Shown here: piece after piece, positions 1-64,000 of the stretch
Layout: every line of letters starts with the position of its first letter
Position numbering within the stretch: the first letter of the stretch is position 1
DNA from: Podospora anserina
Taxonomy: Eukaryota
Reading direction: 5' to 3'
Length of the DNA: 64,000 nt
Assembly (NCBI GenBank): GCA_017654855.1
Contig: CM030333.1
Span: 2,542,001 to 2,606,000 of the forward strand
Position numbers and translations under genes: made by a program
The notes under the pieces: generated by a model
What the model saw: only the letters and a program-made list of their open reading frames with translations
What the model was told of the DNA's origin: nothing
The model's database searches: none

Positions 1-173
1 GGGAAAATGAACGTCGTGAATTCATATTACAAAACTTTTACCCTACACTTTCCTTGCGATACAAATCCCAACCCATTGACAAAGGAAATAACTCCCCCTC
101 CGCCGAAAAGTAAGTTAACGAACGTCTCTAGTTAGTCCAACCTGTCTCTCACTTTTTTTCTGCTATCCAGTCC

Positions 174-201
174 TTTTTTTTTTTTTTTTTTTTTTTTTTT
201 T
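174..201. repeat. poly(T) tract
   Basis: Run of ~28 T immediately past the stop of the minus-strand gene ending at 211. Confidence 0.9.
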
Positions 202-210
202 GCAGGTCAA

Positions 211-1089
211 TCAGTTACACGGAGCATCACACCTCCCGATATGATCCTTGTCGGGATTCAGACAAGTCCCTCCGCAACTGCAGAGCAGCTCGATCTTGTT
301 GCCCGCGGTGTCGGTCAGGCTGCAGGAGCTGCCGCCGCCTGCGCCGGCGACGGGGGCTTGTCTCTTTTTGTTGTTGAAGCCGCGGGGGTGGAGCTTGTTG
401 TTGTTGTTACCAAAACCGGAAAAGAGTGATCTGAAAAAGGAGGAATGGGAGGAGGAGCCGTCATCGGAGTTGGCGTAGGGGTTGGAGTTGGGGGAGATGT
501 TGGAGGTGAGGGACAAGGTGGTGGTGGAGTTGTCGGGGGGGACGCAGACGTAGAGGGCTTGGATGGGGTCGGTTTTGGTCTTGCCGTCGAGGCAGTTTTC
601 TTTGGAGGCGGAGCAGTAGGATTTTACTATGTCTGCTTCGGCGAAGCCTGGGAGATGGGGTGTTAGTGAGGGGGCAGGGACAGGGTGGAAAGTGGGCGGG
701 GTGGATGAAGGAGTGAGAATGTTTAAAGAAGTCGAGGGGGAAATCGTGCGTCTTTGTTTTCCCTGACTGGGCTGACCTAGGTTTTGAGAGAAGGAAAGAG
801 ACCTACCTTGATGATCCCTCAAGATATACCCACAATACGTAAACCCCTTCCCACAAACCGCCCCTTGACCAGTGGCGGCACCGCTGCCGCCGGAGGCCGC
901 AGGAGCAGATGTAGGTGCCGAAGTAGAAGACCACACCGTTCCTGTCGCCGCCGGAGGCGCGGGGATGCTCGACCACGGCACCGTAACAGACGTCGTCGAA
1001 GTCGGCGAGGGCAAAGGAAGAGGAGTATTATCCTGTGCCCGAGACAAAGAAGCGAACAGCAGTAAGACGAGTGACAACATCTTGGTCAT
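211..1089 (-). CDS. Secreted Cys-rich hypothetical protein with S/T/P-rich linker (2 exons, intron ~648-806)
   Basis: MTKMLSLVLLLFASLSRA signal peptide; CGKGFTYCGYIL...YC...C...YVC and C-terminal CSCGGTCLNP...CDAPC; in-frame GTAGGT...CAG intron; dibasic KKR site. Confidence 0.75.
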   Translation of the reverse strand: MTKMLSLVLLLFASLSRAQDNTPLPLPSPTSTTSVTVPWSSIPAPPAATGTVWSSTSAPTSAPAASGGSGAATGQGAVCGKGFTYCGYILRDHQGRSLSFSQNLGQPSQGKQRRTISPSTSLNILTPSSTPPTFHPVPAPSLTPHLPGFAEADIVKSYCSASKENCLDGKTKTDPIQALYVCVPPDNSTTTLSLTSNISPNSNPYANSDDGSSSHSSFFRSLFSGFGNNNNKLHPRGFNNKKRQAPVAGAGGGSSCSLTDTAGNKIELLCSCGGTCLNPDKDHIGRCDAPCN

Positions 1090-2449
1090 GGTGGCTGGCC
1101 TTGTTGAATGGGGTGATGACAGTAAAGATGAAAGAGACAGTGGGAGTGGTTCATGAACAGGCAGTATAAGAAAGAACCGAAAAAGAAAAATCGACAAGTC
1201 CTCGCGTGGTTTGAGGTGTTTATACTGGGTTTGTAACTCTTGATCAACTTGTCACCCGTAATCGATCTTGAAAAAGGTCGATGGCCTCTTCGATCTTGTA
1301 TCATCGTGCAGGCGTGTCTCCCCTCAACAGTCCAACATCGGCAAGCATATTTGCAAGTTGACCTTAACCCAACACTTCGCCACTATCAACCCCCCCTTTC
1401 CCCCAGCACATCTACTCGAATCCTCCGCATTGGGAGAGATGTAAAGTGTTATTACGTAGTATCCTGTCGCAGTATACCCTTGGCGTGCTCCCCCCTACGC
1501 AAGCAACCCCCCTCTCAACCACTGTGATAGCGTGATAGCAACATACCCCTCGGGAGCCCCGGTGAGAGTCTACAAAGTCCCCCCTGAGTGTACAAACATC
1601 AGCCTCGAGATTGATTCCGACAAATTCTTCTCGCAAAGGGTACCTGAGTCGGCCTTATCCGATCACTCACCTGAGAAGAACAATGATAACGGAGAATAAG
1701 TAAGACAAGGACTCGAGTGGTGTAACTTGGTAACAATACACACGGGGGATAGCATCTGAGCTGGACAAGTACCAATGAGGGGACCGAGTCAGGTAACCTG
1801 TCATAGACGTGCAGACAAGTTGGACAGGCAGGCCCGCGAGTCCAATCCGTCTCACCTGTAGCTCCGGTTTTGTGAGCTGTATCCCCCTTGGGCTGAGCTT
1901 GATGGAGTGATATGTGATGGCTCATCGGCACTCGGTGAAGGCAAGCCGTCTCGATATGTTGTTGTTTGGCACTTTGTCTGTTGGAACCTTGAATAACCGA
2001 TGAACACTTTTGTGATTGGATTATGACCATGTTTTATGTTTTGCTCTGTCTGATACAATATCGGATGGAAGCCAGAGTATCTCTGCCAAGGCTGAAGAGT
2101 GCTATACCACCACGAAGGACCAAACAAATGACAATACAATACAATAAGTAATAGTAATAGTATAAATAGTAAGTAAAAAAGCCCCAATTGCTCCTTTTCC
2201 CGATGATTTGCGCTCCCCCAGCCCCCAGTCCATTCTTTACCTTACCCGAAGTCTACCGAACATTGTAACCTCAAAAAATGCATCTCCCGGTCCATACTTC
2301 CTCCCCTGACTGGCCCTCATTGGCACAAATGCAAACCCCATCAATTTGCTCCCCTTTTCCAACACGTGTTCGACACTCTCGGCTCTTCTCTGACCAAAAC
2401 CACAGGGAATCAAACCGAAAAAAAAAGCCTACCTCCAGAAATGCATTTC

Positions 2450-2452
<3 letters not shown>

Positions 2453-2483
<31 letters not shown>
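2453..2483. repeat. poly(A) tract
   Basis: Run of ~31 A in intergenic DNA. Confidence 0.9.
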
Positions 2484-2487
<4 letters not shown>

Positions 2488-2756
2488 CTTTGACCAAGGC
2501 TCGGTTTGCTGACAATGACGCCGCTGAAAAGGTCTGGTCGAAAAAGCCAGACCTATGTGATAAATGTGTGTGATGTGAAATGTGAAAATGCCGATTCGAG
2601 TCGATATAAAAAAGGGTATTGTTTCTTCTTCTTCAATGATGGCTGGTCTTGCATCGTGGCGTTGGTCATTTGGCGTTTTCAGCTTTGTTTCTGCTGATGA
2701 TCGCCTGGAGAGCACTCAAGGAGCAGATAGTGTACAATACACGCCTGTTCATGTGT

Positions 2757-3944
2757 TTAGACGGACTGGTAGAGCAGCAATGGCTCCCCGACATTGCTGA
2801 TTTCAGGAATGGTGCACTTCAGATCAAAAGCTTTGGAGAGCACAATCTTGAAGATCTGCAAACGAAGAGGGTCAGACATGATACAACTCAAAAAGGCCAA
2901 AGAGCACAAGGGACGGGTATACCTTTTGAACGTTGATACTGTGACTTGTGCTGCTAAAGATCAATGCAGCACGCATGGCCTTTGCAAAACGACGGGCCTA
3001 GCACACGTTGGTCAGTCGGGAGCAACAATATGTAATCTACCAGAAGCAGGTCATACCTGAGTCGATATCTCCTCCTGCTCTTCGCGTGACAAGTTCACAA
3101 AGTGGTCGTACTTTGTGCCCACGAGAACAGGGATGGCCGTCTTGTTGAAGCCGCGTCCCTGGCGATACCACTCCTTGATGCTGTTCAACGTGCTCTTGCG
3201 AGTCAAATCAAACATGAACAGGATGGCCACGGCATCATTGCACACCAGTGGCAGCATGTTGACAAATTCGCGCTGACCACCCAAATCCCAGATGCTGAAG
3301 GTAATCTCGGTGTTTCGGATGCTGATTGTCTTTTCCATAAAGTTGACACCCAGAGTCTGGATGTAGTCCTCGTCCCAGGACCCCTCGACGTATTTGACCA
3401 TGAGACTTGTCTTGCCAATCTGGGCATCGCCAACCATGCCAACCTTGATGACCACGTGGTTGCGGCCATTATTCTGCACATCACCGGCCACCCCTTGTCC
3501 ATTGCTGCTGCTGGCAGTTGGCGCTTGTCCCGAGAGGCCGGATGGGGGTCGAGAAAGGGAAGGTTGCTGCAATGGCTGGTTTCCGTACCGAGCGGTCGAG
3601 TCGGGATCGGTGTTGTCATTCACATGGGGCGAGTTGGCAATTCCGAGACCATGTTGTTCGCCAGAGGATGACTGAGCATGGTGTCGATCGTGGAAGCCAT
3701 TGAGATCTGAGGCGCCATAGTCGTTTGTAGGCTGAACTGTGTCCTCCATTCCGACCATAGAGTCATCCTGCAGCTCGACTGGGGCTTGGTTGTAGGTAGG
3801 GGTGGGAGTCAGAGCAGAGTCTGAGTAAGGGTGAGCGGCAGCATGATCTTGCTCCATGGTGTTGGGGTCGGCGATGGGGAATTGAGCTGGGGATCCCTCG
3901 GGCTGGTTGGAGGGTTCCTGGTAGAAGGCGGTAGGGGGGTTCAT
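2757..3944 (-). CDS. SPG1: Septum-promoting Ras-family GTPase Spg1/Tem1 (3 exons)
   Basis: GDAQIGKT P-loop, [22 protein letters not shown]. Spliced continuation [25 protein letters not shown] / [32 protein letters not shown]. Confidence 0.93.
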
Positions 3945-5607
3945 GATTAGTCGCGCTGTGGCGGTCGGTAGTCGGTCGAGCGCTTAGACTAGACGGACAA
4001 GCCCTAGAGTATAGCAGTCGATCGGGGCGGATGTCGTTGAAGAAGACAAATGTGGCGGTCGGTGGTCGGCAGTTGGTAGTCCAATGCTAGGCCAGCGACG
4101 AGTTCATGGAGACGCAAAAAACAGAGAGCTGAGGGAAGCGTGGTAGAGGTAAGCTGGGTAGACTAGCTTGGTCGGGGATGCTATAGAACCAAAACCAAAG
4201 AAGCCAGGGACCGTGTTCGTCTCAACTCTCAAACAGCAGTCACAGTCGGTGGTGGAAGAGTGGGAAGATGGGCGTTCGCAGCGAAGCAACCAGGGCAGGA
4301 TGCAGGTCGCAAGTACGTGCGGGCGGGTGGACGGTGCGGTGCTGCAGTGCGGAGCCGGATCGGATCGTCAGGCTAGGTATCGTGGAACCCAGGCTGTCGG
4401 CGCGCCTGGCCAAGGAAGCAGACGACAGGCAGAAAGTCAACCTGGAGGAGGAGGAACAGATAGATGCCCACTGATGTGAATGGAGGTTGCTGGATCGTGG
4501 GGAAATGTGGGAATGAGTGCAGTAGCCGGTACCTTAACTGCCTTGACTCCTGCAGGACAGAGCAAGGGGAGGTTCAGAGGGGAACCAAATCGAAACTCAC
4601 CCACTGTGGTGCAAAAGGCCAAGCGCGCGAACTGACGGTTACCCACCACGGCCCTGTTCCGACTCCCGATCCCCGACTCGACTGTCCACTCAGCTAGCGT
4701 TTTCAATTAATTGAGCCCAGCACACGTCACTGCTTCTGGCCAGGACCAGGACGCGCTGCTCGACACGCGACGCGATTTGACGCTTTCTTTCTTTTCTTTC
4801 TCTCTTAGAGAGTCCTATGTAGTGATGATCATGATTGCCTTTTCAGGGGAGATGTCCCCAATGTAAACAATCAACAAAACCACTCCAATAGAGCAGCAAC
4901 CATTGAAACGCTTTGCCTTGCTTTGTTATCAAATCTCCAGGCCGCCTCCTTAAACGCGGGGTCAAGGTTCAGTTTGTTTGGTTCCCCTCATCGGCCCAGA
5001 GCATTGGATGGAGGATCTAGCCACACGCCTTCTTGCTGCATATCTGCCTGCCAAGCGCCTTTCAACACAGGTACCTTAACTTTGACATGAGGTAGGCAGG
5101 TCTAGAAAGGTATAAATGAGGCTCCGATTCCATCATCTCTTGACCTCAACCGCCATTTGCTCTAAAATAAGCGCCGGCATAAGCGCACCTGAACAGAGGC
5201 CTACTCCCTGAATGGCATGACCTTCAACCAAAACATACTTCAAGACTGAAACCTTTCACTCCAATTTACCTGACCTTGACCTTGTCGCATTCAATTCAAA
5301 AAACCAAGAAGCATCAAGTCGCGTGTTGAAGATGACCTCATCTGGAGATTCCAACTCCACCATCAGCAGACAGAGCTCCGCGCTTATTATGTAAGACAAG
5401 CTCGGTAGCTCGGTTCCCTGCTGCTGCGTTTGACTGGCCGCCCGGCAGCTGGCCGGCAACCACCGGCCCAATCACCGGGACTGGCTTCCGACAATCGCAG
5501 TGGTACTCCGTCCCGTCTCTTTATCGGTAGGTAGCGTCATTCGATTTATCTCTGGGTTCTCGACAACCTCACTCACCCTTCGCTTCATTCCAGCTGTACA
5601 ACTCAAA

Positions 5608-6194
5608 ATGGCCTCCATTGCCCGGTGCCTAAGGGCTGCTCGCCCATCAGCCTTCGCTGCCGTGAGGAGCTCTGCTTCCCGCACCGTTGCTGCCCGCCCA
5701 TTTTCCGTCACCGCATCCAGTGAGAGAACCCCTCCAAAACCTCGGCCCTGAGTTTGCGACGGGCCTTACTAACCACCAGACCCCCTCTAGACGAGATCAG
5801 GAAATACACCAAGGAGCACGAATGGATTGACCTCGCCGCCGACAAGAAGACCGGCGTCATCGGCATCAGCGAGTACGCCGCCAAGGCCCTCGGTGACCTC
5901 GTCTACGTCGAGCTCCCAGAGGAGGGCAGGACCGTCAACAAGGGCGACGCTATCGGTGCCGTCGAGTCGGTCAAGAGTGCCGCCGACATCAACGCCCCCG
6001 TGAGCTGCAAGATCACCCAGATCAATCTCGTGCTCGAGGAGAAGCCTGGCAACCTCAACCAGGTCCCTGAGGATGACTCCCACGGCGGCGGCTGGATCGC
6101 CAAGGTCCAGGTTGACGAGCAGGGCCTCCAGGACTTTGAGACCCTGATGGACTCTGAGCAGTACAACGAGTTTACTGCCAACGAGGACCACTAA
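5608..6194 (+). CDS. GCV3: Glycine cleavage system H protein, mitochondrial (intron ~5720-5790)
   Basis: Arg/Ala/Ser-rich presequence MASIARCLRAARPS; YTKEHEWI, lipoyl-lysine motif VESVKSAADINAPVS, GGWIAK. Confidence 0.95.
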
Positions 6195-6663
6195 GCAGAG
6201 ACATGACCTGAAGAAGGGGAGAGAGAGACGCTGAGAGGGGCGGGAGGCCTGGCAGCGAGGTGCTCTCTCAGGGGTGTACGGTAAATTGGTTTTTTTTCAA
6301 ATTCCGGACAGTTCAACCTGATAAATACACAAGGGGCCCAAAGAAAGGATCTGTACCATACGGGACATGGGAAATACCGGGGCAAAAGGGTGTTTTGATT
6401 TTTATGGGTGCGCATCTTGACTTTGATGACAAGAGGATTCACGACAGAGAAGAGTCAGCATTGCAATGGCGCAAACATTGTGCCATTTCAGATACCCGTC
6501 GAGGGCCAGGCAGAGAGCACTCAACGGCTGATTATAGAAACCAAGCATGATCCGACAGTTGGAGTGGAAACACCGTGAGATTTATCATTGTGAAGCATAA
6601 GCAAGCCCTGTCGCTATTCTATTTTTTGATCCGCCCAAAAACACAACCCATCACGACGAGCAC

Positions 6664-7689
6664 CTAAGCATCGCTGACCTTGAGCGCACCCGGCGCCGAT
6701 TCACGAAGCTTGTTGATAGCATCAAGAATCTCCTGAGCACCCTCCCTGGCCAGCTTCTCAGCCAAGCTCTTCCCAAGAGCCTCGGCCTCCTCCAAATTCG
6801 CAATCTTCTCTGTCCTCTCCCCATCCACAGCCTTTTTGCCATCCAGGCTGACAACCGCAACCTTCAACCTCAGCTTCTTCTCCCCCTCATCCTCAACCCA
6901 CTTCGTCTCAACCCCAATCGGCACCGAGCACCCGCCCTCCAACGTCCTCATCACACTTCTCTCCGCAAATGCCGCCATCATAGTATCCTCATCCACCGCA
7001 GCTTTGATCAACTCGGCAATCTTCTCATCCCCCTCCCTAATCTCCAACCCCAACGCCCCCTGGCCCACAGCATGCAACAACCCCCCTCCCTCCGTCGAGC
7101 TCTCCAGATACTGCCCAATCCTCTCATCATACCCCAACCTCAACAACCCCGCCGCCGCCAAAATAATAGCATCATACCCCCCATTCTCATCATCACACTT
7201 TGCCAACCTAGTATCAATGTTCCCCCTCACATCCCTAAAAACCAACCCCTTATAGCTCCTCTTGAGCTGCGCCGCCCTCCTCACACTGCTAGTCCCCACC
7301 ACCGACCCCTCAGGCAGGTCCTTCAGCGCCTTATATTCCCCCCCCTGACGCCTCGGAAAAACAACCACATCCCTCGCATCCTCCCTCTGCGTAACCGCCC
7401 CGAGAACACACCCCTCCGGCAAGCTCGTCGGCATGTCCTTGAGCGAGTGCACAATAACATCCACCTCCTTGTTCACCAGCTTCGCCTCCAATTCACTAGT
7501 CCACAAACCCTTCCCCAGCGACGGCAAAGGGGTAGTCTTGTCCCTGTCCCCCATGGTAGCCATGGAGTGAACCTCAAACTTGACCGACGGACCGGCCGCC
7601 TTTGAGAGCGCGGCGATGACGAGGTCGGTCTGGGCCAGCGCGAGGGCCGAGCGGCGGGTGCCGATCTTGACGGTGTATTCTTCGGTCAT
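6664..7689 (-). CDS. HEM3: Porphobilinogen deaminase (hydroxymethylbilane synthase)
   Basis: IGTRRSALALAQT, VHSLKDMPT, GTSSVRR, RGNIDTRLAK, LEGGCSVPIG motifs; likely start MTEEYTVK. Confidence 0.96.
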   Translation of the reverse strand: MTEEYTVKIGTRRSALALAQTDLVIAALSKAAGPSVKFEVHSMATMGDRDKTTPLPSLGKGLWTSELEAKLVNKEVDVIVHSLKDMPTSLPEGCVLGAVTQREDARDVVVFPRRQGGEYKALKDLPEGSVVGTSSVRRAAQLKRSYKGLVFRDVRGNIDTRLAKCDDENGGYDAIILAAAGLLRLGYDERIGQYLESSTEGGGLLHAVGQGALGLEIREGDEKIAELIKAAVDEDTMMAAFAERSVMRTLEGGCSVPIGVETKWVEDEGEKKLRLKVAVVSLDGKKAVDGERTEKIANLEEAEALGKSLAEKLAREGAQEILDAINKLRESAPGALKVSDA

Positions 7690-8276
7690 TGTTGTATCGT
7701 TTCTCGTTACTATCGTGTTGCTGCTGGCTTTGTGAAATTCGAAAAAAGGAATTTGACTTTCGAGGACCCTGGATTTTTCTCGTGTTTCAATCCCGCTCAA
7801 AGACGACAGTTATACTTTCTCGACAAAACCGGCGCAATGGGTGAATGCAGATGCAAGCAAATTAACCAGCAGCAGGAGACGAAGCGTCCGATGAATCACA
7901 CCCTGCTTCGGCCGAGGGACAAGTTGACTTGCAGGAAGTTTTGGAGTCGCTACAGCGGGGTAGATTTGTCAATTGTTGACAGGAGTCCGCTGTTTGAAAC
8001 CGCTGCGGGGGTGGGGTCATTGCCTCATAGTGCCCCCTCAACACCAAGCAAGACACCTTCCTCTCACCCAGACAAGCATCACAAAAGGCGTCACCCAACC
8101 CCAGAAGCAAAAGATATCTGTAATCACAAACACTACAATTCTATCCCTACTCGTCCATTGCTAGGATTTCATTAGCGATTACCACATCATCCGTCTCATC
8201 CAGCCAAAGCTTGTCTCTAGGATTCATCATCATCATCCAACCTCTTTCCTCCCCCATTCCCCTTTTTTCCACGACT

Positions 8277-10364
8277 TTACTTCCCATTTCCATTCTCCTT
8301 CCGATTACTCCCCCGACTGCTCCCCCGAATAGTCTTCCTATCATCCTCCAAAAAGTGCTCCAACAACTGATGCGCCCTCTGGCCCACTTTGGCATCCTCC
8401 GCCAGCAAATGCTCCGGCGCCCTCCTCTTCCCAGGGGCAGGAGAAGCAACCCTCTCATCCTCCCCAATCACATGCTCCTTCACCCTCAACTGATCAGCCC
8501 AACTCTCCATAACCCGCACATCATGCCCCATCTCGTGCCCCCTCACTGGAGAAGGCGCAGGACTCTTGACCTGAAGCTCGGCACGTAAATCATGCTGTTG
8601 ATACTCCCGCCCCGGGCTCGGTGTCAAAACCTTCCGATCCTGACTCAGATCATGCTCAACATTCAGCCTCTGCAGCTCCGGCACAGGCACCTTCTCTTCA
8701 AGATGAATCCCATGAGCAAAAGCCCTCGAAGTCGGAGTCGGCACCCAGCTGTCTCTGGAAATGGTGTGCTCCCTGGCCTTGTGAACCGGTGAATCAACCC
8801 TCTGGTCCCCTCCAAGCCCATGCTCCTTCAGATCCAACCCCTTATCACCAACCTTGACATCCTCCTTCAAACCATGCTCTCCCTCTACCCTCTCAACCTC
8901 GGCCGCCTCCTCCAAATCAACATCAACAATCTCATCCTCCCTCAAACTATGCCCTCTCGGCCTCTCCTCCCGTACCCCAACCTTAGGATCAAGACCAAAG
9001 CTGTGCTCCCGAGCCCGAGCAGCAATCTCCTGAACCCTGATATCAGCCTCAATGAGATGATCCCTCGGATCAATAACCAACTGCACAACCTTCGGATCCT
9101 GCCCAAGAGAATGCCTCTGGACACTCTCCCTCCGATCCGGCACCCGAATGTCAATACTAAGACTGTGATTCCTCGACGAGTGATTACTATGAGGAACCTC
9201 AACATCAGCACTGATGCCATGATCCGTCACAGTAGCCCTCCTCAACCTCGCCGGCGTCCCCGGTTCAGAAACAAACACCTCCCCGGGCTGAATCTGCACC
9301 ACCCCCCGGTTAGGTGAGTTCCTGTCCATCCCCGCCAAAATATTCGTAGCCTGTTGAACCAGCTGTGTCGCCTGCTCGAGCCCCTCTTCCACCGGCAAAA
9401 CAATCACCTTTTTCTTCTCCCCACAATTACCACAGACAGCATGACCCTTCCCAGGCAGCGTCGACCCCCCCCTCTTCCCCCTCTTTCCCTTCCTCCCCTT
9501 CTTCGACTCACAAGCACAAAACCTCTCCCCCTTCTCATCCCTCCCCTTCTGCAACCAAAACCCCAACTCCCCCTCCTCATTCTCCCCCCCTCTACATCTC
9601 CCCCCCTCCTCCGTACTATCCCTCTCAGTTATCGGCGTCAAAGCCTCATTCCTCCTCGCAAACGGATCCAACGGACTCCCCACATTCGGAATCTCAGGCA
9701 ACTGCTCCCTCGGAAAAAGCGCCACCTCCCTCTGCCCGTTCTCCCCCCTCTCTTCATCAACATGAGAATGAGAAGCACTCATCCTCGGCTCAGCCCTATA
9801 CCCTTGCATAACCGGTGCCATGGTATACAAAGCTCTAAACCCCTCCGGCCCCTCCCCAATCGGCACCGGCCCAGTCTGCTGCATCATAATAACCCTATCC
9901 CTCAGCTCCTCCCTCTTCTTGACCTCCAACTCGTTCCTGATCAGCGAGCACGGCTGGCAAAAGATGCCTTGGGCAATGTCGTCAGAGTATTTGCCTTGGA
10001 TGCCGTAGGTTTTGCGGATGTGGTGGGTTTGTTTGCCTACGTAGACTCCGCTGCCGATGCCTTTTGTTCATTCATTAGTGGAAAAAATGACTGGTTGAGA
10101 TAAGGGGGCGGGGGGCTCACTGAGGGTGAAGGTGCAGAGGAGGCAGCAGTTCCAGCATTTCTCGTTGCAGCGTTTGTATTTCTTCATGTCGAGGGGGTCG
10201 TCATTGTGGGCTGCGCGGTTGAGGCGGTAGTTGTTTCTGCCGAACTGGTCAAAGCCGATGAAGCAGGAGCGGGGGCAGAGGCCGCCTTTGCCTGGTTCGC
10301 AGAGGCCGGCTTGCCAGGTGTTGGTTGGGTGGCGGTGGATGGGGGTGCGGCAGTGGTGAGCCAT
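8277..10364 (-). CDS. PLAC8-family Cys-rich domain protein with long repetitive C-terminal extension (intron 10061-10120)
   Basis: Exon 1 WQAGLC...FGRNNYRL...CNEKCWNCCLLC splices in frame (GTGAGC...CTAAT...AAG) to IRKTYGIQGKYSDDIAQGIFCQPCSLIRNELEV, a PLAC8-type pattern, then continues into the 550-aa ORF. Confidence 0.75.
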
Positions 10365-10494
10365 GGTGGTTAAGACTGATTGCTAAAGGAAACGTTTGTC
10401 TTGGGAATTAGAAAAAGAAAGATTTGGTCGTAAAGAACTGTGGGGGGTTAATCTCTGTAATGATACCGTGGGATGGGGAGGTTAGGGGTGGATG

Positions 10495-10522
10495 TGATGA
10501 TGATGATGATGATGATGATGAT
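10495..10522. repeat. (GAT)n microsatellite
   Basis: About 9 tandem GAT units. Confidence 0.85.
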
Positions 10523-12442
10523 GGTGATGGTGGTGAGACGACTGTGGTGGTTTTGGGAGAACAAGAAGAGAGGAGATGGCGTCCATTGCTGGGGAATTTT
10601 GGTTGTCTGTTGGACTGTGCTGGGTTCCTTCCTAGCTACCTAGCTGGGAAAGAGTGGTGAGGTGATGAAGGGCTCTTGCTGATGATATCTGTCGGTCTGT
10701 GAGTTCCACGGTGCCGACGGTGAGGTCAATGCGGATGTGGCAGGTGCTTGTCGAAGTGATGGCTCCGCCTTGCAAGAGCCTCCTACCTTGTTCTGACGTC
10801 TTTCTTTTTGATAGTATCCTCAGCACCTGCAGGGACCGATTGGTTGCTTCCAGACTGCTGGTAACTTCAAAGTTGTCAGGGAAGTTGCGGGTGGATCAAG
10901 GTATAAGAAAGCAGGAGTCTGATATTGAACGCTGGCTATGCTATTGAAAGTTTGAGCTGCCTTGAGAAGGCGGCTTGTCATTAAGCTTCTGAGCTTGCTA
11001 TTCTCACCATCAGCCCAAGTCCAATATCCCAAAATGATCCAACTTACACTTCAGGTCGAGTCATCATCTCTCACCACTGCTCTCACTGTTGATCTTGCCC
11101 GAGGCCTTCTTCAATTCACTCTCCCGGGCGTACCCCGCCAATACTTCATCCGCATAGTCGTCTGGCTTCAAAAGGACCAAAGTGACAGGCAGGAGTATTG
11201 CAAGTTCTCCAAGCCGCCTGGACGAGGAGCGAGCGGGTCCGTCAAGGTAAGCATTGGGATCTCACCGGCTTGAAGAATCATTCGGGCACACACGACATAT
11301 CGTCATCTTCGGCACTAGTGGATCTATGAGCACATCTTCTCTGAACAAAAGGATGAGACAGTTGAGCTGGGATGGGCCGCCTGCAAGCCATGTACCAGCG
11401 CGAGCGAGCGACAGAAGCTTGTGTCCACATCGTTGGTGTGTTGGGAAACTTCAGATGAAAGCTATGCCAGAGCAAAAGCAGCGTCTCCCCTCGCCAGCAG
11501 CTCGCCAATTGAGTGACCAATTGAATGCCCAACCAGAGGGTCGCCTTCAACCCTCCCTTGCAATCATCTGCGGTGGCCCAAGCCTTCCAATGGATTCTGA
11601 TCTATGACTATTTCCCAACTGCACCTCAGGAATAATGTTCATGGAGGCTTGACATTGAACGACGAACCAGCCAAGACCCTAAGGCCGTCTCGGGGAAAGC
11701 TCCAAGCGGGGACAGTGGATCCCGGCACTGTTTGACGTCTTTATACAGGGGGGTTCATTGCTGGCCATGGTGGAGCTGGCAATTGAGGTTCTCGATGATA
11801 GGTACTTGACATCTACTCAAGAGAAGCTCATTGTTGGTAGATAGCTAATTGGTCTGCGAGGCGATGTGTCTGATAGACTGCCAAGTAACTTTCCTTGTCT
11901 AATAGCCGTGATTTTATGTGTACCAGCTAGGTTGTATGTTTCTGACCTGCTACACTTGCTCGGTGACAAGCTTTGAAACCCTTCAACTATCTATCCTATG
12001 AAATGCACCATCATGTCTTGAGCCCCAAGTTCCCAACAGCCACATCTGGAGAGGCTTGCTTGTTATAGCCTGTCGTTGTTTTCCTTTAAAGGCCTGCCAA
12101 GCAGCATGGTTGGGTGGGGCTCTCTGAACCCCGCGATAAGTAACTTGACCCCACCACCAATCAAGCATGACGCCTCCTCCTCCATAACATCGAAGCTGCC
12201 TAATCAAGACTTTCCCAAGCTTCCTGTCTGTAAAGCTTCCATTGCATGGGAAGTGGCGCTCTAAAATTTAACCTTGATTGTGACCGCCTCAGTTTTGTCA
12301 TAAAGCTCGCCTTCGTCTTTTTTCCTCACAGATTTGTCAGTTCCTGGCCTCTCTCTCTTCTTCCTCCTCCCACCACAGCTAACTCCGAGAAGCCATCTCG
12401 CATCAATACTGCATCACAACCGCCATACTATAGCAAGTCACC

Positions 12443-15400
12443 ATGGCGAGCACAATCCCCACGAACCCGAGCCCTCAGACGCTCAATATTCTTCTCCAGA
12501 AGATCAGTGATCCCGACCCAGATTTCCGGTTCATGGCACTGAACGACATCCTGACCGTTTTCAACATTGCGCGGACCGACTTTTTGACCCACGACTATAA
12601 CACATCGGCGCGGACAGTCGACGCTATCGTGAAAGCACTGGATGATACCAATGGGGAGGTCCAGGGCCAGGCCATCAAATGTATCGGCCCTATGGTGCAG
12701 AAAATCACAGACCAGCTCTACATTCCCATGATGGAGAAGCTGGCAACCCTGAAGCTCAAAAACTCACAGGACACCTCGATCCCATCTCTTGCCATGCGGG
12801 CCATGGTGGCCGCCCTCCCCCGCCCTGTACCTGGCGTGTCCAACAACCAGGTGCTCGAAGCCTATTCGGCCATCAGTAAGGCTTTGATCCCAAGGCTCAT
12901 TGGCCGCAGTGGTTCTACGCCGGGGCTGTTGGCCACCGAAAACGAATCTTCCGACTACGTTGACGTTCTGATCGAGGTTGTCAAGTCTTTCGGACCCATG
13001 CTTCAGATTTACGAAATTGAAGTTATTCACAACTCGATCGTTACCCTCATGGAGAATGAAAAGGGCAATTCTGTGCTTAAGAAGCGGGCGGTGGTGGCCA
13101 TTTCTATGCTCGCCCACTACCTAGCGGACGACCATCTAGCACAATTTATCAAGCGCGCCATTCATGTTCTCAACCATCCTAGCCTGACGGGAGTCACCCG
13201 TCGTCTCTACATCACGGTTCTCGGCTCCATGGCTCGCTCAGTACCTCAGCGGCTCGGGAAACACCTTCCAGAACTGGCACCAATCCTTCTTCGTGCTTTG
13301 AGTGAGGAAGAATTGGAGGCGCAGCTTGAGGAGATCAGCGAGGGCGGGGAAGCGAGCTTGGAGTTCAGCGAAGTTCGCGAGGCTGCGTTGGTAGCTCTAG
13401 AAGCCTTTCTCGCCAGTTGTCCCAACCAGATGCGCCCCTATACCGACGAATCCATTGAGGCTTGCCTCCGCTATCTCAGATTCGACCCCAACTATGCGCT
13501 AGACGATGACGAAGATATGGAGGATGAAGAAGAGGAGGACGGTGGGTTCGATGACGATGACGAGATCGAGGCCGATGGCGGTTTCGACGATGACGACGAT
13601 GCCAGTTGGAAGACTAGAAGGTGTGCCGCAAAGGCGTTGCATACGTTGATCTCAACTCGTAGCAGCGGCGATCTGCTTGACAGCGGAGTGCTCTACACCA
13701 AGGTGGCGCCAGCTCTAGTGAAGAGATTCGACGAGCGCGAAGAGAACGTACGACTGGAAGTCCTCTCCGCCATGGCTCTGCTCATTCGCAAGACCGGGGA
13801 GGGCGTCATCCCTGAGTTCTCCCTTGAAAGCCCCAGCGAATTCGTTCATCAGCAGCCTCCGAGCAGGAAACGGAGACGGCAGAGCAGTGCAGGCGGGGCT
13901 TCAGCGTTGGCTAACATGATCACACCCGCAAGCCTCGCCGGAACCGGGCTTGCCTCGCCAACATTGGAGAAGGTGCCAGCAACAGGACCTCGTGCCGATC
14001 TTGCTGCTCTCACCCCTTCCATCATCAAGTCACTCGCCAAGCTGCTCAAAGGAAAGCTTATCCCCACCAAACAGGCGTCTATCAACCTCCTCGACGATAT
14101 CATCACTGTGCAGAGAGGTGGTCTTGGGCAGTATTTCGACCAAATCTTTGGTCCTATCATTGAGGCTATCAAGCCCTCCAGCGTTGCCTCTACTTCGGCG
14201 TCGCTCACTTCTGCTGGAGGAAGTGCTTCCGCCACTGCAACCACACTGAGAATCGCTGCTTTGCGTCTCACCAGCGACATTGTGAAGAATCACTCGTCGG
14301 CTGTGCTTCAGCCCCATCTCCCCAGCCTAGTCACGGGCCTGGTGTCTGTGGCTCACGACCGCTTCTACAAGATCTCCAGTGAGGCTATCCAGACGGCCGA
14401 GGAAGTGGTGAAAGCCATTACACCCCCTCGCTCCCGACTGACCGCGCAAAAGTTCAAGGGTGAACTTCAAAAGCTGTACGACGTCATCATCGACCGGATC
14501 AGAGACAATGACGCCGATGCCGAGGTTCGTCAAAAGGCCATCCACGCCCTCGGGACTCTTTTGGCTAGAACCACAGGGAACGAAGGCTCTGGTTTGCTAT
14601 CGGAGGACAAGCGCAAGGCTGCCTTGGGATTCTTGCTCGAGCGCTTGAGAAATGAGACCACCAGGATAGCTGCGGTCCGAGCCATCGATACTGTGGCCGC
14701 GTACTCGCTTGGTTCTGTTCAGCTTGAGCCGGAATGGATCCGTCAGGTCGCCCATGAACTTGCTGCCCAGCTAAGAAAAGCGAACCGGGCCCTGCGTGGC
14801 TCGAGCATCGTCGCTCTGAAGCATCTCATCCTTTCCCCCTCGACCAAGGGCACTCTTGACCCAGATTCCGCTCAGGCCATCGTTAATGCGCTTATCCCTG
14901 TCATTACCAGCAACGATGCTCAGCTTCTGGCCCCTGGTCTTCTCATCCTCGCGCACCTGACCCAAGAGATGCCCCAGGTTGTTATCACCCCACAGCTTGT
15001 GACCGTCATCTGCGGCCTGGTCAAGACAACAGTCCCAGGCACGGTGCTCGACTCCTTGTTGATCCTGGTGACCAACGCTGGTCAGACTGGCCAAGGCAAG
15101 TCCTTGATGCAAGGGCTGCTTAGGGACGTTGGTGTCGCTGGTGACCCTTCTGTGGTCGGCAAGGTCATTGGCACTCTGCTCGTGGCCAGCGGGGACTCAG
15201 CCGGTGTCCAGCTCGATAACTTTGTGAGCGAGGTGAAGAATAACACCCAGGACCAAGCCAGGGCCAGCTTGGCTCTTGCTGTGATCGGTGAGGCAGGATT
15301 GAGACTTGGTGCGAGCTTCCCGGTGCCGCCGGAACTTTTCCTGAACCAGTTCAGCAACGAGTATGACAAGGTCTCGTTGGCTGCCGCTGTCGCACTTGGA

Positions 15401-16545
15401 CGAGCTGGTGCTGGGAACGTCTCTGTGTATCTTCCCGTCATCCTGCAGGCGATGGCAAAGAAGGGCAACACTCAGTACCTACTGCTCCAATCTATCAAGG
15501 AAATCCTGCAGCAAGCGGCGCTGTCCTCAACGGATATCAGCCGGTACTCCGGCACCATTTGGGACCATATTTTGGCCTTGACGGATGCCGAGGACAACAA
15601 GGCAGTCTGCGCCGAATGCGCGGGTCGCATGGTTATCATTGACCCCAAGACGTATATGCCGAAGCTTGAGGTTCGTCAGAGCTCTCTTGTTTGTTTGTCA
15701 CATATCAGTTGATCATGCTAACATTTCGAAACTAGGCTCTACTCAAGGACAAGTCGCCTGTGCTGAGGGCCACTGCCGTCCAGGCTTTGAGATACACACT
15801 GCCAGACGATAATGAGGCCTTTGACGCGGTCCTTAGATCGTCGCTCTTTGACATGCTCAAGACTGTCCTCGAAGATCCCGAGTTGGAGATTCGCCGTCAT
15901 GCCCTGTCTACCCTCAACTCTGCCGCCCACAACAAGCCCGAGCTGATCATGGGCCGTTTCAACCAGTTGATTCCTTATGTCATGAAGGAGACGGTCATCA
16001 ACCCTGACCTCATCAGGGAGGTGACCCTGGGCCCTTACAAGCACAAGATCGACGACGGCTTGGAGGTCCGCAAGGTAGCATACGAGACGTTGTATGCGCT
16101 CATGGAGACGGCCTTCTCACGGATTTCTATCATTGATCTCTACGACCGCATCATTGCCGGTCTCTCTGACGAGCACGATATCCGTGCGCTCTGCAACCTC
16201 ATAGTGTCCAAGCTTGTCTATCTCGACTCGGCTGAGACGATCCGCCGGTTGGATCCTATTGCCGCGGCCTTTAGGGCTACGCTCTCGACTAAGCTCAAGA
16301 ACACGGCGGTCAAGCAGGAGATTGAGAAGCAGGCCGAGGCCAACCGGGCGGTGCTCCGCGTGACTTTGCTGCTTGGTGACAAGCTCAAGTCGGAGCTGGC
16401 GACGGCGGGCGGTGCGGCGACTGGCGGGCATGAGGTGTGGACTAGCTATTGGGATTGGGTCAACAAGGACTTCAATGAACAGCTCAAGGCTGTGAGGGAG
16501 GAGATTAAGAGTTTGTCTTGGAATACTATTAGTGCTTCGTCTTAG
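12443..16545 (+). CDS. CAND1: Cullin-associated NEDD8-dissociated protein 1 (unsplit CandA; intron ~15671-15734)
   Basis: DPDFRFMALND N-terminus, DDDDASWKTRRCAAK, RFDEREENVR, HEAT-like helices, C-terminal GPYKHKIDDGLEVRKVAYE. Confidence 0.95.
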
Positions 16546-17380
16546 GTGGAGCGTGTAGGGGGGCTGGGGCTTGGATTTTGGCTTTGGTCGGGAGAGGAGG
16601 TGGTGGCGGTGGAGCCGGTGAGAGAGGCACTAGGGGAGGTGACGACATCTTGTGAAGCAATGCGAAGTAGCAAGGGAGATAATGAGACGGGAACTAGAGC
16701 CGCGAACAAGATGGAAATTGGAGGTTTATTCATTGAGACGGAGACTAGAGGAGCTGAGAGGACGGGAGCGGGCGGAGAAGCCGTTGAGAACAGAGGAGCC
16801 AGCAGAGGGGCAAGTGAAAAGGAACCCACGGACGACGTGGAGAAACATGAAGAGGGTAGATAAGGAGTGGAGGAGGAAAGTTTGTTGAGAGGTTGAGGGG
16901 GATGGGGTGGAAAGGAGGAAAATAGAGTGGTGAGCGGTTTGTATGGGTGTTTTTAAGCGATTATTGGGGAGGCTTTGAGATGTCTGTTTTGGTGGTTTTG
17001 TGTATCGTCACTTTGGGGGTGGGGGGGTTAGCCATTGTAAAGTTTTGTGAGTGTGCATGGATATTGTTGATAGGAATTAAGAAAAGAGCGATTGCGTATA
17101 CTGGTGGTTGACATGCCGTGAACGTAAAAGTGGCACTGCCTGCAGGTTGGTTATTCAAGACATGCTGCCATTGTTTAACCATGCTTCTAGCATTGTCCTC
17201 GGTTCCTGAAATGTTCTGACCATGATCCACACGACAAAACTGGAGTTGGTCATAACCATGATGGAAATCTAATAGTAGTCTATTCTGCTAACTCTAATTT
17301 TGGTTCTGCTTTGACCCATAAGAAATTCCCTTCTTTTTTCCTTTTTTTTTCCCTTTATTTGAACCCCCAAGCCCGAGAAT

Positions 17381-19478
17381 TCACTCCAGCTCAATAGTCC
17401 CAGGAGGCTTGCTGGTAATATCATACGTAACCCTAGCAACACCATCCACCTCGTTGACAATCCTCCTCGCAATCTTCTTGAGAAGATCAAACTTGAACTC
17501 ATACGGTTCAGCCGTCATGAAGTTTGTGGTGGTAACCGCACGGAGGATGATGATGTACCCATACACACGAGCGTCACCCATCACACCAACCGCCCTGTTG
17601 GTGTCAAGACCAGCGTAAGCCTGGGACATCTCATTGTAGATACCCGCCTCACGGATCATGCTGATAAAGATGTGATCAGCCTTGCGGGCGATAGCCACAC
17701 GCTCGGGGGTGACCTCGCCAATGATTCTGATGGCGATACCGGGACCGGGGAAAGGGTGGCGCATGACGAGATCCTCGTGGATGCCGAGTTGACGGCCAAA
17801 CTCACGGACTTCGTCCTTGAACAGCTCGCGCAGGGGTTCGATGAGCTTGAGGCCTTGGCCGTTCATCATGCGGGCGGGGAGACCGCCGACGTTGTGGTGG
17901 GTCTTGATGGTGGCGGAGGGACCCTTGAAGCTGAGGGACTCGATGACGTCGGGGTAGAGGGTGCCCTGGAGGAAGTACTCGACCTTGCCGGCGTTGGGGG
18001 TGTTCTCGGCGGCCTTTTCGATTCTGATGGCCTCCTCCTCGAAGAGGTCGATGAAGGTGCTGCCGATGACCTTGCGCTTGGCCTCGGGCTCGGTGAGGCC
18101 CTTGAGGCGGCTGAGGAAGAGGTCGGCGCCGTCGATGACGGTGAGGTTGATGCCGAGGTGCTTCTCGAGTGTCTCCTTTACTTGCTGGCACTCGTTAAGA
18201 CGCATGACACCGTTGTCGACGAGGACGGCGTGGAATCTGTCACCTATGTAATGTGTCAGTGGACTGTGCAGGTCAACTTTGAAAATCAAACAACTTACCA
18301 ATAGCCTCAGTCATGAGACGGGCAGCGACTGTACTGTCGACACCACCGGAAACGGCACCAATGACCTGGGCCTTGGGGCCAACGAGCTTGCGAATGCGCT
18401 GAATCTCGTGCTGGATGAAGTCACTCATGACCCAGTGTTGTCTGGCACCGCAGATATCGACGGCGAAGTTCTTGAAAAGCTCAACACCGCGGGGAGTGTG
18501 CTCGACCTCGGGGTGGAACTGGACGCCGAAGACGGGCTTGGTCTCGTGGGCAATGCCGGCAAACTCAGAGTTAGGAGTGCTGGCAAGGATGGTGAAGCCC
18601 TCGGGAAGCTTGACCAGCTTGTCGAAGTGGCTCATGTAGACTGTTTGAATTCGAGTCAATGAAAACGAACCGAGTATATTTGGAAGGGTAGTACGTACCA
18701 TGCATCTCATCACCAAGGCCTTGGAAGAGCTTGTTGACGTGGTCAGCACCCTCAACCTTCTTGATGGTGACATCCTTTGAATCATCAAGTCAGCACGCTT
18801 ATTTTTGCAAAACAGTCAACCAAGTCTAAACCTACCGCATGACCGTATTCCCTAGCCTCACCAGCGGCAACGTTGGCCGAGTTGGCCCGCCAAGCGATCT
18901 CCTGGCAACCATAGCAGATGCCAAGAATGGGGACACCCAGGTCGAAGACGGCGGGGTCGGCGTCTTTGATACTCAAGTCAGTTCATGACATCCTGCGCCT
19001 TGATCACCCCCTGAATTTGGGATGAGTAAACTCACGAGGAGCAGCCTCATCATAGACTGAGGCGGGACCTGGAGTTGGAAATGGTGGTTAGCGATTATGT
19101 CTCAACCTCAAACTCAAGATCAGCCTATGATAAGGGGTATGATAACATACCACCACTGAGGATGACACCCTTTGGCTTCCATGTCAAATCGGCAATCTTG
19201 GTGGTGCATGGGAGCATCTCAGCATAGATGTTAAGAGATCTGAGACATCTTAGGATCAAGTGGCTGGTCTGGGAGCCAAAGTCCAACAGGAGGATGGTCT
19301 ACGAAAAAAAGAGGTCATGAGTGAGTGAGTGGTTCATCATGGTGGTGGTGAGCTGATAAGAAGTTTGCGATGCGCCCAGCGCATGGAGGGGTAATTTTTC
19401 TGAAAAGATCAAAACACTTCAACTCACATCGAAGGTCTGGTTGGGGGCCTCGGCCTCGGCGGAAGTAGCAGCAGCCAT
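17381..19478 (-). CDS. GUA1: GMP synthase (glutamine-hydrolysing), multi-exon
   Basis: [67 protein letters not shown] across spliced exons. Confidence 0.96.
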
Positions 19479-20200
19479 TGTGTCTGAATAATCAAAAGGG
19501 GGTATCTCTTGCTTGCTGAAATCCGATGGAGCAAGCGATTGTGAAGGACAGCCGTTTTATTAACCTATGATTCACAACAGCCAGGGCAAAAAAATAAAAT
19601 TTTCCACTCGATGGAGGGGCGAGATCGGTAACACGCTCCCCCACTCTGCAGCTTGGAGGGGTGACCCTCCAAGAAATCCCCGTCTTTAATAGAGGGTGGT
19701 CCGTGTGTAAGTGCTTATCAGTGAAGGAGACTTTCCTATTTGGGCAGTACTTTAATACTCACACGCCATTCTTGAGATGAGAAGACAAGATGTGACAATA
19801 AACTTTCCCATGAAATATCATCCTAGTCATTGAAATGCGGAATAGGTGTTTCTGACCATCTTTTGGTAACATTGTTGCATAGAGAAAACCAAGAGTCATG
19901 GCTGCAGGGTCAACGACACCAACCGTGGTGCCCCAAAGTACCGGTACTTACTCCACACCCTTCAGCCCAGAGCTCAAGCCACAGCAAGCGGGTCCCGAAG
20001 TTCAATCAAGCAAATCGACTCCACTGCGCAAGCCGTCGTTGTCCCTGAACATGCATCGCCATTTCTCAAGCTCCTTGACAGCTCCATATCAACAACATCC
20101 CCAGCCATAACCACACCCGCCATTATCCACGCGCATATCCATCCATACCTACTTGAATCATACACATCGCTTGGGGCATCAGCAACAAAAAACCACAACA

Positions 20201-20956
20201 ATGTCCCAACCACGACCCCCTCCCACATCATCAGGCAACCCATCCGCCCCTCCCCAAAAAGAACCCTCCTCCTCCCACGCCACTGGCCTCCGCTACCCCT
20301 CCAACGGTAAAACCATCTACCACCGCCACCTCTCCCGCAGCCGAACCGCCGAGCTCTCCCAAGCCTCCTTCGCCTACCTCTTCTCCGAAATGGTCACCTA
20401 CGCCCAAAGGCGAGTAACCGGGATCCAAGACCTCGAGAAACGGTACCATTCCCCCTTTCCTCCCTTTTCCCCTCCTCCATACTAACCTTTTCATTACCCC
20501 AGCCTCAACACCCAAGGCCACCCTCTAGGCCTAAAACTCCTCGACCTCCTCCTCATCCGCGAACCCCCCCGCTCCCAATCCCGCCCCCTCAACATCATCA
20601 CCCTCCTCCACTTCATCAAGATCAACCTCTGGCAACACCTCTTTGGCCGGCAAGCCGACCGCCTCGAAAAATCCTCCGATCCCGACGCGCCAGACGAGTA
20701 CATGATTATTGACAACGAACCCCTCGTCAACGCTTACATCTCTGTCCCAAAGGAAATGTCACAGCTCAACTGCGCGGCGTTTGTGGCCGGCATCATCGAG
20801 GGGGTGTGTGACGGGGCGGTTTTTCCTGCGAGGGTCACGGCCCATAGCGTGGGGAGTAAGGAGGAGGGGGAGATGTGGCCGGGGAAGACGGTGTTTTTGG
20901 TCAAGTTCCAGCCCGAGGTGTTGGAGCGGGAGGCGTTGATTGGTGGGAAGGGTTAG
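20201..20956 (+). CDS. TRS31: TRAPP complex subunit Trs31/TRAPPC5 (intron ~20443-20502)
   Basis: SFAYLFSEMVTYAQ, LEKRL, YMIIDNEPLVNAYISVPKEMSQLNCAAFVAGIIEGVCDG. Confidence 0.93.
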
Positions 20957-21464
20957 GAATGAGAAGAATTGCTGCGGTTGGGGTGGTCTAAAGGTGGTGG
21001 AATGGAGTGGGTTTGCATATGTTATGGCGTTTATGGAGTTGGGCAAGCAAAGTGTTTCTAATGGTAAGGCAAGCGATTTGTTTACAGATGTTATGGGTGT
21101 GACCAGAATAGCAGCTATTGCACTTGGTTAATATTGAGCAGTTGAGGATCAAGAAAAAAGATAGAGTAAACGAGCGCTCATAAAGAGGGCTGTATCAATT
21201 GGTTATGGACTATGTGTATCAATCTGAAACCTGATGGGTATAATTTCCTGCTCCGATATGCGCCCCAAACACCTATCCGATAATCCACAGGAACCCCCAT
21301 TTTGTCCGAGCTGATGCAACCTGATGACCCTGTGAAACCAAGCCAAACGCCAAAGCAATGCTCTTCAGTCTGAAATTGCCCCGAATGCCGAATGTCGTTA
21401 CCATCCCAGCCATCAGTGACCACACGCGCGAGCGAGCGCAACCAGAGCTAGCTCAGACCAGCAA

Positions 21465-21958
21465 TCAGCGCGGCAAGCCGCGGTACCCCGACCCCGGAGC
21501 GCGATGACCAGGGCGTCTGCGCGGGGCAGCATTCCCACGGCCAGCAGCACCCCCGGCCGCAGCAGCCCCAGCACCAGACGAAGTCCCAGGCCGGCTGTTG
21601 TTAGCCCACGGACCCTGGTGAGCATTCCCACCCCCAGGGCCCTTCGACATGAGCTCCTCCAACCCCAAGTCCCTCCAAGCCGGCTCCTTCACCTTCTGAG
21701 TCGCCTTTTGAATTCCGAAAGCGGCGTGCTGATCGGGGACGACATCGTCCTCGTCCTCGGGATTGACAGGCTGGAGGTGAGGCGGGACGTAAATGTCGTC
21801 GTTGGGGAGTTTGGAGTCCTTGCGGAACTCTTCGAGGAGGTCGGCGTGGAAGGAGTGGTGGAAATGGACGTAGGAGTAGTGGGCGTCTTTATTCTGAACC
21901 ACCAAAAACATCAGTTATGAGCTATAATAGAAGGGGAAGGTTGGGGGGTAAATACCAT
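21465..21958 (-). CDS. APC13: Anaphase-promoting complex subunit Apc13-like; ATG followed directly by an intron, possibly extended upstream to 22546
   Basis: DLLEEF...LPNDDIYVPP...EDEDDVVPDQHAAFGIQKA...WRDLGL resembles fungal Apc13; ATG|GTATTT...CAG|AATAAAGAC. Confidence 0.75.
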
Positions 21959-22546
21959 GCTGGCGTGTCCGATCCAGAGTCTAGCAATCGCCCGACTAGT
22001 CTCGGTGGCCTCAACCTCGAGGTTCTTCACCTCGAGCACCTCCGTGATATCCGGCAAAGAAACTATCTGGCTGGATGTGCGGCTGTCGAGCTCCCAGGAA
22101 CTGGTGCTCGTCGCGTACGAGGCGTCGCTGTCGGTATCCGGGCCCTCGAGCTCAGAGGTTATATCCGCTTCGTTATTGTCGTGGTTGCGGTCGGCGTCAC
22201 GGGCTTCGGCGTGGTTGCGGATCCAGTCGAGCAAAAGATCACCCTCTGTCTCAGGAGTGCTGTCTAGACCGAGACCGTCAGAGTCGCCGACGGAGGCGTT
22301 GTCGTCGAGGATTTGATCAGTGTGATCGGTCTGGGCGGGCAGGGCAAGTTGATTGCTGTGTTCGTCCTCGTAAGAAGGAAGATTCGGGTGCTGGATGTGA
22401 GAGGGGGGGGGAAGCGGGGGAGAAGAAGATCCGGCAGCGATTGGGTTGGAAGGTCGGTCGAGGTTGGCAGGGTCGACATGGAGGAGATCAACTTCGTCCT
22501 CTGTGTCTTCCCAAATGGTCTCGAGGTCCCGGCCGCCTTGATTCAT
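21959..22546 (-). CDS. Acidic low-complexity ORF in frame with the APC13 ATG (possible N-terminal extension)
   Basis: About 197 open codons from MNQGGRDLETIW to the APC13 ATG; D/E/S-rich. Confidence 0.4.
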
Positions 22547-23239
22547 CTTCGCACTGTGAAGCCTGTGGGCTTGGTATGATCCGTGCGTTGATGTGGCGCT
22601 TCGCTAGCGTGGTGGAAGAGAGAGAAGAGGGACGTGCGTTGTGGAGCTGCAGAAGTAGCGAGACTTCTGTTGCTGGGTGGTCTGTGCTTGAGAACCTTGA
22701 TGGTCAGAGCAAGTTCACGACGGCTTGAAGCGTACAAGTTCAGCAAGGTTGCACTTCTAAAAGAGGTTGTGTTCAGGAAATCATCGCAGCATTCGAGGTT
22801 TGTGATTGATTTACTGCAACTTGGACCTCAAACGAGCAAAATGATGCAGCGATCCGCGCTCGAACAAGTTACTGCTGGCCCTTCTTAATTCTCGACAGAC
22901 TTACAGGTAGGATGGGTCTCATTTTATGTGGTTAGCCTTGGTCTGTAAGTAGATTTGGGTACAGGGCCAAACTGTGTGTAAAGAAAGGGAGTAACAACAT
23001 GGTCACGATTTGTGTTGGCTACACGTCGAGGAACAAGAACATATAATGAGATGAATGCCAGATCTTTCTTATTTGTGAGCGAAAACTATGCTACCAAAAC
23101 TTCTTCACTATGAGACTTAGATCCAGCCAACTCAATTTCTCCTTTATCGGTCAGCTTCATCTATAAAAGACCAGTGGTGACCACCACGTTTTCCTTGCCA
23201 TGGACGTCCCGAAATCTGCACCCGATCTAAGCCCAGTGT

Positions 23240-24900
23240 CTAATCTTCAAAACCCTCCAGTATTTCACAGATTTGAGGGTCACTTATTGTTATCAGTGGT
23301 AAGAAGCCCCCCTCCTGATTAATACCCCGCATGAGTTCAAAGTACCTCATGGGCATAAGCAGTGTTCTTAAAGAGGATCCGGCATCCTCGCCAATGCCAT
23401 TCCAAAGCCCGGAGAGGTCCTTGGAGATGCACTCGTTGAAAATATGATCTTGGGCGTATTTTGAGACCGTTGTCATATCAACGTTGGGGACAGTGGTATT
23501 TGGCGAGGTATTCCATATCGCCAAAACACAGCTGTTGTACAGAAAACGCATCGACGGCGTCAAATCGGTAAAATTGTATACCCTCCCGCCATCTTCATTG
23601 ATGTAGCCATCTATCAAAATTAGTTAACAAGTTCGCGCCCGAGTCATTAACGTGGCGATGGAGTTTTCCCTCGCAAAGTCGGACGTACCTTGAAGCATGT
23701 TGATAGCCTCTTGACAGTCATCCTGCACGATTGGTGCAGTTGGAAAGGTGATATTGCCAAGAAAGGAAGGGGTGAACCCCGTCACGCTGTCAAAGATATT
23801 TTTTATGAGTTCGGTCGCGTTGAAACAACCACTTGAGACTGATCTGCGGGCAACTTTGGACTCCGAGCTGGATCTCGACGAGAGGTTAGCCGCAACAATA
23901 GAGTCATTTGCCCCAGAGGGCAGCTCCGCGTGCGAATGCCAGCCCATGATCTCCCACCACGTTCTGACAGCTATGCTGGACGGTAAAAACTCCGTCTTCA
24001 GCCCACCAAAGGGAAAGGTAGTGTTGTCGCCAACCCCCCAAACCGCTCCAGACTTGTTGGTGTTGATACAATGATCAAAAATGTAGTCCTTGGTCCACGA
24101 CACAACTGTTTGCATCGGTACATCCGGGATCGGGATTGACTTGTTGAAGGCGGACTGGTAGAGGATGGCGCTGCACTTCTCGTTCATGATCCAGATGTAG
24201 TCCTTTGGGCTGTTGAATGTGTAGTTGGTGGTGTACTGGCCTGATCGTTGTTAGCTACCCAGATAAGACCTTCCGACTGGTAGGGACATTGACCTACTGG
24301 CAAGCGTGTCAAAGACACTTTGGCAGTCTTCGGTCCACTGAGCAAAGGCAGGTTTGAAACCCAATTCAAAACACAAAACGTTTGGCGGAAGTTTTGGCGG
24401 ATCGTCCCTAGGATGGAGGACAGCAGGGGGGGTGAAATCCGGGTCCCAGTACATGAAGGTAAAATTCAGAGGGTTCTCCTTGTCGTCGTTGACCCAAGTC
24501 GCCGCGAGCGCACTCTCCACATGACATGTGAAATTCAACAAGCTGTCGATGAGCTTGTCCTTTTTGATGATGGATACTTTGTTGGGACTGACGTTGCAGA
24601 AAAACCCCTCGCACAGTTTGGGCATTTTGATATCGCAGTGTCCAGGCTCGAGGGTCACATACTCCGAGGTGTAGTTGCCTGTACATTGTTCGTGTTAGAG
24701 AAACATGGGCCTGCTGTGTTGTTGTCTGACACGGGCATCTTGTGGAAATATGTCGACATACCAGCATACTCAGCAATGAGTTCTGTGCAGTCTGCTGAGT
24801 GGAGGTATGCCTGTTCTGAGCAAGATCTCTCCTCCAACGAAGGCTGGGCGAATGCCAACCCAAGGAGGGGAGTAGGGAATAAGAGAATCCACAGCATCAT
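23240..24900 (-). CDS. Secreted Cys-containing protein with three tandem copies of a repeated domain (4 exons); effector/toxin-like
   Basis: Signal peptide MMLWILLFPTPLLGLAFA; DC-helix motifs SADC, TEDC and QDDC, each followed by a phase-1 GT-AG intron; the exons splice into one open frame. Confidence 0.75.
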
Positions 24901-25257
24901 GTCGAGTTGTGTTGTGAGTCTCGAGTGTGGTGTGTGTTTGATTTTGGGAAATTTGCGATTGATTTCTGGAATCAGGCTGCCTTTTTTTCCAGAGAAGGAC
25001 CAAAATATATACCTGAGAGGCAAGTAGGGAAGTCACAAATCACTGATGTCACCAAGTCCCGCTCGTATGTTTTGCGAGATCGGTTGACCGCACCTGCCAT
25101 TTTACTTGTGTGACTAACATTCTCGGGTGCGGACCATCCACCTCGAAAGGCTCGAATTCTCCGCCAACAATGGCATCAGCTGCAGCATTTTACCCTTTGC
25201 TTCTGGCAAAAACAGGTCACGCCCTCCCCCCGTCCTCCTACCGCCCCATCTTGTTGT

Positions 25258-26185
25258 TCAAGAGGCTGAGGCATCCCACAGGTTGATCGTACGTCGAATA
25301 GCGTCGCCGAGGGCGGTAGGCAAAATCCACACCATAAAGTAAGGATCATTAACGTCCCGGATATCATCCTCTCCGTAAGACCACCCACCCCACCAGTTGT
25401 GGGCGATACACGGCTTGAATATGTTTTGCTGGGCCATATTGGCCAGGTCAGTCATGATGACTCCCGCCCTTGACGGGTAGTTGTAAACGAGGACACTGCA
25501 ACTGCCGTTGTTGCCAGTGCACAGGGCTTAGGCCTTGGGCTCGAATAATTCCACTTTGTCGTCTCGGTTTCCGATTTCCAGTTCTTGTTAACAACCATGT
25601 GAAACAGAAACTACCGGCCCTCTATAGGTAGTAGGCATGTAGCAATGTCGTGTATTCATATAGGGAACACTTACTCCAAAGCTGCTCTATTGCTGTCTGG
25701 CAGTCCTCCTTCACCGGTGTCGATGTCTTGTTTGACAGGAAACATCGCGCTCTGGGATTCTTTGATTTGCTGGGCAGGTCATCCTCGTTCGGGGGAGGAC
25801 CAACAGCAACATCCGGGTCCTTCTGCCAGGCGAAATCGATGACCTTATTGGTAGCGTTCCATGTCTCGGAAATGCCGTTTGTGATATGGCCCTGCTGGTA
25901 GAGGAATGCGGTAACGTCCAGCAGAATCTAGGTCAGATTGACATGTGCGATCTTTGGGTATATTTTACAGTTATATTGGACATTATACGCGTCAAAACTT
26001 ATGGTACTTTCCGGGTCGGCGTGCTCTGCGGCGTATTCGTCGACTTGTTTGAGGACTTGATAGCAGTCGACTGCGCTCTCAATTGCTTTGAAGATAGGGC
26101 CACGCGGCATGGCCTGGACTTCAGATGATGCGGCCACAACCAACTTCAAAAGGTTGAAACAGAAAATGAGGGTGAGAACAATCAT
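25258..26185 (-). pseudogene. Disrupted paralog of the secreted DC-domain family (two domains)
   Basis: Signal peptide MIVLTLIFCFNLLKLVVA; AVDCYQVL and KEDCQTAIEQLW motifs; in-frame TAG (25928-25930) and, on the inferred splicing, TAA (25528-25530), with homology continuing past both. Confidence 0.7.
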
Positions 26186-26815
26186 GATGATGTTGATGTT
26201 TTCCTTGGTCTCTAGGAGATGTGGATGATGATCATGTTTAAGAAGTTAGCTGTACACTTATCAAAGATCTCCCTGTTATATAGCCAGCAATAAGGAGAGA
26301 CAATTTTAGATATGTCGGAAACTGTTACATCCGCCGGTTCCGTTACAATTGATTCGTCTCATCTACTGTTTTTATCTCCCGCCTGACAGATGTGTTCGCT
26401 TTACAAGCAAAGAAACATACGTGCGTATTGTAGCTACCATTCATGATTCCTTGTCCTTATTGGATGAGAATTGTAGCGAAAATCTCGGGCATATGTGACA
26501 GGAAATCAACACTTACTATATCAATCTCTAGTTCCATATCGCCAATAAAGCTCCGGGTGTGGGACAATCTCGCTGTTCCCAGTGACTCCTCGTTGGGCCC
26601 GCTGACAACCTCATGTTGGGTGTCAACAAGGGTTTGTTGCCTGTTTTGCGAATTTGATTCGTAATCGCGCTTTGATTCATAAAGGCCAGCACATGCCACT
26701 TTTCAAGCCAAACGTGCCACATTTTCATCAAATTTGAAAATCTTTTCGAATTTCCATCATTCGGCTGTGGTAGTCAATCGTCAAACTAGTGCGTGGTGTG
26801 TGGTTAGATTGAGCC

Positions 26816-29800
26816 ATGTCTCAGGAATGGGATGTAGCGCCTGCTGCAGTTGTGACAGACTTTGTCGAGCGGTAAGCAAACCACCTTCCATTCCAACCTC
26901 CCAGCATTATGCCAACAGTAACGGCTGACCAATTTTCATTGACTGCTTAGCTGTTCTCAATTACACCTCCCTCTTGTCATTCTTTCAGCGTCTTGCATCT
27001 TGCTCACATGGCAATTGCGAAAAACATCACCCGCCCAACAACGTACCGCTCAACCCCCCGCCAAATCTGTCCGCGGTGCCTTCCTGACTGCCCTGGAAGG
27101 TTTGCTACTGGCGACGACCCTGTCGCTAAACTGGGAGGGCCTCGCTGCGAGTGCGTCTGCTAGTTCCCGGGTCGGCATCACCTTCGGATCCTACCTAGGC
27201 GGATTGTATGTCTTGTCTCTGCTGCCGCCCACCGGCCTTGAGCATGCCGGAAGGGTTACTCGCTATCATTCGGCTGCACTCTATGCTATTTTCTTGCTCT
27301 TGTCCGCCGTAACCAGTGGTGCTGATTCCATCGCTACCAATGTATCATTATCTCTGCTCATCACTGCGTTGCTCTCGCCGCGCCCGCACCAGAAGGATGG
27401 CCCCCTTGAGCTGGACGCGACGGGGGAATCCCAGTCCAGCATTTTTGGTCTTTGGTCGTTTGCCTGGCTAGACGGCATGCTCTTCAAGGCCTGGCGCACT
27501 GGGAGTCTCCAGTCTCGAGACGTACCGGAGCCGGCTTTGCTCACCGCTGCCGACAAGCTTGTGATTCGAACCAAGCTGAGGAGGTGAGTCGTACATCTAC
27601 CGTTATTACCACGTGTAAAATGTATTGTGCTGACATTTCCCACCTGAGACCCAGTGGGTCCCTTGTTCAAAGCCTTCTACGATACTTCGGACCCCAGCTG
27701 GCAGTTCAGGGCGTTGTGGCGGTTGCTTGGGCAGTCCTGACCTTCATGCCCACTTTGTTGTTAAGGTCAATCCTTCAATTTGTCGAGGGGCCAACAGAGT
27801 CCTCCATCGAGGAAGCTCAGGGTTATGTGGTGCTCGTATTTGTCACCAGTGTTTTGGCATCCGCTGCTGAGGCTCGAACCATCTGGCTTGGCCAGAAGAT
27901 TGGGCTCCGGCTGAAGACAATCCTGATCGGCGAGGTCTATCACAAAGCCCTGAGGCGGCCGATGGCCGTTGGATCCTCGAGCGGTGGGCCTGAAGGGCAA
28001 ACGGCTGATATTGGCACCATCATGAACCTCTTCACCGGCGATATCAACCAACTTGCTGATTTGGGGGCAAACATGCATCAGGTCTGGGCCTCAGTCCCCG
28101 TTCAAATATTCATGGCTGTCACGCTGCTCTACTGGACTCTGGGACTCAGCGCGTTTGCAGGAATTGTGGTGATGGGCCTGATGGTGCCTGTCAACTCACG
28201 CATCGCCCGAAGTTTGGGTGCCAACCATATGCAAGTCATGGCTGCATCAGATGCCAGAATCCAGAGCACTACCGAGATGATGCGAAGTATTCGAGTGATC
28301 AAGCTCATTGCTTGGGACTCCTTTTTTCAGCAAAAGATAGGTGACCAACGGGCCGCCGAACTCAAGGTACTTGATACCCGTTATATGCTCTGGACGATCT
28401 CTGCAACAATCTGGTACGGTCTGCCGTTGCTGATTACCTTTTCTTCTTTCTTTTGTTACACAATAATCGGGGGAAATTCATTGACACCTTCACTTACCTT
28501 CACGTCACTATCTCTCTTCAACCTCTTGAAGTCGCCACTCGACGACTTGATCAGCATTATTGGACGTGTCCAGAATTTCCTTGTAGCCGCCATGCGGGTG
28601 GAGGGTTTCTTGGATGAGGAGGAAACAGAGAAACATCACGTTCTTGGTTCTCACACTGGTGGCCAAGGGGAAATTGGCTTCGAGCACGCGACATTCTCCT
28701 GGCCAGGACAGAGCAAGGCGGCAGATCTCTCATCAAAGGACGGCAAGACAACAGAAAATCCCAAATCCTTCTCTCTGAAAAATCTTGACTTCAAATTCAA
28801 GGTCGGAAAGCTCAATATCGTCATTGGAGCTACCGGAAGCGGCAAGTCTTCACTCCTACACGCGCTGTTGGGAGAGATGCCGCTTGTATCGGGAAATGTT
28901 AGGATGCCTGCCGCAGCTTCTCGCGAAATTCTACCTAAGGACGAGAAGACAGATTTGGTCGAGGGTGTAGCGTTTTGTGCTCAGGAGGCTTGGCTAACCA
29001 ATAACACGGTGCGCAACAACATCCTCTTCGGTCAACCGCTTATTGAAGAGCGCTACAGGGCTGTCCTACAGGCCTGCGCTCTTAAGCCTGACCTGAAAAT
29101 ACTGCCTCAAGGTGATCTAACCTCCGTTGGAGAGGGAGGCGTTTCTCTCTCTGGTGGACAGAAACAGCGCGTCTCCCTCGCACGCGCTGTTTATTCCAAT
29201 GCGCGCCATCTGCTTCTTGATGACTGCTTGAGTGCTGTTGATGCTCACACCGCTTCCTGGGTCTTCGAAAGGTGCATTACAGGACGCTTGATGCAAGGAC
29301 GTACGTGCATTCTGGCTACACACAATGTAGCGCTTACAGCACCTGGCGCGGATTACATCCTCCGCATCGACAATGGTACCGTGGTTGCCGCGGGTTCGCA
29401 ACAGGACTTGGCAGTTCAAGGTCAACTTCCGGAACTTGCAAATGGGCCGGGCAACCATGCCACGCCTGAGGGGGTACCGGGCGATCGGGAAGCGGATCAG
29501 AAGCCCGTGGACGAAAAGAAGGGCAAGGAAGGGGAAAAGTCTGACTCGCATGCCACTGAACCTGCTGGGCCCAACACGAGACAGACCATCATCAAATATC
29601 TCGCTTCCATGGGCGGACGGAAATACTGGATCTCCCTGGTCGTCTTCTTCGTGGCGCAACAAGTTGGTTCCATCACCGTGAACTGGTGGGTTCAACGACT
29701 CTCCAACGCGACGGTAGAAGTGCAACGCCGAGAAGATAATACAATCGAAGAGTCTCACTCATGGAGATTGAAGCACTACTTTGCGATCTACGGTCTTCTC

Positions 29801-31436
29801 CTTGCTGTTTATTTTGCAGTCGGCTTCATGAGACTGTACATGTTGTCCATCGGCTCGCTGACGGCCTCGGTACGCATCCACGATAGTCTTCTCAAGTCTG
29901 TTCTGAGTGCGGCTCTCAAGTTTTTCGATGATAAATCATTTGGTCAGTTGATCGGAGTGTTCTCTGGGGACATGCGGACTGTTGATCAAGACTTGGCCAT
30001 GCTCGCCATTGCCACCCTACATTTCGTAGGGTCACTTATTGCTACCACCATTCTCATCGTCTTCATTACTCCGCAGTTCTCCCTCCCAGCGATTCTCATC
30101 TCTCTTGTCTACTACTTTATTACCAAGGTCTACATCTCCTCATCGAGCGACCTCAAAGCTCTTGAATCGACGCGCCAGTCTCGGGTTCTCCAGCATTTTC
30201 ATGAGACGCTCTCGGGAACCGTCACTATCCGTGCCTACGGCGCAGAGAGGGAATATCTGACTCAAAGTTCAGCTCTTCTTCGGAAGCTAAACCAGCCTTC
30301 ATTCTTTCTATGGGCCACGGAAAGGTGGTTGGTTCTCCGGCTCAGTCTTACAAGTGCCTTTGTTTCCCTATTTGCGGGCTCCTTTTCCATCAGGAGTAAC
30401 GGGGATGCCGGCACTATTGGGCTCAGCATGTCATATGCCATTGTTTTCTCGGAACAGGTACTGTGGTTGATTCGATATTACATGGTGACTATCCAGAACA
30501 TGACTGCGTAAGTCGTCTACACTCTTCAAAGCAGTGAATCAACAAGCTAATTCCATGCCTTCTAGTCTCCAGCGCGTTTGTGGCTGCTTGGATGAAAGTA
30601 CCGGGGCACAAGAGGCAAAATCCACAAGGGAACCAAGCAAAGAATGGCCTTCGTCAGGCTTCGTAGAATACCGCACAGTCTCTGCTCGTTACGCAGCCCA
30701 TCTAGACCCCGTACTTAGGGATCTTTCTTTCCAAGTCCGGCCTCTGGAGAGGGTGGGCATCGTCGGCCGTACTGGTGCTGGAAAATCTAGTCTGGCACTC
30801 ACTCTGCTGCGCGGCCTCGAGATCGAGAGCGGGCAGATTCTGATCGACGGGTTGGACACCAAAACGATCGATTTGCACACGCTGCGCAGCCGGCTATCCT
30901 ATGTACCGCAAGACCCGACGCTCTTTGCTGGGACGTTGCGTCTGAATCTCGACCCATACAACGAACACACAGACGAGGAGGTTCTCGATGCCTTGAAACG
31001 AGTTGGCTTGTTCGATTCAAGTGAAGGAAGAGGGAAGTTTACGGATTTATCCTTCACTCTTGCAGAAAGGGGCTCAAACATATCCCAGGGACAGAGGCAA
31101 CTCGTGTGCATTGCAAGTTCTGTGCTGAAAGGCTCCAAGGTAGTCGTCCTGGACGAAGCGACAGCGTCGATTGACCATGAATCGGATATCAAGATTCAGG
31201 CGTGTATCCGGAGCATGGAGGCCACTGTCATTACGATTGCACATCGTCTACGTACTGTCATCGACTATGATCGCATTCTGAGTCTGGACGCCGGGTGCAT
31301 GAAGGAGTGCGACCATTCGTGGGAGTTGCTTCAGCAGAAGAACGGCGTCTTCAGGGGGATGTGTGATGCGGCGGTGGACCGGGAAGAGTTGTTTGCACTT
31401 TCTAAGGCGGCATGGGATAGTAGGCATACCGCCTGA
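26816..31436 (+). CDS. ABCC/MRP-type (Ybt1/Bpt1-like) ABC transporter, 4 exons
   Basis: TMD-NBD-TMD-NBD architecture; Walker A GATGSGKS and GRTGAGKS, signatures LSGGQKQR and [19 protein letters not shown] and VVLDEATAS; spliced start MSQEWDVAP. Confidence 0.92.
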
Positions 31437-32014
31437 TGTTACGGACCTCGCATTTATTTGTTTTGAATGTGATGAAGCAAGCTCATGAAGAGTGGGATAT
31501 AGCGCAGCTGATATAGTAAGGTAGGTGGCTAAATCTTCCACTATCAAGCTAGAATTTCTTTGGATAAAGAGGCCTAAAAATGAGGATGCTTTCAGACCCT
31601 AAACTTGTTTTGTATTCCAAAACAAATTATGGCCCTCATCGGAGACTTGTACGGCCACCATAAGGTCGACGTGGGCCTGCATTGAAAAGTGTTGATACTA
31701 TTGCACCCATTCGGAGGGTCAGCACTTGGCCGCTGGTATGTGAGGAGAGGGAATTTCACCCCATTTTTGCCATCCGATCGAGGCAAAACTCAGCAGACCT
31801 TTCTCAAAGCCGCAAGACCAAACCACGATGTTCGGTATTTATTTTTCTGTCTCTTTAAAACTCCCGATGTCCCGCGGTCATCCCAGGCTGTTTTGTTTCG
31901 CCGTTCAATTTATCATGAATGATTTTTTTCTTTGAAAAAAGGACGACGTAACGAACACGACACTACACACAGTCTAATAAACCACCAATCCAAACCAATC
32001 AAACACCAACATCA

Positions 32015-33127
32015 ATGCCAGATGCATTCGTTGATACAGGATGGCACCATTGCAACACCCTCGAGGCAGTTGACGTGTGGGACAAGCCAACACACCCATA
32101 CCTGTTCGTGGTGATCACAGACTCCGCGGGCACAAAAACCATTGTTATATGTCCAGTCTCTTCCACGGCTCGTTTGGCTCCAACATTGAGCAGCCACAGG
32201 ATCTCAACTGACGGGACACCTCATATCGCTGCTCGAAACCCGTCAATAAAAACCAAAGCACGATCAAATTCCCGTAGAATTACACCACGCAGCCCTCAAC
32301 AATCGTATGGCTACAGCCCCGATTATGACGACAACGATACCCCTTCCTCATCCTCGAGACCAACTTACACTGGCTACGAAAGCTCTTCGCGATCAAGCAG
32401 TAACACCAGAACCCACGCTCCCCAGGGACAACAATCAATCCCGGATACTTCTTATCCCCCATCCTCATCATCCGCATCTTCCTCCTCTCGATCATCAATA
32501 TCACCCCCCTCACAAAGACAACAGCCTCCTACAGCGGCGTTGGATCCCCCTGTGCACAAATCTTCAGTCACAAACTCGGAAGAGTCTACTCACCCACTTG
32601 ATAATAGCAGCACAACCTCGGAAAATCATGGCGCAGATGATCAACCACCTGCACCCCTAATCAAACCTTCTACACCACCACCACCGCCACCGCCACCACC
32701 ACCTCCCCCTCCCCCTCCTTCCCAACCATCAACCACCAGCCCTCAACCAACCCCCACCCCAACTCCTGCTGGTCCAGATCTTCAGCTCCCTTCCATCCCC
32801 GGAATAACAGACAACAACAACAATAACCCTGGTCCCGAAGCTCAAAAACCTTTCGACGTCGCCAATCTACTCAAGATAGGCGGCAGCTCAGTCTTAGGGG
32901 GCGGGTTGACGCTCGTAGCGATTTTCTTTCTGGTCAAGTACTTTATAAGGAGAAAGCATGGTAAACAGGGTGGTGAGGGAGGGGATGCTGAAGGGAAGAA
33001 TGGTGATTTGGAGGCTGGACTTGGGGGGATGGGGGTTGGGCTTGGTGGGATAGGGATTGGACAACAACAGCCGCATCAGCAACAGATTGTCGACGATGGG
33101 AGCGGTAGTCAGCCGGCTGGTATATGA
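32015..33127 (+). CDS. Hypothetical S/P-rich protein with single C-proximal transmembrane helix
   Basis: 370-aa ORF with poly-Pro; hydrophobic VLGGGLTLVAIFFLVKYFI followed by basic RRKH. Confidence 0.6.
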   Translation: MPDAFVDTGWHHCNTLEAVDVWDKPTHPYLFVVITDSAGTKTIVICPVSSTARLAPTLSSHRISTDGTPHIAARNPSIKTKARSNSRRITPRSPQQSYGYSPDYDDNDTPSSSSRPTYTGYESSSRSSSNTRTHAPQGQQSIPDTSYPPSSSSASSSSRSSISPPSQRQQPPTAALDPPVHKSSVTNSEESTHPLDNSSTTSENHGADDQPPAPLIKPSTPPPPPPPPPPPPPPPSQPSTTSPQPTPTPTPAGPDLQLPSIPGITDNNNNNPGPEAQKPFDVANLLKIGGSSVLGGGLTLVAIFFLVKYFIRRKHGKQGGEGGDAEGKNGDLEAGLGGMGVGLGGIGIGQQQPHQQQIVDDGSGSQPAGI

Positions 33128-34196
33128 CGGTCAAGGGGACCGGGAGCTGCTGCTCAGCCTGGCTCCCGGTTGGCGATGACGACGACCACGAAGATGGGGG
33201 CATTGGGCTATGCGATTCCGCAGCTGGTGCCTTTTCTCCTGGCTAGAGATTTCGTGAGGCATTTTCGGCAGTGATGGATGGGGGTGATCTGGATTTTGAG
33301 GGCTGGAGTTTGTATAATATCCATCAGCGAGGCGTTGAGGAATAATACCAATTTGTTTGTCAGATTTCCATCGGGCCTCGCAATCAGTCATCATGCACAT
33401 GCGCCGCGTGGGTCGGGGTTGCCAAAAAATTCCACATAATTCCAGACCTGTCGGGTCAGCCTCCCTCCCTCGTGAAAGTTACACCAAGGCATGTGTTATG
33501 GAACAGTTGATTTCCTTGGGCGTGGGTTTTTGGGCTTCATAGCCTCAACTGCGCCTTCAACGACCCAGCCCGAACAGGTGCGACCGGGCGGGTCCAACAC
33601 GTCACCAAAGTTGAGCCCCGGCTCCGGCGCTGTTTGGGGGCAGGTAGTAGGTAGGACCATGAAACCTAAAATGCTTGATCATCTGTGTGTTCCGCTGCGG
33701 CTTTTTTTCTTTCTTTTTTTCTTTTTTCACCCTGTCAATTCTTTCTCGCCGCTGGTGACTTTTTTTTTGTCTTGTGTTCGGGGTGACGGATTGAACTGTG
33801 CGGCCGAGAGAGCTTTGAATGAAGAGGGATGCTGAGACTTGATTGAGAAGGCGCAGCAACAACCAACTTCGATCGCCGACGGCACATAAGACTCTGTGTG
33901 TTCCGTTTTTGGGTTTGTGATGCAGAAAAAAAAAAGTGAGTGGAAAAGGGGGATGTTGGAAAATTTTGTTCATTTCATTGACAGAGAGTGGAAAGGCCTG
34001 GCTAGAGATATCACCTCGAAACAAGCATCAACCTTGAAATACATACCAAAGGCTTTAAATTAACTCGATAACTCTGCGCAAAACATCCCAAGGTCAGTAG
34101 AAGTTCTCACCACCAGGAATGTCACCAACTTAAAGCCAGCTAACGCCCTTGGCAGATCCTCACGAAGAATTTTGGCCGGTCAACTAATACCTCACA

Positions 34197-34592
34197 ATGG
34201 CTCCCATCAATTCGTCTCCCGTTGATGCCACAAGACCACCCCCAATAAGCGAATGGACCGGGTTTATGGTTACTCTATTCGCGATACCCTGCATCCTCAT
34301 GACCATCGCAGCAGTCTGGGCAGTATGGAGGCAGAAGCAAATCCGCACAATGTCCTTGGTTGTTAGTATGGACTATGAAGTTACTGAGGTGGCCAATGTT
34401 CGGACGCCTCTCTTGGCTCTACCATCTACACCACAACTCAAGGCCAAAAACACGCTTGAAATCCCGGGGATGCACACTCCATCAATCAGTCCGGCGCTGT
34501 CGGGGAGGACAGAAATCGCATCACCTGTGGAGGAAGAGCAGCGGCACAAGTTCAAGGATATTCCCGAGTTTTCAATCAGCAGGGCGACATGA
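34197..34592 (+). CDS. Small single-pass membrane protein
   Basis: Good start context (CACAATGG); TM segment FMVTLFAIPCILMTIAAVWAVW followed by RQK. Confidence 0.6.
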   Translation: MAPINSSPVDATRPPPISEWTGFMVTLFAIPCILMTIAAVWAVWRQKQIRTMSLVVSMDYEVTEVANVRTPLLALPSTPQLKAKNTLEIPGMHTPSISPALSGRTEIASPVEEEQRHKFKDIPEFSISRAT

Positions 34593-35395
34593 AAGGGGCT
34601 AATGAGCATTGTTTGGCATTCAGAGGCGTTGTGGGCACTAATCGGCATACCTACCTATAAGGCATGGCAGAGAGTTACCAGGCAGAAGGCACACCTATTC
34701 ACTGGACATACGTTGACGGGGAAAGCGTGACTGTCACGCCTGCCCCCCCGGAGGCACTGGTGATGTGATCACGCAATTGCTGCCTGGTAATGAAACACTT
34801 CTCCATCATTCATCTAAGGCCATGAAATCACAAGGAATGAGAACTGCAATCAAAATTCATTGATCAAGTTCTCATCTGACTCCAGCAAAATTCACTCACC
34901 TCCGAAACCCCGATGCTGCCCTCAACACCAACGGACCAGTTTCAGGCCCGCTCGCCGGCTCCGAATCGGAACCAAACCGAAGGAGGACGCTACTTCCTGC
35001 CTCCACCGCGTTGCAAACCGCCCGACTTTGGCCTAGCCGGTGAGCTGGTGCCGACTCAAACTGCTCGCCTAGCCCAGGAGGCAATACAGTCCGTCGAGAC
35101 GCGAACTGCAAAGTCACGTCAGAAACTAGCGGGACAGCGGAGACCGTTCGATCTGAAATGTTTTGGTCATTCAATTTGGTGGTCAGATCGCAATCAGAAG
35201 CCGTGCGTGTGACAGTAACTGACCACCCATTCAACACTACGACCTGTCTTGAGAATGGCAATCCTGCGACTTTCCTGATCTGCTTCATCAACAAGCACTC
35301 ACTCTCACGCCCAAGTCCCCCATTGTTTCCGATCACCCTTACAAGACCTTCAGGCCACCCGAGTCAGACGTCCAAACCCGGAGCCCCACTTCAAA

Positions 35396-35860
35396 ATGGG
35401 CGGCGCTGACGATGACATCCCCATCCCGGACATCCCGGTTCACGTCTATGTGATCATCGGCTGCGTGGCCGTCTCGCTAGCCTTGTCGCAGATACTCGGG
35501 CTGTGGCTGACGGGGTTTAAGGAGCCGACTCCGACGGGGCCGGTGTATGTTAGGACGACTAGGACGCTGCATGATAAGCCGAGTGAGTCGACGCTTGTGG
35601 GTGTGGGGGATGCTGTGACAGGGGCGCTGTCGATGGATGCTACGGGAAGAGAGTCTGGGGAGGTTGGGGAGTCGGTGGAGGGGAAGAAGGTTGGGGAGGT
35701 TGGGGAGTCGGTGGAGGGGAAGAAGGTTGGGGAGGTGGAGAAAATCAAAGAGGAAGGGGATATCAAGGAAGATAACAAAGAGACAGAGGATATCAAGGAG
35801 GATAACGAGAGTGGGGAGATCAGGGAGCCGGATGGGATCAAGGAGAAGCCTGAGGTGTAG
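35396..35860 (+). CDS. Small single-pass membrane protein with acidic tandem repeats
   Basis: Start context CAAAATGG; TM segment VYVIIGCVAVSLALSQILGLWL; repeats GEVGESVEGKKV and DIKEDN. Confidence 0.6.
   Translation: MGGADDDIPIPDIPVHVYVIIGCVAVSLALSQILGLWLTGFKEPTPTGPVYVRTTRTLHDKPSESTLVGVGDAVTGALSMDATGRESGEVGESVEGKKVGEVGESVEGKKVGEVEKIKEEGDIKEDNKETEDIKEDNESGEIREPDGIKEKPEV
35657..35738 (+). repeat. 36-bp coding tandem repeat (GEVGESVEGKKV, ~2.3 copies)
   Basis: ggggaggttggggagtcggtggaggggaagaaggtt repeated directly. Confidence 0.85.
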
Positions 35861-36252
35861 ATGGGGTGATTTTGGTGGATGGACGCGCTGCTTTTGATAC
35901 CCGGGAACGAAAGGGAATTATCGACTGGTTGGTGCGTTGAATTTTGAAGCTGGGATTTCTTTCGAGAGTGTATGGATATGTATGATAAAGCCGACCAACC
36001 TTTGAGAATGTACCACTACCACTTTTACTCAGGCTCACATACTCACTACCGTGAAGCCAGATAGCTACTGATGGTATTTGCCACACACATTGCTAATATT
36101 TGCCCTACGTGCCTAGTATCATGTTTCCTAGGTTGTTTTCCATACCCACGATCATTACATATCGCCCACTTACAGCTAACTATCACCCGCTACATCTCGA
36201 TGCCTATCTCTTCTTTCCAGCCACTGTCTACCCACAAAAGCAAACATTCAAA

Positions 36253-36736
36253 ATGCCCACAAACGCTGAAACAGCCCTCGGCATCATCGTCGCCTTTCTC
36301 GTCGCCGTCATCCTCGTCGTCCTTATCTGACTCACCACTGAACACTGCAACAAAAGGCGCAAAAGCAAGGCACACCAGCAAATCCCGCTTCACCACACTG
36401 GTACTACAGCCTCCTTCCCTTTCCTCATTCAAGAGACGTAACAAACAAACAGCTACAGCCTAACCCGCCTTCACCCCGAGGACATAGAGCCACCCCCAAT
36501 ACCGCACCGGAACCTTGACCAAACCACCTCCAGCACGCCCCCATCGGCCTTCAACTCCATGGCCTCCTCCTCTCCGTACTGCTAGACCGCGCTCCTACAA
36601 CCGCGACTCTCCTACCCTACCAAGATCCGTCTCTTCCTCATCAATCGAAGAAAAGGGGAAAGAACCTGAGAGATTCTACGAAGCATCGTCTTCAAAGCCA
36701 CCGGCAGCGACGGCATCAGCGGCGGCGGTGAAATAG
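36253..36736 (+). pseudogene. Small single-pass membrane gene interrupted by TGA directly after the TM helix
   Basis: MPTNAETALGIIVAFLVAVILVVLI*LTTEHCNKRRKSK; a P/S-rich open frame follows at 36515-36736 but I could not splice it cleanly. Confidence 0.45.
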
Positions 36737-38302
36737 GGGAGAGTGGAGACGAATGGCTTGGCATCCAGGGGTAAAAAAAGGGGTCTTCACCACCGTCGGT
36801 AGAGCCATTTTGAGGGATCAATCTGGGGATTATTATGTTACAGAACTCATACACAAAAACAATTCTACTACAAGATGTAACCGAAATATGGACAGATCCC
36901 TTCTGACTACCTACCAAAGACAAATACATTGCTGCATAGAAACGTGGGTAAAACAGTGATAACAAACAAAACACAAGTCCACCCGGTAAACCCAATCCCC
37001 TGAACCATAACCATTCTGCTTGTTCCACGGTGACCTTGCTGGCCACCAACAAAGCCGACATCGCTCCCCCGGACCATCGGCTCCCTATCGGCCCAACACA
37101 AAACCACGGGAAATGTCGTGGCATATATGATACAACCCCCCCCCCCTCTCTCTTCAGCGTGGCAACTGGCAACCAACCACCACCACCACCACCGTGGCAA
37201 TCCGTGTATCAGTCACACGCGAGTTCCCGTACCAACCCCCCTCAATTGGCAGTGAATAATCCCGCTCTCTCTTCTGACTCCTCACCCATTCGTCATCATC
37301 CTTCGTCTGGCAACCATGGGAAAATAACATGACCCATGATAGATTCTGTGTGTCAAGTGGCGAGCACTGTGCCTGCCATTTTCTTCTCGATCGTACGCCA
37401 TGCCATGCACACAGAATCTTACAAACACGGCTTGTGAAACCTGATAAAAACAAACACCACTCCAGAGACAGCATATTGACTCAAGTCACGACAGTAGACC
37501 CAAAAGAGTGGGATAACGCTCATGCCTCAGCATCGAGCTCCGATTTCATTTGTTCGTTCCCTCTCGGGGCCGGCTACCTATCACCCATCCTGATGAGAGC
37601 GCGTTATCCCGTCGCTTAATATCGTGATATGTTGATATGATGATGATTAAGTTCCCAAAGCCAACCACACACACCCACAAGTCGGAGGCTTCCTCTATCC
37701 CAGTCCACCACCACCACACCCCTGATGCTATCAGAAAGACACCTTGGTACCCCTTTGGCCCGATTTATACTTGTCGCTTGCAGCAGCCCGCCAGCCCATA
37801 TCCACAGAGGAAAACCCCCTCAACTGACAAAAGTGATGCAACTCCACAACGCCGTCGCATAACATGTCTAAAACCAGCAATAAAACCCCAGTAGACAACG
37901 AGGGAAAAGAAATAACAATAACGCCGGGACCGCGGTGGGTCATGGACCAAAGTATCCCCTTTTGGCCAAAAATGATTATACAGAGACTAACAAAAAACCA
38001 GCAGATGCGCGGGGGGTATCATATGGGGCGGAGGGGTGAAAAAACCGTTGTCGCTCTCGGTGGCCGCACTTTCCCACAGAGGAACAAATTTACTGGAACC
38101 CGGAAAACTGCGTAATGCATCAAGATGTAGAGGTCGCCACACGCTGCTCAGACGTTGTCGCGGGTCCCCAGAAGGAGATCGATATGCCGTGACAAAGGAG
38201 ACGATAAAAAGATAATTCGGGGGTCGGTTCGGGCTGTGCCGCAAGAAACGGGTCGAGCCGTCCATAGAAAGAGCCGTGAGAAAGAGATAGTGCTGACAGC
38301 GC

Positions 38303-38803
38303 TTAGCTATTCTGGGTCTCGCTGCGCCAGATGCCCGCGCCGAGAGGCTTGCTGACTCCAAACCCTACACCGACTGCAATGCCGACGATGAGGAAGATGA
38401 GTAGGATCTTGACGAGAATTCGGTTCCGTTTGCTGAGGCCGGCGAGGCAGTTGCAGGCGCGCCGATTCTTTTTGGCGGCCTTGGCTTTTCGCTTCCAGTG
38501 ATCTTGCCCGGGCCAAACTTGGCAATCGGTTCCTCCCTTTGTGCACTCGGCTGATCTCTTGTGGCTGTTCTCGTTGGTGATCATGGCCTCGATATCGGTG
38601 TCGAAGGGGTTTAATCGGTGAGTGGTAGCTGGTGTAGACAAGTCCGAGAGTCGCGACGCTGACGTGTCCTTCTCGGTCAGTGTTGGGAATGGTTCGGGTG
38701 TGAGTGTCTCTTGAGAAGTCTTGGTAGACAGCCGGGACATTGACGTCGTCTCGACGGTCAAGCCCGGCTTGTTGTTGTTGTTGTTATCTGTTAGAGAAGC
38801 CAT
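38303..38803 (-). CDS. Hypothetical protein with C-terminal transmembrane helix
   Basis: 166-aa ORF; NPFDTDIEA, DCQVWPG, basic KRKAKAAKKNRR, CNC, TM segment ILLIFLIVGIAVGVGFGVS. Confidence 0.75.
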   Translation of the reverse strand: MASLTDNNNNNKPGLTVETTSMSRLSTKTSQETLTPEPFPTLTEKDTSASRLSDLSTPATTHRLNPFDTDIEAMITNENSHKRSAECTKGGTDCQVWPGQDHWKRKAKAAKKNRRACNCLAGLSKRNRILVKILLIFLIVGIAVGVGFGVSKPLGAGIWRSETQNS

Positions 38804-41800
38804 GATGTGTGCTGGTTCTGTGAGCGTTGTTTAATGGCTGGGAGCTGTAATTATATCGCGGCAGTGGCCGTTCTGGATCTGTATGACAGAGTCGATTGAT
38901 GTTCGTGTTCGAAGTTCCGGGAGTCGGACGGACAAAAGGCAAAGCCACGAGAAGTCGTTTGCCTGGAAGGTGTCAGTCTGGGGGGACACAGAGAGTTACA
39001 GCTCACAGGCCGCTGGGAAAGCGTGACGAGGGCTGTGACAGGTCTCAGGTTTTCAGGTGCTCTTACGATTAGAATGGTCGACTGACGATGCTTGTGAATA
39101 CCGAGGTGAATAGAGCTTGTTGTTGAAGCAAAAAGGGCCCGTGACCCCTTCCCAGCAGGAGATTGAGCGGGCTCGGTTGGAGAAATGTCTGGCAGATGGT
39201 GTCGAACGGTGTGTTGTGGCATCCGCCGCCTTCCTCTCAAAAACGTCCTCGGGGGCCGTTCCACTCGCCTTGTCAGCGGTGTTTTGAGGGCAATTGGGGC
39301 TGTTGATGACGGAGGGAGAGCTGTGAGGTTCGTTCGAGAGGAATGAGAAGATGGGCGACTGGGCAGAGAAATGGGAAATGAGAAGCAGCACCTCCCCCCG
39401 GACCAAGCTGCAAAGACAACAGGTACCCAGGTACCTCCTGGCGAATGCACCAATGGGAAAGGGGCGGTCAGCGGCAGCACTTGGCAGCACTTGGACCTGG
39501 GGGTCTGGGCTGCCATTCGCTGGCACCTGCTGAGCTGTGGATAGCTCGAGCTCCACTTCCATTCTCGGTCATACAGCCCCACTGTGATTGGCCGGCCGGC
39601 TGGCGCTAGCTTCTGGGGTTGCAAAGCTGCAAACTCCATCTCCCGCATGCTGCATGTGGAGCGGAACAGCCTGAACCTGAACAGGCACAGGGACTTCCTG
39701 AACACAATACAGGGAACAGCGCTGAAGAGCTAATCCACATGAACGAGGCCTCTGACGTGCTGCATAAAGTGCTCCAGAAGAGATGACCCACAATATTTCT
39801 GGACCAGATTGCGACGCGTTTTATGAAGGCAGGCCGCCGTGTCGGGTCGCCGCCATGGTCAGAGGTGTGTTGTTTAAGACGACGACGACGGGACTCCAGG
39901 GACGGACACGGCAGATATGTCGGTCAACTGTTGGCCGTGGCCGCTCCGGCAATCAGACGAAGACACCAAGACCACCAGTTTTTTGGTCAGATGATGGAAC
40001 GACGGGGGCCATTGCCAAAGACCTGGGCTGGCAATGGCCAGCCCTAGGACCTGGGCAGGGACTAAAAGTCTTGACCGGTTCGTTTGCTAGGTAGTGTCGC
40101 CTTCGATTTTGTGGTTGGATTATAGGATTAGGATCGTATACTGTGTGATGCCACCTGCTACGATGGGAAAGTGTAGATAAGAAACGGCAAGCAATATCTT
40201 GTCATCAGCCTCAACGACCCAAAAGGCTGGTGCTGCCCAGACGCCGCGCGAACTTCCACCGAGCAAAGAACCGACCATCCCACCTCACCACACCATCACG
40301 AGTGCGTTGGATGCGCTGGGTGCGCTGGGTGCGCAAATGCAGTTCGCCCGCACGGTAGTACACTGCAAAAGTAGCAGCGACGCCCGGCATTTTGACGCAT
40401 TTCTTCCGCTCTTTTCATTTTACCCTTCCGTGCGTGCAGCCACTATGTACTTGGCTTTTGGAGGCTTGACAGAGCAGAGAATGGTTCGGACGCGGTCCCG
40501 GCTCGCCTTGCCACGCATCCATCCCAACCATCCATCCATTCCCCCACTGCTGCAAGCCACGCCGGTGCCCATCACGAACTTGGACTGCTGCTTGAGGCAA
40601 TGAGGCAAAAGGGCAATGGGCAAGCTGGAGCATAGCACAACAGCAAGACCACGCATGTGAGGTATGTTTGCGCTGCGCAGCAGGTAATTAACTGCCGACG
40701 TAAGAGTCTCGAATCTTGATGCAGTCTCACAACCGATCGACGCCTCTGGACCGTTTGGATAAGATACGGCTCATACAGAAACAGCTTGCCAGCCAAAGTT
40801 CCACCTTCATAAACCTGTTATCGTCTTCCTCTTCTTCTCCCCCGCTTCTTCTTCGCGTAGGTATCCCGTGCGTGTGTGTCCCGCTTATTTTTCTAAACGC
40901 GCAAACTTGCCAAAGATAAATTGGATGGTGCCTCCAAGCGATGTACCAGCATGACATGGTGAAGGCGCCAAGCTTCATGTTTCGGGCCTCCTCGTCTTTC
41001 TCAAATCATGCTCCAACGGACTTCCCTCTTTTGAAATGCCGCACAGCCGGCGGTTTTGGGGCCTGCTTGGTTCTCATCCTTTTTGACCTCTTTGCAAGTT
41101 TGTGGGCTATTGATGCCATCAACACACTAGGGGACTAGGTAGGGGAGTTAAGTTAATATCCAACGCACGTGTGTCTTCCCTGTCCTCTAGCTGGGCTGGG
41201 CAGTTGAAGAAGGTGAGGGGGAAAAGCACGTTCTATTTCCTACTTTTACACAATTCCTTTTCCAATATTGCTTCTTCCAACCCCCCCACCCGCTATACAT
41301 ACAGCACATAAACGTGTTGTGTGGGCTTGCGGCGCGAGGAATCGACCTTTCCTGCTTCAACACCGGATGCAAGCCCACTGTCAAAAAAAAGGAGACAACT
41401 GGACTGGCTGTTCTCCTTTTTGGCTTTTTGACTTTCCGCTAGTGCGTGCGGCACAAGCAGCTTTTGGGCCATCATCCAGAGTGTTGCATCTTCCCTATCT
41501 TAAAAATTGGGTCGCTGCCCACTATGCTATTCTGGGACTAGTGTGTGGCCTCAGGAGTTTTGAGTGTGACACTGCGGGGTCGTTTTCCCGTTCAAGCCTA
41601 GAACCCTGTCAGAGTTGGAATCCTTGCTCCTTCTCTCTGTTGGAGCGGGCGGGGAACCTGTGTGGAAAACCACAAGCGGCGGTTCGGTTGGGCTGAGTGC
41701 ATTCACCATTGATTCGTTGGCTGCTGTTCTGGAACTCCGAAAATCTGTGTGGAATTTTTGGAGTAGGAGATCTGGGATCTGGGGATCTGGATGGATCTCG

Positions 41801-43660
41801 TGGGCAACGGTTTTGGGTTCCAGACCATGAGAAGGTGTGGGTAGGGAGGGTAGAACGAGTTGCCTGCCCGTTGAAGACACCGAGAAGACACAGACCAAAC
41901 AGCCTTTATTCTAGAGCGATGGTTTCCGCGGATACAAACCTCACTTGTTGTTTACTTCTTTATGGTCGTGAGTTTTCTCTAGTCTGCTTTATCCGAAGTC
42001 TTTGTTACGTTTCTCTCATTCTCACAAGTGGCGGGAAAGGATATTTGTTTGTCAAGTCTACGCGAGTCATCAAACTGCACTGCCCACACGAAAATCCGAT
42101 ATCAAAAGCCCGTATTTACCCCTTATCTGCTATTACGTCCCAAACCTTGAACCCGACACTTGCAGTCTCACAATACGCGGACTGAAACTTTGACCTCCGA
42201 CTCCGCCTCAAAATTGATTGCCTTTTTGTCTTTGATGAGCTACTTTTCTAGAATACGAGAACATGCAGTTCGTGGATACACAGGTAAGGTCCAGGGGATA
42301 CGCGTAACGTAGTTGATGAGCCTTGTTACACACGCCACGCATGTTGTGGACAAAAAGATGGAGGCTGCTACCTGAAAAGTTGCACAGTTCATTGATTGTA
42401 GTTGTAAAGAAGTCTTTTTAGCATGGTTAAATACCCCTGAGAAGGTGACTCTCTCAAAACAGTCGGGAGGTATACACTCCCTTGCTTTCATCACATGCTC
42501 GAAGCCATCATTGAAGAAAAGCTCGGATGATTGCTTGCTCTTGCATCAAGTGAGCTTCATCTCATGTATTGTCAGCATGCAAGGCACAGCACAGGCATCA
42601 AGCTCAAAAGTGCTCGCATTGGCGCGTAGCCAACCTCCCGCTATATGAGATGATCGACTGTGATGGGACGGATGATTGACGGTGTCAAAGCAGGTCCACC
42701 ACCATCGTTCATTATCCTGTGGGGAATCTACCTCATGAGATGGCGCAATAAGCCAAAGCAACGTTACGCAACAACAACAACAGCGTTCGCTACAACCGGG
42801 CCTGGATCCTAGATCACAATGGCTTTGTGACTCTGATGGAGGTTAGCGCGGATATCATACTTGTTGGGAACAGGAGGGTTTTGGCGGTGATTTTGTGATA
42901 ATAGCAATCTAACCCCAGAGGAAAGGGCTTGTTGGCCAATGATGAGACTCTCTTTTCTGAGGAGTGATGGATAGTAATACCATTCTCTCTTATACTTTTA
43001 GCGCCCATCACGGTTATGTTAACTATAGATAAAACTATTTCGACCAATTCAATGTGCAGTATACTTACAACCTCCATCTCATCGCATGCAAAGCCGGGGG
43101 CCATAAGGCTAGGGTAACCGACAAGTCACACACACCTTCCTCGTTCCATTCTTCCGCTAGACCGTAAATGCGAGCCGAGCAAGTGAATTGGTCCGGGTGG
43201 CTAATTCGGTGTTGAGGGCGTGCGAGTGTAAACGTCGAGATTACGCCTGAGGGCGCGCGTGGGAGCGTTCATGAAGACAAAGCCCGCGCGCGTGGCCGCG
43301 GCGTTCGTGAGATTTGTGTAACCAGCCTAGTTCTTCTTTTTCTTGAAATTCCGCTGGAAGATGCAAAGTCCTGTTGATCTCGATAATAATTCAGACGAAA
43401 ATAATCAAACTACGGAAAGCCACAAAATAGTAATTTCCACAAAGTGAAAACAACGAAACATGGGATTTGGAACCAAGGCTCTAGCTATCAGCCACCTGCT
43501 CGAGGCAAATACCCCAAAATTCCCAAAGTCCTCCCATCCCAAATTATCATTCCCCTATTTTCCTCTCGGCGTCTTTAGTCGCAAGAACACCATTCCCTTG
43601 GCGTCTTTCGTCGCAAGTGAGCCCGGTGCTCAAAAGAAATCAGTGTCCCCCAACCCCATC

Positions 43661-44040
43661 CTAGGGTTCGCAAGGGAACGGCGCTTTGTTGCCGCTGGTG
43701 CCGCAGACGTGGCATGTCCTGGGGTAGGTGAAACGAGTTAGCAAGGTGATATTGGAAGATTTGAGATCAAGAATCGGGAAGAGCAAGGTGAGAATGAAAG
43801 AACATACCATGTGACCTGTTCGAGGTACTGTTTCTTGATGAGGGAAACAGGGATTATTAGAGTGATTAGTTTATCTGGAGAGAAGTAGGTCAGTGTATGG
43901 TCTGATGTAAACAAAGAGCTCTAAGGGGTTGAAGGAAAGTCCATACCTCCGGAATCCGAGTCCTTAAAGGCTTCGGCTGAGGATCTCTTGTTTGTCATCC
44001 TCTTGTTAGCCACCTTCTTGTTTGTCCACTTCTTAGCCAT
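43661..44040 (-). CDS. Possible small 3-exon gene or relic (basic N-terminus, WTCHVC...N...C motif)
   Basis: MAKKWTNKK...DSG|GTATGG; canonical introns give DKLITLIIPVSLIKKQYLEQVTWTCHVCGTSGNKAPFPCEP*. Confidence 0.35.
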
Positions 44041-44719
44041 TGTGATTGTTTTGTTTGACAGTAAACAGATAGTTGGCTAGGCAGGCAGGTAGGTAGGTAG
44101 GTGATGGGCCACCAGACGCAAGGGTGATCGAACGAAGAGGCTCCTCAATGTTTGAGGGTCAAATGCAGGTACGATCTCAAAATTGCTGGGAATTTATACT
44201 CGACAGAGGAGTAACTTCCTATGCAACCGTGCTTTTCGTGTATCATATTGCTTATTCACTTTGAAAGCTCTACACTTCACTTTGTTGGCCAATTGCCCTC
44301 CCCACAGGACAGGTCCTACCAGTGGTATTATAGAACTGGGAGCAAGACGGTCAATATGGCAGCTACGCGCGCAAGGCAACTAGGCAGCGTACGCGCGCGG
44401 TTGATAATGTGACGTTTCGTCGCTCCCAAAGATCAGATGGGTATCGCGGGGCCATCTCCATCCTTCCCATCCTATCGTCCACATTCTCCGCCTGGTGAAT
44501 AGGACACGCGTCCCATGGGAAGAGTTGAGATGAAACAGACAGTGCTGTGGTCAGCGGCCGTTTGCTCGACTGTCACTAGACAGGAATATAAGCCGTGGTG
44601 TTAGTAGGACTTCTATAAAGAGCCCTAGATCTTCTTCCTCAGTGGTGAAATGGTCCTGCTTCTTCGAACAATAGCAGAATCCTTAGACCTACCCAGAGAC
44701 TACAAAGCTCCACAGTAGA

Positions 44720-45311
44720 ATGATCGCCTCTATGATGTTGGTCTTCCTCTCCATGGCCATTCAGCTAGCCGTAGCCGGCCCGGTTGAGCCCGCCTCCGCA
44801 CAACAACAGAAAAGCTCGCCACTCGGCGCCTCACCACCCTCAGCGCACATCCTATTGTCAATGATTGCCACAGCGTAATCAACAATATAGGCAGTAAGCT
44901 GAAATCCTCTAAAATCAACACACTGTCTACCTCTCCACCTGCATTTCTCTGAACATAAAATGAAAAGCATCATCCGGAACAGGAAAACTGGACCTCGATC
45001 CTCGAATGTGCGTGACCATCGGTGTCGACAGTTGTGCTGGCTTCATTTGCAACTACCACAACTTACCGTATCAACTCAACCTACCCATCGCCGCCATAGA
45101 AATGACTGCCTATGTCTACGACCCTTGCGTTCGAAACGACCAGTATGGCCAGTGGGCCAACGTATGGTATGAGCTTGTATTGGTGCACATGCCTATCATA
45201 CCAACGCCACCCACAAACCCATGGCACAACAAGATCAGAATCGAAGATGTAAGACAGTTTCTGGGAGGAAACATACCAGCCGAGGTGGATGGTAGTATCT
45301 CACAGCCTTGA
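44720..45311 (+). pseudogene. Frameshifted single-domain member of the secreted DC-domain family
   Basis: Signal peptide MIASMMLVFLSMAIQLAVA is in a different frame from HPIVNDCHSVINNIG; phase-1 intron follows, then CAGFICN...YVYDPCVRNDQYGQW...MP. Confidence 0.6.
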
Positions 45312-45797
45312 GCAGCTGCGGCAGGATAATCTGGGGAAAATTGGCCGGTATGTAGGGGACGTCGACGGTCGTATCTCATAGAGTAAGCGGCTGGGGGGGA
45401 TTATCTTGGAAGAACTTTGATCGTGATGAGAGGAGGATATTAATTGTATCATGTTCTGAGAAGTCGTCTGGATGCACCGCTCAGTAATCATCTACATAGA
45501 ATGTAGAAATATTTTGGTGCCCAGGTCGAAAATAAGTGTTTTCTGAAATCAAAGAAGTGTTATGCGTTGCGGTCCAAATCAAATCTCTCTCTGCACAAAA
45601 CTCGGTTGATGGTTACCCCGCCATACTGTCACAAGTCAGTAGACGTCGGAGGGAAAGTGGCGGGCTTCTCTGTCACAATGTTCCTTCCTTGATTGATATT
45701 CAAGTATAGAACACCCTGCCCAAAGTTGTCACAGATCCACGCTCTGTTTCTCAGACACACACCACCACACCCAGCGGCCCAACACCCTATCAGCACG

Positions 45798-46957
45798 ATG
45801 CTGAGCTTTACAATCCTCTCTGTGCTTTGGCTCGCCGGACTCGCTCTTGGGGGGCAGGCTGATCCTGCAAAACACGGCTGGATTTTCGACAGTATGATGA
45901 ATGAACTGGATTGCTACCACGTCTTGGATCAATTCAACGGTAAGTCGCCATGTATAGCCTCTCTCTACTACAAGGCTCTCTATCCTCTTGCTAACTACGA
46001 CTGCCTTACATAGAAAGCGCTGATGCAAATCAAGTCATCGAGCTGAAGTATGAAGAGCCCAAAGAAATGCTCTACAAAGGCTGCAGCATCATACTCAGCC
46101 AACTCGATATCGAGCCCTGGTACACGTACATTAGCTTGAAGCAGATCTTGCCCAGCCTAGCGAAATATCTTTACTACCAACCGAATATCAAAAATGACTG
46201 GGAGGCGACATTCAACATCTCGGAAAACCAGTCGAATAGCGAATCAAAAATAGCATACGTCAAGATCCTGAAGTATTCCACCGATGACCAAAACGAGGCC
46301 AATACATCTGCCAATTCTGTCGACCCCGACGCAACTTGTTTCAACATGACAGAATTTCCACCACTCGTCCAGGCAGACTGTCAGGCATCGTTTGATTGTT
46401 AGTGTTCCCCTCTGACTTTCCGAGCCTACCCAGGCCCCCAAAAACAATGCCTAGATATAGCAGAAACTAACTGATCACCAGTATGGACTACTGGAACCAA
46501 AGCCTTCTTTCCGAATCACGAAAACATGACATGGGAGTCTGGTTTTCTTAGCTTCTCCAACGACAGCTCCACTTGCCAGTTTGTGATGTATAACAATGAC
46601 GATTATACTGCATACGTGAGCCTGACCGACGTTACCGACCAAGTCCAGCATCAAATCATTGACCCTTGCGTCTCTAACGGTTGGTATGGAGGTTGGCAAA
46701 AGAATAATACGGGGCTGTATCTGGACTTCAAGAACAGGGGCGTGCTGGCATGGTTCCTACCCAAAGAGTTCTTTCCCGCTGTTAGATGGACCTTTCCTGA
46801 GTGGTTAAAAGACCCGGCGGATCCGTGGGATTACCCGCCATATCTCGTGTTCAACAAGAGCAAGAGCCAAGTGTTCAACAAGAGCGAGAGCCAAGTGTTC
46901 AACAAGAGCGAGAGCCAAGTGTTCAACCAGAATGAGAGCCAAGCAATCTCTGATTGA
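45798..46957 (+). CDS. Secreted Cys-containing two-domain protein (DC-domain family), 3 exons
   Basis: Signal peptide MLSFTILSVLWLAGLALG; ELDCYHVL and QADCQASF, each followed by a phase-1 intron (45940-46013, ~46399-46482); CQFVMYN...IIDPCVSNGWYGGW...LP. Confidence 0.78.
46847..46942 (+). repeat. 24-bp coding tandem repeat x4 (VFNKSESQ)
   Basis: gtgttcaacaagagc(g/a)agagccaa x3 plus a diverged fourth unit. Confidence 0.9.
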
Positions 46958-46983
46958 TATCATGGCGGGTACTGGAAGGCAGG

Positions 46984-47380
46984 CAGTGCGGGCAATGAGC
47001 TGATCTGAGCTGAGCAGGCCCTTGACTTGATTTGGCTCAGGCCGGCCACGTCAAACTTAACTTGAAGGTATTATAACTTAACTTGGCTTAGGAAGATTAT
47101 TAAATGTACCGGAAGTGGTTTTTCCCGGCCGGGTGGGCCGGAGCACTGGTTCCGCGGAGGGCACCTGTGGGTAGGTTCAGAGGGTGCCCTGCCGGCCACC
47201 TCACTACCATACCGGATATCACCACGTTTTGTGGGGCTAGAGAGATCACTGATCTTCTGAGCTGAGCCAATAGGAAGATTTGACTTGGCTCAGGCCAATA
47301 TAGGGATGACTTGACTTGGCTCAGCTCAGCTCAACTGAGCCAAGTCAAGTCAAGTCTGGCTCAGCTCATTGCCCACACTG
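46984..47380. mobile_element. Non-autonomous hAT-like element / MITE (397 bp)
   Basis: Terminal inverted repeats CAGTG(C/T)GGGCAATGAGCTGA (19/20 match); perfect 8-bp TSD AAGGCAGG at 46976-46983 and 47381-47388; subterminal repeats TTGGCTCAG/TTGACTTG; no ORF. Confidence 0.88.
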
Positions 47381-48513
47381 AAGGCAGGCTTGGACGGGTT
47401 TAACATAGCTCAAATAGTGGTTAGTAGGCTGAGCTTTCGTCTCACCAAAGGAACTTTTTGGGACCTCATCGTGGTCATTAATCCACACCGTCATGTGAGT
47501 CTTGATTTTTCACCGTGTTGCTTGGACGTCCAATCCTTTGAATGAAAAGTGTGAGGCATGACAATTTAGAGCCGATTGTTCTTGTACTCTTTCATCTGAC
47601 GACACATTACTGCCATTCTTCCGTCTTCACCCAGATGTTTCATGCGAAGTATCGACCGGGCCACCATTCTTGTTACACTGCAGATGACCGTCGCAAGTAT
47701 CTACGTCGTCAGCGTACTGCTGACCAACATGAGATTTACAACCTCTAGAGAACTCATTCAACCCTTACCGAACTGTTGGTCCAGATAAATATTTCGTCTT
47801 TCCCCCTGAGAACCCTTTTTCATTGTTAGCCTTTCAAAAAGTCAAAATATACATGAAGGGGTCGGCGAAGGACAATGTCACCTTCCTCACCTGCCACACA
47901 TTATGAAAAATAAAAACCCGAAAACTTGAACTACGAACATACTAAGCACCTATATTCACCTGCGCAAAACACACACAAAAAGAGAGAAAAAAAAAGGCCT
48001 CCGTCTACAACGTGCTCAAATAGGTGAACACCAAAACCGCCTACAACACACCCATGACTCAGCAATTGTGACCATAAAGAAGATGCACACTACCCAGCAA
48101 CAAAGTACCTCCCTACAGACCTCCACGATCAACACCCAGGCTCTAATACCTAGCACATCTCACAACAACCAGACACAAATCCCAACCAAATGTCTATCAA
48201 CATTCTCTCCGTTTTCTTTTCATGAGCGGGGAATCATATATATCCTCTTTATCAAAAACCTCATAATAAAGTCACAAAAATACCAAACACCCTCCTCCCA
48301 ACCCAACCCAACCCATCCATCTCTTTGAACAAAACAAAAAGAAAAGCCACAAAAAAAAAACGCCTGCCTCTTTCATAAAAGTCATCTTGTAGAAAATGAA
48401 ATCCCTTTCACACTCTTCTTTTCCCATATCATACCACCCATCCTGACCAAAAGACGTGTATATACATCTTTTTTTTCCCCACCTCATATCCAAAACCACC
48501 CCCAACATCCCCC

Positions 48514-50225
48514 TTAAAACTCCCCATCCCCACCAGCCCCCATCACCCCCGCAACCCAAAGCCCAACCAGCCCCCACCAATTCACATTCCAACCCCTCGC
48601 CAACCCATTCAACCCCTGACCCCGTCTATACACCGTCTCCGAAATCGACTGCTGCTCCTTTGCCTGCTTCCCACCCTTCTTCCTTCCCCTCGCTGTCTCC
48701 ACCACCTTCGAAGGCTTAACAACAGCATGCGACCCCTCCTCATTGACAATACTGTACATCGTCCCAAACACACCATTGTATTTCCCAACAGGGACAATAG
48801 TCTCCAAACTTTCTGGCGGTGCCACAGCACTCTTCTTGCCCTTGACAGGAGGAGGCGCCTCGAGAGCTTGGAGGTACTCTGGTGTGTTGAGGACCGCGAC
48901 CTGACCTCTGCGGAGGACCGTCTCGAGTGGGAGCTTGATGCACAGCGCTACAGCCGAGGAGCAGAATTTGGCGATGGAGAAGCTCGCGGGAGCAATCTCC
49001 CTGTCGATCATGAATTGTGTTCGGAGAACAAGGGGTGTTGAAAGGGTAAGGAGAGGGTGGACGAGGGAGTGGAGGACCGTTGGGAAAAAGACGGCGGAGG
49101 GGCAGAAGTAGGAGGGGAGGCTGCGGAGGGCGGTCAAGGTGCGCCTGGAAGCGCGAGAGGTGGATGTGATAATCATGCTAAACGTTTTTTAGTACATGGT
49201 AGAATTAGACAGCTTCAAGGAGGCATACCGTGTGCGGATCAGATCCAGGGGAGAGAGGATCAGGCCAGTAACAACCGCCGCGGCGGCAGCCACACAAAGA
49301 GAGGCCCATGGATATGGTGCGGCGATATCAATCAACCGGTCGGCATCGTTCTTGACGCCGAGGTCTGGTACGTTGAGAAGGGCGCTGAGTAGACTCCTGG
49401 ACCAGTTCTCCAGTAACGAGTGGAGTACCGAGTAGATAAAGGTCACGTTTGAACCCTTCCAAACACCCCACGCACCTTCCTTCTGCCATAGCTGTGCGAT
49501 AACTTCCAACACAGAGTCGGGGGTTCGAATGGCCAGTTGATGTGCCGGTACAGGGGCTGGCTTTCCAGGCGTTCGTGGGGTATCAAGTGGGGTCATTGGG
49601 TTCGGTCTCCCGCGGGTAGCTGTTGGAGAGGGAGTTCGTGGTTGGTTTGAGGTGAAATATGCCATTTCATCGGCATCCGAGTCTGAGTCGGGGACTTGTT
49701 CCTGTAAGTTGTGTGTTAGTCGTCTGCTTGGTATGGAAGCGGGGCGTGGTTCGATGGTGTTGCCCACGATACCCAACGGCAGCATACCTCGTCGTCAAAC
49801 TGAGTATTCCACGGATTCGCAGCAGCAGCAGCCGCTGCTTGTGCTTGCTGTCGCCTTGCCTCCTCTGCTTCCTCAGCGGCAGCTGCTAGTCCTCCCAAAT
49901 CATCCTGTTTCCTGACTTGCATGATGGTCTTGGCCACATCGAAGGGTTGGGCCATCAGCACCGACGAGTACTTCCATAGCAGCTCGTCCAGCACCTCCTT
50001 GACTGTCTGTACAACTGATGGCGAAGGCTCGGCTATGTAGTTCTTGTAGTCGATGTCGGAAAAGAGGTCGCGTGCCTTACTAGCATACTGGCCGGTTGAG
50101 TTGCCGGCTTGGGCGAAGGCTTTTGGGCCGGGTGGTGTGGGGAGGGACTCGGGAGGTTCGCCGATCGAAGGGGGAATGTAGTAGGGTCTCAGGGGATTGA
50201 CCCCGTTGTCACTGTGGTGAGCCAT
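48514..50225 (-). CDS. UGO1: Mitochondrial fusion protein Ugo1-like (mitochondrial carrier-related), 3 exons
   Basis: NPLRPYYIPP N-terminus, LMAQPFDVAKTIMQV, EGAWGVWKG, LSPLDLIRTR, KLPLETVLRRGQ carrier-type motifs. Confidence 0.88.
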
Positions 50226-50824
50226 GCTGGTTACTGGTGCTTCTGTAGGCGTAGGAGCATGTTATGGTGGTGAATTTTGGGCTGGGTTCTCTGGCGAATT
50301 GCCCCGCTGATATTTCGCATGTGCTGGGACACAATGAGATGCGGTGAAATCATTTGGCGATAAGCTAAGCATGCAAGAGCTACCCCAAAAGAGCCCAAGC
50401 GCCATCCCCATATTGCATTATCGGGGCCGCCGATAAGCGCCGCCCGCCCACCTCAATGCTTGGCTACTGTCATCTTTTGCGGGTAAATTTTCATATCGTT
50501 TATCGGGATGTTGAATGGACGAATGTGGGATCAGATAATGATAATTCATTATTCAGTTGCCTCCCTCGTCTCAAATAACCATACCTGCTCCACCGTGTGC
50601 CCTTTTTGCATGAGGCAGTGAATAGACACAGAGGAGCCCTCAGTTTGCGTATTGTATATATTGTACCTCTTGGGAGGGGTTTCTCGGCCATTAGGTTGTT
50701 TGTCACTCGCAGCTTTCCCCGGGTTTCGGAGCCTTCTAGGCTGTTTGCTTTTTCTCTCCGGCTTCCCACGCTTGTTTCCCTCTCAAGTCTTCCTGGAGAT
50801 ATAAACACACGCCAAACAGTCAAG

Positions 50825-51513
50825 ATGTCGACCCAAAGAGTTTTTGCCAGCGTCCTCCCGAGATTAAGGGTTGCCTCCAGCAAGAATGCGACAACTTCCC
50901 TTGCACAACAGGCACAACAGCTCCGGTGCTACAGCAGGCCGACCGCCACCTTGAGACCTTCCGGTCCGGCCCGGTCCTCGGTGCTCTCCTCCGCCGCTGC
51001 CTCCGCCCCCGCCCCTCGCCGTGTATGTGTACCGGCCACATCCTCCACTCAACCTCGCACCTTGTCCACCTCAGCCTCACTTTTCCATGGTCATGTCGAC
51101 ACCCCAAAGCCAGGTGAAGAGTATGTGCAAAAACCCCCCTTTTCGACATCCCTGAACTAACACATCAAAGGCTTTGGGTAACCTTCATCGATAAGGAGGG
51201 TGTTGAGACTAAGATTGCCGTTTGCAAGGGCGACAACCTCTTGGATATTGCCCAGGCTCATGATTTGGAGATGGAGGGTGCCTGTGGCGGTTCCTGCGCC
51301 TGCTCGACATGCCACGTCATTGTTGAGGACCCTGACTACTACGACAAGATGCCCGAGCCGGATGATGATGAGAACGACATGCTCGATCTTGCCTTCGGTC
51401 TTACTGAGACCAGTCGGCTGGGCTGCCAGGTCATCATGACTCCCGAGCTGGATGGCCTCCGGGTCAAGCTCCCTCCCATGACAAGGAACCTTCAGTCGAG
51501 CGACTTCAACTAA
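50825..51513 (+). CDS. YAH1: Mitochondrial [2Fe-2S] ferredoxin (adrenodoxin-like; intron ~51121-51170)
   Basis: Presequence; EGACGGSCACSTCHV, DMLDLAFGLTETSRLGCQ. Confidence 0.96.
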
Positions 51514-51843
51514 GGCCTGCCAATATATATTGCATTCTCCGGATTATCGTTTCTTGGTCGGCGTTGCGGCAGCGATACACGGGCATAGTTGTTAAAGATA
51601 GATACCAAAAGCATAGGGGGCTGGCTAGTGCGTTTTCCGCGCAATAGCTCACGATGTAACTGATGACAAATCTTGCGGCTCCGGGATGGTCTGGGAATCT
51701 CTTGCTCTGATCGAGCATGTGTACATGTAAAATAGTAGTAAGGCATCCTATACTGGGGCCATGTGTAAATAAGATGTAACCTCTGCTCTATAAGCAGTAG
51801 AACACCCCTCTGTCTCCCCAACATCTGTAATGGAGAGATCACT

Positions 51844-52842
51844 CTATGCCTCCTCCAAGCCACCCTTCTTCAACCCTCCACCCCCATTCGCAATGAGGTC
51901 CAGGAAGCCTTTCCTGCTCATCTCGGTAATCTTCTCCTCCTTCCTCTTAACACCCACCATACCCTCCTTTCTGACCACCCTTTCCGCCTCCGAAGCCTTG
52001 ACCTGAGCTGCGCGCACGGCATTGAAAAGTTTGACCACACCACGTTGCGCAACCTTTCTCAACCTCCTCTCCGTCGCCAAAAGCTGGCCAGTTGTCTCAG
52101 CACCATCCTCAAGTTCCTCCTCAATCTCGCCCGTCTGCAGGTTCAGTGTGCGCTTGGTGCTAGGTACCAACACATCTCTCACGCGGCCCTTCTCCATCGC
52201 CAACCGCTTCTGCTCGCGCAATCTCTTGCGTGCCTTGGCCTCGAGCGCAGTATCCACCAGCTGCTTCGCATTCTCCGCCGCTACCGCGCTGCGCGCTACA
52301 ATTGGATCGGCGCGCTTGGAGGTAGGGAGTTTACTGGAAAGCATCTTGGAGATGGACGTCGCGAAGGCTTCTGGGTCGTTGCGCTTCGACTTCATGCGGT
52401 TCGCGCCTGTGCCAAGCCCATCGTCACTGCCGCTGTGGGCGTCGTCGTCCTCGTCTGAAGATCCGTCATCGCCATCGCCATCCTCGTCGCCGGAGGAGTT
52501 ATCTGAAGCTGGCGCATCTTTGGCGACAAATTTCTTCTGTTTTGTCTCTGATTTTGGTTGTTGGGATTTGGACTTGGGATTTGGCGCCGAATCGCTGTCG
52601 GACTGGGAATCTGAGTCTTCGGCTTCGGTGGAGGCGCCGTCGTCGGCCTCGAGGTTGTCTAGATCCTCTTCGTCCGAATCGAGCAGGTTGGAGGGAATGG
52701 CACCGCCTTCGTCATTCTCGGAGTCTTCTTCCTCGGAGCTGCTGTGGTATGCGGCGACTTGTCTCTGCTTCTTGGTTGGTCTTTGTGCCTTGCCCTTGGG
52801 GCCGTCGCTGAAGGAGCGCTTCTTTAATGATGATCCTGCCAT
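51844..52842 (-). CDS. RRP15: rRNA-processing protein Rrp15
   Basis: Acidic N-terminal region; FATSISKML, ERRLRKVAQRGVVKLFNAVRAAQ, SRKGFLDLI. Confidence 0.9.
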   Translation of the reverse strand: MAGSSLKKRSFSDGPKGKAQRPTKKQRQVAAYHSSSEEEDSENDEGGAIPSNLLDSDEEDLDNLEADDGASTEAEDSDSQSDSDSAPNPKSKSQQPKSETKQKKFVAKDAPASDNSSGDEDGDGDDGSSDEDDDAHSGSDDGLGTGANRMKSKRNDPEAFATSISKMLSSKLPTSKRADPIVARSAVAAENAKQLVDTALEAKARKRLREQKRLAMEKGRVRDVLVPSTKRTLNLQTGEIEEELEDGAETTGQLLATERRLRKVAQRGVVKLFNAVRAAQVKASEAERVVRKEGMVGVKRKEEKITEMSRKGFLDLIANGGGGLKKGGLEEA

Positions 52843-53582
52843 GGTGTGGGGTGCTGTTGCAAGTCAATTGCTGCAAAGACTTGTGATGGGTCTGGAGTTG
52901 ATGCGGATGATTGTCCAGCGCACTCGTTGTTCGAGCGAGTTCCCCAGAAATTTTTGGCGGTGAATAGCGGCAGGAATGTGCCCCGCTGGTGAAGAGTGGA
53001 GCCGATGCCCCAAGCTTCTTGCTCCACTCGAGCTTTCAAGCTTCATTTTGTGGTGCTCAAGGTGGGCATGTGAAGCTTCGTCTGGCATCTAGGAAAACTC
53101 AATCTACATGACTACCAACTGTATAAATGTTTATTTTAGATCTTCTCACCTCTTCTAGTTGGAGCAATATTATTATCTCAGGAATTGCCAGTTTCTTCCA
53201 TTGTACACTGGTCTCACAACATGGCATTCACCTTGGCCAAGTAGATGACTTCTCACGCAACAACAGGCCCACCCAAATGCCATTGTGTTTGTCGTAACCC
53301 GCGGCCCGGTCGCCGGTATCTCAACTAGGTTTCTGATCCTTCCTGGAGGTGATGTTTCGCCGTACTAACCGGTTGCCTTCTAGATATGGGTTCACCAAGA
53401 CCAAAACAACCCTGCGCCAAGGTGGTAAGCCTGACTCTTTGAGGAACTATTGGCTTAGTTTACGCAGACATCCAGACAAGCGCGTTTACAATGGCAGTTC
53501 AAATACTCCTCCACATCCCGTGTCTCATCACAACAGCCTTATGCTCAATCTATGAGCGCGCAATCTTCTGATACCAGTCAGA

Positions 53583-55259
53583 ATGGAAACTCTTGCGCCC
53601 ACCACAACGGGTGTCCTTACCCTCAACCCATCCTGTCTCGCGACGACCAACCTATGGGTGGATGAACTTTGCACACGTCCCGCTTATGGTGGTGGACGAT
53701 GCACTCGCTACAATCTAGGCATAGGCGAGGGTTGCTCCATGAGGGCTGCTGGCGCCACCGGCTATGATGAAAGAATTGCTTTCAGTGACTGCCCGGTTGG
53801 CATGACCCCAGCCTGGTCGTTCACTGGAACAGAGTTGCAAGATGTTTCCCTCGCCACCAGCTACTGCTGCCCGACCGGTTTTGACTTTTCTGTCTCAACC
53901 ACCTCATGGCCAGGCTCAGGGACCTTGCGAGCTACTTGCATTGCCGAGTCGATTGAGCGGCTTTCGGGTCAAACGCTCACTCTGAACCAGGATACATATC
54001 GGGTAGAGACGTCTGGGAGATCCACCATCACCATTCGTGCCACGACCACGACCGCGGCATACGACTATGACCAAGACAAGATTTTTGCCCAAGCAGCGAG
54101 TGAGTGTTGAGCTTGTGCTGATGCTCCCTCTTACATCCGTTATACTGACCCTTTGCTAGCCATCTGGAAATACATCTACCCCGGTGCTGAGACGACATCA
54201 ACATGCTATGGCATCGCTTGCAACCCAAGCAACCCCCTCCCACAACCCCCCGAGAAAACACCCCCTCCCTCCACCTTCACCTACACACCCCCTCCCCCCT
54301 TCCCAGCAAACCAATTCACCCCCGACCCGTCCTGCCTCGCCGAGTCCAACTTCTGGCAAGTCTCAACCTACTGCTGGATGTCCTGGCCCAACCCCTCCCC
54401 CGACTGGCTCCGCTGCACCCACACCGGCTTCGGCGAACCAAACACCTACCTCCACCCAGAATGCTTCCCCTCCGCCACCGTAGCCCCCCAATCCGCCGAG
54501 AACCCCGACATCCAAACCTGGTACTCGGAATGCCCGGTAGGCTACTCCGTCGCAAAAACCTTCACCTCGGGCCGCTTCGACCTCCCAACCTACGTCTTCA
54601 GCGAGCCCTCCCCCACCAAAACCTACGACGTAACCGCCACGGGCCTAGCCTGCTGCCCCTCGGGTAAATACCACTTCGAGTACCGCCGCGTCGAAACCTC
54701 CATCACCTCCCACAACGGCAGGCGCGAGACCGTCTCCCTCTACATCATGCCCTCCTGCATCGCCACCCGCGTCTCGGCTCTCTCGGGGAAGGGGATAGCA
54801 ATGAAGGAGTGGTACAACACAGCCGTCTACGACAAGAAGCGAGACTTGGGGGAGCGACAGGCTAACCACGACGCGGAAGCTACCATCACCGATGCGTGGA
54901 ACATGGATAATACCCTGTATGCACAGGCGATTCATCTCGGCTACACCGTCTTTCGCGATCAGTACACGTGCTACACCAACTGCGACGAGTATTTTTACAA
55001 TTCCTTCAGGGATGTCGTGCCAAATACGTACAAGACTTGGAGCCCGCCAACGACGACGACTACTTCGACGAGTACTTCTGATGGGTCGTCGTCTACTGGA
55101 GACGGTGGCGGTGATAATGGTGATGGTGAGGGAGGGAATGGGGAGGAGGTGGTGTCTACCAGCTCGACAGCTGGTGCTGCTGAGCAAGTGGGACGGTCGG
55201 GGAGTATTATCATCACTTTGGTGACTGTGGTGACGGTAGTTATGGGGTTGGGTGCTTGA
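53583..55259 (+). CDS. Cys/Thr-rich putative cell-surface protein with duplicated domain and GPI-like tail (intron ~54099-54159)
   Basis: Two copies of PSCLA..N.W...C...CPVG...CCP.G..F...CIA; KKR site; S/T/G-rich spacer then hydrophobic C-terminus. Confidence 0.72.
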
Positions 55260-55660
55260 AGATGTGTGTATGGGAGTGTGATATGGGAAATGATGATACC
55301 CAGTGTGTATATGATGGATGATGTAATTACGATGGAGGTTATGTTGATGTGCGCTTATTTTGAGCCTTTACAGTTCCAAGAAACACCTTGTACGGCAACA
55401 GTGGGCATCGAAAAGAATTCAGTCCCGTTCTTCACAATTCATGATTTAATGTGTTAATATCACAGCAAGGGCATTGCCCAATCATGTCATGGCTACAGCA
55501 TTACACACACGTCATGGACAGGCAGAAAAAGTAGCTATCCCAACTGATATTCATTAACTCCTGCTCCCTCAAACCCTGCTCTACAGCGCATTACCAATTA
55601 CCTAGGAAAGAATCGCCCATGCCCAACACTCGACAGTCATTTCCTACCTCGACCTCGCCA

Positions 55661-56627
55661 TCACCCACAACAAACAGTCACATCCTCCAACTCGCCACAC
55701 CGCTTACTGTCATGTCTGTCTCGTCAACACACACGTCAGCTTCATCTTTCTTCCCTTCTTTTTCCAGAAACACTTACTTCCCCACCCTCGTCCAGTGAAA
55801 CAACAAATACCCCAAAAACACCCCAAAGAAAATCGAGAACAGCACAAACCCATTATAGTACATCCCCATCCTATAATCTCGTCAGCATATCCCTTCAACC
55901 CCCTCCCCACCCTGAAAAGTACTCACAGCATCAACAAATAAGCCACCACAAAATTAACCAAATGCAACAACGCCCTCAAAAACTGCTCACAAAACCCCGG
56001 CCTATAACACTCGCACCCTTCCTTTCTCTCGTGTTCACCCCCAGTATGATGACTCTCCTCCTTCTGCCGCCGCGGCCTGCTCGCACACTGCCCGTCCACT
56101 TGTCCTATCCCCTCCCCATGTGCCGCATTCAGATTAACCGCACTTGCCACCCTCGACTGCTCCGCCGTCAGAGGCCTCAGAGACGACGAGGGCGTCATCC
56201 TCCTTCCTACAGGATGGGGAGGGACAGGTTCCGTATCTATCAAGATTATCTCACCGGGATGGCCGTGATGTTGGTGATGGGGGCATTTGTGGGCGTGGTG
56301 ACGGAGGAGGTGGCGGTCGTATTCCCGAGTCAGGCGCCGGAGACCTTCTAGCAAAAGGGCGAGGAGGAGGACGGCGATGCAGGCTGCTGCCATATGGCCG
56401 TCGCTTCTGACTTGCTACGTCTCTGAGAGGAAGCAGGAGTCTATGGTGTTCCAGTTCCAGGTCATCTATTGCATAGGGGGTTAGCAAAGGGGAGGGAAAT
56501 GGGAAGGGGAAGGGGAAGGGAAAGGGGAGGGAAATACTTTGATGAGACATGCTGGCTTTGTGACGGCGTCTTCGACGATGATGATGTCGATGGGGATGGG
56601 GACTGTGGTGGGGGCGGGGTTAGACAT
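55661..56627 (-). CDS. Ctr-family copper transporter, 4 exons, with in-frame TAG at 56415-56417
   Basis: Exons 56627-56538, 56465-55927, 55870-55778, 55715-55661; CLIK-MTWNWNTIDSCFLSET*QVRS, TM1, YLLMLMGMYYNG (MxxxM), GVFLG, C-terminal VTVCCG*. Confidence 0.88.
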
Positions 56628-57119
56628 GCTGGGCTGTGGATGGGGTTTGGTTGGCGGTTGAGGCTGGGTGGGCGGTGGTGTGATGCTGGGCGTGAGGTTG
56701 TTGTGTTGACGGGAGTAAGTGCTTGTCGGAAGCAGATAGACGATGATTTTGGTGTCCTGGAGGTGGTTGGGCGGGGGTATACTGATGCTGGATGGTGATA
56801 ATGGAAGACACGGGTTGTGAGGTAAACTTCTCATTAAATCTTGGACAATGGGAGCAATGCGTCCGCAGTCAAGGCAATTCTTACCCTGAATCAATTCGTT
56901 TCAAGAGTGCCTTCCTGCCCGGATTGATGGAAGGACCACCAACCTGCCTGGTCCGGTTCGCCGGACACAAGCCTCCGAGAAATGATGAAAAGGGCAGGCA
57001 CGATGCAGAGAAGATGTAATGGATGGGGCATCACTGGTCAACCTCCTCTATCAAGGCCAAAAACACAAAGAGAGTATTACGCATAAATGGTATCACAATA
57101 TCCAAACCCCACCTCCCAC

Positions 57120-59076
57120 TCACTGATTCCCAACCACATACCTCGCCGTAGCAATCCTCATCCTCTTCCCCGCCCACAATATCGGCACAATCAACAACGA
57201 AAATACCCCCATAATCACCGTAAAACCTCCAAACGGAACCAAATACCCGTCCCTCTCAATCCACTGAATGACAAACAGCAACCAAATGAATGGCACCATT
57301 CCTCTCAAGATACAGATCATGGCAAAGCAGTCACTGGCGAGCTGGTTGTACGCGTCAATGAGCTGGAAAATGACCAGTTAGCTTCAATCTCATTGATATC
57401 ATGGAAGGTGTGTGGGGTCACTCACATAACTGAACCACAAACTCGGCACCTGCGTCAACGCAAAAGCCACCATCCCGTACGCCACCTGAAGCCCAATCCA
57501 CTGGTACTCCCCCGGATACTGCGCACAGAACCCAAACACCAACAGCCCACCCGTCCCCAACGCCAGAGCAGGCAACATAATCGGCAGTCTCGTCTCCGGC
57601 TCGGCATAACCGTGGTCTTGCTTCTTCGCAAAAGCCTTCAACCGGCGGTCTGCTAGGAGGGCAGTGGTGATAGCGCCAAAGACTATACCAATCAACGCGC
57701 CTATGAACAAAAGCCCCGTGTCCGCGCCCCAGTCATACGGCGGAAGAATGAGCAGCTGAGGTCCGATGGTGGAGATGACGGCCACAGCACCGACCAAGCC
57801 ACCATACTGCAGCATGGCAATCCACGTGGCTGGCAGCCGGAGGGTATACCACGGCTTCATAAACTGGTACTTGATTCTACCTCTGTACATCCCAAACTTG
57901 AGCGAATCAGAAAAGGTATAAGGGTGGTAGGAGAAGTTCCCCGGGCCCGTTGCTCTCGACGACCTGACCTGCTTTGACAATCTAGTGGGTGTCATGGCAG
58001 TGGAGCTGCTGAGGTCCCCAGAAGATGACGGCTGATACCATGTATACGTCGGGTCCAACTCCCCGGTATACCGAAACCTCGACGGCAGCGTCATCCTCAT
58101 CGATGGCAAAGTAACCAGACTGAGGTACGGCGCAGGTGTCCGGGGCCAGTACCTCGATGGTCGGGGAAGATTCCTCTGGATTGGCAAGCAGTGGGCTCCA
58201 CGTTCGTAGATCGTTTCCGGGACGAATAAGACCGAACACAAGAATGTGATGCCCGCCAGAACAGCGCTGACCCAAAAGACTTGGAACCAACCCAGCCTGA
58301 CAGCGATGTAGCCGCCTGATATACCGCCCACGACGGAGCCGCTTGCTAGGGCTGCTGTGTAGAACGCCTGAGCAGCCGCGTCAGCGAGAGTTCGATGTTG
58401 GAGAAGAACGAGAGAAACATACCATCCACCTCCCCCTCTCATGCACAAAATACATCTCCCCCACCACCGCCGGCACCACCGTCTCGGACGCACTACTCCC
58501 AAACCCCTGAAAGCATCTCACAACCAAGATGCCAACAAAGTTGGAGGTTGTCGCCCCGACAGCCGTGGAGATGAACAGAATGAGCGCCGAAATAAGGACA
58601 ATGGCCCTCCTCCCAAAGATATTCGCCACCGGCACGAGAAATACATTTCCAAACCCCAACAGGAGAATATTGTACTATCTTTTCTGTCAGCTCGATCATT
58701 ACCCTTCACCCTTTTTATGAGGGAAAGAGCTTACCGCAACAAACTGCATCAACTCCTCAATCTTCCTCTGATCCTCGGGAAACTCCAGATTCCACACCGG
58801 CAACGCAGGCGCGATGCAAGCCGAGATGAAATTGCTCACAAAGGCGTACAGCGAGACGGTGCTGATGCACGCCAGCTTCCTCCACGGGGCCCAGTTCAGG
58901 GGGTCTGCCGGGTCTGGGGTTGGGAGGGGGTACTTTGAGAACCGATCCGTTGTTGTCACGCCTCCCTCTGGGATGACGACCGTGGTCGTGGGCTCGATCA
59001 GCCGGACCGTTCCCGGGGGTGTGGCGGCCTTGACGGCTTCTCTGCTGAGGGAGAAGGCATATTTCCAGCCGGGCAT
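57120..59076 (-). CDS. Major facilitator superfamily transporter (DHA1/HOL1-like), 4 exons
   Basis: PTPDPADPLNWAPWRK, ANIFGRR, GEMYFVHERG, FVPETIYER, EPETRLP; multiple hydrophobic segments. Confidence 0.88.
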
Positions 59077-59653
59077 CCTATCTCAACCTGTGTGGTGGGG
59101 ATGAAAAGGTGGCAAGTGATGAGATGGTAAGAAAGGGGGAGGAGGGGGGAAAGGGGGAAACGAGCGACGAGGGGGCAACGGCTTTCGACGAGCAGAGAGC
59201 ATTTTTTGGGCGATAACATGGTTAGGGAAGGGCAAAGTCTTATGCGAGGTGTGTGGTGTTTAGTTGGTTCCCGAGGACCCGAAATAAAGATGAAACCCCC
59301 GTCCGAGAATATGCTGGGAGGGTTGGGCTGATGGAGAGAAGCAGGGACGCGAACGCGCTTGTGCAAGGCCGGGGCCATGGTGGAAGTTTATTCATGTTCC
59401 TGGGGGCGACAGTGCTGACGAGGACGCTAGAATTTGGGATGGGAGCTGTGTACTGAATCACCAGGTCACTAGTAACGAGGCGAATAAAACTGGTTCTTTT
59501 TTTCAAAGGGTGAGATGTGCTGGGATGTTTTTGAAAACATATATCAAAAGATTTCCGACCCTGAGAGAACGACAGATTACCAGAAGTGTCTTTTCCTTCC
59601 CATTGTAGACAAAGATATAACTATCCCAACGTCTATCCACCAACACAGGTGTT

Positions 59654-61051
59654 TCACAACCTACAATCTTCCGTCGAGTGACCGTAGTCATTGCACGAAA
59701 GACACCACGTCTCCTCCGTCGAGTGAGCAAATGCACAGCGTTCGCCCCTGCGACACCCAACAGCCGTGCATCTCTTTGTTTTCCACAACCTAAAGTCCTT
59801 GGTCGGATTATCCCGAAAGCGAGCCATTTCCTTGCTTGTATGCTTATAACCACATTCACCCCTATCTCCGCAATGCTGGCCTTTGGGACACCCTTGAGTC
59901 CCGCGCTGAGCACGTCCGTGAGCTCTCCCTGGCCGAGATCGAGACTTCACCTGCTCCCAGCCCTCCTCATCATCGGGATCTCCGCCCCCCTCAGCCTCGG
60001 CCTCGTGGACTTCTGCTTTTTCGTCTCCGGCTTCGGGTGGGCCACTTCCAAGATCAACACTGTTTTCCAGGGAGCTTTGCGCGTCGTGTTTCGTACTGAG
60101 AGGGGAGCTGGAGGCTCGGTTGTCATTTTCCAGCGGTAAAAACATGTTGCTCGTCTCGACAATCTCCGACACATCCTTGTTGAACCTACTGGCATAGACG
60201 GGCCATGACATGATGGTGGTCTTCTCGCCAAACAGTTCCCGTGCTTTTACGATGATGGCCTCGATGTTCTTCACCGTGGGGAACTCGACGAATATTTCTG
60301 ATCCATTCTTTGAACGCGTGGTGTAGAACAAACGTCCCAACTCGAGGAGGACCTTCGCCACGTAAGAGTCGTTCCATGTTTCCTCAGCGAGATCCTCTGG
60401 CTCCAAAATCACAATCGTGTAGGCGGGAACGACCCTGGTGTTTCGGGTGGAGCGGAAGTTGGTGAACGACACTTGGTTGAATATGTTGTCCAAGAACTTG
60501 ACCGATAGTCGGCCATTGGTATTTCTTTCCCTCAAGTATTCCCTGGCCATCCCGGAGTTCCACCCCCAGAGTTCCACTCGGATGCCACATCCCAACACCT
60601 TTCTGATCGCGGGGAGCATATCGCGATCTCCCGTGATAACGATAAAGACTGTTCTTTTTCTGCGCTCTTCGACGGCTTGATCAAATTTCGCCACGGCCCT
60701 AAGATCAACAGCCTCCTCGGTCATATCTGCCGACATGGAGTTGTCCACCTCCTTCTCCCTCCCATTGGCGCCGCGATCGTATATCTTGGTTTTGAAGCTG
60801 CACTTCTTGTATTGGTCCCATACCAAATCATTAGGCGGTGGCCGAGAGCCGTAGATGTAAGATTGGCGCTGAATTCGGCCATCGCAGAGTGTGTTGACTA
60901 ACCTTCCTATATTAATCCGGAGACGTGGGTCCTGATCACCGTCTGTGAGCTTGGGCATATGTGAATTGCCCGAGGCGGCGAACTTCTGAGCCTCGATCCA
61001 CACGTTGGAATCGTCCACAAATAGCAAACATTCGTCATTATCGGCATCCAT
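59654..61051 (-). CDS. NYN/LabA-DUF88 (PIN-fold) nuclease with two CCCH fingers and a CCHC knuckle; intronless
   Basis: FVDDSN, YIYGSRPP, EKEVD, ITGDRDMLPAI, VELWGW; CPKGQHCGDRGECGYKH, CTAVGCRRGERCAFAH, CLSCNDYGHSTEDC. Confidence 0.85.
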   Translation of the reverse strand: MDADNDECLLFVDDSNVWIEAQKFAASGNSHMPKLTDGDQDPRLRINIGRLVNTLCDGRIQRQSYIYGSRPPPNDLVWDQYKKCSFKTKIYDRGANGREKEVDNSMSADMTEEAVDLRAVAKFDQAVEERRKRTVFIVITGDRDMLPAIRKVLGCGIRVELWGWNSGMAREYLRERNTNGRLSVKFLDNIFNQVSFTNFRSTRNTRVVPAYTIVILEPEDLAEETWNDSYVAKVLLELGRLFYTTRSKNGSEIFVEFPTVKNIEAIIVKARELFGEKTTIMSWPVYASRFNKDVSEIVETSNMFLPLENDNRASSSPLSTKHDAQSSLENSVDLGSGPPEAGDEKAEVHEAEAEGGGDPDDEEGWEQVKSRSRPGRAHGRAQRGTQGCPKGQHCGDRGECGYKHTSKEMARFRDNPTKDFRLWKTKRCTAVGCRRGERCAFAHSTEETWCLSCNDYGHSTEDCRL

Positions 61052-61759
61052 TGTCGCCGGTGGTGTGATTCACGCAGATTAAGGGTAAGGCAGAGCGTAA
61101 CGAACAACCTGTTGCGAGAGTATGGCGAGGTGAGTTCAGATATATATATATACCAGCGACAAAATCTGGGCTTTTCCTACTGTTGTGCACTGTCCTTTGC
61201 TGTTGTGTGTGCCTATCCTTTAAATCCCATCAACCCGGTGAAAAATGCAGGTTGCTTGATAATATTTCTAGGCCAGCCGATTGAGCCAATATTTCAAGGA
61301 TCGAAACGTTTGCAACCGCTGTGGCAACAGTTCCCCGCCATCCATAGCCTATCATCGCCAATCTGCCTCGCCATTTTTGGTGACCTGCAGGCCTGTTTGT
61401 GTTGACCTACCTGATATGCGCTGCGACGTGGACCAGTGACACTATGGTGGCCTAGAAGACAGCAGCTGCAACAGAGTGCGTATTCGCACTGGATTGTCGC
61501 CTGTTGATCACCCCGTCATCCCCGGCTTGTACGTATAGCTTCTTGATTTCGTTCTTGTCGGCCTTCCGAGGGTCCCAGGTTTCTTGCAAGAAGCCCACAT
61601 CCTTTCCTCGCTCGAGCTGCTTGGCTTCTCGATCAATACGCCCGAAGGTTGCTCAGTTTCCTCTGACCTTTCAGCGATCACGAGCCCTCGCCGGTGAGGA
61701 AGTGTTGCATTTTTCCTTGGACTTCGGCGCAGCTGCAATGAGAGTTCCCAATGATATCC

Positions 61760-64000
61760 TCATTGCGTCTCCCAGTCACAGTACCCAGTCGGCGGATCCC
61801 TGATATACCCCGGCCCCAATCCAGCTCCCGTATTGTCCCTACTCCTCATCAAAGAGTCAAAGAAGGCCATGTCAACCCCTTGAAAGGCCCAGTCGTCCAC
61901 TCCTGCCGTGAGAGCAGGGTAAAGATACGAGTCGTGTTCAGGCTGCAAGTGGCCAGAACCATGTTGGGCTGGGAGTGAAGAAAAGTCAGGTCCTCCAACA
62001 AAAAGATTCTGAGAACTTTGTTGACTTTGCACCATGTTGCCGTACAATTGTTGCTCCTGGTTAGGTGTCTGAGAGGGTTGCCGCTCGAACGCTGACTGCG
62101 GCACCAACGTCGCAGACGACGGAGCGTCAGGTCCAGTTACCGCGGTGGCGGAACCAGCGGCGTCAGATGTGACCGCCTCCTTGGAAATGACTTCATCGGT
62201 AGCCACAATCTTGACCACCCCATAGTACGGAATAAACACACGGAGGACGTTTTGACGGCTCGGCGTGGTGACGGACTCGGAGCTAGACCGGTGAACGGCC
62301 TGGGTGTCGTACTTTCGCCGCCCGTTGGCCGCGTCAGCCTCGATGGCCATGAGCCTGCGTATCAGACCGGCGCTCTTCTCGCTTAGCGCATCCGCATTGA
62401 CTTTGTTGAACGCGTCCATGTTCTCGAGATACCCCTCCACCAAGCCTAAATCTCCAAGCCTTTGGTGGGCGAGAATGCTGTGATCTGGGGGTTGGCAATG
62501 ACCTTGCAGGTGTGCCAAAAGGAGCGTCATGGCAGCCATGAGGGCGTAGAAGTCCACAGCGCGGCAGCAGAAGGCGACGTTGTCTTGGGCCCGGAAGAGG
62601 ACAAAGCGGGTGAGTAGCTCTCTCGAGGCGGTGACGCAGACATCGCGGCTGTAAGAAGAGTTGCTCGGGTCGAGAGACTGCTTACTGGATCGCAGCAACA
62701 TGTATGGAAGATGAAGCTGGTTCAAAAGGTTGTAGTGGAATACTTGCCTCATCAGTTGCCACATTCTCCCGAGCATCTCGCTCACGTCATTGCCGGCACC
62801 AATGAGACTGGGCGGCAACCACCATCTTCCCGGCAGTTCCCCTGCCATCTTCTGCAACTCCAGATCAAGGGCTTTGGTGGATGCATACTCGTGGAAGCTT
62901 GGATCAGATTCATTCCGCTCCAGGATCCGAGCTGCGACACCCATCTGAAGACGTTCGAGTTTATTGACGGGGGCGTCGTCACCCGGCAGGTGGACACGTG
63001 AAGCCACTGCTGCTTCCATTGCGCCTTGCGGAAGGCCAAGCATGAGGGACACAACAGCATCTGCACATACAAGACGATGAAAGAGGTGTTGGGGAGCCAC
63101 TGGCATCGAAGCGTCGAGAATTCTCAGAGGCCGGTGCTGGTAGCTTCGATGAATACCCATCAACTGGCCGACCGTTATAGCGCGGCGGAAGGCCAGCCAG
63201 GCTCGGCGTAGGTTCCCGCAGTTCATCTGAAATAGACCCTCTAGCAGGATACAATGCAACGACTCAATGGAGCTAAGCATTTCATCGTTGGTGGTAACGA
63301 GCCGGATTGCCGTGTCCGCTAGCCTCCGCATGATGGTCCGTGGAGTTTCGCAGTCAGGCGGGAGATCTGTGTATGCATTCCTGTGGGTGTACTGTAGAGA
63401 CAGGCAAAGAACAAGCATGTGTCGAGCTACCAGGACCGGATGGAGATCTCGGGGCGGAATTCCAAACACGACTTTTGGGTCACTGTTTCCGCCGAGGCCT
63501 GACGCAGGGTCGGCGCTGGTCAATGCCAAGGCAAACAAGCCAGCTTTGTTTCCGCCGAGCTCGTAGATAGTATCAAGGTCCTGTCGAGATGGGTATGCCG
63601 AATGCAGTGCTTCGGAGAGTCGGCCGTGCTTGCCATCGTCAGGTCGTAGCTTGGCGAGACACTCGGCAGGATTTGGGCGTTGAACACCGAGACTTTCATC
63701 TTCGAGATCCAGCCCTTCCTGTAGAAGGGTATCAATAGCTTGTCACGCCAGTCAGTTGCATGATGCGTCATACCTGAGGAGCATCAAGAATACCAAACTG
63801 GTGACTTGATTCCGAGCCAGTTGATCCATCATCTTTGACTACCACAGAAGCCTCTGCGGGTTTCAACAGTGCCTGCACAGCGGATGGATCACCTCCAACC
63901 TTCTTGACCAGCTGCTCAATCAACGTCTCAACCCGAATGATTCGGTCTCCCATCTGACGTGTACGATCCGCTGGGGTTGAAAGTTCCTCAGGAAGATCCT
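61760..64000 (-). CDS. Fungal-specific (probably Zn2Cys6-type) transcription factor, 5' end outside window
   Basis: Coiled-coil RIIRVETLIEQLV; middle homology region GNLRRAWLAFRRAITVGQLMGIH, SLMLGLP, LLNQLHLPY; acidic tail DWAFQGVDMAFFDSL. The Zn cluster itself is not in the window. Confidence 0.85.

Follow-up and report, generated by a model that had tools for sequence, protein, structure and literature searches.

Gene structure

The stretch of DNA analysed here, referred to below as the window, comprises 64,000 nucleotides of Podospora anserina, a fungus belonging to the Sordariomycetes, Sordariales, Podosporaceae. Positions 55661..56627 of its minus strand correspond to PODANS_2_6330 of P. 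anserina S mat+, and the public protein of this gene (P0003, 204 aa) shows 100% identity to the translation of the window. The extent of the mRNA was deduced from sequencing run X2, in which a contig of 1154 nt covers 55534..56815 on the minus strand, lacking introns 1 and 2 but including intron 3; the 1154 nt equal the sum of the three genomic pieces of which the contig is composed.

All features described here lie on the minus strand. The coding part of exon 1 (56627-56538) opens with the AUG that comes first in the X2 transcript and gives 30 aa, MSNPAPTTVPIPIDIIIVEDAVTKPACLIK. It ends with ...ACLIK, in which the Cys at -4 and the Ile at -2 typical of the family before MxWNW are both present; in the 163-row alignment described below the Cys is found in 66 of 91 homologues and the Ile in 50 of 92. 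Intron 1 (56537-56466, 72 nt, GT..AG) is absent inside single contigs of runs X1 and X2. Exon 2 (56465-55927) reads MTWNWNTIDSCFLSET, TAG, QVRSDGHMAAAC..., followed by the first transmembrane segment (TM1), a His/Cys-rich loop and TM2; it contains the MTWNWNTIDSCF motif and reaches, within TM2, as far as the initial Met of MxxxM. The in-frame TAG occupies 56417-56415, its A being 56416, and falls in a conserved Trp column, and the ATG at which the public 204-aa model starts is located downstream of it at 56393-56391.

The joint left by intron 2 (55926-55871, 56 nt) was recognized in X1, X2 and X10. Exon 3 (55870-55778) supplies the rest of MLMGM, TM3 and GVFLG; the MxxxM element (MLMGM, 55931-55861) thus spans intron 2 at the exon 2/3 joint, and the GxxxG element (GVFLG, 55824-55810) belongs to TM3. 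Intron 3 (55777-55716, 62 nt) has its joint in X1. The coding part of exon 4 (55715-55661), obtained by translation, is HDSKRCGELEDVTVCCG followed by TGA, with the end ...EDVTVCCG, and a tail of the form ...EDVT.CCG is common to PODANS_2_6330 and its orthologues. An earlier note made from the sequence had described three introns, MxxxM, GxxxG and the terminal CCG as intact, and an in-frame TAG at 56415-56417 of the minus strand; the former are all present at the positions it gave, and reading the sequence confirmed the latter.

Relation to the Ctr family

When the TAG was translated as Trp, exon 2 alone matched the Pfam family Ctr (PF04145) with E 6.1e-24 and 85.7 bits, the cut-off being 25.3. 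The Ctr family is defined by MxxxM in TM2 together with GxxxG in TM3, and both are present in PODANS_2_6330 as MLMGM and GVFLG. A single-sequence search of the PDB returned 0 matches at E <= 0.01; a family profile built from the protein and 38 homologues matched salmon CTR1 (6m97) with E 5.4e-15, the alignment running from just past the Trp column.

PaCTR1-3, yeast Ctr1, Ctr2 and Ctr3 and vertebrate CTR1 (PDB 6m97/6m98) were taken as comparators. PF04145, the MxxxM of TM2, the GxxxG of TM3 and a Cys-containing C-terminal tail are common to PODANS_2_6330 and the Ctr/SLC31 proteins. The gene differs from them in its short N-terminal ectodomain (the 30 aa of exon 1), which lacks the Met- or His-rich copper-binding clusters, in the unusually long, His/Cys-rich and cytosolic loop between TM1 and TM2, which is conserved within Podosporaceae only, and in being closed by a stop codon. 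The protein would be expected to import copper.

The Ctr genes of P. anserina given in PMC3495915 are PaCtr1 (Pa_1_16400), PaCtr2 (Pa_4_4770), PaCtr3 (Pa_3_10440) and a ScCtr2-like gene (Pa_1_4220). PODANS_2_6330 is outside these four, and is, as judged from its sequence, a fifth and unstudied Ctr-family member of P. anserina. The same paper reports that in the grisea mutant, as a result of copper depletion, both mycelium and ascospores are pale and fertility is impaired (PMC3495915).

The stop codon and its surroundings

A HMMER search against 1.84 billion representative proteins yielded 491 relatives with E <= 0.001; the 150 best of these and 13 other proteins of at least 60 aa were aligned with MAFFT (163 rows). 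At the column of the TAG the 150 residue-bearing rows contained 147 W, 2 F and 1 R, which bears out the statement of the earlier note that a Trp is conserved at this site; the remaining 13 rows, gapped at this column, come from the PODANS_2_6330 clade and consist of N-truncated models and ORF pieces.

The column is the last position of a conserved motif preceding TM1 in fungal Ctr proteins, M-x-W-N-W-x-T-x-D-x-C-F-x(4)-W, all other positions of which are retained in PODANS_2_6330. Counted per 150 homologues, the residues of this motif occur 146 (M), 136 (W), 147 (N), 140 (W), 140 (T), 150 (C), 145 (F) and 147 (W) times. Upstream of the stop the gene retains M1, W3, N4, W5, T7, C11 and F12, as well as the Cys at -4, and the whole upstream segment is near-identical to that of the full-length protein of Podospora australis (CLIKMTWNW.T.D.CFL.E.WQVRS.GHMA). 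Since every strongly conserved residue of the family has been kept there, the stretch cut off by the TAG still looks like coding sequence.

Transcript evidence at position 56416

The stretch is contained in 20 of the 24 sequencing runs listed, and four of them from four studies (X1, X2, X3 and X10) were compared. Runs X1-X14, none of them recorded as RNA, contained 0.23-0.81 of the sampled words and were guessed to be RNA; X15-X20 are genome-sized and contained 1.00 of the sampled words. X1, X2 and X10 were taken as RNA on account of contigs from which introns are missing.

The sole difference between the 1154-nt X2 contig (word depth 391.9) and the window is a T>C at position 56416 of the plus strand, which is an A>G in the message and converts UAG into UGG. 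The contig represents RNA, since introns 1 and 2 have been removed from it, and position 56416 is situated about 328 nt inside it, the exon 1/2 joint being 50 nt away. The X1 contig (1111 nt, depth 17.5), in which introns 1 and 2 are likewise spliced, has the genomic T at 56416. The depth of the other base was 391.9 of 391.9 in X2 and 0 of 17.5 in X1; contigs give the majority path only, hence these values do not amount to an editing percentage. The change predicted beforehand by the earlier note, A>G at 56416 read on the minus strand, was therefore seen in the spliced contig of X2, the spliced contig of X1 keeping the genomic base.

Run X3 also has T at 56416. Its pieces run unspliced through introns 2 and 3 and may derive from DNA or pre-mRNA, so that this T says nothing about editing. 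The X10 contig includes the joint of intron 2, position 56416 being outside its coverage. The message base G was thus found in one of the three runs covering the site (X2; T in X1 and X3). As to intron 3, a minor X1 contig has it spliced out; the main X2 contig and a second X1 contig still contain it.

Another abundant contig (depth 405.6) overlaps the gene at 56425-56460 only, with 3 mismatches in 36 nt, and we think that it is a putative paralogous Ctr message. With 3 mismatches per 36 nt and no long words in common with the gene, this contig cannot have donated the change at 56416. A chimeric assembly with a paralogue was rejected, the X2 contig differing from the window at one base only. 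Relative to the contig over 56425-56460, the depth of the gene was about 0.97 in X2, 0.014 in X1, 0.06 in X3 and 0.001 in X10, contig depth being a rough measure. The edited form was thus found in the run with the highest contig depth for the gene (X2) and the unedited form in a run of low depth (X1). This suggests, as a hint only, that X2 represents a condition with strong expression and a mostly edited message.

Start codons and predicted products

The X2 transcript contains no AUG 5' of 56627. Translation of the unedited mRNA from this first AUG gives 46 aa, in agreement with the 46-aa peptide proposed in the earlier note. In the edited mRNA the same AUG opens a frame of 258 aa if all introns are spliced out and of 241 aa if intron 3 stays in; in the latter case the protein terminates with ...HWTRVGK, followed by TAA. 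The product of the main X2 contig would be without the conserved C-terminal tail, since intron 3 is retained in it. The AUG at 56393, from which the public model begins, comes fourth in the mRNA, with C at -3, and the three earlier AUGs all have A at -3; the annotated start is poorly placed.

Relatives and age of the stop

The models of the Podospora species complex among the matches listed are all 204 aa long. In Logan, genomic ORFs resembling P. comata (P0015 and P0016) are 156 aa long and start with MAAAC, which means that a stop precedes MAAAC there too. The homologous Met is the first residue of every model from Triangularia verruculosa, T. setosa, Cercophora samala and Apiosordaria backusii, and these models show 52-63% identity over 87% of the query, loop included; the loop motifs EPVPPPPVGRR and EGIGQVDGQ, the TM segments and the ...EDVT.CCG tail are conserved in the orthologues of these four species. 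N-terminally complete models were found for Podospora australis, with Trp at the site (...CFLAERWQVRSAGHM...), and for two Cladorrhinum species, with Phe at the site, an upstream N-terminal exon being present in two of these three models.

A quick maximum-likelihood tree was calculated from 58 rows, each no shorter than 140 aa and drawn from P0003-P0008, P0011, P0168 and P0018-P0069; shorter rows and lower-ranked matches were omitted. The N-truncated models formed one subclade (SH-aLRT 97) within a clade consisting of Podosporaceae only (SH-aLRT 100), and the remaining proteins of the latter are full length and have W or F at this position. Most simply, the stop would have arisen once from TGG and been retained thereafter. 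The comparison of these models suggests an old, retained stop in the Podospora complex and in four other Podosporaceae species; a TAG in the DNA of the latter (Triangularia, Cercophora and Apiosordaria) would be expected from their truncated gene models.

A close orthologue outside Podosporaceae was not found among the matches listed in the protein searches, nor in the tree. A metagenome scan that used an alignment as query gave 3 loci, all of them distant Ctr genes with an intact Trp, and no orthologue. Protein searches with residues 1-60 gave 0 or 5 matches, the 5 being already known, and the edited form with Trp is absent from the collection searched.

Comparison with fungal A-to-I editing

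In fungi, more than 70% of A-to-I sites are preceded by U (position -1), positions +1 and +3 tend to be A or G, and hairpin loops are preferred (PMC11156358). The context of 56416, G-A-C-G-U-[A]-G-C-A, has U at -1, G at +1 and A at +3, and its U[A]GCA core agrees with the sequence preference stated in that paper (PMC11156358). In centroid folds the A belonged to the pair that closes a 15-nt loop, at the junction of loop and stem; the energies, with z values of +0.3 to +1.25, were no better than those of shuffles.

Editing is known in Neurospora crassa and Sordaria macrospora (PMC11156358), and has been called a common feature of Sordariomycetes, within which premature stops arose, often from TGG, and were then retained (PMC10776026). 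The description in the earlier note of sexual-stage A-to-I editing in Fusarium, Neurospora and Sordaria, with U at -1 and correction of UAG, is in accord with what is given for Sordariomycetes in PMC11156358.

The closest known system is the PSC ('restorative') editing of Fusarium graminearum, which includes PUK1, AMD1, FgRID, FgAMA1 and 71 PSC 'pseudogenes'; correction of a premature stop by UAG>UGG is required for some 71 genes of this fungus (PMC11156358). A genomic in-frame UAG, an otherwise intact ORF and UGG in the RNA are common to these genes and PODANS_2_6330, as are U at -1 and purines at +1 and +3 (PMC11156358, PMC10776026). At the F. graminearum sites the ancestral residue was often Trp and the stop has been retained across relatives (PMC11156358, PMC10776026), and the site described here would be alike in this. 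The organism, which belongs to the Sordariales, and the target, a Ctr copper transporter, are different, and the terms 'copper', 'Ctr' and 'PF04145' are absent from one supplementary file of PMC10776026.

Neurospora crassa and Sordaria macrospora, which have their order in common with P. anserina, edit in developing fruiting bodies, changes of stop codons included (PMC5381528, PMC11156358). Individual sites were seldom conserved between species in the work of Teichert et al. on Sordaria and Pyronema (PMC5381528), and no close orthologue outside Podosporaceae was found here among the matches listed. A literature search, judged from listings and abstracts, found no report of editing sites in Podospora, and no mention of 'Pa_2_6330' was found in the main texts searched. 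In the available part of a 2025 preprint on the sexual transcriptome of P. anserina, ADAT genes are only listed as differentially expressed (bioRxiv 10.1101/2024.12.09.627484).

Proposed explanation

Taken together, it is quite likely that PODANS_2_6330 undergoes a premature-stop-correcting A-to-I editing, UAG>UGG, which opens the full-length Ctr frame. The mechanism itself is a known one, previously undescribed in this species and in this gene family. The genomic frame is closed by a UAG at the near-invariant Trp just before TM1, and under at least one condition an abundant mRNA has the middle A of this UAG read as G. The A>G change would most likely be an A-to-I deamination of the kind ascribed to Tad2/Tad3 in F. 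graminearum. With UGG (Trp) at the site, the first AUG would open the full-length ORF of 258 or 241 aa; the unedited spliced mRNA, which also exists, would yield from the first AUG only the 46-aa peptide. Since the edited mRNA opens the full-length ORF and the unedited spliced mRNA gives only 46 aa, the transporter would be gated post-transcriptionally. The inosine chemistry, the identity of the enzyme and a restriction to the sexual stage are presumed.

Alternative explanations

The same observations could arise from a strain polymorphism, in which case the reference would carry a nonsense allele (private, of the RIP type CpA>TpA, or a sequencing error), the X2 strain would have TGG, and no editing would take place. 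Alleles do mimic editing where DNA of the same strain is absent; moreover RIP makes CpA>TpA-type transitions, and TGG>TAG is a G>A transition with CpA context on the opposite strand and thus of this type. However, the X2 contig otherwise equals the window across its 1154 nt, UTRs and retained intron 3 included, and spliced RNA of X1 carries the TAG. The genomic ORFs resembling P. comata open only past the stop, the models of the complex among the matches listed are all of 204 aa, and those of four other Podosporaceae species begin at the same Met. For these reasons a TGG allele in the X2 strain is unlikely. Six DNA-like runs from two studies contained 1.00 of the sampled words, although these words may or may not span 56416. 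No RIP signature was detected in the gene by dinucleotide indices (composite index -0.63; none of 126 1-kb windows above 0), and an origin of the TAG by RIP is not supported by these indices. Overall, the probability of such a polymorphism is close to negligible, and the recent private nonsense or RIP mutation that the earlier note had kept as its alternative is disfavoured by the P. comata-like ORFs, the shared downstream start and the missing RIP signature. It is improbable, too, that the 204-aa protein from the AUG at 56393 is the real product, exon 1 and MTWNW forming a 5' leader or a uORF and editing being incidental. This start is indeed used in the models of the Podospora complex listed and of four other Podosporaceae, and a Met at this column, being present in P. 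australis and Cladorrhinum, predates the stop. Yet the AUG stands fourth in the transcripts, with C at -3, behind three AUGs with A at -3; a protein beginning there would start at the beginning of TM1, without the near-invariant M-x-W-N-W...C-F...W motif; the retention of all motif residues upstream of the stop is unexpected for a non-coding leader; and the same annotation effort gave full-length models for P. australis and Cladorrhinum, which are free of the stop.

A programmed translational readthrough of the UAG, alone or with editing, would give the full-length protein from unedited mRNA. The readthrough-promoting context known from yeast work is CA(A/G)N(U/C/G)A, and the CAA GUC that follows the stop fits five of its six positions. 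The last position is not matched, however, and the RNA change alone accounts for the opening of the frame, so that this possibility appears extremely remote. The gene may also be thought of as a decaying pseudogene, that is, a redundant Ctr paralogue which became inactivated and in which A>G is a functionless by-product of promiscuous UAG editing. In favour of this, at least four further Ctr genes are present in P. anserina (PMC3495915), and the adaptiveness of fungal editing is still under debate (PMC13431901, PMC13684035). Such decay is nevertheless very unlikely, since the stop is the single defect of a gene whose three introns, motifs and tail are intact, open frames, TM segments, loop motifs and tail have been kept in four species at 52-63% identity, and the mRNA is very abundant in X2.

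Biological meaning

If the stop is indeed corrected by A-to-I editing, the copper import ascribed to the protein might serve the sexual stage, and copper might be supplied for pigment or laccase. Going further, one may speculate that the UAG, rather than being a tolerated defect, is a selected switch by which a copper importer that could do harm is limited to those sexual tissues or ascospores that are competent for editing. According to this reading, which is possible but doubtful when its parts are taken jointly, the switch would have had a single origin in a subclade of the Podosporaceae and would have been kept across several genera. Copper would be needed in these tissues, as the pale ascospores and reduced fertility of grisea may indicate (PMC3495915), and a conflict between growth and reproduction would be resolved via metal homeostasis. 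The inefficient splicing of intron 3 would represent a second layer, producing a variant without the Cys tail. These elements form part of one and the same tentative proposal.

The public models, namely those of 204 aa in the Podospora complex and those of the four further Podosporaceae species, are probably N-terminally truncated artefacts of the stop codon. At the strength given above, the data provide a concrete A-to-I recoding site in P. anserina, a long-standing genetic model for which literature searches found no prior editing site, and a metal transporter would join the genes opened by stop-correcting editing. If the stop proves true in the DNA of the other genera, PODANS_2_6330 would offer a clean case for the debate on adaptive restorative editing, its value lying in a single apparent origin, in sister lineages that are full length and have Trp or Phe there, and in a function that can be assayed as copper uptake and ascospore pigmentation.

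Transcript structure of PODANS_2_6330

The splicing of intron 3 of the predicted copper transporter gene PODANS_2_6330 (55716-55777, minus strand), as observed in the RNA contigs of the sequencing runs X1 and X2, is inefficient. The dominant X2 contig still contains this intron, and X1 yielded one piece with the intron retained (word depth 7.1) and one with it spliced (4.3). Translation of the form in which intron 3 is kept gives a protein ending in ...HWTRVGK, with loss of the conserved, cysteine-containing tail ...EDVTVCCG. Intron 1 contains a short pyrimidine repeat of the CCCTTC/CCCTTT type (56487-56535, minus strand); this stretch was classed as a repeat and thus left out of the contig placement.

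The edited X2 contig has its 5' end at 56815, whereas in X1 the unedited contig continues past 56900 for 116 nt or more, giving it a longer 5' end in the stretch 56816-57016 on the minus strand. The difference may reflect alternative transcription starts or an overlapping transcript of a neighbouring gene. The immediate upstream neighbour, likewise encoded on the minus strand, matches the Major Facilitator Superfamily (57399-58517; PF07690, E 1.2e-10), and domain matches marked more distant minus-strand neighbours, an NYN-domain ORF (59654-61069) and an Rrp15p ORF (51844-52863). The longer X1 5' end includes an in-frame ATG at 56834, in a weak context with T at -3, from which initiation would extend the protein by 69 aa.

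An abundant contig from another locus, present in all four runs, matched the 36 bases at 56425-56460 with 3 mismatches (depths 1246, 406, 69 and 3620 in X1, X2, X3 and X10, respectively). The matching segment probably corresponds to the MxWNWxT..CF motif in the message of a Ctr paralogue.

Homologous residues at the in-frame stop codon

The nearest relatives with a complete N-terminus were the proteins of Podospora australis and two Cladorrhinum species (P0019, P0020 and P0022). Since the residue aligned with the TAG is Trp in Podospora australis and Phe in both Cladorrhinum species, this position tolerates a second aromatic residue.
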